A DNA stretch of 64,000 nt from an uncultured delta proteobacterium (GTDB taxonomy: Bacteria > Desulfobacterota > Binatia > DP-6), in NCBI GenBank assembly GCA_963815115.1, contig CAWFFN010000007.1, forward strand, positions 256,001 through 320,000, in the 5' to 3' direction. Within the stretch, counting starts at the first letter, position 1; every line of letters starts with the position of its first letter. This document shows, piece after piece, positions 1 through 64,000 of the stretch. The notes beneath the pieces were generated by a model. The model worked only from the letters and a program-made list of their open reading frames with translations. It made no database searches and had not been told where the DNA came from. Made by a program: the position numbers and the translations under genes.

Positions 1-243
1 CGCACCGGTCGGCAAGGGTCGTCGTCACTGCATCACCTTCCTCGCCATGTCATCCGAGGGCGATGTCTTGGGCACGCGCTGGTTGACGCTGGACCGGTCG
101 GGCGGGGTGGACGAGACGGAATCTGCCGCCTGCTCGCCCTTAGGGAAATCCATCGAGAGAGTCAATCACATTCGCTGACGCACCACCCTCGAGCTCACCG
201 CGCAATCAGGGGACAGCTCCTACGCTTCGTTTGCAGCGCGGCG

Positions 244-1554
244 TCAGCCCCTGCCCGAGCGCCGGACATATGAACGGACCCGCCGGATCCGCCGCTGCAC
301 CCGGCGGGCCTTCTCGCTCAGCCACTTGTAGAACGAGGCTCCCACCAGCGTACCCAGCGCGATCGAGGCCATCGCGAACACCACGGTCGTCAGGCCCTCG
401 AGTCCCGCCGCGCGGTCTCCCAGCATGCGCGCCACACTCTCCAGCCCGAGCGATCCGGGCACGAGCAGCCAGAAGCTCGGCAGGAAGGTCACCGTCGCCG
501 GCGGCCCCCGGAAGCGCTGCTGGATCAGGTAGGCGAGCGGCGTGGCGACCAGGGTACCGAAGAAGCCGCTGATCATGCTGCCGAACAGCCCTGCACCCAG
601 CCGCTGAGCCGCCAGCGCGACGAACATCACGAAGAGCATCCACCCGAGGGACCTCGGCGGCGCGGAGAGGTGGATGTACAGGCCGACTCCGAAGAGGACC
701 ACGCCGGCCGCCGCGGCCCACGGCGCTCCCGTGACCTGTGTGGTCGGTTCGAGGAGGTACGTGCTCGGTTCCCCCACCAGCGTCGCGCCCGCCACGAGCC
801 CGAACGCGAGCAGCACCAGCTGCACGAAGCCGGTGATGAGTCGGCTCGAGCCGCTCACCATGTCGCCGTATGCGAGCTCCTTCATGCTGAGCGCGAGCAT
901 GGCGCCCGGCAGGAAGGTGACCAGCGGCGGCACGACCGCCGACAACGCATTCACCGCCAGGCCTCGCTTCTCGGCGTACAGGACGAGCGCTGACACGAGC
1001 GCCGCCGCCACGACCGGCAGCGGGACCGCGAGCATCGTGCGTCCCCTGTTGAGCTCCTTCAGGACCCCGATCACGGTGCCGAGCGCCGCCGCCGCGACGA
1101 GATTGTCGAGCGAAGGCCGGAGCACGATCGCCAGCCCGACCGTCAGGATCGTGTGGCCCACGATGCTGCCGACGGGTCCGAAGCGCGCGGGTGTGCGCAG
1201 GATCGCCGCCAGTCGCTCCAGGCCTTCGCGCGGCGTCATCTCGCCGCGTTGAGCGGCGTCTCCCAGCACGTACACCTCGGCGATCTGGTCCAGACGCAGG
1301 GTCTGTGCCGGTCCCTCGGACAGGGTCACCCGCTCGCCTTGGCCGTCGTCCAGCGAGATGAACACGGCAGTCGGGAACGTCACGACCCGCGCTCCGCGCA
1401 TGCCGTATGCCAGCGCGACGTCGCGCACGATGCGCTCCAGTTCGGCCGTCTGCTCACCGCAGGCGAGATACGCCTGCGCGAGGCGGAACAGGAACTCGAG
1501 CAGGGCGGGTGTTTCGCTTGGCGCCAACTCGGCGGTACGGGGCTGCATGGCCAC
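244..1554 (-). CDS. threonine/serine exporter (ThrE family) membrane protein
   Basis: Hydrophilic N-terminus (LAQAYLACGEQTAELERIV...TFPTAVFIS...LDQIAEV) followed by about 10 hydrophobic segments with FLPGA and LLVPGSLG motifs typical of ThrE. Confidence 0.85.
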   Translation of the reverse strand: MAMQPRTAELAPSETPALLEFLFRLAQAYLACGEQTAELERIVRDVALAYGMRGARVVTFPTAVFISLDDGQGERVTLSEGPAQTLRLDQIAEVYVLGDAAQRGEMTPREGLERLAAILRTPARFGPVGSIVGHTILTVGLAIVLRPSLDNLVAAAALGTVIGVLKELNRGRTMLAVPLPVVAAALVSALVLYAEKRGLAVNALSAVVPPLVTFLPGAMLALSMKELAYGDMVSGSSRLITGFVQLVLLAFGLVAGATLVGEPSTYLLEPTTQVTGAPWAAAAGVVLFGVGLYIHLSAPPRSLGWMLFVMFVALAAQRLGAGLFGSMISGFFGTLVATPLAYLIQQRFRGPPATVTFLPSFWLLVPGSLGLESVARMLGDRAAGLEGLTTVVFAMASIALGTLVGASFYKWLSEKARRVQRRIRRVRSYVRRSGRG

Positions 1555-1837
1555 CCCCCACCTACCGAACGGTGTCCATCGATCAAGTGCGCTCCGGCTT
1601 CACCTCGGTGAGCTGGCGGCTCATGGCGGGGCTTGCCGGTGGAGCGTGGCTCGCCCGCTGTGCACCTCGTCGTCGCGGCCTGATGGCCGATCTTCCCGCC
1701 CGGCGCGTGCTTCGCGCTCTGCAGCGGGCGGGCTCCATGCTCATGCGGCGGCGCGGGTCTGCGATCGCAGCGGATCGGGGAAGGCGCGGCGGGTCATGTG
1801 CGTGACCCCGGCAGCGTGATCAGCGGCGAGAGTTCGT

Positions 1838-2463
1838 TTACGCCCCGCCCAGGCGTGCCAGGGTGTGGCGCACGGCGGCGGCGACGTCGGGCGAGCGCAC
1901 GAGCGCGTCGATCATGGCGACGGCGTCGGCGCCGGCGGCGCGGACGGCGGCCGCCGCGTCCGGAGTGACACCCCCGATGGCGACCAGCGGCAAGGAAACG
2001 GCGGCGCGCACGGCGCGCACCAGATCGAGGCCTCGCGGCGGAAGGGCGCCGCGCTTGGTGGCGGTCACGAACACGGGGCCGACGCCGACGTAGTCGGCGC
2101 CATCCCCGGCGGCCGCGCGGGCCTGCGCGACGTCGTGGGTCGAGACGCCGACCAGGGGGCCGGGGCCGAGGACGGCGCGGGCGGCCGCCACCGGCAGGTC
2201 GTCCTGGCCGAGGTGGACGCCGTCCGCGTGCGCCGCCAGCGCCACGTCGGGGCGGTCGTTGACCAGCAGCAGCGCGCCCGCCCGCGTCGTCTGCACCCGC
2301 ACGGCGCGCGCCGCGGCGAGCAGCTCGCGGCTGCTGGCGTCCTTCAGCCGGAGCTGCAGGAGCCGTGCGCCACCGGCGAGGAGGGCCGCCGCGAGGTCCT
2401 CAGCGGTTCGACCGGTGTCGAGCGGGTCGACGATGGCATAGAGCGGCGGGAGCGCGAGCCGGC

Positions 2464-2467
<4 letters not shown>
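1838..2467 (-). CDS. thiE: thiamine phosphate synthase
   Basis: QLRLK, LVNDRPDVA, DGVHLGQDD, GVSTH, GPVFVTATK and VAIGG motifs; GTG start overlaps the ntrC stop. Confidence 0.95.
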
Positions 2468-3898
<1,431 letters not shown>

Positions 3899-3918
<20 letters not shown>

Positions 3919-5041
3919 GATCCTCACTGACCGGAAGGGTGACGATGAAGCGGGTACCGCGTCCGGGGCGCGGCTCGTAGACGATGATGCCCCCGTGCTC
4001 GGCGACGATGCGATGGCAGACCGCCAGCCCGAGGCCGGTCCCGCGGGCCTTGGTGGTGAAGAAGGGCGAGAAGAGATGGCTCCGGGCGTCCTCGGGGATG
4101 CCCGGGCCGTCGTCCGCGATCGTGACCGAGAGGAACTGGTTGCGATGCGAGCGGCGGCGAACGTGGTAGCGCGTCTCGATGCGGGTCGCGACCGTGAGCT
4201 CGCCGTGACCCCCGAGGGCCTCGACCGCGTTGCGCACCAGGTTCAAGAACACCTGCGTGAGCTGCGCCCGGTCGCCCAGCACCTCGGGGAGGCTGGGGTC
4301 GAACTCGGTGCGAAGGGCGGTGGTTCCCCAGTCCGGGGCCTGGCGCTGGAGAGCGAGGACGTCGTTCAGGATGCGGTGGATGTTCAGCGGCGCGAGCTGC
4401 AGGCGGGGCGGGGTGCCGAGGCTCTTCAGCTGCTCGATCAGCTCGTCGAGACGATCGACCTCGCGGACGATGATGTCGGTGGCCTGGATCTGGCCCTGGT
4501 CCATGAGCTGAGCGCGGAGGAGCTGGGCGGCTCCCTTGATGCCACCGAGGGGGTTGCGGATCTCGTGGGCGAGCCCGAGCGCGACGTCGCCGAGGGCCGC
4601 CAGCTGATCGGCCCGGCGCGTGGTGATGTCGAGCGCGCGCTCGAGGGTGAGGTCGTGGAGCACCAGAACGACGCCGCGCAGCTCGCCCTGCTCGTCGTGT
4701 ACCGGAGCGCAGGAAGCGCTCACCGCGATCTCGTGCTCGCGAGCCCGGAGGCGGTCCTCGCCTCGCCGTCGCGCCAGTCCTTGCTCCAGCGTCGATAGGG
4801 CGAGCTCGGCCAGCCACGCGTTCGCCGAACGGTCACCGAAGAGATCCTGGATCGGGAGGCCGAGCGCCTGGGAGGCGGCGACTCCGGTGAGATGCTCCGC
4901 GGCGGGATTGAGGGCGCTCAGGATGCCGGCGGCATCGAGGGCGATGACGCCGTCGGAGATGCTCGCCAGGACGTCGGCCCAGCGCAGGCGATCGGCCCCC
5001 CGCGGGCTCCCCTCCCGTCTGGGATGGGTGCGCGGCGGCAC
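3899..5041 (-). CDS. ntrB: PAS-domain sensor histidine kinase, NtrB type
   Basis: PAS (LNPAAEHLTG), H-box LAHEIRNPLGGIKGAAQLL, N-box NLVRNA, DDGPG, FFTTK-GTGLGL; likely GTG start at 5041 just after the fmdB stop. Confidence 0.8.
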
Positions 5042-5042
5042 G

Positions 5043-5402
5043 CTAGAGGTCGTCCTCGCCGCCCGCGTCGCCACCGTCCGCCTCGCCGGCTCCGTCACCC
5101 GCCTCGAGCTCGTCCACCATCTCGTCGAAGTCCTCGCCGGCGTCCTCGCCCAGCTCCTTGCCCATCTTGCGCATCCAGCGTGCGACGGTCTTCGGGTCGT
5201 TCTCGTCGAGGCCGGCCGCGTCGTCGCCGAGGCCGTCCATGCGGTCGTCGTCCGAGCGCGGCATCGCGAAGCGGGACATCAGGCGGCTCAGATGGGCGCT
5301 CCCGCACCGGTCGCAGGTCGGCGAGACCTCCTCCGAGATGCGGAGCGTGAGCACGGTGACCTTTTTGCCGCACCCCGCGCAGCGGTACTCGTAGATCGGC
5401 AT
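5043..5402 (-). CDS. FmdB-family zinc-ribbon regulatory protein with acidic tail
   Basis: MPIYEYRCAGCG...CDRCGS...LSRLMSRF signature. Confidence 0.9.
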   Translation of the reverse strand: MPIYEYRCAGCGKKVTVLTLRISEEVSPTCDRCGSAHLSRLMSRFAMPRSDDDRMDGLGDDAAGLDENDPKTVARWMRKMGKELGEDAGEDFDEMVDELEAGDGAGEADGGDAGGEDDL

Positions 5403-5468
5403 GACGGCGGGATTATAACGCCCCGCGCCACCCAGGCCAGCCGGGCAGGTGCCAGGGCGAAGGACGAT

Positions 5469-6896
5469 CTACTTGGCAGCCTTGGCCGCGAAGCCCTTCT
5501 CGCCGTAGGTGAGGGTGGCCTTCTTGCCGTTCATGACCGTGTCGAGCACCACGTCGCGTCCCCAGAGCCGGTGTACGTAGGAGAGGGTGCGCTCGGCGTT
5601 CTCGAGCTGCAGGTCGCGGCCGTCGTGGGCGTGGGAGAGCAGGAGGGTGCGGTTGCCCCCGTGGTCGGCGTCCTCGATCCGGATGACCGGCACGGAGCCC
5701 ATGCCGACGCTTTTCAGCAGCAGCTCCTTCACCGTCCGCCAGCCTTCCTCGTCGGACACGTCGCTGATCACGAGGTCGTCGCCGCGAGGCTCGATGCGGA
5801 TGAGATCGAGCTCCCGCATGAGCTCCTCGCCCAGCCAGCGGCGGATGAACGACACGTCACGGTCGACCTCGCGGGTCTCGAAGAGCAGGTCGCGCCCGGT
5901 CTTGCCGGGCGGAATCCGCTCGCGCTCGTCGGGCGTCGGATCGTTGCCGCAGCGCTCGATGTCCTCCCACATGCGCAGCCCGAGGTGGTAGGGGTTGAGC
6001 CCTCCCGGGATCGGCCGCACCACCTGGTTGTGGCGGACGAGGAACTCGAGGTGTAGCGCCTGCGGCAGGTCGAGGCTGTCGAGGATGCGCTTGTGCCAGA
6101 ACGAGGCCCAGCCCTCGTTCATGATCTTGGTCTCGATCTGCGGGATGAAGTACTGCGCGCTCTCGTGGACGATGGTGAGGAGATCGCGTTCCCAGTTGGT
6201 GAGGAAGGGATTGTGGTCGCGGATGAACAGGAGGACGTCCTCCTCGGGCGACGGGGGCGTGCGCTTCAAGTCGACCTCGACCTGCTCCTGGCGCTTGTGG
6301 ATCTTCTGGAAGGGATCCGGGGGGCGGATCGCCGCTTCCGCCAGGCGATCACGCTCCGCGGCGGTCGAGAGCTTGCGTACGGCGAGGTTGCGGCGGCACT
6401 GCAGCGACAGCGAGTGGGCGGCATCGAGAATCGACTCGACCTTGTCGGAGCCGATGCTCGGATCCTCGGCGTAGCTGCGTACCCGATCGGCGTGCGACTT
6501 GAACGTGCCGGTGGTGAACTCGGCGCGCGTGGAGCCGAAGGTGAAGTTGGACTTGAAGAAGTCGTTGTGCCCGTAGACGTGGGCGATGGTGAGGATCTGG
6601 AGGCAGAGGGTGTTGTCCCGCATCAGGTAGGCGAGGGCGGGACTCGAGTTGATCACCATCTCGTACGGCAATCCGGAGACGCCGTGGTCGTACAGGGTCT
6701 TCAGCTTCTCGTAGGCCTTGCCGTACGACCAGTGGGGGTAGTGCGACGGCATGCCCGAGTAGGCCATGTAGCCGAGCATCTGGTTGTGGTCGCACAGCTC
6801 GAACTCCTGCGCATAGCAGTCGAGACCGAACTCCTCGACCTTCTCGCGGACGCGGGCGTCCCAGTACTCGAGATCCTTGACCGTGTAGTTGGCCAC
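5469..6896 (-). CDS. spoVR: SpoVR family protein
   Basis: GMPSHYPHWSYGK, LPYEMVINS, AHVYGHNDFFK and TKIMNEGWASFWH motifs; GTG start at 6896 (the ORF-track extension upstream is spurious). Confidence 0.93.
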   Translation of the reverse strand: MANYTVKDLEYWDARVREKVEEFGLDCYAQEFELCDHNQMLGYMAYSGMPSHYPHWSYGKAYEKLKTLYDHGVSGLPYEMVINSSPALAYLMRDNTLCLQILTIAHVYGHNDFFKSNFTFGSTRAEFTTGTFKSHADRVRSYAEDPSIGSDKVESILDAAHSLSLQCRRNLAVRKLSTAAERDRLAEAAIRPPDPFQKIHKRQEQVEVDLKRTPPSPEEDVLLFIRDHNPFLTNWERDLLTIVHESAQYFIPQIETKIMNEGWASFWHKRILDSLDLPQALHLEFLVRHNQVVRPIPGGLNPYHLGLRMWEDIERCGNDPTPDERERIPPGKTGRDLLFETREVDRDVSFIRRWLGEELMRELDLIRIEPRGDDLVISDVSDEEGWRTVKELLLKSVGMGSVPVIRIEDADHGGNRTLLLSHAHDGRDLQLENAERTLSYVHRLWGRDVVLDTVMNGKKATLTYGEKGFAAKAAK

Positions 6897-6904
6897 CGGC
6901 CGCC

Positions 6905-8119
6905 TCAGCTCTGGTCCCGGGCGCCGCGATCCTTGCCCAGGAACGCCTTGAAGGAGGGCCAGATGTCCTCCTTGCGCTCGATGAGGACGGTCTGGAAGTT
7001 GTCGGCGTCGAGGCGGCGGAAGATGTTCAGCATGGAGCTCTCGTAGTAGCGGGAGCCGAGCGGCTTGATCTCGCCGTAGCCGAAGAGGTTGCAGACGTCG
7101 CTGAGGTCGCGCGCGGCGCGCAACGCCTGGGGGTTGTCGGAGTCGAAGTTGTCGCCGTCGGAGCAATGGAAGGCGTAGATGTTCCAGAGCGACGGGTGGT
7201 AGCGCGCCTGCACGATGTCGAGGGCCTTCAGATAGGCGGACGAGATGAACGTGCCCCCGGACTCGCCCTTGTGGAAGAACTCCTCCTCCGTGACCTCCTT
7301 GGCCTCGGTGTGATGGGCGATGAAGGCGATCTCGACGTTGCGATACTTGGTGCAGATGAACTGGTAGAGGAGGAAGAAGAAGCTGCGCGCCAGGTACTTC
7401 TTCATCGTGTCCATCGAGCCGGACGTGTCCATCAGGCAGAGGACCACCGCGTTGGACTCCTTGCGCGTGTCGGTGATCATGTGCCGGTAGATGAGGTCGT
7501 CGTCGTGGAACGGGAAGCGGCGCGGCGACTGCGATTCGGGCGCGGCCGGCGAGTCGAGGCGATCGGCGGTCTGATGCTGGATCACGGCCATGCGCCGGCG
7601 AGCCCGTTCGCGGGCCGTCCGGCGCTTGTCGAGACGGATGCGAATGCCGACCGAGCGATAGCCCTTGCGCTTCGACATCCGGAAGGCCTCGATCTGCCGC
7701 AAGGCCTTGCGCTCGAGGTCGGGGAGCTCGAGATCCTCGAACATGATGTCGATGAGCTCCTCGAGCGTGACGTCGGTCTCGTAGTAGTCGGCGCCGGGCT
7801 GGTCGCCGGCCTTGTCCTCGCCGGCGCCCTGCGAGCGCGCCTTGCCGACCACCTGGCCGCTCTCGGAGTCGCCGTTGCCCTGCCCGACGCCGGGCGCGTT
7901 GTCGCCGTAGACGAAGCGGTACTCGCGGATCCCGCGGATCGGCACCTTGATGATGCGATCGCGGTTCTGCCCGATGATGGACTCCTCCGCGATGATGTCC
8001 GCGATGTTCTCGCGGATGGACTCGCGGACCTTCAGGCGATGCCGCGCACGGTCACCGGCGGAGCGGTCGCTCCGTTCGGCGTCCGACGGCGTGTACGGAC
8101 GGAAGATGGCGTCGGTCAT
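6905..8119 (-). CDS. yeaH: YeaH/YhbH (DUF444) vWA-type protein
   Basis: LMDTSGSM, ESGGTFISSA and FHCSDGDN motifs; lies between prkA and spoVR. Confidence 0.93.
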   Translation of the reverse strand: MTDAIFRPYTPSDAERSDRSAGDRARHRLKVRESIRENIADIIAEESIIGQNRDRIIKVPIRGIREYRFVYGDNAPGVGQGNGDSESGQVVGKARSQGAGEDKAGDQPGADYYETDVTLEELIDIMFEDLELPDLERKALRQIEAFRMSKRKGYRSVGIRIRLDKRRTARERARRRMAVIQHQTADRLDSPAAPESQSPRRFPFHDDDLIYRHMITDTRKESNAVVLCLMDTSGSMDTMKKYLARSFFFLLYQFICTKYRNVEIAFIAHHTEAKEVTEEEFFHKGESGGTFISSAYLKALDIVQARYHPSLWNIYAFHCSDGDNFDSDNPQALRAARDLSDVCNLFGYGEIKPLGSRYYESSMLNIFRRLDADNFQTVLIERKEDIWPSFKAFLGKDRGARDQS

Positions 8120-8144
8120 CCGGGTCGGCTTGCCCGGGAGACCC

Positions 8145-10076
8145 TCAGTCCTTCCAGAGGTTGTTGGCGGCGTACTTGAGCACGACGTCGACGCAGCTCA
8201 TGCAGTAGCCGGACTCGAGGAGGTTCTGGACCATGGCGTCGTATTTCTCGGTCTGCTCCTCGTCACGGGTCCGCGCCTTGGTGATGATCCGGCTGATGTC
8301 ACGGACGGAGGTCATCAGCTTCTTCTCGATGGCCTCCTTGAGGGGCTCGTAGGAGCGGTAGGACACGCGCTCCCCTCGCCGGCTGGACGCCCAGAGATAC
8401 GCGATGACCTCCTGCCGGAAACCCTCTGCCGCGGAACCGATGATCGCGATCTGCTCCTCGATGGACTTGAGGAATCCCTCGTCGGGCTGCAGCTCCTCCT
8501 TGGTGTTCCGGTCCTTGACCCTCGTCTTGTTGACGAACGCCTCGGCGTGGTCGAGGTAGTTCTGGAAGAGCGCCTCGGCCTGCTCCTGGTAGGAGAAGAC
8601 GAAGGCCTTGGTGATCTCCTTCTCGAGAATCTCGAGGTACTCCTTGTGCAGCACGTCCTGGAGGAACTCGAGATACTGCTTGCGATTGTCGTCGGGAAGG
8701 TCGGTCTCCTTCACCATGTTGATCAGCGCCTCGCGGACGTTGATCGGATTGATGCAGTTGCCTTCGACGTTGTCGGACAGCGCATTGTCGAGGGCCTTCA
8801 TGATGAAGCGGGTGGAGATGCCGTTCATGCCCTCGCGCTTGGTGTCGTCACGCAGCTCCTGGGCGTCGAGCTTCTTGGTCTTGCCCTTCTCGACGACCTC
8901 TTCGCCGTTGTAGAGCTTGAGCTTCGTCATGAGGTCGCACTTGGGCGTCGGCTCGAGGCGCGACAGGATCGCGAACATCGAGGCCACGTCGAGCGTGTGC
9001 GGCGCGACGTGGGCGCGGAAGTCCGAGTGGCGGATGATCTTCTGGTAGATCTTCACCTCCTCGGAGAGGCGCAGGTTGTACGGCACCTTCACGACGACGA
9101 TGCGGTCGAGGATGGCCTCGTTCGTGTGATCGGCCTTGAACTTCTGCCACTCCGCCTCGTTGGAATGGGCGACGATGCAGGTGTCGACGTAGACCATGCC
9201 GTGACGGCCGGGCGCGGGAATGACCTTCTCCTGCGTCGCGGTGATCATGGCGTGGAGATACTCGGTCTCGTTCTTGAAGACCTCGATGAACTCGACCATG
9301 CCGCGGTTGCCGACGTTGAGGGCGCCGTTCAGGTCGAGCACGCGGGGATCGCCCTCACTGTAGAGGTCGAGCTTCGAGATGTCCTCGCTGCCGATCAGGA
9401 CCGAGGTGTCCTGGTTGTTCGGGTCGACCGGCGGCACGACGCCGATGCCGACGCGGTTGCGCTTGGAGAACTCGCGCGTGACGACCGGGAACTCCTCGTA
9501 GCGCGTGCTGAACTCCTCCTTCAGGCGGAAGCGGCACACCGGGCACAGGTCGCCCTCGATGTTGACGCCGAGCATCTTCTCGAATTCCTTGCGCAGGTGG
9601 CGGGGGAGGAGGTGGAGCGGCTCTTCGAACATCGGACAGCCGTCGATCGTGTACACGGCGTCGGATTGTTCGAGGCCACGCTGCAGCTTTTCCACCAGGG
9701 AGCTCTTGCCGGAGCCGACGGGCCCCATCAGGTAGAGCACCTGGCGACTCTCCTCGCCCTTCAGCGACGCGGAGTGGAAGTAGCGGACGATCTGACTGAT
9801 CGTCTTCTCGATCCCGAAGAACTCGTCGCGAAAGAAATTGTAGACCTTGAGCGCCTCGTCTTTGTAGAGGCGTTTCACGCGCGGGTCTTCGGACTGGAGG
9901 ATGTCCTGCGTCCCGTCTCGCATGATCATGTCGTAGAGACGGCCGTGGGTGAGCTTCGAGAGGCCAGGACCCTGGCGAACCATCTCGAGGTACTCCAGGA
10001 ACGTCCCGCGCCAGCGCTTCGATTCGCGCGCCGCGCGGTCTTCGCGGATCAACTGCTCGAAGGAGGGCTTGTCCAT
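8145..10076 (-). CDS. prkA: PrkA/YeaG serine protein kinase (AAA+)
   Basis: GPVGSGKSS Walker A, CPMFEEPLHL, DPNNQDTSVLIGS, NRGMVEFIEVFK; SD GAGGAG upstream. Confidence 0.95.
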   Translation of the reverse strand: MDKPSFEQLIREDRAARESKRWRGTFLEYLEMVRQGPGLSKLTHGRLYDMIMRDGTQDILQSEDPRVKRLYKDEALKVYNFFRDEFFGIEKTISQIVRYFHSASLKGEESRQVLYLMGPVGSGKSSLVEKLQRGLEQSDAVYTIDGCPMFEEPLHLLPRHLRKEFEKMLGVNIEGDLCPVCRFRLKEEFSTRYEEFPVVTREFSKRNRVGIGVVPPVDPNNQDTSVLIGSEDISKLDLYSEGDPRVLDLNGALNVGNRGMVEFIEVFKNETEYLHAMITATQEKVIPAPGRHGMVYVDTCIVAHSNEAEWQKFKADHTNEAILDRIVVVKVPYNLRLSEEVKIYQKIIRHSDFRAHVAPHTLDVASMFAILSRLEPTPKCDLMTKLKLYNGEEVVEKGKTKKLDAQELRDDTKREGMNGISTRFIMKALDNALSDNVEGNCINPINVREALINMVKETDLPDDNRKQYLEFLQDVLHKEYLEILEKEITKAFVFSYQEQAEALFQNYLDHAEAFVNKTRVKDRNTKEELQPDEGFLKSIEEQIAIIGSAAEGFRQEVIAYLWASSRRGERVSYRSYEPLKEAIEKKLMTSVRDISRIITKARTRDEEQTEKYDAMVQNLLESGYCMSCVDVVLKYAANNLWKD

Positions 10077-10226
10077 TGACGTGAGCTCCTCTCGGCTCGC
10101 CGTATAGTCAGCTGCATCAGGGGCCGGCTCGACCGGTCTTCCCCCCTGCGATGGTCAGCGCTGCGTCGCAAAGAACCACCGTCGCAATACCGGGCACGCT
10201 GCATTGGCGCTCCGGGATCCGAACGA

Positions 10227-10242
10227 AGCAAGCCTTGTGCCG
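10227..10242 (-). promoter_or_regulatory. sigma54 (-24/-12) promoter motif, proximal to prkA
   Basis: Minus strand CGGCACAAGGCTTGCT = GG-N10-GC with GGCAC and TTGC consensus. Confidence 0.75.
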
Positions 10243-10414
10243 TGACGGAAAGATGCAGGCCTGTGGCGAGGTGACAGGCCCCATTCCTTCAATCCCGTGC
10301 AGGGTGCGGGGGATGACTCCCTCCGACGAACTCAGCGTCTCGCTGTGCCGCGCCGCTCCCGACTTCCACAACCACCTCAGACGTGCGTTCGGACGCTCTC
10401 GGATCGCCCCTACA

Positions 10415-10430
10415 CGCAAAGCGTGGGCCA
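10415..10430 (-). promoter_or_regulatory. second sigma54 (-24/-12) promoter motif
   Basis: Minus strand TGGCCCACGCTTTGCG = TGGC...TTGC with GG-N10-GC spacing. Confidence 0.6.
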
Positions 10431-10458
10431 GGTTACCGCGCAGCCCGCACGGTGTCAA
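10430..10458 (-). promoter_or_regulatory. sigma70-type promoter
   Basis: Minus strand TTGACA-N17-TAACCT. Confidence 0.65.
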
Positions 10459-10521
10459 GTTTCGTCGGTGGCGCCAGGACTTCGGCGCGCGAGGCGCACG
10501 GCGTCAACGGAGAGAGCAGAG

Positions 10522-10593
10522 TGGTCCCAGGGGGAATCGAACCCCCGCTACCGACGTGAGAGGCCGGTGTCCTAGCCGCTAGACGATGGGACC
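10522..10593 (-). tRNA. tRNA-Glu (anticodon CTC)
   Basis: GGTCCCA acceptor stem, anticodon arm CCGGC-CTCTCAC-GTCGG, T-loop GGTTCGATTCC; CCA not encoded. Confidence 0.97.
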
Positions 10594-10601
10594 GGCGGGA
10601 G

Positions 10602-10674
10602 CTGAGGAGGGAGGACTCGAACCTCCAATCGCCTGATCCAGAGTCAGGTGGCTTACCAATTAGCCCACTCCTCA
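10602..10674 (-). tRNA. tRNA-Gln (anticodon CTG)
   Basis: TGAGGAG/CTCCTCA acceptor stem (U1-A72), anticodon arm CCTGA-CTCTGGA-TCAGG, T-loop GGTTCGAGTCC; CCA not encoded. Confidence 0.97.
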
Positions 10675-10685
10675 AGAACGCGCGG

Positions 10686-10714
10686 ACGCTAGTGCAAGGG
10701 ATGCGGGGAGTCAA
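10686..10714 (-). promoter_or_regulatory. sigma70-type promoter for the tRNA-Gln/tRNA-Glu pair
   Basis: Minus strand TTGACT-N17-TAGCGT, ending 11 nt before tRNA-Gln. Confidence 0.6.
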
Positions 10715-12135
10715 GGCAGAGGAGCAGCTTGCGCCGGTCCGAGTCGCGCAAGTGCCGCGCGCAAGCGCGCGATCGTGCGATCGCGCCCGAGGACCTCGAG
10801 CACCTCGAAGATGCCCGGACTCGAGGTGCCACCCGTCACCGCGACGCGTACCGGCTGTGCGAGCTTTCCCAGCGTCAGGTCGTGCGTCGACAGCGTACGG
10901 TGGAAGGCTTCCTCTATGGAAGTCGTATCCCAACGCGGCAGTGTTTCCAAAATAGCCGCGAGGGTCTGCAACGCGGGCGCGATCTCGGGACGCAGGTGCG
11001 CCGCGGCCGCCTTCGGCGATGGCTGGACGTCATCGCACACGTAGAAGCGCAGGAGGTGCGCCAGCTCGCCCAGTGTCTTCGCGCGCTCCTGGAGGGTCGC
11101 GACCGCGCGCGTCAGCCATGCCCGGTCGGTGGGCACCGGGAGGCCCGCCTGCTCAAGGAAGGGGCAGACGCGGTCGGTGAGCTCCGGTGCGGGGAGGGCT
11201 TTCATGTACTGGAAGTTGAGCCATAGAAGCTTCTCGGCGTTGTAGACCGCCGCGGCCTTGCCGACGTGCTCGAGCGAGAAGTGCTCCACGAGCTCGGCAC
11301 GGGTGAAGATCTCCTGATCGCCGTGCGACCATCCCAGGCGGGCGATGAAGTTCACCATTGCCTCCGCGAGGTAGCCCCGCTCATGGTATTCGAACACCGA
11401 GCCGGCCCCGTGGCGCTTCGAGAGCCGCGTCTTGTCGGCGCCGAGGATCAGCGGCAGGTGGGCAAACTGCGGCAGCGCGGCCTCGAGCGCTCGATAGAGC
11501 AGTATCTGGCGCGGGGTGTTGGCCACGTGATCGTCGCCGCGCAGCACGTGGCTGATGCGCATGTCGACGTCGTCCACCACGACGCAGAAGTTGTAGACGG
11601 GTGACCCGTCGGAGCGCTGGATGATGAAGTCGTCGAGGTCCGCGTTCTGGAAGACGATGCGACCCTTGACGAGGTCGTCGATGACGGTCTCGCCGTCGAG
11701 CGGCGTGCGGAAGCGCACCGTGAAGGCGGTGCACCCAGGTGGCGGCGTCGGCCGCTCCCGGCAGGCACGATCGTAGGCCGGTCGTCGTCCCGCCGCGTTC
11801 GCGGCCTCGCGTCGCGCTTCCAGCTCCTCGGCGGTACACCAGCAGCGATAGACCTTGTCGCGCTCGAGGAGCCATCGGCCGTACTCGGCATAGAGGGGGT
11901 ACCGCCGCGACTGAAAGAACGGTCCCTCGTCCCAGTCGAGCCCGAGCCACTGAAAGCCCTCGAGGTATTCCTGCACCGAGGCCTCCGTCGAGCGCTCGCG
12001 ATCGGTATCCTCGAAGCGGAGGATGAACTGCCCGCCGTGGTGACGGGCGAAGAGCCAGTTGAACAGCGCGGTACGCGCGCTTCCGAGGTGGAGGTGGCCG
12101 GTGGGACTGGGCGGAAAGCGGGTGCGGACCGGCAT
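10711..12135 (-). CDS. gltX: glutamate--tRNA ligase
   Basis: RFPPSPTGHLHLGSAR (HIGH), RFEDTDRERS, RGDDH, RLSKR (KMSKS), anticodon-binding domain PVRVAVTGGTSSPG. Confidence 0.97.
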   Translation of the reverse strand: MPVRTRFPPSPTGHLHLGSARTALFNWLFARHHGGQFILRFEDTDRERSTEASVQEYLEGFQWLGLDWDEGPFFQSRRYPLYAEYGRWLLERDKVYRCWCTAEELEARREAANAAGRRPAYDRACRERPTPPPGCTAFTVRFRTPLDGETVIDDLVKGRIVFQNADLDDFIIQRSDGSPVYNFCVVVDDVDMRISHVLRGDDHVANTPRQILLYRALEAALPQFAHLPLILGADKTRLSKRHGAGSVFEYHERGYLAEAMVNFIARLGWSHGDQEIFTRAELVEHFSLEHVGKAAAVYNAEKLLWLNFQYMKALPAPELTDRVCPFLEQAGLPVPTDRAWLTRAVATLQERAKTLGELAHLLRFYVCDDVQPSPKAAAAHLRPEIAPALQTLAAILETLPRWDTTSIEEAFHRTLSTHDLTLGKLAQPVRVAVTGGTSSPGIFEVLEVLGRDRTIARLRAALARLGPAQAAPLP

Positions 12136-12264
12136 GGCCGCGACCTAACGGGAGGGATCCTCGATGTCAAACTTCCGGGGGTCCCGGGCAGATACGGGTT
12201 TGAGCCTCCTCGGAGGCGGCTGCATACTGAAGGGGCCGGCAGGGGGCTGCCGGCACTCGCGGCG

Positions 12265-12648
12265 ATGGCAGGCAAGAAGATCCTGGTAGTCGAGGACAAC
12301 GAGGACAACCGCCGGATACTCGTGTACCGCCTCCGGAAGATCGGTGAGTTCGACATCCGGGAGGCCACCAACGGCCTGGAGGCGCTGGACCAGGTGCAGC
12401 GCGATCCGCCGCACCTCATCTTCATGGACCTGAAGATGCCGGTGATGGACGGATGGGAGGCCACACGCCGGATACGCGAGATGGCCGGCGGGGACGCGGT
12501 GCGGATCATCGCGCTCACGGCGCAGGCGATGGAGGGCGACGAGGAGAAGGCGCTGGCGATCGGGTGTGACGACTACCTCGCGAAGCCGGTGGTCGACCCC
12601 TCGCTGGTGCGCGAGAAGCTCGAGCGGCTCCTGGGCGTGGCTGCCTGA
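12265..12648 (+). CDS. single-domain response regulator (CheY/DivK-like)
   Basis: ILVVEDNEDN, MDLKMPVMDGWEATRRI, ALTA, DDYLAKPV; ATG at 12265. Confidence 0.9.
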   Translation: MAGKKILVVEDNEDNRRILVYRLRKIGEFDIREATNGLEALDQVQRDPPHLIFMDLKMPVMDGWEATRRIREMAGGDAVRIIALTAQAMEGDEEKALAIGCDDYLAKPVVDPSLVREKLERLLGVAA

Positions 12649-12800
12649 GAGCGGCGGGAGCGTACCCTCTCCCTTCCTTCACCGTACCTTCATGGACAAG
12701 ACGCTATCAGTATGTTCCCTTCCTGCCGGTGGTAGCGAGGTCCGGCGGGGAAGGCACTCTGAAGAATGAGCCAAGCGTCTGCCGTTCGGCGGGAGCGCCG

Positions 12801-15164
12801 GTGACCGGGGCCGCTCCGCCGAAGGCCGCCGAGCTCCTGAGCGTCGTGGTCCCGGCGTACGACGAGGCGCCGAACCTGGAGCGGCTCGTGTCCGAGGTCC
12901 GCGATGCGCTCGACGCGGCCGGTGTCGCCTGGGAGCTGATCGTGGTCGACGACGGCAGCAGCGACGAGACGCCCGCCGTCCTGGATGCGCTCGCCGCGGC
13001 GGAGCCTCGCCTCCGCCCCCTCCGCCACGCGACGCGACGCGGGCAGACCGCGGCCATCGCGACCGGTTTCGGCGCAGCACGCGGCGAGCTGATCGCCACC
13101 CTCGACGCCGACCTGCAGTGTCGCCCGGAAGAGCTGCCGCGTCTGCTCGCGGCGCTGGGCGATGCCGACGCCGTCTGCGGGGTGCGCATCGGGCGACAGG
13201 ACCCCGGGTCGCGCCGCCTGGCGTCCATGCTGGCGAATGGCGCCCGGCGCATGCTCCTCGCGCCGGGCCTGCGCGATCTGGCGTGTCCCGCGCGCGTGAT
13301 GCGGGCGAGTGCGCTGGCGCGGCTCGCCGACGTGACGCCGCTCTTCGACGGCGCCCACCGCTGGCTGCCTGCGCTCTTCGCGCTGGCGGGGCTTCGTGTC
13401 GTACAGGTCCCGCTTCGCCACTGGCCCCGCCACGCGGGCGTTTCGAAGTACACCACGCGCGGGCGGCTCGGCCCGATCGCGCGCGAGACCGTTCGCGTGG
13501 CCCGGCTCACGTTTCGACGCTCCTGGCGGCAGCGTACGTTCTTCGCCGCAATCGTGCTCGTGCTCGTCGCCACGCCGTACTTTTACGCGCTCGGGCGTTG
13601 GCCGCTCATCGAGCCGGACGAGGGCCGCAATGCCGAGGTGGCGCGCGAGATGCTCGAGCTCGGGCGCTGGAGCGTGCCCCACTTCAACCAGATCCCGTAC
13701 CTCGACAAGCCCACGATGCTCTTCTGGCTCATCGCGGGCTCGTACAAGGTCGTGGGCGTGAACGAGTTCGCCGCCCGCTTGCCGGCGGCAATGAGCGCCG
13801 TCGCGACCGTCGGACTCACCTGGGCGCTCGCGCGGCGGCTCGTGGGAGGCCCGCGAGCGCTACTCGCCGCAGCCATCGTGGCGACGGCGCCGCTCGTCCT
13901 GATCTTCGCGCGCCTGGCGATCTTCGACATGCCGTTCACGGCCTTCGTCACCCTCGCGCTCTGGTGCCTGGTGCGCGCTCGCCTGGACGGTGGAGCAGGG
14001 TGGCTGGTCCCGCTGGCCGGCCTGGCCATGGCCGCCGCGACGCTCACCAAGGGGCCGGTCGGCGTCGCGCTTCCGCTGCTCTCCTGGCTGGCCGGTCGCG
14101 GAGCGCTGCCCGCGCCGCGGGAGCGCACCCCTCGGCGCGCGTTGCTCCTCGCCGGTCTCCTGTTCGTGGCGGCGGTCGGATCCTGGATCGCCATGGTCCA
14201 GCGCTACGAGCCCGGCTTCCTTCACTACGCCCTGGTCGACGAGACCTTCCTGCGCTTCACGTCGGTCGATCGCTTCCGTCGGGGTGGCGCGCCGTACCTC
14301 TACCCGCTCACGCTGGTGTGGGCCCTTGCGCCCTGGAGCGTGTTGCTGGTCGGGGTAGCGCCCGAGCTCGGACGGTGCTGGCGCTTGCCGACGTCCGACG
14401 GGACGGCGCTGCGGTTCGCGACCCGGGTGGCGGGGACCATGATCGTCTTCTTCACCCTCTCCGCCTCGAAGCGGCCCCAGTACATCCTTCCCGCCCTGGT
14501 TCCGCTCGCGATCGTGTGCGCTGTCGGGATCGCCAGACGGCCGGAACGAGCCGCTGGCGCGCTGCGTGCCGGCGCGCTGGGCGCGGTGGTCGGCGGGAGC
14601 GCCCTGGTGGTTGGTGCCATGCACGGGCTGCACCTCGAAGGGGCGGAAGCCTCGGCGGCGTCGGCCTCCGTTCTCATGGCGGGTGGTCTCGTCCTCGTTG
14701 CATGGGGCGCGTTCACCGTCGCAATCCACCGGGTCGGCGCATGGCCGACCATCGCCTGCGCGACGCTCCTCTCGCCCGGAGCCGGGTTCGTCCTTCTCGG
14801 GGCGCTGGCTCCGTGGGTCGACGTGCGCTCTGCGCGCACCCTGGCGACGCTCGTGCCGCCGGGCGCGAATATCGTCGCGTTCCAGCAGTTCCGCACCAGC
14901 TTGCCGTTCTACCTGCGGCGCCCCGTCCCGCTGCTCAGCACGACGGCCGGCGAGCTCACCAGCAACTACATCTGCGCCAACCGGAGTCGCTTCGCCGGCG
15001 GTCCGAACCTGGCGCGCCCCCCCGCCCTCAGGACGATGCTTGCGAGCGGCGAGCCCCTCTACGTCGTCACGCGGCACTCCAAGCTCGACCAGGTCGCCGA
15101 GCTCTCGGGCGGCGCGCTGCGTCCCGTCGACGCGGATGCGCGCAGCGTGCTCCTGCGGCGCTAG
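12801..15164 (+). CDS. fusion of a GT2 polyprenol-phosphate glycosyltransferase (ArnC/DPM1-like) and an ArnT-like (GT83/PMT_2) lipid-carrier glycosyltransferase
   Basis: N-half: SVVVPAYDE, VDDGSSD, TLDADLQ, HRWLPAL, GVSKY. C-half: IEPDEGRNAEVAREM, YLDKP, AARLP, LTKGPVG, SASKRPQYILP. Single open frame; GTG start at 12801 after GGGAG. Confidence 0.85.
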   Translation: MTGAAPPKAAELLSVVVPAYDEAPNLERLVSEVRDALDAAGVAWELIVVDDGSSDETPAVLDALAAAEPRLRPLRHATRRGQTAAIATGFGAARGELIATLDADLQCRPEELPRLLAALGDADAVCGVRIGRQDPGSRRLASMLANGARRMLLAPGLRDLACPARVMRASALARLADVTPLFDGAHRWLPALFALAGLRVVQVPLRHWPRHAGVSKYTTRGRLGPIARETVRVARLTFRRSWRQRTFFAAIVLVLVATPYFYALGRWPLIEPDEGRNAEVAREMLELGRWSVPHFNQIPYLDKPTMLFWLIAGSYKVVGVNEFAARLPAAMSAVATVGLTWALARRLVGGPRALLAAAIVATAPLVLIFARLAIFDMPFTAFVTLALWCLVRARLDGGAGWLVPLAGLAMAAATLTKGPVGVALPLLSWLAGRGALPAPRERTPRRALLLAGLLFVAAVGSWIAMVQRYEPGFLHYALVDETFLRFTSVDRFRRGGAPYLYPLTLVWALAPWSVLLVGVAPELGRCWRLPTSDGTALRFATRVAGTMIVFFTLSASKRPQYILPALVPLAIVCAVGIARRPERAAGALRAGALGAVVGGSALVVGAMHGLHLEGAEASAASASVLMAGGLVLVAWGAFTVAIHRVGAWPTIACATLLSPGAGFVLLGALAPWVDVRSARTLATLVPPGANIVAFQQFRTSLPFYLRRPVPLLSTTAGELTSNYICANRSRFAGGPNLARPPALRTMLASGEPLYVVTRHSKLDQVAELSGGALRPVDADARSVLLRR

Positions 15165-15167
15165 GCC

Positions 15168-17015
15168 GTGTGCGGCATCTACGGAGTCGTCGGGCCGGCG
15201 AGCGACACGCTCGCCGGGGGAATGGGCGCCACGCTGGCGCATCGCGGACCGGACGGCGACGGGACGCGCACGGTGGGCGACGCCACGCTGGGATGCCGGC
15301 GCCTGGCGATCATCGACGTCGCAGGGGGTGCGCAGCCTCTCACCAACGAGACCGGCGACGTGGTCGCGGTCTGCAACGGTGAGATCTACAACCACGCCGC
15401 GCTCCGCGACCGCCTCACCGCGCGCGGCCATCGCTTCCGAACGCGCAGCGACGCCGAGGTGCTCCCGCACCTCTACGAGGAGCACGGACCGGACCTGGTG
15501 CACGAGCTCGAAGGGATGTTCGCGCTCGCCGTCTGGGACGTGCGCGCACGCCGGCTCGTGCTGGCCCGTGACCGTCTGGGAGAAAAGCCGCTCTACCATG
15601 CCGTCGCCGGCGACCATCTCCTCTTCGCCTCGGAGCCGAAGGCGCTCATCGCGACCGGCGCGGTGCGTGCCGAGCCGAACTGGTCGGCCCTCGGCTCATA
15701 TCTCTGCCAGGGCTACGTTCCGTGGCCGGCGAGCGCGTTCGCCGGCATCGAGAAGCTGCCGCCGGGCGGACGGCTGGTACGAGGCCCCGACGGCGCACGG
15801 GTGGATCGCTACTGGAACGCGCCGGCCTGGTGCGCCGCGCCGGCGCTCGACGTCGACCTGTCTTCGGCCGCCACGCAACTGCGAGCGGAGCTGACCCGCG
15901 CGGTACAGGCCGCGCTCATGAGCGACGTGCCGCTCGGTCTCTTCCTGTCGGGCGGCCTCGACTCGACGGCGATGGCCGCGCTCGCCCGGCCCAACCTCGA
16001 CGCGCTCGCCACGTTCTCCATCGGCTTCGACGTGCCCGGGTTCGACGAGCTCGACTACGCGGGCCAGGCGGCGCGCGCCTTCGCGACGCGGCACCGCACG
16101 CTGACCGTCACGCCGGCACTGCTGCTGGAGGGCGTCCATGCGCTGGCGCGCCAGCTCGACGAGCCGCTGGCCGATCCGGCCGTCGTTCCGACGTTTCTCC
16201 TCTCCCGGATGGCACGCGAGGACGTCAAGGTCGTGCTCGTGGGGGAGGGCGGCGACGAGCTCCTCGCCGGCTACCCGACGTACCTGGCAGCGAGGCTGGC
16301 GGCGCGCTACCGCCGCCTCCCGGCCGTGGCGCGCGGGTGGCTCGCGTCGGCGGCCCGATCGGCGGGCGCGTCCGCCGGCAACACCACGCTGCGCTATCTG
16401 GTGCGGCGCTTCATCGAGGAGGCGGATGCAGCGCCCGCCGCCCGCCACCGCGCCTGGACGGGCTGCATGTCGAACGCGCGGCTCGCCGCGATGGTCGCCC
16501 CCGGCAGCCCACTCACCATCCCGCCGGAGCCGGCGGCCGTGACCGCCCGCACGGAGCTCGACGGGCTGCTCGCGCTCGATCTCGAGGGCTACCTGCCCGA
16601 CGACCTGCTTGCCAAGATCGATCGCGCCGGCATGGCGGCATCGCTCGAGGCGCGCGCCCCCTTCGTGAACCATCGTTTCGTGGAGTTCGCCTGCCGGCTT
16701 CCGATCGGGCACAAGCTGCGCGGCCTGCAGACCAAGCGCGTCCTGCGCCGCGCCATGACCGGCCTCGTCCCGGCAGCGATCGTGCGCCGGACGAAGCGCG
16801 GTCTCACCGTTCCGCTCGCCACCTGGCTCGCCGGCCCGCTGCGCGAGTTCGCCACCGACACGCTCGGCCGCCTGGACAAGCGGCTGATCCGGGAAGACGC
16901 GGTGCGCGAGCTGCTCGGGGATCACGTCGCCCGCCGCCGGGACAACCGGCGCGAGCTCTGGGCATTGATCATGCTGCAGCTCTGGCTGGAGCACTTCGTG
17001 ACGCGCGGTCGCTGA
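15168..17015 (+). CDS. asnB: asparagine synthase (glutamine-hydrolysing) family amidotransferase
   Basis: N-terminal MCGI, HRGPD, NGEIYN, RDRLGEKPLY, LSGGLDS, GEGGDEL, SLEARAPF. Confidence 0.93.
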   Translation: MCGIYGVVGPASDTLAGGMGATLAHRGPDGDGTRTVGDATLGCRRLAIIDVAGGAQPLTNETGDVVAVCNGEIYNHAALRDRLTARGHRFRTRSDAEVLPHLYEEHGPDLVHELEGMFALAVWDVRARRLVLARDRLGEKPLYHAVAGDHLLFASEPKALIATGAVRAEPNWSALGSYLCQGYVPWPASAFAGIEKLPPGGRLVRGPDGARVDRYWNAPAWCAAPALDVDLSSAATQLRAELTRAVQAALMSDVPLGLFLSGGLDSTAMAALARPNLDALATFSIGFDVPGFDELDYAGQAARAFATRHRTLTVTPALLLEGVHALARQLDEPLADPAVVPTFLLSRMAREDVKVVLVGEGGDELLAGYPTYLAARLAARYRRLPAVARGWLASAARSAGASAGNTTLRYLVRRFIEEADAAPAARHRAWTGCMSNARLAAMVAPGSPLTIPPEPAAVTARTELDGLLALDLEGYLPDDLLAKIDRAGMAASLEARAPFVNHRFVEFACRLPIGHKLRGLQTKRVLRRAMTGLVPAAIVRRTKRGLTVPLATWLAGPLREFATDTLGRLDKRLIREDAVRELLGDHVARRRDNRRELWALIMLQLWLEHFVTRGR

Positions 17016-17029
17016 AGCGCCCACCGCGC

Positions 17030-17770
17030 TCAGAGACTCTCGAGGATCGCGCGGCGCTTCGCATCGTATTCTGCTGGTGTGATCGTTCCGCCGGCGCGCA
17101 GCCGTTCAAGTGCTTGGAGCCTTTGCTCCACGGTCGCCGCAGCAGTTCCCGCTGGCGGGTTGTGACTCTCCGCGAACGCCTTCGCCGCAGGGCGTTCCGG
17201 CGGCGCGTTGCGCCGGTACTCCCCTGTGTAGACCATCCGGCTCACGAGCTTGGCCGTCCGTACCATCGCGTTCTCGACCGCACCCTCCTCGCTCCAGCCC
17301 TTGTTGGCGCCACGGCTTTCGGTGAACTCACCCACCACGCTTCCGTCCGCTCGTCTCACTGTGCCGTATACGTCGAACTCCGAGTGGCCGGCCCCCATCC
17401 CGATGAGTATGCGCTTCGCTGTGCTACCGCCGTTGATCGCATCGATGCTGCCTGTGATGTTGAGCTGCCCAGTGAGGGGCGCACCCTCGGGGATCACCAC
17501 GGCTTGATAGCCAAGGCCCGATAGCTGCTCGGCGAGAACTTGAGCGTATCGCATGCCGATCGTTTGGAGGGAGCCCGAGTATCGCCGGACGACTGCATCA
17601 CTCGGCACCGCGAACTCCTGTACCGAAATACTCGCGCCACTCGGAGCGCCCGTTCGCGGCGTGGGGCAGCCGCACAGAGCGACGAGCAGCGTCAGGCTGA
17701 TCCAGTCCAGCCGCCCGAAGTTCTGGCTGGAGGCGTTACCGCTCGGGCCGTTCCAGCGGATGGTGGGCAT
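17030..17770 (-). CDS. putative lipoprotein, DUF4410-like domain plus C-terminal SHOCT domain
   Basis: Lipobox-like LCGC; INGGSTAKRILIGMGAGHS motif; C-terminal EQRLQALERLRAGGTITPAEYDAKRRAIL. Confidence 0.7.
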   Translation of the reverse strand: MPTIRWNGPSGNASSQNFGRLDWISLTLLVALCGCPTPRTGAPSGASISVQEFAVPSDAVVRRYSGSLQTIGMRYAQVLAEQLSGLGYQAVVIPEGAPLTGQLNITGSIDAINGGSTAKRILIGMGAGHSEFDVYGTVRRADGSVVGEFTESRGANKGWSEEGAVENAMVRTAKLVSRMVYTGEYRRNAPPERPAAKAFAESHNPPAGTAAATVEQRLQALERLRAGGTITPAEYDAKRRAILESL

Positions 17771-18068
17771 CGTGGACCATGTACCAGGCTCTCTCGGCGC
17801 CTTACAAGCACATTCCGGGGCGGGCTAGATCGTTGCGCTGACGGTGTGGTGCTGTCCGGGGACACTACGCTCGCATGGACGTGGAAGCCGACTGGACGAT
17901 CCGACCTGCGAGGTTGGGGTTGCCGTGCGCCGCAGACGCCTGCGCCCGGGGGCGGACGCTGCGGACGCGTTGGGAGTGCAGCAGATGGGTTCCTGAACCC
18001 CGACCCGTCGCCTCACAGGAGGTTGCGAGCACCGACGTGGCCGTGTAACTCCGCGAGTTACTTACGTC

Positions 18069-18105
18069 GAGCCGTTAGCTCAGTCGGTAGAGCAGCTGCC
18101 TTTTA
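18069..18105 (+). tRNA. tRNA-Lys(TTT), 5' half of an interrupted gene
   Basis: GAGCCGT-TA-GCTC-AGTCGGTA-GAGC-A-GCTGC-CTTTTA: acceptor strand, D-arm and anticodon stem/loop through position 37, then unrelated sequence. Confidence 0.92.
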
Positions 18106-18107
18106 CG

Positions 18108-18527
18108 GTGACCGCCAACACGTTGATCGGCGGTACGACAAGCACGACGAGTACGACGAGTACGACGACCACGCGACCCTGCACGAGCGCGGCCTGTACG
18201 ACGACCACGCTACCCTGCACGAGCGCGACCTGTACCTTGCGAGCTGCCCTCACTGGCGCCGCGTGCGTAGGTCAGCCCATTCCGGCAAGCGTCGCCGGTA
18301 AGCTCACGACGGCCGCGTATCTCATCGATAAGGCCACCATGGCTTCCGCCAAGAAGGCCCGCAAGCTCCGCCAGCGAGCGAAGCACCTCCTCAAGCGGGC
18401 GGGTGCGACGGCGACGCATGCCGCGAAGGGCAAGAAGGCGAAGCTGTCGGCCGCGTGCGCCACCGCCCTGAAGGACGCCGCGCGGGCAGTGTGGCCGCGC
18501 GGACCACTCGGAACACGGGCGCGCTGA
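18108..18527 (+). pseudogene. C-terminal fragment of a secreted protein (Thr-rich linker plus basic helical domain)
   Basis: TTSTTSTTSTTTT linker, duplicated PCTSAxC unit, KKARKLRQRAKHLLKRA helix; no SD or signal peptide, and the frame runs directly out of the tRNA half. Confidence 0.65.
18160..18231 (+). repeat. 36-bp tandem duplication (2 copies, 34/36 identical)
   Basis: GTACGACGACCACGCGACCCTGCACGAGCGCGGCCT followed by GTACGACGACCACGCTACCCTGCACGAGCGCGACCT. Confidence 0.9.
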
Positions 18528-18618
18528 TCGCGCGGGCCGCTCCGAAGGCGAGGTCTCGTTTGGAACGTGCGACTACTCCCCCCGCTCGGCAGCGGGTCCA
18601 AGTGGTATGCCCTCGATT

Positions 18619-18651
18619 GGCTTGTACTCGGTGTGTACCGGGTGTGTACCG
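18619..18651. repeat. three tandem 11-bp repeats, putative integrase arm-type binding sites
   Basis: GGCTTGTACTC GGTGTGTACCG GGTGTGTACCG. Confidence 0.7.
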
Positions 18652-18756
18652 GAACGGGTCCCCATCCCTCGCCATCCCGGGCGTGGGCGAAGGACGAAAG
18701 GCTCGCCGTTTCGCGCCTGGGATGGTGTCGGATGGGCTGGTGCACAGCACGATGGC

Positions 18757-18800
18757 GCCTTTTAAGCAGCGGGTCACTGGTTCGATCCCAGTACGGCTCA
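18757..18800 (+). tRNA. tRNA-Lys(TTT), 3' half (attR-like fragment)
   Basis: GCCTTTTAA-GCAGC-GGGTC-ACTGG-TTCGATC-CCAGT-ACGGCTC-A; GCAGC and ACGGCTC pair perfectly with the 5' half. Confidence 0.92.
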
Positions 18801-19003
18801 CTCGTTTCCGCCGGCGGTTCAGGGGCTTGGCGGCCCAACGCCGCAGCAGCCTTCTCTGGTAGCCGCTCGGTGCTACCTGTGGTTGCTACTCGATCGCGTG
18901 CGACGCGTTGCGCGGCGTCGAGCTTGTGGGCGGCGCAGCGCAACGAAGGCCGACGCAGCGGCGCTCGCCACGAGCGCGAAGGGCGGCCGGCTCACGAGGC
19001 TGT

Positions 19004-19471
19004 TCACCGCGAAGCCGGCGCGCGCTTCGAATTGAGTTCCTTCCAGCGCCGGATCATGTCGTGCCCTTCGGCGCGTCTCTTCTCGAGGTGCTCGTACCAC
19101 GGCTCGTCGAACTGGGTGAATTCGACCACGTTGCTGTCGGGGTCGCGGATCGCGGTGATCGTCATCGGCCCCATCTTCCGCGGCGGATAGAGGAGCTGCA
19201 CCCCGTGCGCCGCGAGCCTCTTCACGTGAACCTCCATATCGAACACCTCGAACGCGAGCTTCACGGAGCCCACGCCGCAGCCTTCCCCCGCGAAGTTCTC
19301 GACGGGGTGGATCGCGAAGTGGAGGTCGCCGAGTTCGCAGCCATAGTGCTTGAGCGACGGCCCGTGCTCCTCCTCCTCGAGCGGCACGCCGATCACGTCG
19401 CGGTAGAAGGCCGCCAGGCGATCGTGGTTGGGGGAAGCAAGTAGCACGGCGCCGAGGAACTCTACCTTCAT
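19004..19471 (-). CDS. VOC/glyoxalase family protein
   Basis: LAAFYRDVIG, LAFEVFDM, IRDPDSNVVEF; ATG at 19471 after GGAGG. Confidence 0.85.
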   Translation of the reverse strand: MKVEFLGAVLLASPNHDRLAAFYRDVIGVPLEEEEHGPSLKHYGCELGDLHFAIHPVENFAGEGCGVGSVKLAFEVFDMEVHVKRLAAHGVQLLYPPRKMGPMTITAIRDPDSNVVEFTQFDEPWYEHLEKRRAEGHDMIRRWKELNSKRAPASR

Positions 19472-19554
19472 GAAGACCTCCAAGCGGCCAGCATGGCCGG
19501 CGACTGGTGATGGACGAGCCTCGGAAGGGTGTCGCTGACGAGTCGAGTCGTGCG

Positions 19555-19602
19555 TTGACTTAGCGGATCGGCTAATCATATGCTTAGCTCAGGTGCTAAG
19601 CA
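19555..19602 (+). promoter_or_regulatory. sigma70 promoter overlapped by two palindromic ArsR-type operators
   Basis: TTGACT-N18-TATGCT; TTAGC-N6-GCTAA at 19560-19575 and TGCTTAGC-N6-GCTAAGCA at 19581-19602. Confidence 0.75.
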
Positions 19603-19615
19603 AAGGAGGTTCGCG

Positions 19616-19948
19616 GTGAGCACGGAACACGGCGAGACGGTGATCTGCCACTACCACGTGAAGTCCGGCTCCGAGAAGGAGTTCGAAGCGCTGCTGCGCC
19701 GGCACTGGTCGACGCTGAAGCGACTCGGGACCGTGACGGACGAGCCGAGTCAGATCTATCGAGGCGTTGACGGGAAGGGCCGTCCGACGTTCTGGGAGAT
19801 CTTCACCTGGAAAAGTCCAGGGGCCTTCCAGCAGGCGCACACTCATCCGGACGTGCTCGCGATCTGGGAGCCGATGGACGTGCTGTGCGAGCCGCGCGAC
19901 GGGCGTCCGAACATGGAGTTCCCGCACGTCGAGCGCCTCGAGCTGTGA
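19616..19948 (+). CDS. small dimeric alpha/beta-barrel (ABM-like) protein
   Basis: YHVKSGSEKEFEALL...EIFTWKS...AHTHPDV; GTG start after AGGAGG. Confidence 0.7.
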   Translation: MSTEHGETVICHYHVKSGSEKEFEALLRRHWSTLKRLGTVTDEPSQIYRGVDGKGRPTFWEIFTWKSPGAFQQAHTHPDVLAIWEPMDVLCEPRDGRPNMEFPHVERLEL

Positions 19949-20331
19949 GCCGCGACCGCCCATCGCTCGCGGAGCAGCTCGACGAGCTCGACCGCGTGTT
20001 CGCCGCGCTCGGGCACGCCTCGCGCCGTCACATCCTGGGCGTGCTGAAGGCGCGAGGCAGCCGCGTCCGGGCGGGGGACATCGCACGCCGCTTCGCGTGC
20101 AGCTGGCCCACCACGACCCGGCACCTGCGCGTGCTTGAGAACGCAAGACTCGTGCGCATCGAGCAGAAGGGGCGGGAACGCTGGTACGTACTCGAGGCGG
20201 AACTCCTCCAGCGCGTCGCCGGGGGCTGGTTGGCGGCATTCCGCAGCGCGGCGGGCAGACCCGCGCCGAGCCGGCGGGCCGGTCGGGGGGGTAGGGGCAA
20301 CGAGAATCGACCGCTACGTCACCATTCCTAG
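19945..20331 (+). CDS. ArsR/SmtB family transcriptional regulator
   Basis: VFAALGHASRRHIL...AGDIARRF...TTRHLRVLENARLV...GRERWY; GTGA overlap with the upstream gene. Confidence 0.88.
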   Translation: MSRDRPSLAEQLDELDRVFAALGHASRRHILGVLKARGSRVRAGDIARRFACSWPTTTRHLRVLENARLVRIEQKGRERWYVLEAELLQRVAGGWLAAFRSAAGRPAPSRRAGRGGRGNENRPLRHHS

Positions 20332-20757
20332 GCTTCTCGCGACTACGGCCTCGACCACGACGCCAGCCCCAGCTCCACGACGAGCGCGAATTCCACCTCC
20401 ACCACCGGGCGGTCTCGACGTCGACCACTTCGACCTCATCTCAACAAGTTGCTGACAAAGGACGGCGACCTCGATGATGCCGTCCGCCGCCGCATCTTCG
20501 CGACCGTTGATCTGCCGCGCAGCGCCTCGGGAAGATCGGTCCGCCATTCTTGCACGATGCCCGTGTGTATCTCGGCCGGTTCACGCGCAATCGTATGGCC
20601 GCCGGCACCGTGGTGACGAACAGCGAGGTGACGAATGCGCCGCTCGCGGTGCGCACTTTGGACGACGCCATCCGTGCGGCAATAGAGCTGCACGATCTCC
20701 CAGCCCGGACGACCGCAATACGCCCGACAGACCTGGTGCGGGGTGTCCGATCCCGCC

Positions 20758-20959
20758 CGGCGAGATCACCGACGACGACATCGTCGGCGTGGCGGTGAAT
20801 CTCGCGGCGCGCATCCAGGCCGCCGCCGCGCCCGGTGAAGTGCTCGTCTCGTCGACGGTCAAGGACCTGGCTGCCGGCGCGGGCCACGGGTTCGCGAGCC
20901 GCGGCGAGCACCAGTTGAAGGACGTCGAAGAGCCGTGGCGCCTGTGGGCGGTGGGCTGA
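20758..20959 (+). pseudogene. C-terminal fragment of a class III adenylate/guanylate cyclase
   Basis: GEITDDDIVGVAVNLAARIQAAAAPGEVLVSSTVKDL...GEHQLKDV; the N-terminal part of the catalytic domain is absent. Confidence 0.75.
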
Positions 20960-21041
20960 GGGGCCTCGGGCGGTGCCCGCGCGCTTCGAGCAGCACGTCT
21001 CGGGATGGCCGCCGGGGCCGGGCGGCGCTATCGTGCCCGGC

Positions 21042-22589
21042 ATGAGTGGATCCGACTCCAAGGAACTGCAGGGCCCCGACCTTCAGACCGGCATAGACAT
21101 CGATCAGCTGCACGAGGGTCAGCCGCTGCTGGGGCACGCGCACGGGCAGGCCGTAGTGCTGGTCAAGCGCGGCAACGCCTGCTTCGCGGTCGGCGCGACC
21201 TGCACCCACTATTCGGGACCGCTGGCCGAGGGGCTGGTCGTGGGCGACACCATCCGCTGCCCCTGGCACCACTCGCGGTTCGATCTGGCGACCGGCGTGC
21301 CTCTCGGCGGGCCCGGCATCAACCCGCTGCCCTGCTTCCAGGTCGTGCGCCAGGATCGCCTGGTCCGGATCGCGGATCGGCGTCCGGCGCCCGCGGCCAA
21401 GGCGGCCGTGCGTGGCCCCGATCGGGTCGTCGTCATCGGCTCGGGCCCCTCGGGCGCGCTGGTCGCCGAGACCCTGCGCAACGAAGGCCACGCCGGATCG
21501 ATCACCTTGGTGGGCGAAGAAGGCATCCCGGTCGATCGGCCCAATCTGTCCAAGGACTACCTGGCCGGGACGGCGCCCGAGGAATGGCTGCCCCTGCGGG
21601 ACGCGGGCGCGCTGGCGGAAATGAAGATCAGCCTCGTGACGGTGCGGGCGCGCCAGATTGATCTGGCGGGCAAACGTCTGATCGTCGAGGGCGCGGCCGA
21701 CGTCGGCTTCGACGCGCTGGTGATCGCCACGGGAGCCGCGCCCATCCGGCTGCCGATTCCGGGCGCGGATCTGCCCCACGTGCATCTGCTGCGCACTCTG
21801 GCCGACAGCCGCGGCATCATCGCGGCGGCCGCGGGCGCCAGACGCGCGGTCGTCATCGGCGGCGGCTTCATCGGCCTCGAGGTGGCGGGATCGCTGCGCG
21901 CCCGCAACCTCGAGGTCACGGTCGTCCTGCGCGAGACCGTGCCGCTCGAGAAGGTGCTGGGCGAGGCCCTGGGGACCTTCGTCGAAGCCTTGCACAAGGA
22001 ACACGGCGTGGCGTTCGTGCGCGACACGACCGCCTCGATCGATCGTACCAGCGTCACCCTGGCGAGCGGCAAGAAGCTGGACGCCGATCTGGTCGTGATG
22101 GGCGTGGGTGTGCGCCCGAACACCCAGCTGGCCGAGGCCGCGGGTCTGCGCTGTGACGACGGCATCATCGTCGACGACCACCTGCGCACCAGTGCGCCCA
22201 ACGTCTTCGCCGTGGGCGACGTCGCCCGCTTCCCCTGGGGCCCCGACGGCACCCTCATCCGGATCGAACACTTCGTTCACGCCCAGCGCATGGGCTTCGT
22301 CGCCGCCCGCAACGTCCTCGGCCGCGACCACGCCTTCAAATTCGCCCCGTTCTTCTGGAGCCAGCACTACGACGTCCCCATCGCCTACGTCGGCGGCGGC
22401 GCCTGGGACCAGGTCCAGGTCGTGGGTGATCCCGCCAAACGCGACCTCCTGGCGGTCTACCGCCGCGCCGGCCGCGCCGTTGCCCTGGCGTCGATCTACC
22501 GCGATCAGGACAGCCTACGCTTCGAAGAGATGCTCGAACGCGGGGACGACGCCGGGATCGAGGCGCTGGTCCGCGCGGCGGCGGGGTAG
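21042..22589 (+). CDS. Rieske-domain FAD-dependent pyridine nucleotide-disulfide oxidoreductase (AIF3-like)
   Basis: Rieske CTHY...CPWHHSRF; VIGSGPSG, DRPNLSKDYL, IGGGFIGLE, AVGDVA, PFFWSQHY. Confidence 0.92.
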   Translation: MSGSDSKELQGPDLQTGIDIDQLHEGQPLLGHAHGQAVVLVKRGNACFAVGATCTHYSGPLAEGLVVGDTIRCPWHHSRFDLATGVPLGGPGINPLPCFQVVRQDRLVRIADRRPAPAAKAAVRGPDRVVVIGSGPSGALVAETLRNEGHAGSITLVGEEGIPVDRPNLSKDYLAGTAPEEWLPLRDAGALAEMKISLVTVRARQIDLAGKRLIVEGAADVGFDALVIATGAAPIRLPIPGADLPHVHLLRTLADSRGIIAAAAGARRAVVIGGGFIGLEVAGSLRARNLEVTVVLRETVPLEKVLGEALGTFVEALHKEHGVAFVRDTTASIDRTSVTLASGKKLDADLVVMGVGVRPNTQLAEAAGLRCDDGIIVDDHLRTSAPNVFAVGDVARFPWGPDGTLIRIEHFVHAQRMGFVAARNVLGRDHAFKFAPFFWSQHYDVPIAYVGGGAWDQVQVVGDPAKRDLLAVYRRAGRAVALASIYRDQDSLRFEEMLERGDDAGIEALVRAAAG

Positions 22590-22721
22590 GAGAGTGCCCA
22601 TCCGCCATGCGCAGCGACGTCTGCCGAGCGGATTGCCGCTACGTGGCTTCGCACGTGACGAGGCGGTAGCAGTGTTGACGCCGGCGAGTTCTCGACAGCG
22701 GGCACCGCAGCGAAAGGCCCG

Positions 22722-23339
22722 TCAGTCTTCGAGATGATGACCGTCGTTCCAGGTTGCGACGACGGGGTGCGCTGCGTCGACGCCGAGCTCGCTCAGGGCG
22801 GCGGTGTCGAGGTTGAAGATTCTCCCATCGTGCGGCGAAAGACCCACCCAGCGAGCCCCGAGGGCACGCAGCACGTGGCCATGCGCGAACACCGCGACGA
22901 CGCCGGAGCTCGGCTGCCAGCCCGGAGCACCGACGATCGCTCGCACCTCGGCGATGATGCGATCGACCCGGGCGGCCACGTCGTCGGGCGACTCGCCGCC
23001 GGGGCAGCCGTCCCGCCAGAGGTCCCAACCCGGATGGCGGGCGTCGATCTCTTCGTGCGTGAGCCCTTCGAGATCGCCGTAATGCCACTCGGCGAGATCG
23101 GCACGAACCTCTGCCCGTTCGCCGAGCCCGGCGAGGTCACAAGTTTCTCTCGCGCGAAGGAGCGGGCTCGTGAGCACTTTCGCGAACGTCCGTCGCGACA
23201 AGGACGGCGCGAGGCGGCGCGCTTGCGCTCTACCTTCTTCGGTGAGCGTCAAGTCGGTGCGCCCCGTGTGGCGACCGAGGCGAGTCCATTCGGTCTCGCC
23301 ATGGCGAACGAGCAAGAGCTGGGTGGCGCGCCGACTCAT
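22722..23339 (-). CDS. histidine phosphatase family protein
   Basis: LVRHGETEW, SPLLRARETC, EWHYGDLEG, AHGHVLR. Confidence 0.9.
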   Translation of the reverse strand: MSRRATQLLLVRHGETEWTRLGRHTGRTDLTLTEEGRAQARRLAPSLSRRTFAKVLTSPLLRARETCDLAGLGERAEVRADLAEWHYGDLEGLTHEEIDARHPGWDLWRDGCPGGESPDDVAARVDRIIAEVRAIVGAPGWQPSSGVVAVFAHGHVLRALGARWVGLSPHDGRIFNLDTAALSELGVDAAHPVVATWNDGHHLED

Positions 23340-23406
23340 GCGAGCGGCACGATAGCATCCGTGGCGCCATCGCCCACACGAATGATGGACGGGTTGCCGC
23401 GGTCGG

Positions 23407-24075
23407 TCAGTACACCCAGGGCACGAGCCGCCACGTCCGCCGCCGGTAACCTGCGTACCGGTCGCCGAACTCGGAGGCGAGCAGGGCTTCCTCGGCCCGG
23501 ATGCGTGCCAGGATGAGCCAGACGAAGGGCAGCACGAGCAACAAGCCGGCGACGCTCCGGAAGACGAGCGCCCAGCCGACCCCGCCGATGAGGTAGCCGA
23601 GGTAGCTCGGGTTTCTGATCCAGCGGTACACCCCGTCGGTGACCAGCCGGTGACCCTCCTGGATGGCCACCAGACCGCTGAAGCGCCGGCCCAGCACGAA
23701 CATCGGCCATATCCGCAGCACCCCGCCGACGACGAGCAGCGCCAGCCCGAGCCAGCGAACCGCGTCGCCGTCGATCACCCAGCGGTTGCGGTGATCGAGG
23801 AAGGGGGGGAGCCAGATTGCCAGCAAGGCGAACACCAGCCCGACCGGCACGATCCACAGGTCCCCGACATCCGCACGCCGGCCGCTACTCAGGTTGAAGG
23901 GAGAGAACGCCCCCACCAGAGTGAGGACCAGACCCGCCAGGAGAGCGCCCCGGCGGGCCGGGTTGGCGAGCAATCCCGACCAGCTCCCCCAGGCGCGCGC
24001 GCTGAGATCGAAGCACAGCAGGGTGATGACGAGCAGGATCGCTGCGACCGGCAAGCGCGAGAGGACGGTGCGCAT
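23407..24075 (-). CDS. isoprenylcysteine carboxyl methyltransferase family membrane protein
   Basis: HRLVTDGVYRWIRNPSYLG, RIRAEEALL...FGDRYAGYRRRT. Confidence 0.88.
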   Translation of the reverse strand: MRTVLSRLPVAAILLVITLLCFDLSARAWGSWSGLLANPARRGALLAGLVLTLVGAFSPFNLSSGRRADVGDLWIVPVGLVFALLAIWLPPFLDHRNRWVIDGDAVRWLGLALLVVGGVLRIWPMFVLGRRFSGLVAIQEGHRLVTDGVYRWIRNPSYLGYLIGGVGWALVFRSVAGLLLVLPFVWLILARIRAEEALLASEFGDRYAGYRRRTWRLVPWVY

Positions 24076-24254
24076 GGCTACGGCGCGAGCCTACTCCGTT
24101 CCGCGCGACGGTGCCCTCGGCTTCCGACGAGGGGCGCTTCGGAGGCGTTTTCCGCGGTCAGTGCCCGCCCCGTGCGCCTGTCAGCCCGCCACCCTTCCGC
24201 CGCGGAGACGGAGTGTGCTAGCCGATCTGGCAGCCCGCTGCCCGGAGGGTTCAC

Positions 24255-25679
24255 ATGCGCCGCCCACCTGAGGACCGTGCGATCGTCCCGTTTCCCACCC
24301 ACGCAGTCTCCAACATGGAGTGGGTCCCGACCGGGATCACCGGGAAGCAGAGGCTCGCCGAGCGGCTGATCGCCGACGAGTGTGCCGAGCGGGCCAAGCG
24401 GCACGGGATGAGCCGGGCCCAGTTCCTGCGCACGGCGGCCGCCACGGCCACCGCCTTCATGGTGCTGAACAGGCTGCACGGGTCGACGGCGTTCGCCGTC
24501 AAGAAGGAGCATTGCGACGACCTGGACGCGGGACGGGAGCTGCTCGACAAGAAGATGTTCGTGATGGACGTGCAGCAGCACCACGTCGACCTCGATCTCT
24601 ATCCCGATGGCTTGGGGTGCTCTCTCCGCTTCGTCGACCGCATGGCGGCGGGCGGCTGCCCGGCGAGCCTCGGGCAGGCGAACTACGTGAAGGAGATCTT
24701 CGTCGACAGCCACACCGACGTCGGCGTCATCAGCGGACTGCCATTCGGCGGCATCCCGCTGGGCCCCGCGGCCATGCTCGAGACGCGAGACCTGGTGAAC
24801 GAGCTCGCCGGCTCGGAGCGCTGCATTGCCCAGGCGGTGTGCGACCCGGCGCCGCAGTTCCAGAACGGGGCAACGGCGATCTCGACGCTGTCCGCGCAGC
24901 GGGCGAAGGGTACGCGCGCGGTCAAGTGCTACACCTACAGCGGCAACTGGCGCATGGACGACGAGACGGTCGCCTATCCCATGCTCGAGGAAGTCGAGCG
25001 GGTCGGGTTCCGGCTGGTGAACGTGCACAAGGGGCTGCCCGCCATGTTCGCGCCCGGGAGCCAGGAGACGGTCCGGGCGACCGATTTCCCGAAGGCCGTC
25101 CACGACTGGCCCGGGCTCAGCTTCTGCGCGTATCACTCGGCCTACTTCGGCTCCAACGACCACCATCCCGAGGGGAAGGTCGGGCTGACCGAATGGCTGG
25201 AGGTGCTGGCGAGCATCCCGAAGAAGGAGCGCAAGCGCGTCTACTCCGAGATCGGGTCGACGTTCGCAATCGTCCTGGCGCAGGGTCCGGACGCCGCGGC
25301 GCACTTCATCGGGCAGCTGCTGAAGGCGCTCGGACCGAGGAACATCCTCTGGGGGACCGACTCCATCTGGTGGGGATCGCCGCAGTGGCTGATCGACGCT
25401 TTCAGTGCGCTGACCATCCCCGAGGAGATGCAGGAGGAGTTCGGGTACCCGGCCCTCACCGAGCGGAAGAAGCGTCTCATCCTCGGGCTCAACTCGGCGC
25501 GTCTCTACGGAGTGAAGCCGAGGGCGGAGCGCTGCAAGCTCACGGCGAACCGGCTCGCGGAGTTCCAGGGCGAGCAGGGTGGATCGCGCGAGGGGCGGGC
25601 GCTCGTTGCGCACGGTCCCACCACGCGCCGCGAGTTCTTTGCGCTCCTGCGAGCTGAGAAGCGCGCGCAGCTCGGTTGA
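24255..25679 (+). CDS. amidohydrolase_2 family protein
   Basis: DVQQHHV, KCYTY, NVHKGLP, AYHSA, ILWGTDSIWWGSPQW, ILGLNSARLY. Confidence 0.88.
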   Translation: MRRPPEDRAIVPFPTHAVSNMEWVPTGITGKQRLAERLIADECAERAKRHGMSRAQFLRTAAATATAFMVLNRLHGSTAFAVKKEHCDDLDAGRELLDKKMFVMDVQQHHVDLDLYPDGLGCSLRFVDRMAAGGCPASLGQANYVKEIFVDSHTDVGVISGLPFGGIPLGPAAMLETRDLVNELAGSERCIAQAVCDPAPQFQNGATAISTLSAQRAKGTRAVKCYTYSGNWRMDDETVAYPMLEEVERVGFRLVNVHKGLPAMFAPGSQETVRATDFPKAVHDWPGLSFCAYHSAYFGSNDHHPEGKVGLTEWLEVLASIPKKERKRVYSEIGSTFAIVLAQGPDAAAHFIGQLLKALGPRNILWGTDSIWWGSPQWLIDAFSALTIPEEMQEEFGYPALTERKKRLILGLNSARLYGVKPRAERCKLTANRLAEFQGEQGGSREGRALVAHGPTTRREFFALLRAEKRAQLG

Positions 25680-25739
25680 GCGGGCGAGGTAGCCAGGCCG
25701 GCCGTCGGCGCGCGCTCCGGCCACGCCGCCTCCGATCGC

Positions 25740-26449
25740 CTACCGGCTGCCCGACGAGTGACCGCCGCGGCCCCCGGACGTCCCGCGGTGGACGTCGGTC
25801 ACCACGTTCTCGATCCAGTCGATCTCGGAATCGAGCGCGAGCATCAGGCCAGCCTGCTGCTCCGGCGAGAGGCCGGGCAGGACGCCCTGGAAGAGGCGAG
25901 CGCCGTAGGGCTCGACGATGCGGACCTGCAACCAGCCGACCGGCCCGCCGTCCTGGTCCCGGATCGTGGCGCGATAGGTACCCTGGATGTCCAGAGTGGT
26001 CTGCGCGTTGCGGGTCAGAACGCTGTAGCCGCTGTTGCCGTCGAGGCGTTCGAAGGGGCCGAGCCGAAGCGGCGTCCCGGTGGCCGGCAAGAGGGTCAGG
26101 TGCACGGCGCTGGCGTCCCAGGCCGGCGCGACGCCGGCAGCTGGGTGTGCGCCGGCGTCGTAGATCACGACCTGCGCAGGCGCGGTGACTCGCAGCGTGC
26201 CCTGGGTGCCCCGGGTCGTCCGCACGCGGAACGGGGCGTTCCGCTCAGGTTGATCCACGCCGGTGGCTCCACGATGCCGGTGTCGCTGCCCGGGAGCCGA
26301 TCCAGCAGGAAGCCGTCGTGTACCTGGTGGGCGGCGAAGGTGGCCTGGGGATCCAGCTCGGAGGTCTGGAGGGCGGTCGGCGCGCAGCCGCTCGCAGCAT
26401 AGGCGAGCACGAGGCCGATGGCGACGAGCGCGGTCCGCACCGGAGACAT
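25740..26449 (-). pseudogene. hypothetical lipoprotein with one frameshift near 26233-26236 (possibly a sequencing error)
   Basis: Signal/lipobox MSPVRTALVAIGLVLAYAASGC in one frame continues as PFRVRTTRG... in another frame across a 4-base homopolymer. Confidence 0.6.
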
Positions 26450-26519
26450 CTGTTGTCGCATGCGTGCGCCGGCGTCGCGGGTCGGTCAAGCCGCCCAGGC
26501 AGGCACGGGCGCCGAGGCG

Positions 26520-27431
26520 TCAGCGATAGCCGGTCACGTCGGCTGGTTTCCCCGCGTCCTGGACCTCGGTGATGTACCGCCAGCAGTCGGGTTGGCTGCC
26601 GTCGAGGTCGGTGAAGCCGTAGATCTTCGCCAGCTGGCCGCTGGACAGCGACGCTCCGTTCCAGCGCGACACGTCGGGGTCGCCGGCCAGCGCCACGACG
26701 GCCCGGCCGACGAACGCCGGAGTCTCGGAGATGGCGAAGTGGGGCGAGCGCGTCGTCGCGTCATGCCAGCTCGACTCGGTGACGCCGTAGGCCTCGAGCA
26801 TGGCCTCCGATCGGAGCCAGCCCGGCGTGAGTGACACCGCTGTCGCGTGGCGGGGTCGCAGCTCGTGGGCCAGCGCGAACGCCATCCGATTCACCGCCGC
26901 CTTCGCGAGGTCGTAGAAGAACGAGACCCGGTAGTTGGTCGCGTTGTAGTCATCGGTGCCGTCGGTCATCTCGACGACCAGCCCGCCCGGCATCTCGATG
27001 AGCAGGGGGATCGCGAAGTGGCTGGTGATGGCGTGCGTGTCGACCGCCAGCCGCAGGGTGCGCAGTCCATTCTCCAGCGACGATTCCCAGACCGACTTGC
27101 TCCACTCCATCGTGGTGGCACCCCAGATGTCGTTGACGAGAACGTGCAGGTGGCCTTGCTCGTTCCGGATGCGCGTCACCAGCGCCCGTACCTCGTCGGG
27201 AACGAGATGGTCTACCTGGACCGCGATGCCGTGGCCGCCGGCCTCGTCCACGAGTGCTGCGGTCTCCTCGATGGTCTCCGGTCGGTTCATCTCCGATCGA
27301 TGCGACCGGGTCGTTCGCCCGCTGACGTAGACCGTCGCTCCGGCGGCACCGAGTTCGACGGCGATTCCGCGGCCGGCTCCCCGGGTCCCCCCGGCGACCA
27401 AGGCGACCTTTCCTGCGAGCGATGTCCCCAT
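26520..27431 (-). CDS. SDR family oxidoreductase
   Basis: VAGGTRGAGRGIA, LVNDIWG, YDLAK, PGWLRSE; ATG at 27431. Confidence 0.92.
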   Translation of the reverse strand: MGTSLAGKVALVAGGTRGAGRGIAVELGAAGATVYVSGRTTRSHRSEMNRPETIEETAALVDEAGGHGIAVQVDHLVPDEVRALVTRIRNEQGHLHVLVNDIWGATTMEWSKSVWESSLENGLRTLRLAVDTHAITSHFAIPLLIEMPGGLVVEMTDGTDDYNATNYRVSFFYDLAKAAVNRMAFALAHELRPRHATAVSLTPGWLRSEAMLEAYGVTESSWHDATTRSPHFAISETPAFVGRAVVALAGDPDVSRWNGASLSSGQLAKIYGFTDLDGSQPDCWRYITEVQDAGKPADVTGYR

Positions 27432-27513
27432 GCCGCCCAGTCTAACCGTGATGTGATCGCGGATCACGATGCAACGGCGTGCGACGACCTGCACGTCGTG
27501 GACGGTCGGCCGG

Positions 27514-28749
27514 TCACGAGTCGAGGCGCCCCTTGCGCACCAGGAACGGGCGCTCCACGAAGCGGTAGCTCAACGCGGAGAGCGCGAGGCACATGGCCGT
27601 GAGGGCCGCGATGACCAGCGCCGAGGAAACGCTCCATCCGTTGAACTGCCCCGGCCATGTGCGCCGGACGGCAAGGAGCGACAGGTGCATGAAGGGCGCG
27701 TGGATCATGTAGATCGAGTAGGAGAGGATGCCGAGCCGCGCCAGGACGGCGTTCGAGAAGAGCGCCTTCCCGCGCAGCGGCGCGAGCAGCAGCACGAGGA
27801 TGAAGGCGGCCCACAGCGCGCCGTTGACGACGTGCCAGGGCTGATCGGGATACCCCATCTGCCGCGTCGGACCGATCGAGACGAGCCACTTGAGGAAGAC
27901 GGCGTTCGTGAGGATCAGCGTGAGAAGCAGGAGATCGGCTCCGCCGCGAGAGAGCCAGTGCGTTCGGGCGAGGCGTGCGCGAATGCTCCCGCCGAAGCGT
28001 CGATACAGCGCCGCGGCTCCCACGCCCCAGGCGAACAGGGGGCCGCGCCCGAACACGGAGTTGATGAGCGCCATCTCTCCGTCGACGGACCGCATCTGGA
28101 GGACGCCCCGTACCATCGCGGCGTAGGCGACGACGTAGCCGCAGAAGAGCATCCCGCCGATCCAGCGGCCGCGCGGGGAGCGCCAGAAGAGCGCCAGGAA
28201 AGGAAGGAGCAGGTAGAACTGCACCTCGGTCGCCAGGCTCCACCAGACGTTGCTGTACGGCTCCAGCGAGGTGCGAACGCCCGGGAACGAGTTGAGGAAC
28301 AGGAGATAGGGGAACGCCCAGCGGAGCTCGGCGAGGTGCTGCGCGGTGAGCACGGTCCCCACCACGACCGCGACGTAGTACAGGGGCAGGATGCGGAGCG
28401 CACGGCGAAGCGCGTACCGGCGGACGACGACTCGCCTGCCGTCCGACGCCTCCGCGAGGAAGGGCAGCGACAGGAGGAACCCGCTCAGGACGAAGAACAG
28501 GTCCACGCCGGTGAAGCCGGCGCGCACGAACGCCAGCGAGAGCGGTGTCGATTGCACGACCGAGAAGGGGAAGCGGGCGAAGCCGTCGACGTGGAACGTG
28601 AAGACGAGGAGGACGGCGACGCCGCGGACGGCCTCCAGCTCCGGGATGAACACGCTCGAGCGGCGGAGCCCGACGAGTGCCTCGCCGGGTTCGGCGCGCG
28701 ACGCGGCCGCCGCATCGTCGAGAGAAGCGACAGGGGGAGCGGTCATCAC
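27514..28749 (-). CDS. acyltransferase 3 (OafA-like) membrane protein
   Basis: LEAVRGVAVLLVFTFH, GVDLFFVLSGFL, RRALRILPLY, WSLATEVQFY, SYSIYMIH, YRFVERP. Confidence 0.92.
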   Translation of the reverse strand: MMTAPPVASLDDAAAASRAEPGEALVGLRRSSVFIPELEAVRGVAVLLVFTFHVDGFARFPFSVVQSTPLSLAFVRAGFTGVDLFFVLSGFLLSLPFLAEASDGRRVVVRRYALRRALRILPLYYVAVVVGTVLTAQHLAELRWAFPYLLFLNSFPGVRTSLEPYSNVWWSLATEVQFYLLLPFLALFWRSPRGRWIGGMLFCGYVVAYAAMVRGVLQMRSVDGEMALINSVFGRGPLFAWGVGAAALYRRFGGSIRARLARTHWLSRGGADLLLLTLILTNAVFLKWLVSIGPTRQMGYPDQPWHVVNGALWAAFILVLLLAPLRGKALFSNAVLARLGILSYSIYMIHAPFMHLSLLAVRRTWPGQFNGWSVSSALVIAALTAMCLALSALSYRFVERPFLVRKGRLDS

Positions 28750-28875
28750 GACGCGAAGCTAGCCCGGCCCGCGCACGCCGGTCAAAAGCAACGGGGTCGC
28801 CGGCGCGGGGAGGGCTTTCCGCCCACGGACGGCGAGGCGCTGAGCGCCCGACTCGCCTGACGCTGCCGCGCGCGG

Positions 28876-29964
28876 TTACCCCGCCGGGCGCACGGCGGGT
28901 ACGCGGACCGTGAACACGCAGCCGCAGCCAGGCCGGTCGCGCAGCTCGACGTGCCCGCGATGCGCCTCGATCGCCTGGCGCACGATGGCGAGGCCGAGCC
29001 CGAGACCGGTCCGGTCCGCCGCGCGCTGCACGAACGGCTCGAACAGGTCCGGCCCGACGTCCGGAGGCAGGCCGCCGCAGCCATCCTCGACCTCGATGAC
29101 CACCTCGGTGTCCCGGGCGTAGCCGCGCAGGGTGACGGTGGCGCCCCGCTCGCTGAACTTGACCGCGTTGCGCGCCAGGTTGCCGATCGCGGAATGGAGC
29201 AGGCGCTCGTCGCCGTCCAGCTCGAGCCCCGCGGACACGTCGGTGACGATGGTGAGACCGCGATCCTCGGCCTCGGGCGTCGCATCGAGCGCGACCGCCC
29301 GCAGCAGGCCGGCGACGGCGATTCGCGTGTACTCGGGCGTCACCCCGCCTCCCAGTCGCCCGGCGACGAGGACGTGATCGATCAGCTCGCGCAGTCGGAC
29401 GAGGCTGCGGTCGAGGAGCTCGACGGCACGGAGCGGGGCCTGCTCGAGCGTCCGCCGGATGATGCTGAGTGACGTCCAGGCGGTGCTGAGCGGACCGCGG
29501 AGCTCGTGTGCGACGAAGCTGAGATGGCGCGCGCTCTGCTGGCGCTCCTCCTCGTCACGCCGGCGCGCGTAGGCGTTGACGGCCTCGGCGGCGCCGGTGT
29601 GGAGGCTGGTGAGCAGGATGCGCGCCTCGCGGGCCGAGATCGTCCCGCCGTCGTCGTTCACGGCCGCGAGAATCGTGTCGCCCAGCAGACCGTACTCGCG
29701 GACCACCTCGTCGACGTCGAATCCCGTTCGCCAGCGCTGGCGTCCATGCTGCGGCGCCACCTCGCTGTCCTCGGGCAGGGCGCTCGGCCGTGCCGGGTCG
29801 AGCGCCGCCACCAGCTCCGCGACGAAGGCCGGCATCTCGTCGACGAGCTCGGCACGGCTCAGGTCGTCGGTGCCGAGACGCTCGCGGAGCCGGTGCCGCC
29901 ATCGTTCGATGAGGCTGTCTCCGCGGTCGCGCAGGAAATCGTGCAGGGTGGTGATCGTCGGCAT
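28876..29964 (-). CDS. cytoplasmic sensor histidine kinase with RsbRD_N-like input domain
   Basis: HGRQRWRTGFDVDEVVREYGLL; H-box AHELRGPL; NLARNAVKF; GLGLGLAIV; no transmembrane segment. Confidence 0.85.
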   Translation of the reverse strand: MPTITTLHDFLRDRGDSLIERWRHRLRERLGTDDLSRAELVDEMPAFVAELVAALDPARPSALPEDSEVAPQHGRQRWRTGFDVDEVVREYGLLGDTILAAVNDDGGTISAREARILLTSLHTGAAEAVNAYARRRDEEERQQSARHLSFVAHELRGPLSTAWTSLSIIRRTLEQAPLRAVELLDRSLVRLRELIDHVLVAGRLGGGVTPEYTRIAVAGLLRAVALDATPEAEDRGLTIVTDVSAGLELDGDERLLHSAIGNLARNAVKFSERGATVTLRGYARDTEVVIEVEDGCGGLPPDVGPDLFEPFVQRAADRTGLGLGLAIVRQAIEAHRGHVELRDRPGCGCVFTVRVPAVRPAG

Positions 29965-30117
29965 GCGTGGCGGTCAGGAAGGCGTGAGACTGACCGACCG
30001 TGGACCACCTGTCCAGCGGTCGTATGGCTCGGCGGTCACTGTGCTGGCAGTCGGGTACCGGGGCGCCCGTGTGGTTGCGGAGGTCCTGCGGGGCGTGCAG
30101 AGGGATCCTCGTCGACG

Positions 30118-32052
30118 ATGGAGAACGCAAGGGACCCTCGCGCGCCCGTGGCCGATGCGCTGCAGGCGCTCGACGTGCGGAACCTGACCCTGTGCATCCA
30201 CGACGCCAGCTTCCCCGGCGACGCCGACGAGGACATCGGCCGCGGAGCCCCGTCCTCGCGCGGCGGGCTCCGCTTCCTGGACTTCGTGCGGACGCTCGGA
30301 TTCACCGGATTGCAGCTCGGTCCGGACGGGATGACACCGCCCGACGAGCCGTCGCCGTATCGCGGGGCGGCGTTTCCGAAGCAGATCCTCTCGATCGCGC
30401 TCGCGCCGCTCGCCGGGGATGCGGAATGGGAGGGTCTGCTGCCGGCCGACGCGCTCGCGCGGGCGGTCGCGGGAAGACCGGCCGGTGCAGGCGAGCATGC
30501 CGATCACGAGGAGGCCGCGCGCCTCCAGGCGCGCGCGCTGCGGGCGGCGTTCGCCGCGTTCGCCGGCCCCGGCCGGAAGTCCTTCGCGGGCGTCGCTGCC
30601 GAACAGCGGCGCTTCGAGGACGCCAACGCATGCTGGCTCGAGCGCTACGAGCTCTTCGAGGCGTTGCGCGGGGCGTACGGCACCGGTGACGTGGGCGCCT
30701 GGGGAAGTCCGGCGGGTCGCTCGCCCGATGCGAGACTCTGGGACCCGGAGTGCGCGGGAGCCGTCGAGCGCCGGCGCGCGATTCGTGCCGCCCATGCCGA
30801 GGCGATCGCGTTCTTCCGCTTCACGCAGTTCATCGCGCACGCGCAGCGGAAGCGATTCTCCACGACGGCGCGGAGCCTGGGCCTGCGCCTTTTCGGGGAC
30901 CTCCCCATCGGGTTGTCGACCGAGGACGAATGGTGCCATCCGGGACTCTTCCTCGAGGCCCATCGCATGGGCGCACCGCCCAGTCGGACGACTTCGGAGG
31001 GCCAGCCCTGGGGCTATCCCGTGTTCGACCCGCGCCGGTACGTCGAGGGTGGTTCGAGGCCCGGACCCGTGCTGGCCTTCCTCGCCGCGCGGCTCGAGCG
31101 CATGTTCGCCGACGTCGACGGCGTCCGCGTCGATCACCCGCACGGGCTGGTCTGCCCGTGGGTGTACGACGCTCGCAGCGGCGACGACGCGCGAGCAGTC
31201 AAGACCGGGGCGCGTCTCTTCGAGTCGCCCGCGCTGGCCGATCACCCCGACCTCGCGGCGTACGCGATCGCGCGGCCGGACCAGCTCAATCCGGATCCAG
31301 GAACGCCGCGGTACGCCGACGACTGGGTGGTCGCCCTCGACCCCGAGCAGGTTCGGCGCTACGCGGTCCTCGTCGACGTCATCGTCGCGGCGGCGCACAG
31401 GTTCGGACGCAGCACGGATGACGTGGTGTGCGAGGTGCTCTCGACGCTGCCCACACCGCTCGCGCGCGTGCTCGGCGCTCACGGCCTCGGCCGGTTCCGC
31501 GTGACGCAGAAAGCCGTGCTGTCGAATCCGGCCGACGCCTACCGGAGCGAGAATGCACGGCCGGAGGACTGGATCATGGTGGGCACCCACGACACGCATC
31601 CGATCTGGGCGGTGGTCGGGACGTGGGGCCGCTCCGGCGAGGTGCGAGCGCGAGCCGGGTATCTCGCCAGCCGCCTGGCTCAGCGTCCCGGTGGGCGGGA
31701 GGCCCTGGCGCGCGCGCTGGCCGCCGACACGGGACTGCTGGTGCACGCCCAGTTCGCCGATCTGTTCGCCAGTCCCGCGCGCAACGTGATGGTCTTCTTC
31801 GCCGACCTGTTCGGCCTGCGCGAGTCCTACAACGTGCCGGGGACGGTCGGGCCGAAGAACTGGAGCCTGCGTGTCCCGCCCGACTACGCCGCCGGCTACC
31901 GGACGGATCGTCGCGCGGGACGCGCGCTCGACCTGCCACTCGCGCTGGCGATGGCGCTCCGGGCGAGAGGGGTCGAGGAGGGCGATCTGCTGCGGGGGCT
32001 GGACGCGGCAGCGGCACCCGTGACCGCCGGCGCCGTCCGGGGCGGCGCCTGA
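30118..32052 (+). CDS. malQ: 4-alpha-glucanotransferase (GH77)
   Basis: SPY, LFGDLPIG, GAPP, GQPWGYPV, VRVDHPHG, GTHD, YNVPGTVGPKNWSLR; ATG at 30118. Confidence 0.85.
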   Translation: MENARDPRAPVADALQALDVRNLTLCIHDASFPGDADEDIGRGAPSSRGGLRFLDFVRTLGFTGLQLGPDGMTPPDEPSPYRGAAFPKQILSIALAPLAGDAEWEGLLPADALARAVAGRPAGAGEHADHEEAARLQARALRAAFAAFAGPGRKSFAGVAAEQRRFEDANACWLERYELFEALRGAYGTGDVGAWGSPAGRSPDARLWDPECAGAVERRRAIRAAHAEAIAFFRFTQFIAHAQRKRFSTTARSLGLRLFGDLPIGLSTEDEWCHPGLFLEAHRMGAPPSRTTSEGQPWGYPVFDPRRYVEGGSRPGPVLAFLAARLERMFADVDGVRVDHPHGLVCPWVYDARSGDDARAVKTGARLFESPALADHPDLAAYAIARPDQLNPDPGTPRYADDWVVALDPEQVRRYAVLVDVIVAAAHRFGRSTDDVVCEVLSTLPTPLARVLGAHGLGRFRVTQKAVLSNPADAYRSENARPEDWIMVGTHDTHPIWAVVGTWGRSGEVRARAGYLASRLAQRPGGREALARALAADTGLLVHAQFADLFASPARNVMVFFADLFGLRESYNVPGTVGPKNWSLRVPPDYAAGYRTDRRAGRALDLPLALAMALRARGVEEGDLLRGLDAAAAPVTAGAVRGGA

Positions 32053-32178
32053 TCCGCCGCCGAAAGGGTTCTCGACAGGGGCCAGCTTCGCTGGCAGTCT
32101 CGTCGGGGCCCGAGGGCCACGCGGGCGCGAGCGGTCGCGCCGCGCGTGGCGGCCGGCGAGCAGATCCCGAGCGATCTC

Positions 32179-34245
32179 ATGAGAGACACCGCGCAGCCGG
32201 AGAGGGACGTGAGGTCGCCGCGTGCCGCGCACGAGCGCGCCCGCGAGACGCCGCGTACGGCGGTGGCGACGTCGCCGCCGCGGGTCGTCATCGAAGGCGT
32301 GACGCCCGAGATCGAGGGCGGCCGTTTCGCGGTGAAGCGGGTGGTCGGCGAGCGCGTGACCGTCGGCGCCGACGTGTTCGCCGAGGGCCACGATCGGCTT
32401 GCCGCGGTGCTGCGCATGCGGCGCTGGGGCGAGCCGACCTGGCACGAGATCCCCATGGAGCCACGCGAGAACGATCGCTGGGAAGCGACGTTCACCGTGA
32501 CGGAGCTGGGTACCTACGAGTACGTGGTGCACGCATGGGTCGACGCCTTTGCGTCCTGGCGCGGAGGGTTGGCGAAGAAGTCCGCCGCAGGGCTCGACGT
32601 GACGAGCGAGCTGCTCGAGGGCGCCGCGCTCCTCCGGCGCGCGGCCGAGCGCGCCGGGGGCGCCGATCGGAACTGGCTCTCCGAGCAGGCTCGCATGGTC
32701 GGCGGTAGCGGCGAGATGACGGTCCGGACGAGCGCGGCGCTGGCGCCGGAGCTCGCCGCCTGTGTCGCGCGGCATCCCGATCGCACGGCCGAGAGCCGCT
32801 ACGATCACGTCCTGCACGTGACGGTCGATCGCGAGCGGGGGCAAGCCGGCGCGTGGTACGAGATGTTCCCGCGCTCGGCGGCGGCCGAGGCGGGGCGCCA
32901 CGGGACGCTCGCCGACGTCGTCGCGCGCCTTCCGTACGTCGCGGGGATGGGCTTCGACGTCCTGTATCTCCCGCCGATTCACCCCATCGGCCGCACCCAT
33001 CGCAAGGGACGCAACAATACGCCAACCGCCGGGCCGGAAGATCCGGGCAGCCCGTGGGCCATCGGCGCCGCGGAGGGCGGCCACGACGCCGTGCATCCGG
33101 AGCTCGGGACGCTGGCCGACTTCGACCGTCTGGTCGCCGCCGCCCGGGACCACGGACTCGAGATCGCCCTCGACCTGGCCTTCCAGTGCTCGCCCGACCA
33201 CCCGTGGGTCGCGGCGCACCCGGGCTGGTTCCGGCACCGGCCGGACGGCACGGTGCAGTACGCTGAGAATCCCCCGAAGAAGTACCAGGACATCTACCCG
33301 CTCGATTTCGAATGCCGCGACTGGCGGGCGCTGTGGGACGAGCTGCGGCGGATCGTGCTCTTCTGGGTCGACCACGGCGTGCGCATCTTCCGCGTCGACA
33401 ATCCCCACACCAAGCCTTTCGCCTTCTGGGAATGGTTGATCCGCGAGGTCCAGGCGGTGCAGCCCGAGGTGCTCTTTCTGGCCGAGGCGTTCACGCGCCC
33501 GAAGGTGATGCGCTATCTCGCCAAGGTCGGCTTCTCGCAGTCGTACACCTACTTCACCTGGCGGAACACCAAGGCCGAGCTGATCGAGTACATGACCGAG
33601 CTCACCCGGACGGACGTGCGCGAGTACATGCGGCCCAACCTGTTCGTCAACACGCCCGACATCTTGAACGAGTACCTCCAGGTGGGCGGCCGGCCGGCGT
33701 TCCAGATCCGCTTCCTCCTCGCCGCGACGCTCGGCGCTACCTACGGCATCTACGGCCCGCCCTTCGAGCTGTGCCAGGCGCGCGCCATGTCCGGTGCCGA
33801 GGAGTACGAGGACGGCGAGAAGTACGAGGTCCGGCACTGGGACCTCGAGCAGCCGGACAGCCTGCGCGCCTTCATCGCGCGGGTGAACGAGATCCGGCGC
33901 GAGAACCCGGCCTTCCGCTCGAACGACCGGCTGCGCTTCTGTCCCGTCGACAACGACCGGCTCATCGCGTACGTGAAGACCACGGCGGATCTCGGAAATC
34001 AGGTGCTGGTGATCGTGACGCTCGATCCTCACCACCCGCAGAGCGGCTGGGTGGACGTTCCGCTGGAGGAGATGGGCCTCGATCCGCGCCAGCCGTTCCA
34101 GGTCCACGACCTGCTCGGCGACGCGCGCTTTCTCTGGTCCGGACCGCGCAGCTTCGTGGCGCTCGATGCGAACGCCGTGCCGGGTCACGTGTTCCGCATC
34201 CGGCGGCGGCTGCGCACCGAGCGAGACTTCGACTACTTCCTGTGA
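32179..34245 (+). CDS. glgE: alpha-1,4-glucan:maltose-1-phosphate maltosyltransferase
   Basis: [48 protein letters not shown]; start uncertain (32146/32179/32209). Confidence 0.95.
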
Positions 34246-34258
34246 TTCTGGACTGGAT

Positions 34259-37639
<3,381 letters not shown>

Positions 37640-37652
37640 ACGGAGACGCCGC

Positions 37653-39596
37653 ATGAATCGCGCCGCCCAGGTTTCCACGACGCCGCAGGCCGTGACCCTG
37701 CTCACCGATCAGGACCTCTACCTCTTCAACGAGGGCACGCATCTCGGGCTGGCCGACAAGCTCGGCGCCCATGCCATGACCGCCGGCGGCGCTGCGGGGA
37801 CCTGCTTCGGGGTCTGGGCGCCGAATGCGGAGGCGGTCTCCGTGATGGGCGACTTCAACGGGTGGCGGCCGTCGGAGCATGCGCTGCGCCCGCGCGCGGC
37901 GTCGGGGATCTGGGAAGGGTTCGTGCCCGGGGTCGGGCGCGGGGCGCACTACAAGTACCACGTCGTGTCGCGCCTCGGCGGCTACCAGGTCGACAAGGCC
38001 GATCCCTTCGCGTTCCACGGCGAGGTGCCCCCGCGGACGGCCTCGATCGTGTGGCCGCTCGAATACGAGTGGAGCGACGGTGAGTGGATGGCGGAGCGGG
38101 GCGGTCGCAACGCGCTGGGCGCTCCGCTCGCCATCTACGAGGTGCACCTGGGCTCGTGGCGCCGCGTGCCGGAGGACGGTAACCGCTCGCTCGGCTACCG
38201 CGAGATCGCGCCGCTGCTGGCGGACTACGTCGGCGCGGCGGGGTTCACCCACGTCGAGCTCCTGCCCATCATGGAGCATCCGTTCTACGGCTCGTGGGGG
38301 TATCAGACGACCGGCTACTTCTCGCCCACCAGCCGCTACGGGACGCCGCAGGACTTGATGTACCTGATCGACTACCTTCACCAGCGCGGGATCGGCGTCA
38401 TCCTCGACTGGGTTCCGTCGCACTTCCCGACCGACGAGCACGGCCTCGGCTTCTTCGACGGCGAGCACCTCTTCGAGCACCAGGATCCGCGACAGGGCTT
38501 CCACCCCGACTGGGGCAGCTTCATCTTCAACTACGGCCGCAACGAGGTGCGCAGCTTCCTCCTGAGCAGCGCGCTCTTCTGGCTCGACCGGTATCACGCG
38601 GACGGCCTTCGCGTGGATGCCGTCGCCTCCATGCTCTACCTCGACTACTCGCGCCGCGCCGGGGAGTGGATTCCCAACAAGTACGGGGGGCGGGAAAACC
38701 TCGAGGCGATCGATTTCCTCCGCCATCTGAACACGAGCGTCTACGAGCGCCAGCCCGCGGTGCAGACGTTCGCCGAGGAATCGACCGCCTGGCCGATGGT
38801 GTCGCGCCCGACGTACGTCGGCGGGCTGGGGTTCGGGATGAAGTGGGACATGGGCTGGATGCACGACACGCTCGCCTACATGTCGCACGAGCCCGTCCAC
38901 CGGAAGTTCCACCACAGCGAGCTGACCTTCCGGATGATGTACGCCTTCGCGGAGAACTTCGTCCTGCCCCTCTCGCACGACGAGGTCGTGTACGGGAAAG
39001 GCTCTCTGCTGGGAAAGATGCCGGGCGGCGAGTGGCAGCAGCGCGCCAACCTGCGCCTCCTCCTGGGCTACATGTACACCCAGCCCGGCAAGAAGCTCCT
39101 CTTCATGGGCGGCGAGTTCGGGCAGTGGCGCGAGTGGAATCACGAAGCGAGCCTCGACTGGCATCTGCTCGACCAGCCGGAACACGCGGCGCTCCTGCGC
39201 TGGGTCCGCGACCTGAACACGACCTATCGCGGCGAACCGGCCCTCCACGAGCTCGACACCAGCGTCGGGGGCTTCGAGTGGATCGACTGCAACGATGCGG
39301 AGCAGAGCGTGCTCGTCTTCGCCCGTCGCGCCCGCTCGAGCTCCGACGTCCTCATCGTCGCCTGCAACTTCACGCCCGTGCCGCGCGGGAACTACCGGAT
39401 CGGCGTGCCCACCCCGGGCCGCTGGGCCGAGACCCTGAACAGCGACGCGCCGCTCTACGGCGGCAGCGGACAGGGCAACCTGGGCGGCGTCGTCACGGCG
39501 CCGGTCCGCTGGCACGGGCGTCCGCAGTCGATCAACGTCACGTTGCCGCCGCTCGGCATGGTCGTGTTCAAGGGCAGCGGTGGCGCCCCGGGGTAG
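37653..39596 (+). CDS. glgB: 1,4-alpha-glucan branching enzyme
   Basis: [55 protein letters not shown]. Confidence 0.97.
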
Positions 39597-39606
39597 TCGG
39601 GCGTGA

Positions 39607-40008
39607 TCAGGCCCAGGGATCGTAGGAGCCGAAGCTCCAGAGCTGTCCCTCGGGATCACGCGCGGCGTAGCCCCGCCCGCCGTAGTCCTTGTCCTGGATG
39701 TCGTCGACGATCTCCGCGCCGGCGGCCTTGGCACGGGCGTAGTGGACGTCGACGTCCGGGATGACGACGTAGGCGGTCTGGGTGACGGCGCCGGCCTGGC
39801 GGGCGGTCTTCACCAGCTTTCCCCAGGCGTCGTCACGCCACGAGCCCAGCATGATCATGCCCTCTCCGAGCGTGAGCTGCGCATGCTCGATGACGCCGTT
39901 GTTGCCCGGCACCACGAGATGCCGCGTGAAGCCGAAGGCCTCGCACAGCCAGTCGATCATGCGGGGCGCGTCCTGGTAGCGCATCGTGGGGATGACGGAT
40001 GCCTTCAT
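39607..40008 (-). CDS. VOC/glyoxalase family protein
   Basis: YQDAPRMIDWLCEAFGF, HAQL, DYGGRGYAARDPEGQLWSFG. Confidence 0.9.
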   Translation of the reverse strand: MKASVIPTMRYQDAPRMIDWLCEAFGFTRHLVVPGNNGVIEHAQLTLGEGMIMLGSWRDDAWGKLVKTARQAGAVTQTAYVVIPDVDVHYARAKAAGAEIVDDIQDKDYGGRGYAARDPEGQLWSFGSYDPWA

Positions 40009-40134
40009 GTCGGAACCTCCTCCTCCGCGGCATGGTCCCCGTCAGGGGCCGGATGCCGGTCGTTTCGGAGTCTCATACGGCGACAGCCGGCCGCGGTCTT
40101 GGAAAAAAACGCCGCCTGCGAGCTGCCGGCCGCG

Positions 40135-40566
40135 TCAGCGGGACCGGCCGGCCGGCTGCTTCTCGTCCGACCCCGCCACCAGCGCCGTCGCCATGGCCCG
40201 CAGCACGGCGAGCAGCTGCTCGCGCTGGCGCTGCGAGAGCCCGTTGTAGAGACGCAGCACCTCCTCGATCCCGGGGTCGTGGGTCGGCGCGAAGCTCGGG
40301 TAGACGCCGTCCCCGTCCGGGATGTGCGCCCCGGCCGCGACCAGCGCACGCGCCTCGGGAGAGAGGACCTCCTGGTCGAGGTGGGCGAGCGCTCCGCGCA
40401 GCGCCCCGCAGGTCTTGATGACGACGAGGAGCGGGGTGGCGAGGCCACGGCCGTTCTCCAGGCGGCTGATTGCTCCCTGGCTCACGCCCGCGATGCGGGC
40501 GAGCTGCTCCTGGGAGAGACCGAGGAATTCACGGATCCGGAGCACCTGGGCTCCCAGATCGCGCAT
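40135..40566 (-). CDS. XRE-family helix-turn-helix regulator
   Basis: IREFLGLSQEQLARIAGVSQGAISRLENG; the true start may lie further upstream. Confidence 0.85.
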   Translation of the reverse strand: MRDLGAQVLRIREFLGLSQEQLARIAGVSQGAISRLENGRGLATPLLVVIKTCGALRGALAHLDQEVLSPEARALVAAGAHIPDGDGVYPSFAPTHDPGIEEVLRLYNGLSQRQREQLLAVLRAMATALVAGSDEKQPAGRSR

Positions 40567-40811
40567 CCAGCGTGGCCAGTCAGTCGCGGTCGATGTCTTC
40601 TCGGTATCGGACGTGGAGGGCTCCCGAGGGCGCGTATGCAGCGTGTCGTGAAGGTGCAGTATACGCGAGACGTCGATGCGTGGAAGCTACCCCGAGGTAC
40701 TACCCGATCTGGCGCCTTATGGCCGGTGCGCTAGACATCCACGAGGGCCGCCGTACCGGACGGCGGGGCAGCGCGCGCCCGGATGCTTCCCGCACGGCCT
40801 GCCGCCCCCGT

Positions 40812-43800
40812 ATGTTAGATGCGGTGCACGTGGGACGCTGGCTGCCGCTGATCCTTCTCGGAATGTCCGGGCTCGCCCTGGCCGCGCCGCCGTGTCCGGC
40901 ACCCGGAACGATCGCGATCCAGGCCGAGAATCTCGCCCCCGGGGGGACGATGTCGCTGCGGGTCCGGGGCGAGCTGCTCGCCGAGGACACCACCTGCGCC
41001 GGTGCCGGCGCGGCGAGCTACGACACGACGGTCACCTGCAGCGGCCAGGGACCGGTACGCTGCGGCGAGGTCCCCGGGCTGCGACCGGGCGCCTGGGTGC
41101 ACCACCTCGACGTCCAGGTTGCGGGCTCGGAGGCGCAGCACCAGAGCCAGCGCACGGTCGTGCTGGCGAGCGCGCCGGGGGTGTCGAACGTCGTCGGCTG
41201 GACGGTCTTCCCGCGCACCTTCGTCGTCCACGACGCCGGCAACGACGACTTCCGGACCAAGCTCGACATGGCGGCCGCCTTCACGGCGTCCGGCCCGGAC
41301 GTCCGCGCGCTGGTGACGTTCGATCCCGACGTCTTCCCCGGCGGCGGCACTCCGACCAAGGTGACGGTCGGCTTCCGTCGAGGGCCGCCGAAGTCGTGCG
41401 ACGACCCGACACCTGCGCCGACGGCAAGAAGGCCGCCCACTGTCTCGTCGGGTCGCGCATCACGGTCGACGCGCTCGACGACCGCGGCGAGCGCGGCGGC
41501 GTCGTCCTGGTGAACGGCACCTGCGAGCGCTACCTGCTGCGCATCTACGGCAGCGACAACGTCCTGCGCGGGCTCGAGATGCTCGGGATCGAGGGCGACC
41601 CCGAAAACTCTGCCGACGTCGTCGATACGCTCGCAATCGTGGGAGCGGACGCGCAGCGCAACCGCATCGAGCAGTGCGTGGTCCGGGGCGGCGCGGCGGT
41701 GCGACGGGCAACGGCGACGCGCTCAGCGTCGGCGACGGCGCGGGCGACGCCCGGCGGCGCCGAGCATGACGCGGTGATCGTCGACTCGGAGATCACCGGC
41801 GCGCAGGACAAGGGCGTCAAGGTCAGTACGGGGCGGCCACGCCACCGTCGCCGAGCAGCTGCATGCACGACAACGCGAACGGCGGCATCCAGAGCCACCG
41901 AAGGCGGTCACGTCACCGCGATCCGAAACGTCGTGCAGCTGAACCGCCTGGGGAAATCGAAGGATCACAAGGCGGAGAACGGCCTCCTGGTCGGTGATCC
42001 CGAACGAGGTCGGGGAGTGCGAACACGATGACCACCGACGGCAACATGGTGCGCTTCTCCGGGGCGCGCGGCATCTCGGTGGTGAACGCGGGCGGCGGGC
42101 GTCGTTCACGAACGACTTCGTGGCCGAGAACGCAGCAGGCCGGGATCCGGGTGGAGACGACGCATCCCGGGCCCGACGCCCGTGGCGCTGCTGCGCGGGG
42201 TCGGGCTCGCATGCAACCACAAGCGGGTCATCGGCACGTGTGTCCCCAGCCGGGAGGGAGCCATGCGCGCGGCAACGAGCGATTGCATGGCCGTGGGCAT
42301 GTGCCGCTACCCGCCGGGCGGGGAGCCGGACGGCTTCGGCGTCTCGGTGGGCTTCGGTCTGGCGAACGACGTGGACCTCTGCGCGGCGGCGGATGCTCGA
42401 ACCCGATCGTGGACCTCGGGACGGGCGGCCGTGACGCGGGACGGAACGCGCTGGCGCAGAACCCGAACCCGACCTCGGCAGCGGCGTCAACCTGAACAAC
42501 CAGCTCGACGAGTGCTCCGCCCATCCCTGCCCGCGGGAATCAGTGGCAGGACTGCGGCAACGGCCCGATGTGCAACGTGGCCCAGGTGCAGGCCCTCGAC
42601 CTGCGTCCGCCGGGCACGACCGCTGCCGACATCGGGACTCCGACCGGGCCCGGGGGCGGTCCACCGCCGGTGGTCGCGCGCATCGTTCCCGCGCGTCCCC
42701 GGGCGGGAGATTTCGTCCGCGTGTACAACGGCAGCCTCGACGGCAACGGGGGAACCTTCAACGCCATCGACGGCGTGGCCTGCACCCCGCCGACCCCGCC
42801 GCTCGGGAATCCGGACCCGGACCGATCCCGGCGAGCCGGTCGGCCTCCCGAGCGATCCGTGCTCGCCCGCGAGCCCGGAGATCGTCGAGCAGAACCATAC
42901 CGTCGGCCGCGGCAACCGCGTGACGATCACGGTCGGCGGGCAGGCGATCGACGCGGACGTGCACGCCGTGACTCCGACGATGCTGGTCTTCCAGATGCCC
43001 GTCGACTGTTACGCGGCCGGAACGCTCACCGTGACGCGCGGGAACGACGCGCCCAGCGCGCCCGTCACGTTCTGCGATCCGGGCGGCTGCGCCGAGCAGC
43101 CGGCCGGAGCCCTGTGCGACGACGGTGACGTGTGTACGCTCGACGACCGCTGCGACGGCCAGGGCGCGTGCGTGCCGTCGTCGGTGCTCGACTGCAGCGC
43201 GCCGTGCCAGACGGGCGCGTGCGATCCGCAGGGCGGGTGCATCCTGCGCGCGGCAGGGGCCGGATGCAGCGACGGCGACGCCTGTACCGCCGGCGACCAC
43301 TGCGACGGCGTCGGCACGGCGTGCATCCCGGGGCCGCCGGTCGCCTGCACCGGCGTCTGCTCGACGGGAACCTGCGAGCCGGGGCGCGGGTGCCTGCCGC
43401 GGCCGGCGTCCACGACGTGCGACGACGGCAACGTCTGCACGGTCGGGGACCACTGTGCGGGAACGGCCGACACCTGCATCGCGGGTGCGGCGCTCGGCTG
43501 CGACGACGGGAACCCCTGCACGGCGGACGCCTGCGACCCCGCGACCGGCTGCACGCACGCCGCCCTCGCCGACGGCGCGCTGTGTCCGGCGATCGACGGC
43601 TGCCACGCACCGGCACAGTGCCGTGGCGGGGCCTGCGATCCGGGACCGGAGATCCGGTGCAGCGACGGCGACTTCTGCACCGACGACCGGTGCGACCCGG
43701 AACAGGGCTGCGTCTATGCGGCGGCGACCGGCGGACGCCGGACCGGGTGTCGCATCGACGAATTGCGCTTCCTGCTGAGCGACCTGCCCGATGGCAGCGC

Positions 43801-44038
43801 CGCCATGGGTCGCCGGCTCGGCAAGCGGCTCGACGTTGCGGAGGCGGCGCTCGCGAAGGCCGAGGGGGCGACGAAGGCGAAGCACATGCGGCGCAGTCTC
43901 AGGAAGGCACGGACCGTCCTGCAGGGGTTCCTCGGGGCGGTCCGGCGCAGCCGCCGCGTGCTCGGCGCCACGCTCGAGCACCGGCTCGTGCGCAGCGCCA
44001 AGACGGCGATCGCCGCCCTGGCATCGCCTGCGAGCTGA
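40812..44038 (+). pseudogene. large secreted protein (signal peptide, beta-helix-like region, IPT/TIG-like segment, Cys-rich CDDGNxCT repeats, basic helical C-domain) broken by many frameshifts
   Basis: Signal RWLPLILLGMSGLALA; coding-like pieces alternate among the three + frames between about 41400 and 42830; intact repeats CDDGDVCTLDDRC, CSDGDACTAGDHC, CDDGNVCTVGDHC, CDDGNPCTADAC, CSDGDFCTDDRC. Confidence 0.7.
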
Positions 44039-44052
44039 CCGACCGGCGGATC

Positions 44053-44319
44053 TCAGGAGCGGCACTCGACCTTGGTCGGTGGCGTGCGCTCGCAGGCCAT
44101 CACCTGCGTCACGCCCGATGCGAGCAACGCGCACGTGTTGGTGACGGCTGCCGTGCGGGCCTCCGCCTCCGAGTTCGCGTCCACGGCGCGGCACGCCTGG
44201 CGCCCCTCGAAGTCGATGCAGACCTCACAGCGCACGCCGCCGACGCGCAGGCTCGAGTAGACGACGAAGCCGATCAGCGCCAGCAGCACCACGGCGGTGA
44301 CCCACGACGTCCACTTCAT
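44053..44319 (-). CDS. small membrane-anchored Cys-rich hypothetical protein
   Basis: N-terminal hydrophobic helix followed by six Cys (CEVC...C...C...C...C). Confidence 0.7.
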   Translation of the reverse strand: MKWTSWVTAVVLLALIGFVVYSSLRVGGVRCEVCIDFEGRQACRAVDANSEAEARTAAVTNTCALLASGVTQVMACERTPPTKVECRS

Positions 44320-44429
44320 GCGCGGCCACCCCTACGTGACCTCCGTCGGCGGCTCAAGCCGGACGGCAGAACGACCGGCGGAAATGGCCTCGACTCCCGG
44401 TCGCCGCTCGACTACGAAGGGCAGCGGCC

Positions 44430-45587
44430 GTGCGTGCTCCCGTGTTCATATGCTCGGCGTTCGTCGCGCAGTACCCGAGCGGCGGCGGGGTCTACTGGAT
44501 CCCGCTGCAGTACGTGCGCGGGCTCCGGGAGCTCGGCGTCGACGCCTACTGGCTCGAGTTCCTCTGGACCCAGGGCGACCGCGGCGGGGACCAGAAGTGC
44601 ATCGACACGTTTCTGCGCCGCGCTCGCGAGTTCGGGCTGAGCGACCAGGTGGCCCTGATCTACTTTCCGGAGGGCACGCGGGACGAGCCGCCCGGGCGCG
44701 CCGAGCACTTCGGGATGACGGCCGCGGCCCTCGCGGAGCGCCGGCGGGACGCGCTGCTGCTCAATCTCGCGAACAGCGCCACGGCGCCGTTGCGCGCGGG
44801 CTTCGGGCGCACCGCGCTTCTCGATCTCGATCCCGGCACCTTCCAGCTCTGGGCCCGCGAATGGGACATGGGGGTCGGCGGGCACGATGCCCATCTCACC
44901 ATCGGCATGAACCTCGGCGCTCCGGACTCGCCGATCCCGCTGAGCGGCGTCGACTGGGCGAGAGTGTGGCCGACCGTGCATCTCCCCTCGTGGGCGTTCC
45001 AGCCGCTGCCGCCGCAGGAGGCGCCCTACACGACGGTGACCCAGTGGTGGAACAATCACTACGCCTTCCTCGACGGCGACACCTACGACTGCAACAAGCG
45101 CTCCGGCTTCCTGCCGCTGCTGCCCCTCGCGGGGCGCGTGGCACCCGCGCTCGAGATCGCCGCGAACCTGCATGCCGACGAGACGGAGGATCGCGCGCTG
45201 ATCGCGCAGCATGGCTGGCGGCTCGTGGACCCGGCCGCGGTCGCCGGCACACCCGCGTCCTTCCAGCGCTACGTGCAACGCTCGCGGGGAGAGCTGAGCG
45301 CCACCAAGCCGGCCTACGTCAAGGCGCGCGCCGGATGGATCAGCGACCGGACCGTCTGCTACCTCGCCAGCGGGCGGCCGTGCATCGTCGAGGCCACCGG
45401 CGCCGAGGGGCACCTGCCGGCGAGCGCCGGACTGCGCGTCTTCTCCACGCTCGACGAGGCGGAGGACGCGGTGCGTGCGGTCGAAGCCGACTACGCCGCC
45501 GCGGCGCGGGGCGCACGCGCCCTGGCCGAGGAGGTGTTCTCGACCCGCGTGGTCCTCCCGGGACTTCTGGCGGCCGCGGGCGCTTGA
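44430..45587 (+). CDS. putative GT-B type glycosyltransferase-like protein
   Basis: QYPSGGGVYWIPLQYVRGL N-terminus; GWISDRTVCYLASGRPCI C-terminal nucleotide-sugar-binding-like motif. Confidence 0.6.
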   Translation: MRAPVFICSAFVAQYPSGGGVYWIPLQYVRGLRELGVDAYWLEFLWTQGDRGGDQKCIDTFLRRAREFGLSDQVALIYFPEGTRDEPPGRAEHFGMTAAALAERRRDALLLNLANSATAPLRAGFGRTALLDLDPGTFQLWAREWDMGVGGHDAHLTIGMNLGAPDSPIPLSGVDWARVWPTVHLPSWAFQPLPPQEAPYTTVTQWWNNHYAFLDGDTYDCNKRSGFLPLLPLAGRVAPALEIAANLHADETEDRALIAQHGWRLVDPAAVAGTPASFQRYVQRSRGELSATKPAYVKARAGWISDRTVCYLASGRPCIVEATGAEGHLPASAGLRVFSTLDEAEDAVRAVEADYAAAARGARALAEEVFSTRVVLPGLLAAAGA

Positions 45588-45619
45588 CAGCGCCGACCTC
45601 CGCTCGCTAGCGGCGTGGC

Positions 45620-46474
45620 GTGGACCTCGACGCGGACGCGCTGGTGGTGGGGGCGATCGACATGCACTGCCACCACGGCCCGGATCCGCACCGCGAGCGC
45701 AGCGTGGACGCGGCGGAGGCGGTGCGCGAGGCGGATGTGCTCGGGCTCCGCGCGCTGGTGCTCAAGAGCCACGCCTACCCGACCGGCCCGATCGCGATCC
45801 TGATGGAGAAGACCGCGCAGCGCGTGCGGGTGTTCGGCGGCATCTGCTGCGACTTCGAGGTCGGCGGCCTGAACCCGGCCGCGGTGGAGGGCGCCGTCCG
45901 GACCGGGGCGAGGGTGATCTGGATGCCGACGTTCTCGTCGGTCGTCGACCGGCGGAAGCTCGGCTTGCCGGGCCCCGGCATTCCGCTGCTCGACGACCGC
46001 GGCAGGCTCGTGCCCGCGGTCGAGGATATCCTCCGCCTGGCGCGCGAGCACGACTCCGTGGTGGCCACCGGCCACATCGACCTGCCGGAGCAGTTCGCGC
46101 TGGTGGATGCGGCGGTGGCGCTCGGGGTCCAGGTGCTGATGACGCATGCGCTCGAGACCCTCGTCGGCCCCGACCACACGCTCGGCCACGTGCTCGAGCT
46201 GGCCGACCGCGGCGCCATGATCGAGTTCACCTACCTCACCTGCATCCCGGGCGGGTTCGCCGCCACCGAGGCGCCGGAAGCCTTCGCGCGCGCCATGGCG
46301 GCGGTGGGCCCCGAGCGGGCGATCATGTCGACCGACTTCGGTCAGGTGCGGAGCCCGCACCCGGCCGAGGGAATGCGGCTGTTCATCGGCGAGATGCTGC
46401 ACTGCGGCCTCGCGCCCAGCGCGCTGAACCTGATGGCGCGCCGCAACCCGGCCCGCCTGCTCGGACTCGAGTGA
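45620..46474 (+). CDS. DUF6282-family metallo-hydrolase (TIM barrel)
   Basis: IDMHCHHGPD, VLKSH, GGLNPAAVE, WMPT, TGH, TH, STDFGQ, NPARLL. Confidence 0.82.
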   Translation: MDLDADALVVGAIDMHCHHGPDPHRERSVDAAEAVREADVLGLRALVLKSHAYPTGPIAILMEKTAQRVRVFGGICCDFEVGGLNPAAVEGAVRTGARVIWMPTFSSVVDRRKLGLPGPGIPLLDDRGRLVPAVEDILRLAREHDSVVATGHIDLPEQFALVDAAVALGVQVLMTHALETLVGPDHTLGHVLELADRGAMIEFTYLTCIPGGFAATEAPEAFARAMAAVGPERAIMSTDFGQVRSPHPAEGMRLFIGEMLHCGLAPSALNLMARRNPARLLGLE

Positions 46475-47454
46475 ATGGGGGACGACCCGCTCCGTCTCGG
46501 CGTCCTCGGCGCCGCGCGCATCGCGCCCATGGCGCTGCTGGCGCCTGCCCGCCGGGTGCCCGAGGCGGTGGTGCTGGCAGTCGCCGCTCGCGATGCCCCC
46601 CGGGCCAGCGCCTTCGCCGCTCGTCATCGCATCCCGCGCGTGCACGCGACGTACGACGCGCTGCTCGCCGACCCGGAGGTCGAGGCGATCTACAACCCGC
46701 TGCCCAACTCGCTGCACGCGCCCTGGACGATCCGGGCACTCGAGGCCGGCAAGCACGTGCTGTGCGAGAAGCCGCTCTCGGCAACGGTCGCCGAGGCCGA
46801 GGCGATGGCGGCGGCCGCCGCGCGCAGCGGGCGCATCCTGATGGAGGCGTTCCACTACCGTTACCACGCGCTCTTCGGGCGCATGCGCGCCGTCCTGCGC
46901 GCCGGCGAGCTCGGGACGGTGCGGCACCTCGAGGCCCGTCTCTGCATCCCGCTCCTCCGGCGGAACGACATCCGCTGGCGCGCCGATCTCGGCGGCGGCG
47001 CCCTGATGGACACGGGCTGCTACACCGTTCATCTGCTGCGCCACCTCGCCGAGGCGGAGCCCGGGGTCGTGTCCGCGCAGGCCGCCTGGACGCGGGGCGG
47101 CGTCGACCGCTGGCTCACCGCCGATCTCCGATTCCCCGGCGATCGCAGCGGACGGCTCACCTGCGCGCTGCTGTCGTGCGTCCCGCTCCGCATCAGCGCG
47201 CGAGTGACGGGCTCGGCGGGCACGCTCCGGGTGCTCAATCCGATCGCGCCCCAGTTCTTCCACCGCTTGCGGATCGAGACGCCCGCCGGCCGCCGCGTCG
47301 AGCGCGTCGCCGGCGCCGCATCCTACGACGAGCAGCTGCGGGCCTTCGTCGGCGCCGTCCGGCGCGGCGAGCCGGTGCCGACCGATCCCCCGGACTCGAT
47401 CGCCAACATGCGCGTCATCGAGTCGATCTACGCGGCGGTGGGCCGGCCGCGAGC

Positions 47455-47458
<4 letters not shown>
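46475..47458 (+). CDS. Gfo/Idh/MocA family oxidoreductase
   Basis: LGVLGAARIA, YNPLPNSLH, GKHVLCEKP, GGGALMDTGCY. Confidence 0.92.
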
Positions 47459-51816
<4,358 letters not shown>

Positions 51817-51859
51817 TCCTCTTCTTACCCCAGGCTTCCCGGTCCGTCAGCACCGGCGC

Positions 51860-52622
51860 TCAGCCGAGCATGATCATCCCGCCGTCGATCGGGATCGCCT
51901 GGCCGGTGATGAAGCGAGCGCCGTCGCCGGCGAGGAAGACCATGACCGGCGCGAGGTCGCGCTCGGCGTCGCCGAGGCGGCCGCCGAGCGGGATCACGTG
52001 CCGCATGGTGAGATCGTGCACCCCGAGCTCCTCGGGCGTCATGCGTGCCCGGTGGGCGTCGTACATGCCGGTCCAGATGGCCGGGAGCAGCGAGTTCACC
52101 GTGATCCCGTAGCGGCCCCACTCCTGCGCGACCGTGCGCGTCCAGGCCATGACGCCGGCCTTGGCGGCGGAGTAGTGCGCCGAGCCGCGCTGCCCCCGCA
52201 CGCCGGCGCCCGGAGCCGAAGTTGATGATGCGGCCACCGTGCTCCCGCAGGTGCCGGAAGGCGGCCTGGTTGGTGTGGACGGTCCCTTTCAGGTTCACGC
52301 CGAGCACGAGGTCCCACTCGGCGTCGGTGATGTCCTCGGCGGCGCTGCCGCGCTCCACGCCGGCGACGTGTGCGAGGACGTCCAGGCCCCCCAGCTCCGC
52401 GGCGGCGCGCTCGAAGACGGCGAACACCTCGTCCCGGTGCGAAACGTCACAGTGATGATAGTCGACGTCGCGACCCGCCTCGCCGGCGACCGCCCGCCCC
52501 TCGTCGTCCGCGATGTCGAGCGCGGCGACGCGCGCGCCCTCGGCGGCATAGGCGCGCACGGTGGCCGCACCGATGCCGTTCGCCGCGCCGGTGACGATGA
52601 TCCGCTTGCCCGCGAGCCGCAT
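51860..52622 (-). pseudogene. SDR family oxidoreductase with one frameshift at about 52209-52211 (possibly a sequencing error)
   Basis: MRLAGKRIIVTGAANGIG...IINFGSG in one frame and AGVRGQRGSAHYSAAK...IPIDGG in the next; one extra G in TCCGGGCGCC. Confidence 0.8.
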
Positions 52623-52636
52623 CGCACCGCCTGCCG

Positions 52637-53242
52637 TCAGAGGTACCGCTTGCCGGCGATGCTGCCGTCGGCGCCGACGTCGTACAGGAGCGGGGCGCCG
52701 GTCGGGATCTCCAGCTCGAGCACCTCGGCGTGGCTGAGCCCGTCGAGGTGCATCACGAGGGCGCGCAGCGAGTTGCCGTGGGCGACCACCAGCACGTGCC
52801 GTCCCGCCTTCAGGTCGGGGAGGATGTGCGACTCCCAGTAGGGCAGCACCCGCTCCGCGGTGTCGGCCAGGCTCTCGCCTCCGGGCGGGCGGACGTCGTA
52901 GCTGCGGCGCCAGAGCTTGATCTGGGCGGCGCCGAAACGCGTCGCCGCCTCGGCCTTGTCGAGACCCTGGAGATCTCCGTACATGCGCTCGTTGAGCGCC
53001 GCGTCCCGCTCGGTGGGCGGAAGGGGCAGGCCGGCCGCCTCGAACGCCAGGGTTGCGGTGTCGACCGCACGTCGCAGGACGGAGGTGTAGAGCTTGTCGA
53101 TGCGGTGGCCGCGCAGCTTCAGCCCTGCGGCCCGCGCCTCGTCCTCGCCCTTGGGCGAGAGGGGCACGTCGACCCAGCCGGTGAAGCGGTTCTCGAGGTT
53201 CCACTGCGACTGGCCGTGCCGCAGCAGGATCAATGAAGACAT
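52637..53242 (-). CDS. gpmA: 2,3-bisphosphoglycerate-dependent phosphoglycerate mutase
   Basis: LLRHGQSQWNLENRFTGWVDVPL, LNERMYGDLQG, WRRSYDVRPP, AHGNSLRAL, IPTGAP. Confidence 0.95.
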   Translation of the reverse strand: MSSLILLRHGQSQWNLENRFTGWVDVPLSPKGEDEARAAGLKLRGHRIDKLYTSVLRRAVDTATLAFEAAGLPLPPTERDAALNERMYGDLQGLDKAEAATRFGAAQIKLWRRSYDVRPPGGESLADTAERVLPYWESHILPDLKAGRHVLVVAHGNSLRALVMHLDGLSHAEVLELEIPTGAPLLYDVGADGSIAGKRYL

Positions 53243-53343
53243 GGCGCTGCGCTATAGCGCGGTGACGGGACGGCGAAAAGACGCGGTCAGCGGGGCGCTG
53301 CCGTTGCGGCCATCCCGTCCGGCTGGTAACAGATCGTCCCAGG

Positions 53344-54093
53344 ATGCTGATCGTCGCGCTCTTCGTCGTCCACTGGCTCGTTTCCGTGTTCATCCAGTCC
53401 AGCTTCCACCACCGCTACGCCGCGCATCGCATGTTCACGATGCCGCGCGTCACCGAGCGCATCACCCACTTCCTCGCCTTCCTGGTGCAGGGGCCCTCGT
53501 ATCTGCCGCCGAGTGCCTACGCGGTCCTCCACCGCGAGCATCACGCCTTCAGCGATACCGAGCGCGACCCCCACGCGCCCGCGTTCTTCAAGAACGTCTT
53601 CGCGATGATGCTGGCCACCGCGACGCGCTTCAGCGCGCACGTCGACGGCCGCTCGACGCCCGAGCCGCGCTTCCTGGGCAACACGCCCGACTGGCCGGTG
53701 CTCGACCGCATCGGATCGTCGTGGGCGACCCGGATCGCGTTCGGAGCGGGATACGGCCTGGTCTATCTCTGGCTCGCGACCGCGTGGTGGCAGTTCCTCT
53801 TCCTGCCGCTGCACTGGGTGATGGGTCCGGCGCAGGGCGCCATCGTCAACTGGTGCGGGCACAGCTACGGCTACCGGAACTTCGCGACGCGCGACAAGTC
53901 ACGCAACTTCCTTCCCTTCGACTTCCTCACCATGGGGGAGCTCTTCCAGAACAACCACCATCGCGCCTCGGGGCGGCTCAATTTCGCCTGGCGCAGGTTC
54001 GAGTTCGACCCGACGTATGCGCTGCTCCGGGTGTTCGCCTGGATGCGCGTGATCCGGCTGGTGCCGGCCGAGGAGCTCGCCGCCGCGGCGTGA
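53344..54093 (+). CDS. acyl-CoA (delta-9 type) fatty acid desaturase
   Basis: His boxes HRYAAH, HREHH (FSDTERDPH), NWCGH, GELFQNNHH. Confidence 0.9.
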   Translation: MLIVALFVVHWLVSVFIQSSFHHRYAAHRMFTMPRVTERITHFLAFLVQGPSYLPPSAYAVLHREHHAFSDTERDPHAPAFFKNVFAMMLATATRFSAHVDGRSTPEPRFLGNTPDWPVLDRIGSSWATRIAFGAGYGLVYLWLATAWWQFLFLPLHWVMGPAQGAIVNWCGHSYGYRNFATRDKSRNFLPFDFLTMGELFQNNHHRASGRLNFAWRRFEFDPTYALLRVFAWMRVIRLVPAEELAAAA

Positions 54094-54103
54094 TCGGCTG
54101 CCC

Positions 54104-55729
54104 TCAGGGCAGCGGGTCGATCAGCACCCCGGGGTTCAAGATCCCGCGCGGGTCGAGGGCGCGCTTCGCGGCCCGCAGCGCGTCGGCGAAGAGAGCGGGC
54201 CGTTCCTGGTCGTACCACGGCCGATGGTCGCGGCCCACGGCGTGGTGGTGGGTGATGGTGCCACCGTGGCGCAGGATGGCGTCGGCGGCGGCGGCCTTGA
54301 CGGCAGCCCACTGCTCGAGCTCGGCGCCCCGGCGGCCCGGCGCGATCACCGTGTAGTACGGCGCGGGTCCGTCCGGGTAGACGTGCGTGAAGCGACAGGT
54401 CACGTGACCGGCGCCGCAGACGCGCCGGACCGCGTCGAGGGCGGCTCCCATCACCGCTTCGTGGAACGACGGAAACCGATCCCAGGTGACCGCCGTCTCG
54501 AAGGTCTCGCTCACCATGCCGAGCGCGACGATGACGTTGCGCAGGTAGGGCGCGTCGAGGAAGGCGCGGCGCCAGGCGCCGGCGGCCCCCTCGCGCGCCC
54601 CCGTCTCCGCCGTGCGGGTGCGGCCGGCATCGGGCGGTACCCGACCGCCGTGATCGCGCGCGCATTCGAGCGCGCGCGCCATCCACGGGTCCAGGCCGTG
54701 GTCGGCCGACTCGAAGGCGAGCAGCAGGACGGTCTCCTCGCCGGAGCCGGCACCCGCGAGCGCCGCCTCGCCGGGATCGAGGAGGCGGCAGTTGGAGGGA
54801 TGAAGACCGGCCTGCGCGACGGCGCGTGCCGCCGCTGCACCGTCGGCGAACGCGGTGAAGGTGACGCTCGCCGCCGCGCGGAACGTCGGTCGATCCTGCA
54901 GGCGCATCCATGCTTCGACGATGACGCCGAGGGTGCCCTCGGAGCCGATGAAGAGGCGATCGGGACTCGGCCCCGCGCCCGATCCCGGCAGCCGTCGCGT
55001 CTGCACGATGCCGGCCGGGGTGACGACGCGCACGGCCTCGACGAAGTCGTCGATGTGCGTGTAGAGCGTCGCGTAGTGTCCTCCGGAGCGAGTCGCGATC
55101 CAGCCCCCGAGGGTCGAGAACTCGAACGACTGCGGGAAGTGCCGCAGCGTCAGGCCATGCGGACGGAGCTGCTCCTCGAGGTCGGGACCGAGCGCGCCGC
55201 CCTGGATGCGGGCGGCACGCGAGGCGCGATCCACCTCCAGCACCCGGCCGAGATGGGACAGGTCGAGCGAGACCACCGCGGGGAACGCGTCGCGTGGCGG
55301 CGGCTCGACGCCGCCGACCACGCTCGAGCCGCCGCCGTAGGGGATGGCGGCGGCGCGTAGCCCGCTGCACCACTCGAGGATCGCGACCACGTCGTCCTCG
55401 CTCCGCGGACGAGCGACGACGTCGGGTGGATTCGTGAAGTCGCCCCGCAGCCCGCGCACGAGGTCGCGGAACGACTTGCCGTATGTATGGGCTGCGCGCT
55501 CCCGCGTGCTGGTGCTGCACAGGGAGGCGAGCGCCGCCGGCGGGTCGCAGCGCGGCGCGGGGAGCCGAAGGTCCTCGAGCGCGGGCGGGGCCGTGGCATC
55601 GAGAGCATCGAGCCCGAACCGCGCCTGGAGAGCCGCGGCAATGCCCCGCGTCTGATCGGGGTCCGGACCGGCGCCGGTCCATCCCCAGCCCCACACGCTG
55701 CGTTCGCGCACCTGCGGCTCGGGGCTCAC
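54104..55729 (-). CDS. FAD-binding oxidoreductase, alkyl-DHAP synthase (AgpS)-like
   Basis: PYGGGSSVVGG, HFPQSFEFSTLGGWIATRSGG, GSEGTLGVI, TFETA, HVYPDGPAPY, TITHHHAVG, LNPG. Confidence 0.85.
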   Translation of the reverse strand: MSPEPQVRERSVWGWGWTGAGPDPDQTRGIAAALQARFGLDALDATAPPALEDLRLPAPRCDPPAALASLCSTSTRERAAHTYGKSFRDLVRGLRGDFTNPPDVVARPRSEDDVVAILEWCSGLRAAAIPYGGGSSVVGGVEPPPRDAFPAVVSLDLSHLGRVLEVDRASRAARIQGGALGPDLEEQLRPHGLTLRHFPQSFEFSTLGGWIATRSGGHYATLYTHIDDFVEAVRVVTPAGIVQTRRLPGSGAGPSPDRLFIGSEGTLGVIVEAWMRLQDRPTFRAAASVTFTAFADGAAAARAVAQAGLHPSNCRLLDPGEAALAGAGSGEETVLLLAFESADHGLDPWMARALECARDHGGRVPPDAGRTRTAETGAREGAAGAWRRAFLDAPYLRNVIVALGMVSETFETAVTWDRFPSFHEAVMGAALDAVRRVCGAGHVTCRFTHVYPDGPAPYYTVIAPGRRGAELEQWAAVKAAAADAILRHGGTITHHHAVGRDHRPWYDQERPALFADALRAAKRALDPRGILNPGVLIDPLP

Positions 55730-55750
55730 GCGGGGGTGCGGGCGTCCTGG

Positions 55751-56170
55751 CTAGCGCAGGCTGCGCTTCTTCGCCCGGAGGCCGCGCCGGCTGCCGCCGT
55801 TCTTGCGGAACATGGGCGCCTCACCACCGAAATCCGGCGGGAAATCGCGCGGGAATTCGGTCGCACGGAATGACGGCGCCGCACCGGTACCCGGACGCGG
55901 AATGCGCGGAGCTCTCGGCGGTGGCTTCTCGTCGGCGTCGTTCACGCGCAGGCGACGCCCGCGATGCTCGACACTGTCGAAGCGGCGGATGGCATCCGCG
56001 GCCATGGCCGCATCCGAGAACTCGGCGAAGGCGAAGCCGCGCGAGCGGCCCGTGACGCGATCGATGCCGAGGCGCACCCGGACGCGCGAGTCGACCTCGC
56101 CGAGCAACGAACGCAGCTCGTCTTCCGTGGCGTCGAAACTAAGATTGCCGATGAAGATGGTGGACGAAAT
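55751..56170 (-). CDS. RRM (RNP) RNA-binding protein with probable non-canonical AUU start
   Basis: Minus strand GAGGAGGAG-TCCC-ATT-TCG-TCC-ACC-ATC-TTC-ATC-GGC-AAT-CTT gives (M)SSTIFIGNL (RNP2); RNP1 RGFAFAEF; basic tail. Confidence 0.85.
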   Translation of the reverse strand: MSSTIFIGNLSFDATEDELRSLLGEVDSRVRVRLGIDRVTGRSRGFAFAEFSDAAMAADAIRRFDSVEHRGRRLRVNDADEKPPPRAPRIPRPGTGAAPSFRATEFPRDFPPDFGGEAPMFRKNGGSRRGLRAKKRSLR

Positions 56171-56242
56171 GGGACTCCTCCTCAGGTTCAGAATTTGGCG
56201 GGACCATAGCAGCTTGGAGGGACCTGTGCGAGCCTCGCACGG

Positions 56243-57022
56243 TCACGAAAGCTCGTGAGAGAAGCGGATGTTGCCCTTGCGCATTCCCTCCAGGACGATG
56301 TCGACCCCACCGCTGCGTAGCATCCACTCGAGCCGATGGTCGCGGTACTCGCGCCGGAAGTGCCCCGACTCGACGAGCTGGGGCAGCATCTCGAAACCGC
56401 CGAGGCTCTGCGTCGCCGCCTCGAAGGTGCTGGCGACACTCGGCCGCGGGAGCACGCGGTCCAGCCACGCGCCGAGGGCCGAGCCGCTCGCCGGAGGCGA
56501 GCCGGTCATCGCCGCGGCCTGGACGAACGGGACGATGCAGACGTCACCCCATCCGAAGGTCTCGCCGTTGAAGTAGGGGCCCGAGCCCAGGGCCCGGTCG
56601 AGATAGGCGTTCACGCCGGCACGCTGCTCGGCGGCCCGCGCCTCGAGGCGGTCGGCGAGATCGCCGGTGGCACGGCGGAAGATGCGGAGCTCGAAGATGG
56701 CCCAGTTGATGGCCTCGTAGTACGTGTCGCAGATCTCCTCGAGCAGGCGCACGCGCGCGCGCTCGGCGGCGCCGGCGGGCAGCAGCGCGGGCGCGGGCCA
56801 GCGGTCCTCGAGGTACTCGAGGATGACGGTCGAGTCGAAGACCGCGACCTCGCCGTCGACCAGGGTCGGGACCTCGAGTCGCGGATTGAGCGGAGCGAAC
56901 TCGGCGAGGTTGCCACCGAGGAGATCGGGCAGCCGCGACTCGAACGGCACGCCCTTCTCGCCCAGCGCGATCTTCACCTTCTGCGCGTAGGGCGACAGGG
57001 GATGCTCGTAAAGGACGACCAT
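56243..57022 (-). CDS. glutathione S-transferase family protein
   Basis: HPLSPYAQKVKIAL, NPRLEVPTL, FDSTVILEYLE. Confidence 0.92.
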   Translation of the reverse strand: MVVLYEHPLSPYAQKVKIALGEKGVPFESRLPDLLGGNLAEFAPLNPRLEVPTLVDGEVAVFDSTVILEYLEDRWPAPALLPAGAAERARVRLLEEICDTYYEAINWAIFELRIFRRATGDLADRLEARAAEQRAGVNAYLDRALGSGPYFNGETFGWGDVCIVPFVQAAAMTGSPPASGSALGAWLDRVLPRPSVASTFEAATQSLGGFEMLPQLVESGHFRREYRDHRLEWMLRSGGVDIVLEGMRKGNIRFSHELS

Positions 57023-57075
57023 GGGGCGCTCTTAGAGCACAGGTCGGCCGTGGCGGCTAGGGGGTACGGCGTCCA

Positions 57076-58056
57076 TCAGGCGGACGCGAGCTGCTCGAAC
57101 GCGCTCCAGATCGCGGCCTCGTCGAACATGAAGGGATGGACCATGGGCGTCGTCACCCCGGCATCGGCGAACGCGCGCAGGCGCTCGCGGCAATGGGCCG
57201 CCGGGCCGATGACGGCGAGCCGGTCGATCATCGCGTCGGTGACGGCGGCGAGGTTGCGGGCGCGATCCTTCGCCTGCCAGCCGGCCAGGATGGCGGCGGC
57301 CTCGTCGGCGAAGCCGCACCAGGCGACGAAGCGGTTGTACACCGAGGTGGCGAAGTACGGACCCATCATGTGGCGTAGCGCGCCGCGCGCTCCCGCCACG
57401 TCGTCGGTCACGATGGTCTGGAAGCGGGCCACGATCTCGAGCCGGGACGGGTCGCGCCCGGCACGCTCGGCGCCCCGGCGCACATGCGCGAGCATGCGCG
57501 GCACGGCGTCGACGGGCATGAAGTTCAGGATGACGCCGTCGGCGATCTCGCCGGCCAGCTCGAGCATCGGCGGCATCAGGGCCGCCAGGTAGATGGGCAC
57601 CGGCTGCGGCGGCAGCGACACGAGGCGGAAGCCCCGCGTGCGGATCGTCCGTCCCGCGAACGTGACGCGCTCGCCGGCGAGCATGGAGCGCAGCACGCCG
57701 ACGGTCTCGCGGATGCGCTCCATGGGGCGCGAGAACTCGACACCGCCCCAGGCGTCGACGATGGTCTCGCTCGAGGCGCCGAGGCCGAGCACGACGCGTC
57801 CGGGCGCGAGCTGCGCCACCGAGCCGACCCCGCCGGCCATGACCGACGGCGTGCGCGTGTAGACGGGCACCACCGCGGTGCCGATGCGGAGCCGCTTCGT
57901 GCACGTCGCCACCGCGGCCCCGACCACGAACGGGTCGGGCCCGGCGCCCGTGTCGGCGATCCAGACGCTGTCGTAGCCGAGTGCTTCGACCCGCTCGGCC
58001 ACGCGGCGGCACATGGCGAGATCGGGCGGCACGGGAAGGCTGGCGGCGAGACGCAT
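57076..58056 (-). CDS. LLM-class flavin/F420-dependent oxidoreductase
   Basis: GYDSVWIAD, IGTAVVPVYTRTP, GRVVLGLGAS, PIYLAALMPPMLELAGEIADG; ATG at 58056. Confidence 0.88.
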   Translation of the reverse strand: MRLAASLPVPPDLAMCRRVAERVEALGYDSVWIADTGAGPDPFVVGAAVATCTKRLRIGTAVVPVYTRTPSVMAGGVGSVAQLAPGRVVLGLGASSETIVDAWGGVEFSRPMERIRETVGVLRSMLAGERVTFAGRTIRTRGFRLVSLPPQPVPIYLAALMPPMLELAGEIADGVILNFMPVDAVPRMLAHVRRGAERAGRDPSRLEIVARFQTIVTDDVAGARGALRHMMGPYFATSVYNRFVAWCGFADEAAAILAGWQAKDRARNLAAVTDAMIDRLAVIGPAAHCRERLRAFADAGVTTPMVHPFMFDEAAIWSAFEQLASA

Positions 58057-58101
58057 GGGGCGCTCCATCGCATGCCGCGTCCGGAGCCACAACCCGCGCG
58101 G

Positions 58102-58755
58102 CTACCAGCGCTCGTACTGGACGGCGCGGCGGGCGTACCCGCCGCGGCGGAGCAGATCGCGCAGGCGCGGGACCATCTCGCCGACGCCGCAGACGAAGAA
58201 TTGCCGCGTGCGTTCGGCGTCGTGCTCGAGCCAGCGGCGGCGAACCTCGTCCTCGGCGGCGTCCGGGGCGATCACGTCGACGGCGAGACCGGGCAGGGCG
58301 GCGAGCTCGTCGCGATAGATCGGCCGGGTGGTGGCGTAGAGCAGCGTCAGCGGACGTGTGGCACCCATCACGGCCCGGTGCAGCATCGGACGGATGGGAG
58401 CGATGCCCGTGCCGAGGGCGACGAAGACGGTCTCGGCTTCGGGGGCGCGGTCCAGCAGGAAGGTGCCCCACGGACCGGTGAAGTCGACCCGCGCGCCGGG
58501 CGACAGGTCGAAGAGGTAGTGCGACCCCGGGCCGCCCGGGACGCGATCGATCAGCAGCTCGAGATGCGCGGCCTCCTCGGGGCAGGAGGCGATGGAGTAC
58601 GGGCGGATCAGGCGTTCACCGCCGACGGGCAGCAGGCAGGAGACGAACTGGCCGGGGCGGAAGGCGACGCCGCCCGGTACGTGAAGGAAGATCGAGCGCG
58701 TCTCGCGGCCGTGGTCCCGCACCGCCTCGAGCACGGCGGCGCGTTCCTCAGCCAT
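58102..58755 (-). CDS. ferredoxin-NADP reductase-like FAD-binding oxidoreductase
   Basis: FRPGQF, RPYSIAS, GPGSHYL, GPWGTF, GTGIAP, VCG, ERW. Confidence 0.88.
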   Translation of the reverse strand: MAEERAAVLEAVRDHGRETRSIFLHVPGGVAFRPGQFVSCLLPVGGERLIRPYSIASCPEEAAHLELLIDRVPGGPGSHYLFDLSPGARVDFTGPWGTFLLDRAPEAETVFVALGTGIAPIRPMLHRAVMGATRPLTLLYATTRPIYRDELAALPGLAVDVIAPDAAEDEVRRRWLEHDAERTRQFFVCGVGEMVPRLRDLLRRGGYARRAVQYERW

Positions 58756-59119
58756 GGCTCCCGGATATCTGGTTGATGGTGTAGCGCGGGACGAGGACCT
58801 CGATCACCGCGTCGTCGTCCTCGATCACCGCCTGGCAGCCGAGGCGCGACGTCGGCGTCAGGCCGGGTGCCTTGTCGAGCAGGTCCTCCTCGCTCTCCTC
58901 CGCCTCCGACAGCCGCTCGAAGCCGCGTTTCACCACGACGTGGCAGGTCGTGCACGCGCAGCTGCCGCCGCAGGCGTGCTCGAGGGGAACGCCGTGCGCG
59001 AGCAGCACGTCGAGGATGGATCCCGGCCGGCCGTCGTGCTGGAAGGGCGCACGTTTGAGGTCGACCTCGATCACCCGCTCGGGCTCGCCGCTCTCGAATC
59101 GCACGATCACCTTCGCCAT
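58748..59119 (-). CDS. fdx: 2Fe-2S ferredoxin (Fdx/ISC type)
   Basis: HACGGSCACTTCHV...DLLDKA...SRLGCQA; ATG at 59119. Confidence 0.88.
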   Translation of the reverse strand: MAKVIVRFESGEPERVIEVDLKRAPFQHDGRPGSILDVLLAHGVPLEHACGGSCACTTCHVVVKRGFERLSEAEESEEDLLDKAPGLTPTSRLGCQAVIEDDDAVIEVLVPRYTINQISGSHG

Positions 59120-59208
59120 CGAAGGCTCGTTTCTAGCAGGGGTCTCGGGACCGAGCGAACCGGGAGAATCTGTGGCGGCCCGGCGGCGGTGTGGTGTACA
59201 GCTGCCCA

Positions 59209-60054
59209 ATGCCGATCCACTACGAAAAGGACGGGCACGTCGTCACCATCACGATCGACCGGCCCGAGGCCCGCAACTCCCTCGACCTCGAGCACTTCGG
59301 TCAGCTCGCCGACTCCTGGGTGCGGTTCCGCGACGACGCCGAGGCCTTCGTCGCCATCCTCACCGGCGTCCAGGACGTCTACTGCGTGGGTGCCGACCTG
59401 AAGCGCTTCATCCCGATCGTCACCGAGCGCGCCGACAAGCTGGCGGCGGGCGAGTCGATGCAGCGGGTGGGCGAGTCGCGCTACAGCATGGCCCACTCCC
59501 TGGTGGCGGTGCTGCGCGACGGCGCCATCCTGCCCGAGACCGGCGAGGAGTTCACGCTCTACAAGCCCGTGATCGCCGCGATCAACGGCATCTGCGCCGC
59601 CGGCGGCCTCGAGATGATGTGGAACACCGATCTCCGCGTGTGCGCGGACGACGCCTGGTTCCAGCTCGCCGAGCCGCGGCGCGGGCTGTTCCCCGGCGGG
59701 GGGTCCACCGTCCACAGCGCGCGCCAGCTGTCGTGGTGCCACGCGATGGAGGTGGTCCTGCTGGCGGATCGCATCGGCGCCCAGCGCGCCCACGAGATCG
59801 GGCTCGTCAACCGGGTCGTGCCGCGCGCCCAGGTCATGGCAGAAGCCCGCGCGCTGGCGGCGACCATCTGCCTGAACGGTCCGCTCGCGGTCCGCGCCTG
59901 CAAGCAGTCGGCGAAGGAGAGCACCTTCCTGCCGCTGAAGGAGGCGCTCGAGAACGAGATGCGCTTCTCCGCCGGCGTCTTCATGAGCGACGACGCCAAG
60001 GAGGGCATCCAGGCCTTCAAGGAGAAGCGGCCGCCGGTGTGGAAGGGACGCTGA
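59209..60054 (+). CDS. enoyl-CoA hydratase/isomerase family protein
   Basis: ITIDRPEARNSL, CVGADLK, KPVIAAINGICAAGGLE, AEPRRGLFPGGG, EGIQAFKEKRPP. Confidence 0.92.
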   Translation: MPIHYEKDGHVVTITIDRPEARNSLDLEHFGQLADSWVRFRDDAEAFVAILTGVQDVYCVGADLKRFIPIVTERADKLAAGESMQRVGESRYSMAHSLVAVLRDGAILPETGEEFTLYKPVIAAINGICAAGGLEMMWNTDLRVCADDAWFQLAEPRRGLFPGGGSTVHSARQLSWCHAMEVVLLADRIGAQRAHEIGLVNRVVPRAQVMAEARALAATICLNGPLAVRACKQSAKESTFLPLKEALENEMRFSAGVFMSDDAKEGIQAFKEKRPPVWKGR

Positions 60055-60064
60055 AGGGCCGGGA

Positions 60065-60454
60065 TCACACGACCAGCAGGAGGGCGAGGACGAGCGCGAG
60101 CCCCGAGACGTACGTGCCGAGCGCACCGACGAAACGCAGCGGCTGCGGGCGGTCGAGGCTCGGTGAGAGCAGCATCCCGGCCGCGTGCACGTAGCGAAAC
60201 CCGGTTGCCGCGACGAAGGTCCACACCATCCACGGCGTCGCGCCCCGTGCGGCGATCGCCAGCATCAGGACGGCGAGCATGGGCGCATACTCGGCGGCGT
60301 TGCCATGGGCGCGGACCATCTTGTGGAGGCGATCGGTCGGATCGATCCCGTGGCCGATGACCGTCCCGGTCGAACCGCGAAGCACGGAGACGACCAGTCC
60401 GAGGCCGAAGATCAGCAGGCCGAGGAGTGCGGTGCAGACGAGCGCGACGGTCAT
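60065..60454 (-). CDS. MAPEG family membrane protein
   Basis: RAHGNAAEYAP, RYVHAAG, four hydrophobic helices. Confidence 0.88.
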   Translation of the reverse strand: MTVALVCTALLGLLIFGLGLVVSVLRGSTGTVIGHGIDPTDRLHKMVRAHGNAAEYAPMLAVLMLAIAARGATPWMVWTFVAATGFRYVHAAGMLLSPSLDRPQPLRFVGALGTYVSGLALVLALLLVV

Positions 60455-60530
60455 GGGGAGGTCTCCTTCCTTCTGGAGGAGAAGCCGGCAGGTGCAGGCC
60501 GATGCAAGGCGGCGGGCGACATCGACGCGC

Positions 60531-60575
60531 TTGACGCGATCATGCGTCCCCCATTACATTTAAGGTAATGCTTAA
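60531..60575 (+). promoter_or_regulatory. sigma70 promoter with a palindromic operator over the ArsR start codon
   Basis: TTGACG-N18-TACATT; TTAAG-GTAATG-CTTAA at 60560-60575. Confidence 0.7.
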
Positions 60576-60939
60576 CTATAGGACCGCGACGCTCGACGGC
60601 GCGTTTCGCGCGCTGGCGGACCCGACGCGCCGGGCGATCATCGAACGTCTGTCGAGCGGGGCTGCGAGCGTCTCCGACCTGGCGGAGCGGCAACCGATGT
60701 CGCTCGCGGCGGTGCATCAGCACCTGCAGGTCCTGGCGGCGTCGGGTCTGATGACGTGGGAGAAACGCGGCCGCGTCCGGTGGTGTCGCCTCGAGGGGCG
60801 GCGGCTTCGCGAGGTGGAGGAGTGGGTCCTGGCGCGCCGCCTCGCATGGGAGCACCGGCTGGATGCGCTGGCGGCGCATCTCGAGCGCGAAGAGCGAAAG
60901 GAGGGCAAGCGCCATGAGCGATCAAAGCGTCATTCATGA
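60568..60939 (+). CDS. ArsR/SmtB family transcriptional regulator
   Basis: FRALADPTRRAIIERL, SVSDLA, QHLQVLAASGL, KRGRVRWC. Confidence 0.92.
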   Translation: MLNYRTATLDGAFRALADPTRRAIIERLSSGAASVSDLAERQPMSLAAVHQHLQVLAASGLMTWEKRGRVRWCRLEGRRLREVEEWVLARRLAWEHRLDALAAHLEREERKEGKRHERSKRHS

Positions 60940-61372
60940 CACCGTGGTCGTACGCCGGCTGTACGATGCGACGGCGGAGCGCGTGTACCGCGCCTGGACG
61001 GAGGCCTCGCTCCTCGAGCGGTGGTACGTTCCGGGCGACGCGCAGTGGTCGGCGAAGATGATCGCGCACGACTTTCGCGTCGGCGGAACGAAGCGGATCA
61101 CGTTCGGGCCGCCGGACGAGACTTTCGTCGAGGACTGTCACTACGTGGACATCGTGCCGGAGCGCCGCATCTGCTATGCGATGACGATCGCACGGGGGTC
61201 GGTGCGCATCACGGTCTCGATGGTCACCGTCGAGCTCGTGCCCCAGGGCAATCGCTGCGAGGTGCGGGTGACCGACCAGGTGGCGATCCTCGACGGCGGC
61301 GACACCGCGAAGGATCGCGAGCGCGGCTGGGACGAGACGCTCGACAAGCTGCCGTCGGCGATCGCCGGCTGA
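60914..61372 (+). CDS. SRPBCC (AHSA1/START) domain protein
   Basis: RLYDATAERVYRAWT, DFRVGG, DIVPERRI, RERGWDETLDKL; ATG at 60914. Confidence 0.9.
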   Translation: MSDQSVIHDTVVVRRLYDATAERVYRAWTEASLLERWYVPGDAQWSAKMIAHDFRVGGTKRITFGPPDETFVEDCHYVDIVPERRICYAMTIARGSVRITVSMVTVELVPQGNRCEVRVTDQVAILDGGDTAKDRERGWDETLDKLPSAIAG

Positions 61373-61719
61373 GGACCGACCCGCCGAGCGCCACACGACC
61401 TCCCGCCCCCGCCGTTCGTCTGGACCGCTGCGATGGTTCACGCGGCACGAGATGCAAGCGGCCCGCGGCCATTCGCCTGACGATCGGCTGCCGTCCGCGA
61501 ACTGGTAGCCCCAGCAGCGTCGAAGGGCGGTGGTTGGCCCCGCTGGTCCCCTGGGTGGGGCGGTCAGGTCACCAACCAACAGAGCAAGCCCACACGCTCC
61601 CGGTCAAGATTCCCTTGACGTGGCAGGTCATCCCAGGCTAGACACCTCCCAACATCCCATGTTTTGGCCCGTCGTCCCCCGGGACGACGGCGCGACGCAG
61701 CCAACGGAGGGGGGTCTCC

Positions 61720-64000
61720 ATGTTCAGTCGCGCCCGACAGCCGAGCAGCCCGACGAGCGTCACTCGTGTCCCGACCGGTGCGGCGTTCCGTCGTTGGCGC
61801 AGGGTCCGCGTCCTTCTCATCCTTGCCGCCTGCGGCACCACCGGCCGCCCGGCCCTCGCCGCGACCCTCGCCGTCGACAACACGGTCGCGTGCAGCGACG
61901 GCACCGGCACCCCGTATTGCACGATCGGGGCTGCGATCGCGGCCGCTTCGAGCGGCGACACCGTCAGCGTGGGTGCCGGGACCTACTCCGAGAACCTCGT
62001 GCTGGCGAAGAGCCTCACCCTCATCGGCGCGCAGCAGGGGGTCGCGGCGTGCGGGCGTGTCGCGAGCGAGACCGTCATCACGGACGCCAGCGGCGGGACC
62101 CTGTCCCTGCTCAACCTGAAGACCCTCTCCGCGGGCTCGATCATCGACGGCTTCACGTTCTCCGGCCCTTGCGGGGGCACCGGCCAGCTCGAATCGACCA
62201 CCGGGCCGATCAACAACGTCCAGATTCTCCACAACCGGTTCGTCGGCTTCAACAAGAGTGGTGTCTTCCTGAACGACAACGGAACGGACATCACGGTAGA
62301 CCAGAACGATGTCGACGGCAGCAGCAAGACCACCTCCGGCGATCTGTTCCACCTCGACACGGACTCGTTCGCCGGATTCCAGTTCACCAACAACTGCGTG
62401 CACGGCGGTGCGACGGCTACCGGCTTCTTCGTGGACGGCAACTTCAACGTCGGTCCGAGCGCCGGCCGCGAGCCACTGTTCAGCGGGAACCTCATCGACA
62501 GCAACCTCACCGGTGCCAACCTGGGCAGCCGTTCGTTCACGGGTGGCGCCGGCACGGCGCTCATCAGCGGCAACACCTTCAGCAACAACATCTTCGACGG
62601 GCTGCAAGGCGGCATCCAGCACACGGCGATCACGGGCAACAAGTTCGTCGGCAACGGCCGGAACGGGCTCACCCTGACATCGTTCGGCAGCACGAACGCT
62701 GCCCGCGGAGCCCAGTTCGACACCATCACCGAGAATGGCTTCTGCTCGAACGGCTTCGGAAGCTTCTGCTCCGCCAGCGGGGCCGTGTGCACGATGGACG
62801 CGGATTGTCCCTCGGGTCAGACCTGTACGTCGCATGGCACCGGCCTGTTCTTCAGCGCCGGGCAGGCCGCGGGGACGATCGCGACCAACACGGCGAACGA
62901 CAACAATATCGCCGGGAACTTCGCGGGCGCGACGTACAATGGAACCGAGGTGGTCGACGCCACCAACAACTGGTGGGGCTGTCTCACGGGCGCCAATACC
63001 CCGTCGTGCGACACGGCAGGCGCCTCCCTCACGCTCCTCACCACGCCCTTCCTCGCCTCGCCGGATCCGATGGCCGTCCAGTGCCCGGCTCCCTCGACCA
63101 CCACGACGACCACGACCACGAGCACGACGGAGAGCACGACCTCGACCACCACCACGACCACGACCACCACCACCACGACCACGACCAGCACGACCACGAC
63201 CAGCACCACGACGACGTCGACGACGAGCAGCACGAGCACGACGACGACCACCACGACGACGACCAGCACGACCTCGACGACGACAAGCACCACCACGACA
63301 ACGACCAGCACGACCACCACGAGCTCGACGACGACCACCAGCAGCACCACCACGACCACGACCACGAGCACCACCACGACCACGCTGATCGACCACGTAC
63401 AGTGTTACGAGGTGAAGCCGGCACGGGCGCCGGCCATCGCAGTGACCGTGCAGGATCAGTTCGGCTCGCTGACGGAGAGCACCAGGTATCCGCACCGGCT
63501 GTGCGCACCCGCCAGCAAGAACGGGGAGGGTGTCCACGACGAGGTTTCCCACCTGGTGGGATACGTCATGAACCGGCCGCCGTTCACACGCCGCCCGAAC
63601 CAGAAGGTCGTGAATCAGTTCGGGACGATCACGCTCGACCTCGTGCGGCCCGACATCCTGATGGTGCCGTCGTCGAAGAGCCTGACGGGACCACCGACGC
63701 CGCTGGCGCCACCGACCATCGACCACTTCCAGTGCTACAGGGTCAAACTGACCGGCGGCACGCCGAAATTCGTGAAGCGCACGGTGGACGTCGTCGACCA
63801 GCTCGAGCACGTGACCAGCCTCACACTCGTGCGTCCGTACGTGCTGTGTGCGCCGGCGAACAAGAACCAGGAGGATCCGACGGCGCCGGGTCACCCCGAC
63901 CACCTGCTCTGCTACAAGACGCGCAGCAGCCCGGGCTTCGGGACCACCGACGCGTTCATCGACAACCAGTTCGGGCAGGCGCAGGTCAGGCTCATCCATC
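61720..64000 (+). CDS. large secreted protein, truncated by the window end: beta-helix domain, mucin-like Thr/Ser linker, repeated DHxxCY domains
   Basis: Absent from the ORF track because no stop occurs in the window. ATG 61720 after GGAGG; signal peptide; YCTIGAAIAAASSGDTVSVGAGTYSE, ISGNTFSNN, DATNNWWG; repeats DHVQCYEVK...DQFG...LCAPASKN and DHFQCYRVK...LCAPANKN...HLLCY. Confidence 0.88.
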   Translation, partial: MFSRARQPSSPTSVTRVPTGAAFRRWRRVRVLLILAACGTTGRPALAATLAVDNTVACSDGTGTPYCTIGAAIAAASSGDTVSVGAGTYSENLVLAKSLTLIGAQQGVAACGRVASETVITDASGGTLSLLNLKTLSAGSIIDGFTFSGPCGGTGQLESTTGPINNVQILHNRFVGFNKSGVFLNDNGTDITVDQNDVDGSSKTTSGDLFHLDTDSFAGFQFTNNCVHGGATATGFFVDGNFNVGPSAGREPLFSGNLIDSNLTGANLGSRSFTGGAGTALISGNTFSNNIFDGLQGGIQHTAITGNKFVGNGRNGLTLTSFGSTNAARGAQFDTITENGFCSNGFGSFCSASGAVCTMDADCPSGQTCTSHGTGLFFSAGQAAGTIATNTANDNNIAGNFAGATYNGTEVVDATNNWWGCLTGANTPSCDTAGASLTLLTTPFLASPDPMAVQCPAPSTTTTTTTTSTTESTTSTTTTTTTTTTTTTTSTTTTSTTTTSTTSSTSTTTTTTTTTSTTSTTTSTTTTTTSTTTTSSTTTTSSTTTTTTTSTTTTTLIDHVQCYEVKPARAPAIAVTVQDQFGSLTESTRYPHRLCAPASKNGEGVHDEVSHLVGYVMNRPPFTRRPNQKVVNQFGTITLDLVRPDILMVPSSKSLTGPPTPLAPPTIDHFQCYRVKLTGGTPKFVKRTVDVVDQLEHVTSLTLVRPYVLCAPANKNQEDPTAPGHPDHLLCYKTRSSPGFGTTDAFIDNQFGQAQVRLIH
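63094..63384 (+). repeat. low-complexity ACN/AGC/TCG codon run encoding a 97-residue Thr/Ser linker
   Basis: 96 of 97 codons are Thr or Ser (one Glu). Confidence 0.95.

Follow-up and report, generated by a model that had tools for sequence, protein, structure and literature searches.

The window, a stretch of 64,000 nucleotides of a metagenome-derived assembly, contains a tRNA-Lys(UUU) gene that lies in two halves, at positions 18069-18105 and 18765-18800, both on the forward strand. The 5' half carries tRNA positions 1-37 in their native upstream context and spans the acceptor, the D arm, the 5' strand of the anticodon stem and the loop through A37; the 3' half carries positions 38-73 in their native downstream context. 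The 5' half ends in the left copy of an 8-bp direct repeat, GCCTTTTA (18098-18105, tRNA positions 30-37), and the right copy of the same repeat (18757-18764) immediately precedes the 3' half; both copies were read directly. Between the two copies is an insert of 651 bp on the forward strand (18106-18756), or 659 bp if one copy of the repeat is included, which has a G+C content of 68% and no terminal inverted repeats, and which occurs once in the genome.

The two halves together make up a complete tRNA. When long introns are allowed, ARAGORN reports a regular cloverleaf for tRNA-Lys(ttt) over 18069-18801 with a 659-nt 'intron', and with its default settings the split tRNA-Lys(ttt) is not called. 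Positions 1-37, and positions 30-73 as encoded at 18757-18800, both match the uninterrupted tRNA-Lys(UUU) gene of three relatives (G001, G012 and G018) at 100% identity, which is far above chance level. The initial annotation had described a split tRNA-Lys(UUU) gene with a flawless cloverleaf and a duplication at both junctions, and the sequence, the ARAGORN prediction and the identity to the gene of the relatives bear out that description. The flanks are native as well: 25-40 nt of the upstream flank are conserved in six relatives (G002, G008, G013, G018, G020 and G024), and the downstream flank matches that of G013 for up to 135 nt and is conserved with G002 too. Because the halves are undecayed and sit in their native flanks, we consider the event that split the gene to be recent.

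The insert consists of a truncated gene and a non-coding arm

The left part of the insert is an open frame of 139 codons (18108-18527, forward strand). It represents the 3' fragment of a gene that is truncated at the left junction and encodes a secreted-type protein; the encoded segment has a Thr-rich linker, Cys pairs and a Lys-rich tail. The frame starts 2 nt past the left junction, and its residues 1-113 correspond to residues 462-574 of the 581-aa protein P0001, with 112 of the 113 residues identical, while the last seven residues of P0001 are encoded by the window DNA read one base out of frame. The left edge of the insert thus falls at codon 461/462 of the P0001 gene, which is intact on another metagenome contig. 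The first 461 codons of that gene are absent from the genome and from the 30 relatives searched, in which the best matches are paralogues of 53-54%. Similarly, the insert ORF matches the C-terminal end of a 420-aa paralogue encoded on contig C4 of the same genome (58% identity, E 3e-24) and the C-terminal end of an 805-aa protein of G010. The module is present in all 56 longer homologues and forms the C-terminal end in the three (of three) that were aligned.

Of the 401 genomes of the class that were searched, including this one, no other contains the whole insert, the insert ORF used as query had no relative among genome contigs, a protein search at near length returned no identical short ORF, and P0001 used as query had none among viral contigs. 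Close orthologues of the neighbouring glyoxalase and DUF4410 proteins were observed on small metagenome contigs, P0080 on one of 8983 bp and P0074 and P0075 on contigs of 1.7-2.0 kb. The protein clusters of these two neighbours have no member on a 3659-bp contig such as that of P0001, and the DUF4410 protein was not found in the other 24 genomes of the family.

The insert had been described as lacking an integrase, and this holds: none of the three ORFs that overlap it belongs to a Pfam family, no integrase domain is present in the ORFs scanned between 12.7 and 39.6 kb, and none of the 18 PF00589 matches in the genome is inside the window. There is also no tRNA within the insert.

The remainder of the insert is a non-coding right arm (18528-18756, forward strand), which contains a tandem 11-mer (about 18630-18652) with only three occurrences genome-wide and a 23-nt inverted repeat (18661-18683 and 18714-18736). 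A 43-nt stretch of the arm (18628-18668) matches positions 380837-380878 of contig C8, within an island at tRNA-Lys(CUU), with a score of 51, compared to a mean of 20 and a maximum of 41 for shuffled sequences. Three other candidate similarities were rejected. The right arm scores 16-19 against the remnant arms found in relatives or at tRNA-Lys(CUU), which is chance level (shuffle means 16-17); the insert repeats 10 nt of the tRNA (positions 39-48) at 18589-18598, but 53 of 500 shuffles do equally well; and tblastx of the insert against all loci yielded noise except for the ORF module.

No other tRNA-Lys(UUU) gene is present in the assembly

The assembly (6.9 Mb in 12 contigs, 100% complete) represents a soil bacterium of the Binatia class. 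Each of the 45 other expected tRNAs is present once, and a genome-wide search with ARAGORN and RF00005 found no second or intact tRNA-Lys(UUU) in the whole assembly, including its seven contigs of 6-50 kb. Within the assembly, tRNA-Lys(UUU) therefore has the single gene per isotype that is a condition of tRNA-dependent lysogeny. The AAA codon is not depleted: in 3381 long ORFs, there are 1489 AAA codons versus 27056 AAG codons, and rpoB alone has two AAA codons. The occurrence of AAA codons within the window had been noted before, and we indeed find them in the ORFs for GlgB (one), TreS-Mak (two) and a Rieske/FAD reductase (three). Since AAA codons are normally used, some tRNA-Lys(UUU) must be present.

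The anticodon loop of tRNA-Lys(UUU) is a recombination hot spot in relatives

The anticodon loop of tRNA-Lys(UUU) is a hot spot of recombination, where the tyrosine-integrase islands of relatives cross over. In G006 and G018, we find 5' remnants that end at position 39, each with a tyrosine integrase (PF00589) adjoining the intact tRNA, and in G009, G010 and G013 there are 3' remnants that start at position 32. All of the remnants in relatives diverge within CTTTTAAG, and their common core is positions 32-39. In G003, which belongs to the same genus, two contigs begin within the anticodon loop of tRNA-Lys(UUU). An uninterrupted tRNA-Lys(UUU) is found in 15 of the 24 other genomes of the family, and the insert in none of them. 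In the genome analysed here, tRNA-Lys(CUU) is occupied by tandem islands; these comprise two integrases and a pair of 3' remnants, both of which begin in the anticodon loop. The best match in this genome to the integrases that act at the tRNA-Lys(UUU) loop in G006 and G018 is 32% identical. At the split gene, with its repeat at tRNA positions 30-37, the crossover is likewise in the anticodon loop, a known sublocation.

The insert has no features of known introns

No intron or ribozyme family of Rfam was found at E values up to 1 in 7 kb or up to 10 in 791 nt. The splicing endonuclease EndA (PF01974) has no match in the genome, and the control search was positive in four archaeal genomes. The repeat itself constrains any splice junction. 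It makes the last intron base identical to the last exon base for exon ends at positions 30-37, and the U(-1)/G(omega) pair is thus impossible; with an exon end at position 29, the last intron base is C. As regards a bulge-helix-bulge motif at the two junctions, inspection by eye shows that the last 8 nt of the intron repeat the last 8 nt of the exon and do not pair with them.

Searches of metagenome contigs and public reads

Probes for the left and right junctions, which are specific to the integrated form and blind to a free attP, had no matches in JGI metagenome contigs, and core-plus-arm probes had none in viral contigs. A search of public runs returned 20 runs, the best of which held 0.27 of the sampled words. 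The Logan contigs of runs X1, X2, X3 and X5 were compared with positions 17000-20000 of the window; their depth on the flanks of the organism is about 1-5. Both X1 and X2 hold pieces identical to the flanks, and the thin contigs of X1-X3 have no record over 18111-18716 and bridge neither junction. Joints that skip the 659 nt were seen in X3 and X5; the sequence upstream of them does not fit the window, and they are thus intact tRNA genes of other organisms. X2 also contains two 151-nt records, one ending at 18067 and the other beginning at 18801.

Origin of the split gene

We give an even chance to the explanation that the locus is a dead copy of the gene, the recent product of an island at this site that underwent illegitimate recombination or deletion, and that the working copy is outside the assembly. 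An island would have integrated in the anticodon loop, bringing its own 3' tRNA half, and a normal right junction, consisting of the island arm and the native 3' half, would have resulted. In a later, aberrant event, the restored tRNA would have been fused in its loop, after A37, to an island gene at codon 462, and the tRNA half brought by the island would have been lost together with the integrase and most of the cargo. The locus would retain the two native tRNA halves and, between them, the 3' end of the gene and 229 bp of the island arm, and the 8-bp repeat would represent the shared att core. The cells would obtain tRNA-Lys(UUU) either from an allele that is intact in other cells or in other copies of the chromosome, or from a tRNA on an unbinned element. 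We infer both this order of events and the whereabouts of the working tRNA. The left side is without the arm needed for lambda-type excision and this copy is unable to yield a working tRNA, so that the supply would have to come from outside the assembly. The parent gene of the fragment, that of P0001, was presumably once inside an island at tRNA-Lys(UUU), and an island origin is favoured by the genome-rare 43-nt motif that the insert arm and the tRNA-Lys(CUU) island have in common. An aberrant recent excision had been among the possibilities raised at the outset, and this part of the proposal fits best; its rider, that a second tRNA-Lys(UUU) made the loss tolerable, finds no support, as the assembly contains none.

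Several points count against the explanation by a dead copy. Where a gene is essential and single-copy, its null allele should not be what an assembler reports; the window retains neither an integrase nor any other gene of an island; and the right arm has no significant similarity to the remnant arms of relatives or of tRNA-Lys(CUU). The repeat corresponds to positions 30-37, versus a core of 32-39 in relatives, and a deletion end exactly in a 7-nt loop would need the action of an integrase. In addition, there is no independent sighting of the allele in JGI metagenome or viral contigs.

The 8-bp common core, the failure to rebuild the tRNA and the single host gene of the isotype would also fit a primary short-core insertion, in which a recombinase joined the loop to DNA sharing just 8 bp with it, the tRNA was never restored and the dominant genotype lives on a copy carried by an unbinned phage, plasmid or island. 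The normal use of AAA codons calls for some tRNA-Lys(UUU), and the assembly appears to be a metagenome bin, from which mobile elements are frequently missing. There is also a precedent, in that the same isotype is disrupted by Fionnbharth-type phages via a 10-bp core, as described in PMC10865867. We nevertheless think a primary insertion unlikely: the insert has neither an integrase nor a tRNA, it is at 651 bp much too short to be the whole element, it starts on the left with a truncated gene, and no contig of the assembly, even among the seven of 6-50 kb, carries a tRNA-Lys(UUU). We also rather doubt the corresponding claim about the dominant genotype, that its sole chromosomal tRNA-Lys(UUU) is knocked out at an integrase crossover site and that about 5% of its lysine codons are decoded by a tRNA of an unbinned mobile element. 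A living dominant genotype is hard to reconcile with the loss of an essential gene, which speaks for an artefact of assembly or of the consensus, a possibility also raised in the initial annotation: the join may follow a chimeric path, or the backbone may represent a rare structural variant from a few reads, with the gene intact in most cells, either alone or together with a full island. The assembly of G003 breaks at the same loop, which points to mixed alleles in the genus, contig C9 of the present assembly likewise begins at a tRNA, and neither junction has been independently sighted. An artefact is still rather improbable, as both junctions lie at one 8-bp core within one tRNA, which is the signature of recombination and not of a chimeric join; the single-copy insert offers no genomic repeat to cause collapse; and the site is interior to a contig of 1.24 Mb. 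Moreover, a rare real variant would still be a real molecule, to which the explanation by a dead copy would apply.

Both of the remaining possibilities, each of them put forward in the initial annotation, would let this copy of the gene function, and neither fares well. An excisable mini-element, from which a recombinase from elsewhere cuts the 659 bp at the 8-bp repeats and so switches the tRNA on or off at the DNA level, is consistent with the exact direct repeats in the loop where the integrases of the family cross over, with the tandem and inverted repeats of the right arm, which are candidate protein-binding sites, and with the presence in the genome of 18 tyrosine-recombinase matches, of which two belong to islands with a crossover in the tRNA-Lys(CUU) loop. 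It is very unlikely, however, given that the left end is a broken coding sequence without an arm, inside a gene that is intact elsewhere, that the integrase closest to those of the G006 and G018 site users is only 32% identical, hence no close homologue, and that the insert is single-copy and absent from 400 other genomes of the class. Furthermore, an essential tRNA needs restoring in every growing cell, so that a switch would be pointless. An IS256-derived MITE was rejected as well, since the ends of the insert do not match the inverted repeats of the IS256-family element in this genome (scores of 11-13, compared to 34 between the element's own ends). We give hardly any credence to removal at the RNA level, either by a new kind of intron or by ribozyme cuts followed by RtcB ligation. 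The undecayed halves in their native context would suit it, the repeat permits a junction at the canonical 37/38, the predicted fold retains the four tRNA stems with the insert as one large loop, and RtcB is encoded in the genome. But RtcB is also encoded in 10 of 14 control genomes, the fold, taken with the tRNA halves, has a z-score of only -2.4, the bulk of the 'intron' is a piece of a protein gene with an intact counterpart elsewhere, and the 15 relatives whose gene is intact carry nothing of the kind; the missing RNA-family match, the impossible U(-1)/G(omega) pair and the lack of EndA likewise speak against it.

Significance and relation to known systems

Our literature search found no report of a bacterial genome in which the sole tRNA-Lys(UUU) is split by an integrase-less insert. 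If the split gene is the majority allele, then the organism depends on a tRNA encoded off its chromosome. This would be a simple, little-studied route for a mobile element to become indispensable, and it would extend tRNA-dependent lysogeny beyond actinobacteriophages, with a dependence that outlives the loss of the disrupting element. If instead the split gene is a minority variant or a relic, it provides a clean example of anticodon-loop integrases destroying their own target, and a caution that the tRNA complement of a metagenome bin may contain errors at the hot spots of islands. The locus also shows that, in this poorly known class, the tRNA-Lys(UUU) loop is much used for attachment.

The skin and nifD elements, which measure kilobases, carry a gene for their own recombinase and disrupt genes that are needed only in terminal cells. 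The split tRNA gene resembles them in that a gene is interrupted in the DNA between short direct repeats, but here there is no recombinase, the two ends are not a pair of natural attachment sites with a cognate recombinase, and the interrupted gene is needed by every growing cell. In comparison with MITEs, the 8-bp repeat would pass as a target-site duplication, having the same length as that at the C7 copy of an IS256-family element, while terminal inverted repeats are absent, as are multiple copies in this genome and in 400 others of the class.

Genomic islands with an anticodon-loop crossover in tRNA genes were reportedly described by Williams in 2002, and relatives, as well as tRNA-Lys(CUU) of the genome analysed here, show the standard form of such islands. 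In that form, as given in the description of Islander, a collection of genomic islands in tRNA genes, the island carries an integrase and a tRNA fragment that restores the gene; 148 of its 3919 entries are 'islands with damage' (PMC4383910). The locus shares with the islands described there the anticodon-loop sublocation and a right junction made of an island arm and the displaced 3' part of the tRNA (PMC4383910). Unlike them, it has neither a restoring fragment nor an integrase, and the gene remains in pieces, with two complementary halves that overlap by 8 bp in place of an intact tRNA and a displaced fragment.

Group I introns in the anticodon loops of bacterial tRNAs, the longest of those reported being 1817 nt, were described in a preprint by Williams (2020; doi 10.1101/2020.01.27.920355). 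The insert is like them in being an intervening sequence in a tRNA anticodon loop that ARAGORN reports as an 'intron', with 659 nt falling within the size range reported there. It differs from the introns of that preprint in that it has no Rfam match to a catalytic core and no U(-1)/G(omega) pair, is not conserved in relatives and contains part of a protein gene.

A close parallel is tRNA-dependent lysogeny, described for actinobacteriophages by Guerrero-Bustamante and Hatfull (2024; PMC10865867). In the cases presented there, an entire prophage is inserted into an actinobacterial host; it encodes a tyrosine integrase as well as a tRNA-Lys-TTT of its own, on which the survival of the lysogen depends. 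Here, the host is a soil bacterium of the Binatia class, the insert is 651 bp with neither integrase nor tRNA, and the assembly holds no replacement tRNA. The two have in common a single-copy host tRNA-Lys-TTT gene, a very short core (10 bp there and 8 bp here), and junctions of which neither rebuilds the tRNA.

The only tRNA-Lys(UUU) gene of the assembly is split in its anticodon loop

In the assembly of the genome under study (G000; 12 contigs totalling 6.89 Mb at 70% G+C, with completeness rated 100% and contamination 3%), which we infer to be a metagenome bin of the class Binatia, the tRNA-Lys(UUU) gene lies in two pieces, with tRNA positions 1-37 at 18069-18105 and positions 38-73 at 18765-18800 of the window, which spans contig C7 from 256001 to 320000. 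The repeat GCCTTTTA, which is tRNA positions 30-37, is found at both 18098-18105 and 18757-18764, with 651 bp between the copies. The split tRNA-Lys is not called by ARAGORN at default settings; when long introns are allowed, the program folds the locus into a regular tRNA-Lys(ttt) interrupted by 659 nt. Since each half is 100% identical to the uninterrupted tRNA-Lys(UUU) of three relatives (G001, G012 and G018), and the halves retain the upstream and downstream flanks seen around the relatives' intact gene, this is a native gene that has been split, and neither half has decayed. The split gene is as the initial annotation described it, with an exact match in the coordinates of the halves, the repeat and the spacing.

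The neighbourhood of the gene is variable in the genus, since synteny with G001-G003 comes no closer to the tRNA than about 5.4 kb on the upstream side and, for G002, is picked up again some 21 kb away on the downstream side. Between the shared synteny block and the tRNA (12729-17770) are genes for a GT2/PMT glycosyltransferase fusion, an asparagine synthase and a DUF4410/SHOCT protein, the last of which is found in none of the other 24 family genomes; in G003, from the same genus, the 5′ half of the tRNA is only about 210 bp beyond the block shared with G001-G003. Downstream, a row of genes at 32146-39596 (GlgE, a TreS-Mak fusion and GlgB) makes up the alpha-glucan pathway via maltose-1-phosphate.

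Across the whole assembly, ARAGORN made 60 tRNA calls and the Rfam tRNA model 45 above its cut-off. By manual reading of both lists, the 45 are a full bacterial set in which each anticodon that is expected has one gene, that of tRNA-Lys(CUU) being at C8:393055-393127; tRNA-Lys(UUU) is the sole anticodon absent from it. Neither program finds in the assembly the second tRNA-Lys(UUU) that had been supposed to make the split tolerable. AAA codons are in normal use and have not been purged: in 3381 long ORFs with coding-type composition, lysine is encoded by 1489 AAA and 27 056 AAG codons (AAA 5.2%), a share comparable to those of CAA (6.1%) and ACA (4.7%), and 1060 of these ORFs have at least one AAA. 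The rpoB ORF has two, and several adjoining ORFs of its cluster have one or two each. An anticodon with C34 cannot decode AAA; thus, a working tRNA-Lys(UUU) is required.

The tRNA-Lys anticodon loop is an attachment site for islands

We compared the site in 24 other genomes of the family. An uninterrupted full-length tRNA-Lys(UUU), at 90-100% identity, is present in 15 of them (twice in G020), and 8, with completeness from 78% to 99%, lack such a match. In G003 (100% complete), the 5′ part starts one contig (C20:1-34, minus strand; L024) and the 3′ part starts another (C2:1-38; L023); both break inside the anticodon loop, one loop T is unaccounted for, and no G003 contig has an intact gene. 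Several relatives carry remnants of the tRNA: 5′ remnants of positions 1-39, 100% identical, are 10-12 kb upstream of the intact gene in G006 and G018, a decayed 5′ remnant is 1.2 kb upstream of it in G005, and 3′ remnants from position 32 onward occur in G009, G010 and G013. Since every remnant departs from the tRNA sequence within CTTTTAAG, the loop is an attachment site used by islands that carry one or the other half of the gene. Both kinds are listed in Islander, where the 2083 anticodon-centred sites are recorded alongside 3760 islands that left a 3′ fragment and 159 that left a 5′ fragment (PMC4383910). A tyrosine integrase directly adjoins the tRNA in G006 and in G018 (68% identity between the two); G000 encodes no close homologue of them, the best match being 32% identical.

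G000 shows the same island biology at tRNA-Lys(CUU) as its relatives do at tRNA-Lys(UUU). Tandem islands with IS elements inside occupy C8:372767-393127 (L050 and L051), with tyrosine integrases at C8:375378-376523 and C8:391742-393046 and with 3′ tRNA remnants, at about C8:376588 and 372767, that begin in the anticodon loop CTCTTAA. Contig C9 begins at a tRNA-Gly(CCC) gene (C9:2-74), a break at a tRNA as is expected at island hot spots.

The insert joins a truncated gene to a non-coding arm

One open frame of 139 codons (18108-18527) fills nearly all of the left 422 bp of the insert. Its best match, P0001, is a 581-aa protein encoded on a 3659-bp metagenome contig; ORF residues 1-113 correspond to P0001 residues 462-574 with 112 of 113 identical, and the sole mismatch is a GTG read as M by the tool. 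The final seven residues of P0001 equal the window DNA translated one base out of frame, so the DNA is the same over ~360 nt except for a 1-nt indel. Some very close relative thus has the whole of a gene that the left junction cuts at codon 461/462. The first 461 codons are absent from G000 and the 30 relatives searched, in which the best matches are paralogues at 53-54%. ORF residues 38-125 align to the C-terminal 90 residues of a 420-aa paralogue with the same module (C4:30678-31940, L043:1679-2941; 58% identity, E 3e-24) and to the tail of an 805-aa G010 protein carrying Big_9 and propeller-type domains. The module, a Thr-rich linker and two or three Cys followed by a Lys-rich helix ending ...KGKKxKLSxxCAxAL..., has no Pfam family; a search among longer proteins gave 56 that match it. 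Their N-terminal domains are diverse and of secreted type (GSDH PF07995, delta-60 repeat PF17164, Big_9, von Willebrand-like), and the module may be a group-specific tail for sorting or anchoring. The linker of the truncated ORF contains an imperfect 36-nt tandem repeat (18138-18218).

The right 229 bp (18528-18756) are non-coding, with a tandem 11-mer and a 23-nt inverted repeat. A 43-nt stretch across the tandem repeat aligns to C8:380837-380878, within an island at tRNA-Lys(CUU), with a score of 51 (300 shuffles: mean 20, maximum 41), and the 11-mer occurs three times in the genome, twice in the insert and once at the C8 site. tRNA positions 39-48 are copied exactly at 18589-18598 (GCAGCGGGTC). 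When extended, the alignment of this copy with the 3′ half does not reach significance (equalled by 53 of 500 shuffles).

The insert has no terminal inverted repeats and is single-copy in G000, unlike a transposon. A search of 400 further genomes from the class did not find it; the ORF module alone is matched in part, by 3 of the 24 within the family and by none of the 376 beyond it. An IS256-family element (Mutator-type transposase PF00872, 1376 bp) occurs as two 100% identical copies (C8:381345-382720 and C7:692270-693645), and is probably active, since the copy on C7 has an 8-bp duplication at its flanks; its ends are unlike those of the insert, which is thus not its derivative. Nor is the insert a self-contained integrative element, as it holds neither integrase nor tRNA. 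No integrase domain was found in the ORFs scanned at 12.7-39.6 kb of the window, and all 18 PF00589 matches of the genome lie outside the window.

Origin of the split locus and supply of the tRNA

We favour, with about as much confidence as doubt, the view that recombination at an integrase hot spot scarred the locus and left a dead copy of tRNA-Lys(UUU). The right junction resembles the usual right boundary of an island that brings in a 3′ tRNA half, an arm followed by native tRNA from position 30, and the left junction is a break within a gene. In the simplest history, an island with a restored tRNA at its left end would once have occupied the site, and an illegitimate event would have fused codon 462 of one of the island's genes to the loop after A37, deleting the island's tRNA half, its integrase and its remaining cargo. 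The event was probably made by an integrase, because it lands in the crossover region. Alternatively, a small circle cut from the parent locus may have inserted via an 8-bp pseudo-core. Under both, the split locus cannot make tRNA-Lys(UUU). Three observations indicate that the event is very recent: a nearly identical gene is intact elsewhere, the halves have not decayed, and AAA is used normally. Of the explanations in the initial annotation, a recent aberrant excision tolerated through a second tRNA comes closest; the excision fits, but the second tRNA is not in the assembly.

As assembled, the sole copy of an essential gene is a null allele, which admits four readings. It is unlikely, if conceivable, that the cell depends on a working gene on DNA outside the bin, which would resemble the tRNA-dependent lysogeny described for Mycobacterium smegmatis (PMC10865867), where phages use a 10-bp core to break the single tRNA-Lys-TTT, for which they bring a copy of their own. 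That the split allele is a minority or artefactual assembly path is rather unlikely too; a hint of mixed alleles in the genus comes from the G003 assembly, which breaks in this loop. Restoration of the gene by excision of the insert is distinctly improbable, as the anatomy of the locus disfavours it: with the left arm missing, excision by a lambda-type integrase should, on the lambda paradigm, be poor. The same anatomy disfavours removal at the RNA level, to which we give hardly any credence. With an E limit of 1, Rfam matches no intron or ribozyme family in 7 kb; with a limit of 10, hairpin noise is all that it gives in 791 nt. The repeat forces the last base of a candidate intron to equal the last base of the 5′ exon, which makes the U(-1)/G(omega) combination impossible; 98.5% of the raw calls reported for bacterial tRNA group I introns have it (Williams preprint, doi 10.1101/2020.01.27.920355). 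The G000 genome encodes no splicing endonuclease; RtcB is present, as it is in 10 of 14 control genomes, and the predicted fold preserves the tRNA stems with a z-score of only -2.4.

On the reading we favour, the locus is a damaged island at a tRNA gene, which is of a known kind; what is unusual is that the sole gene was left unrestored.
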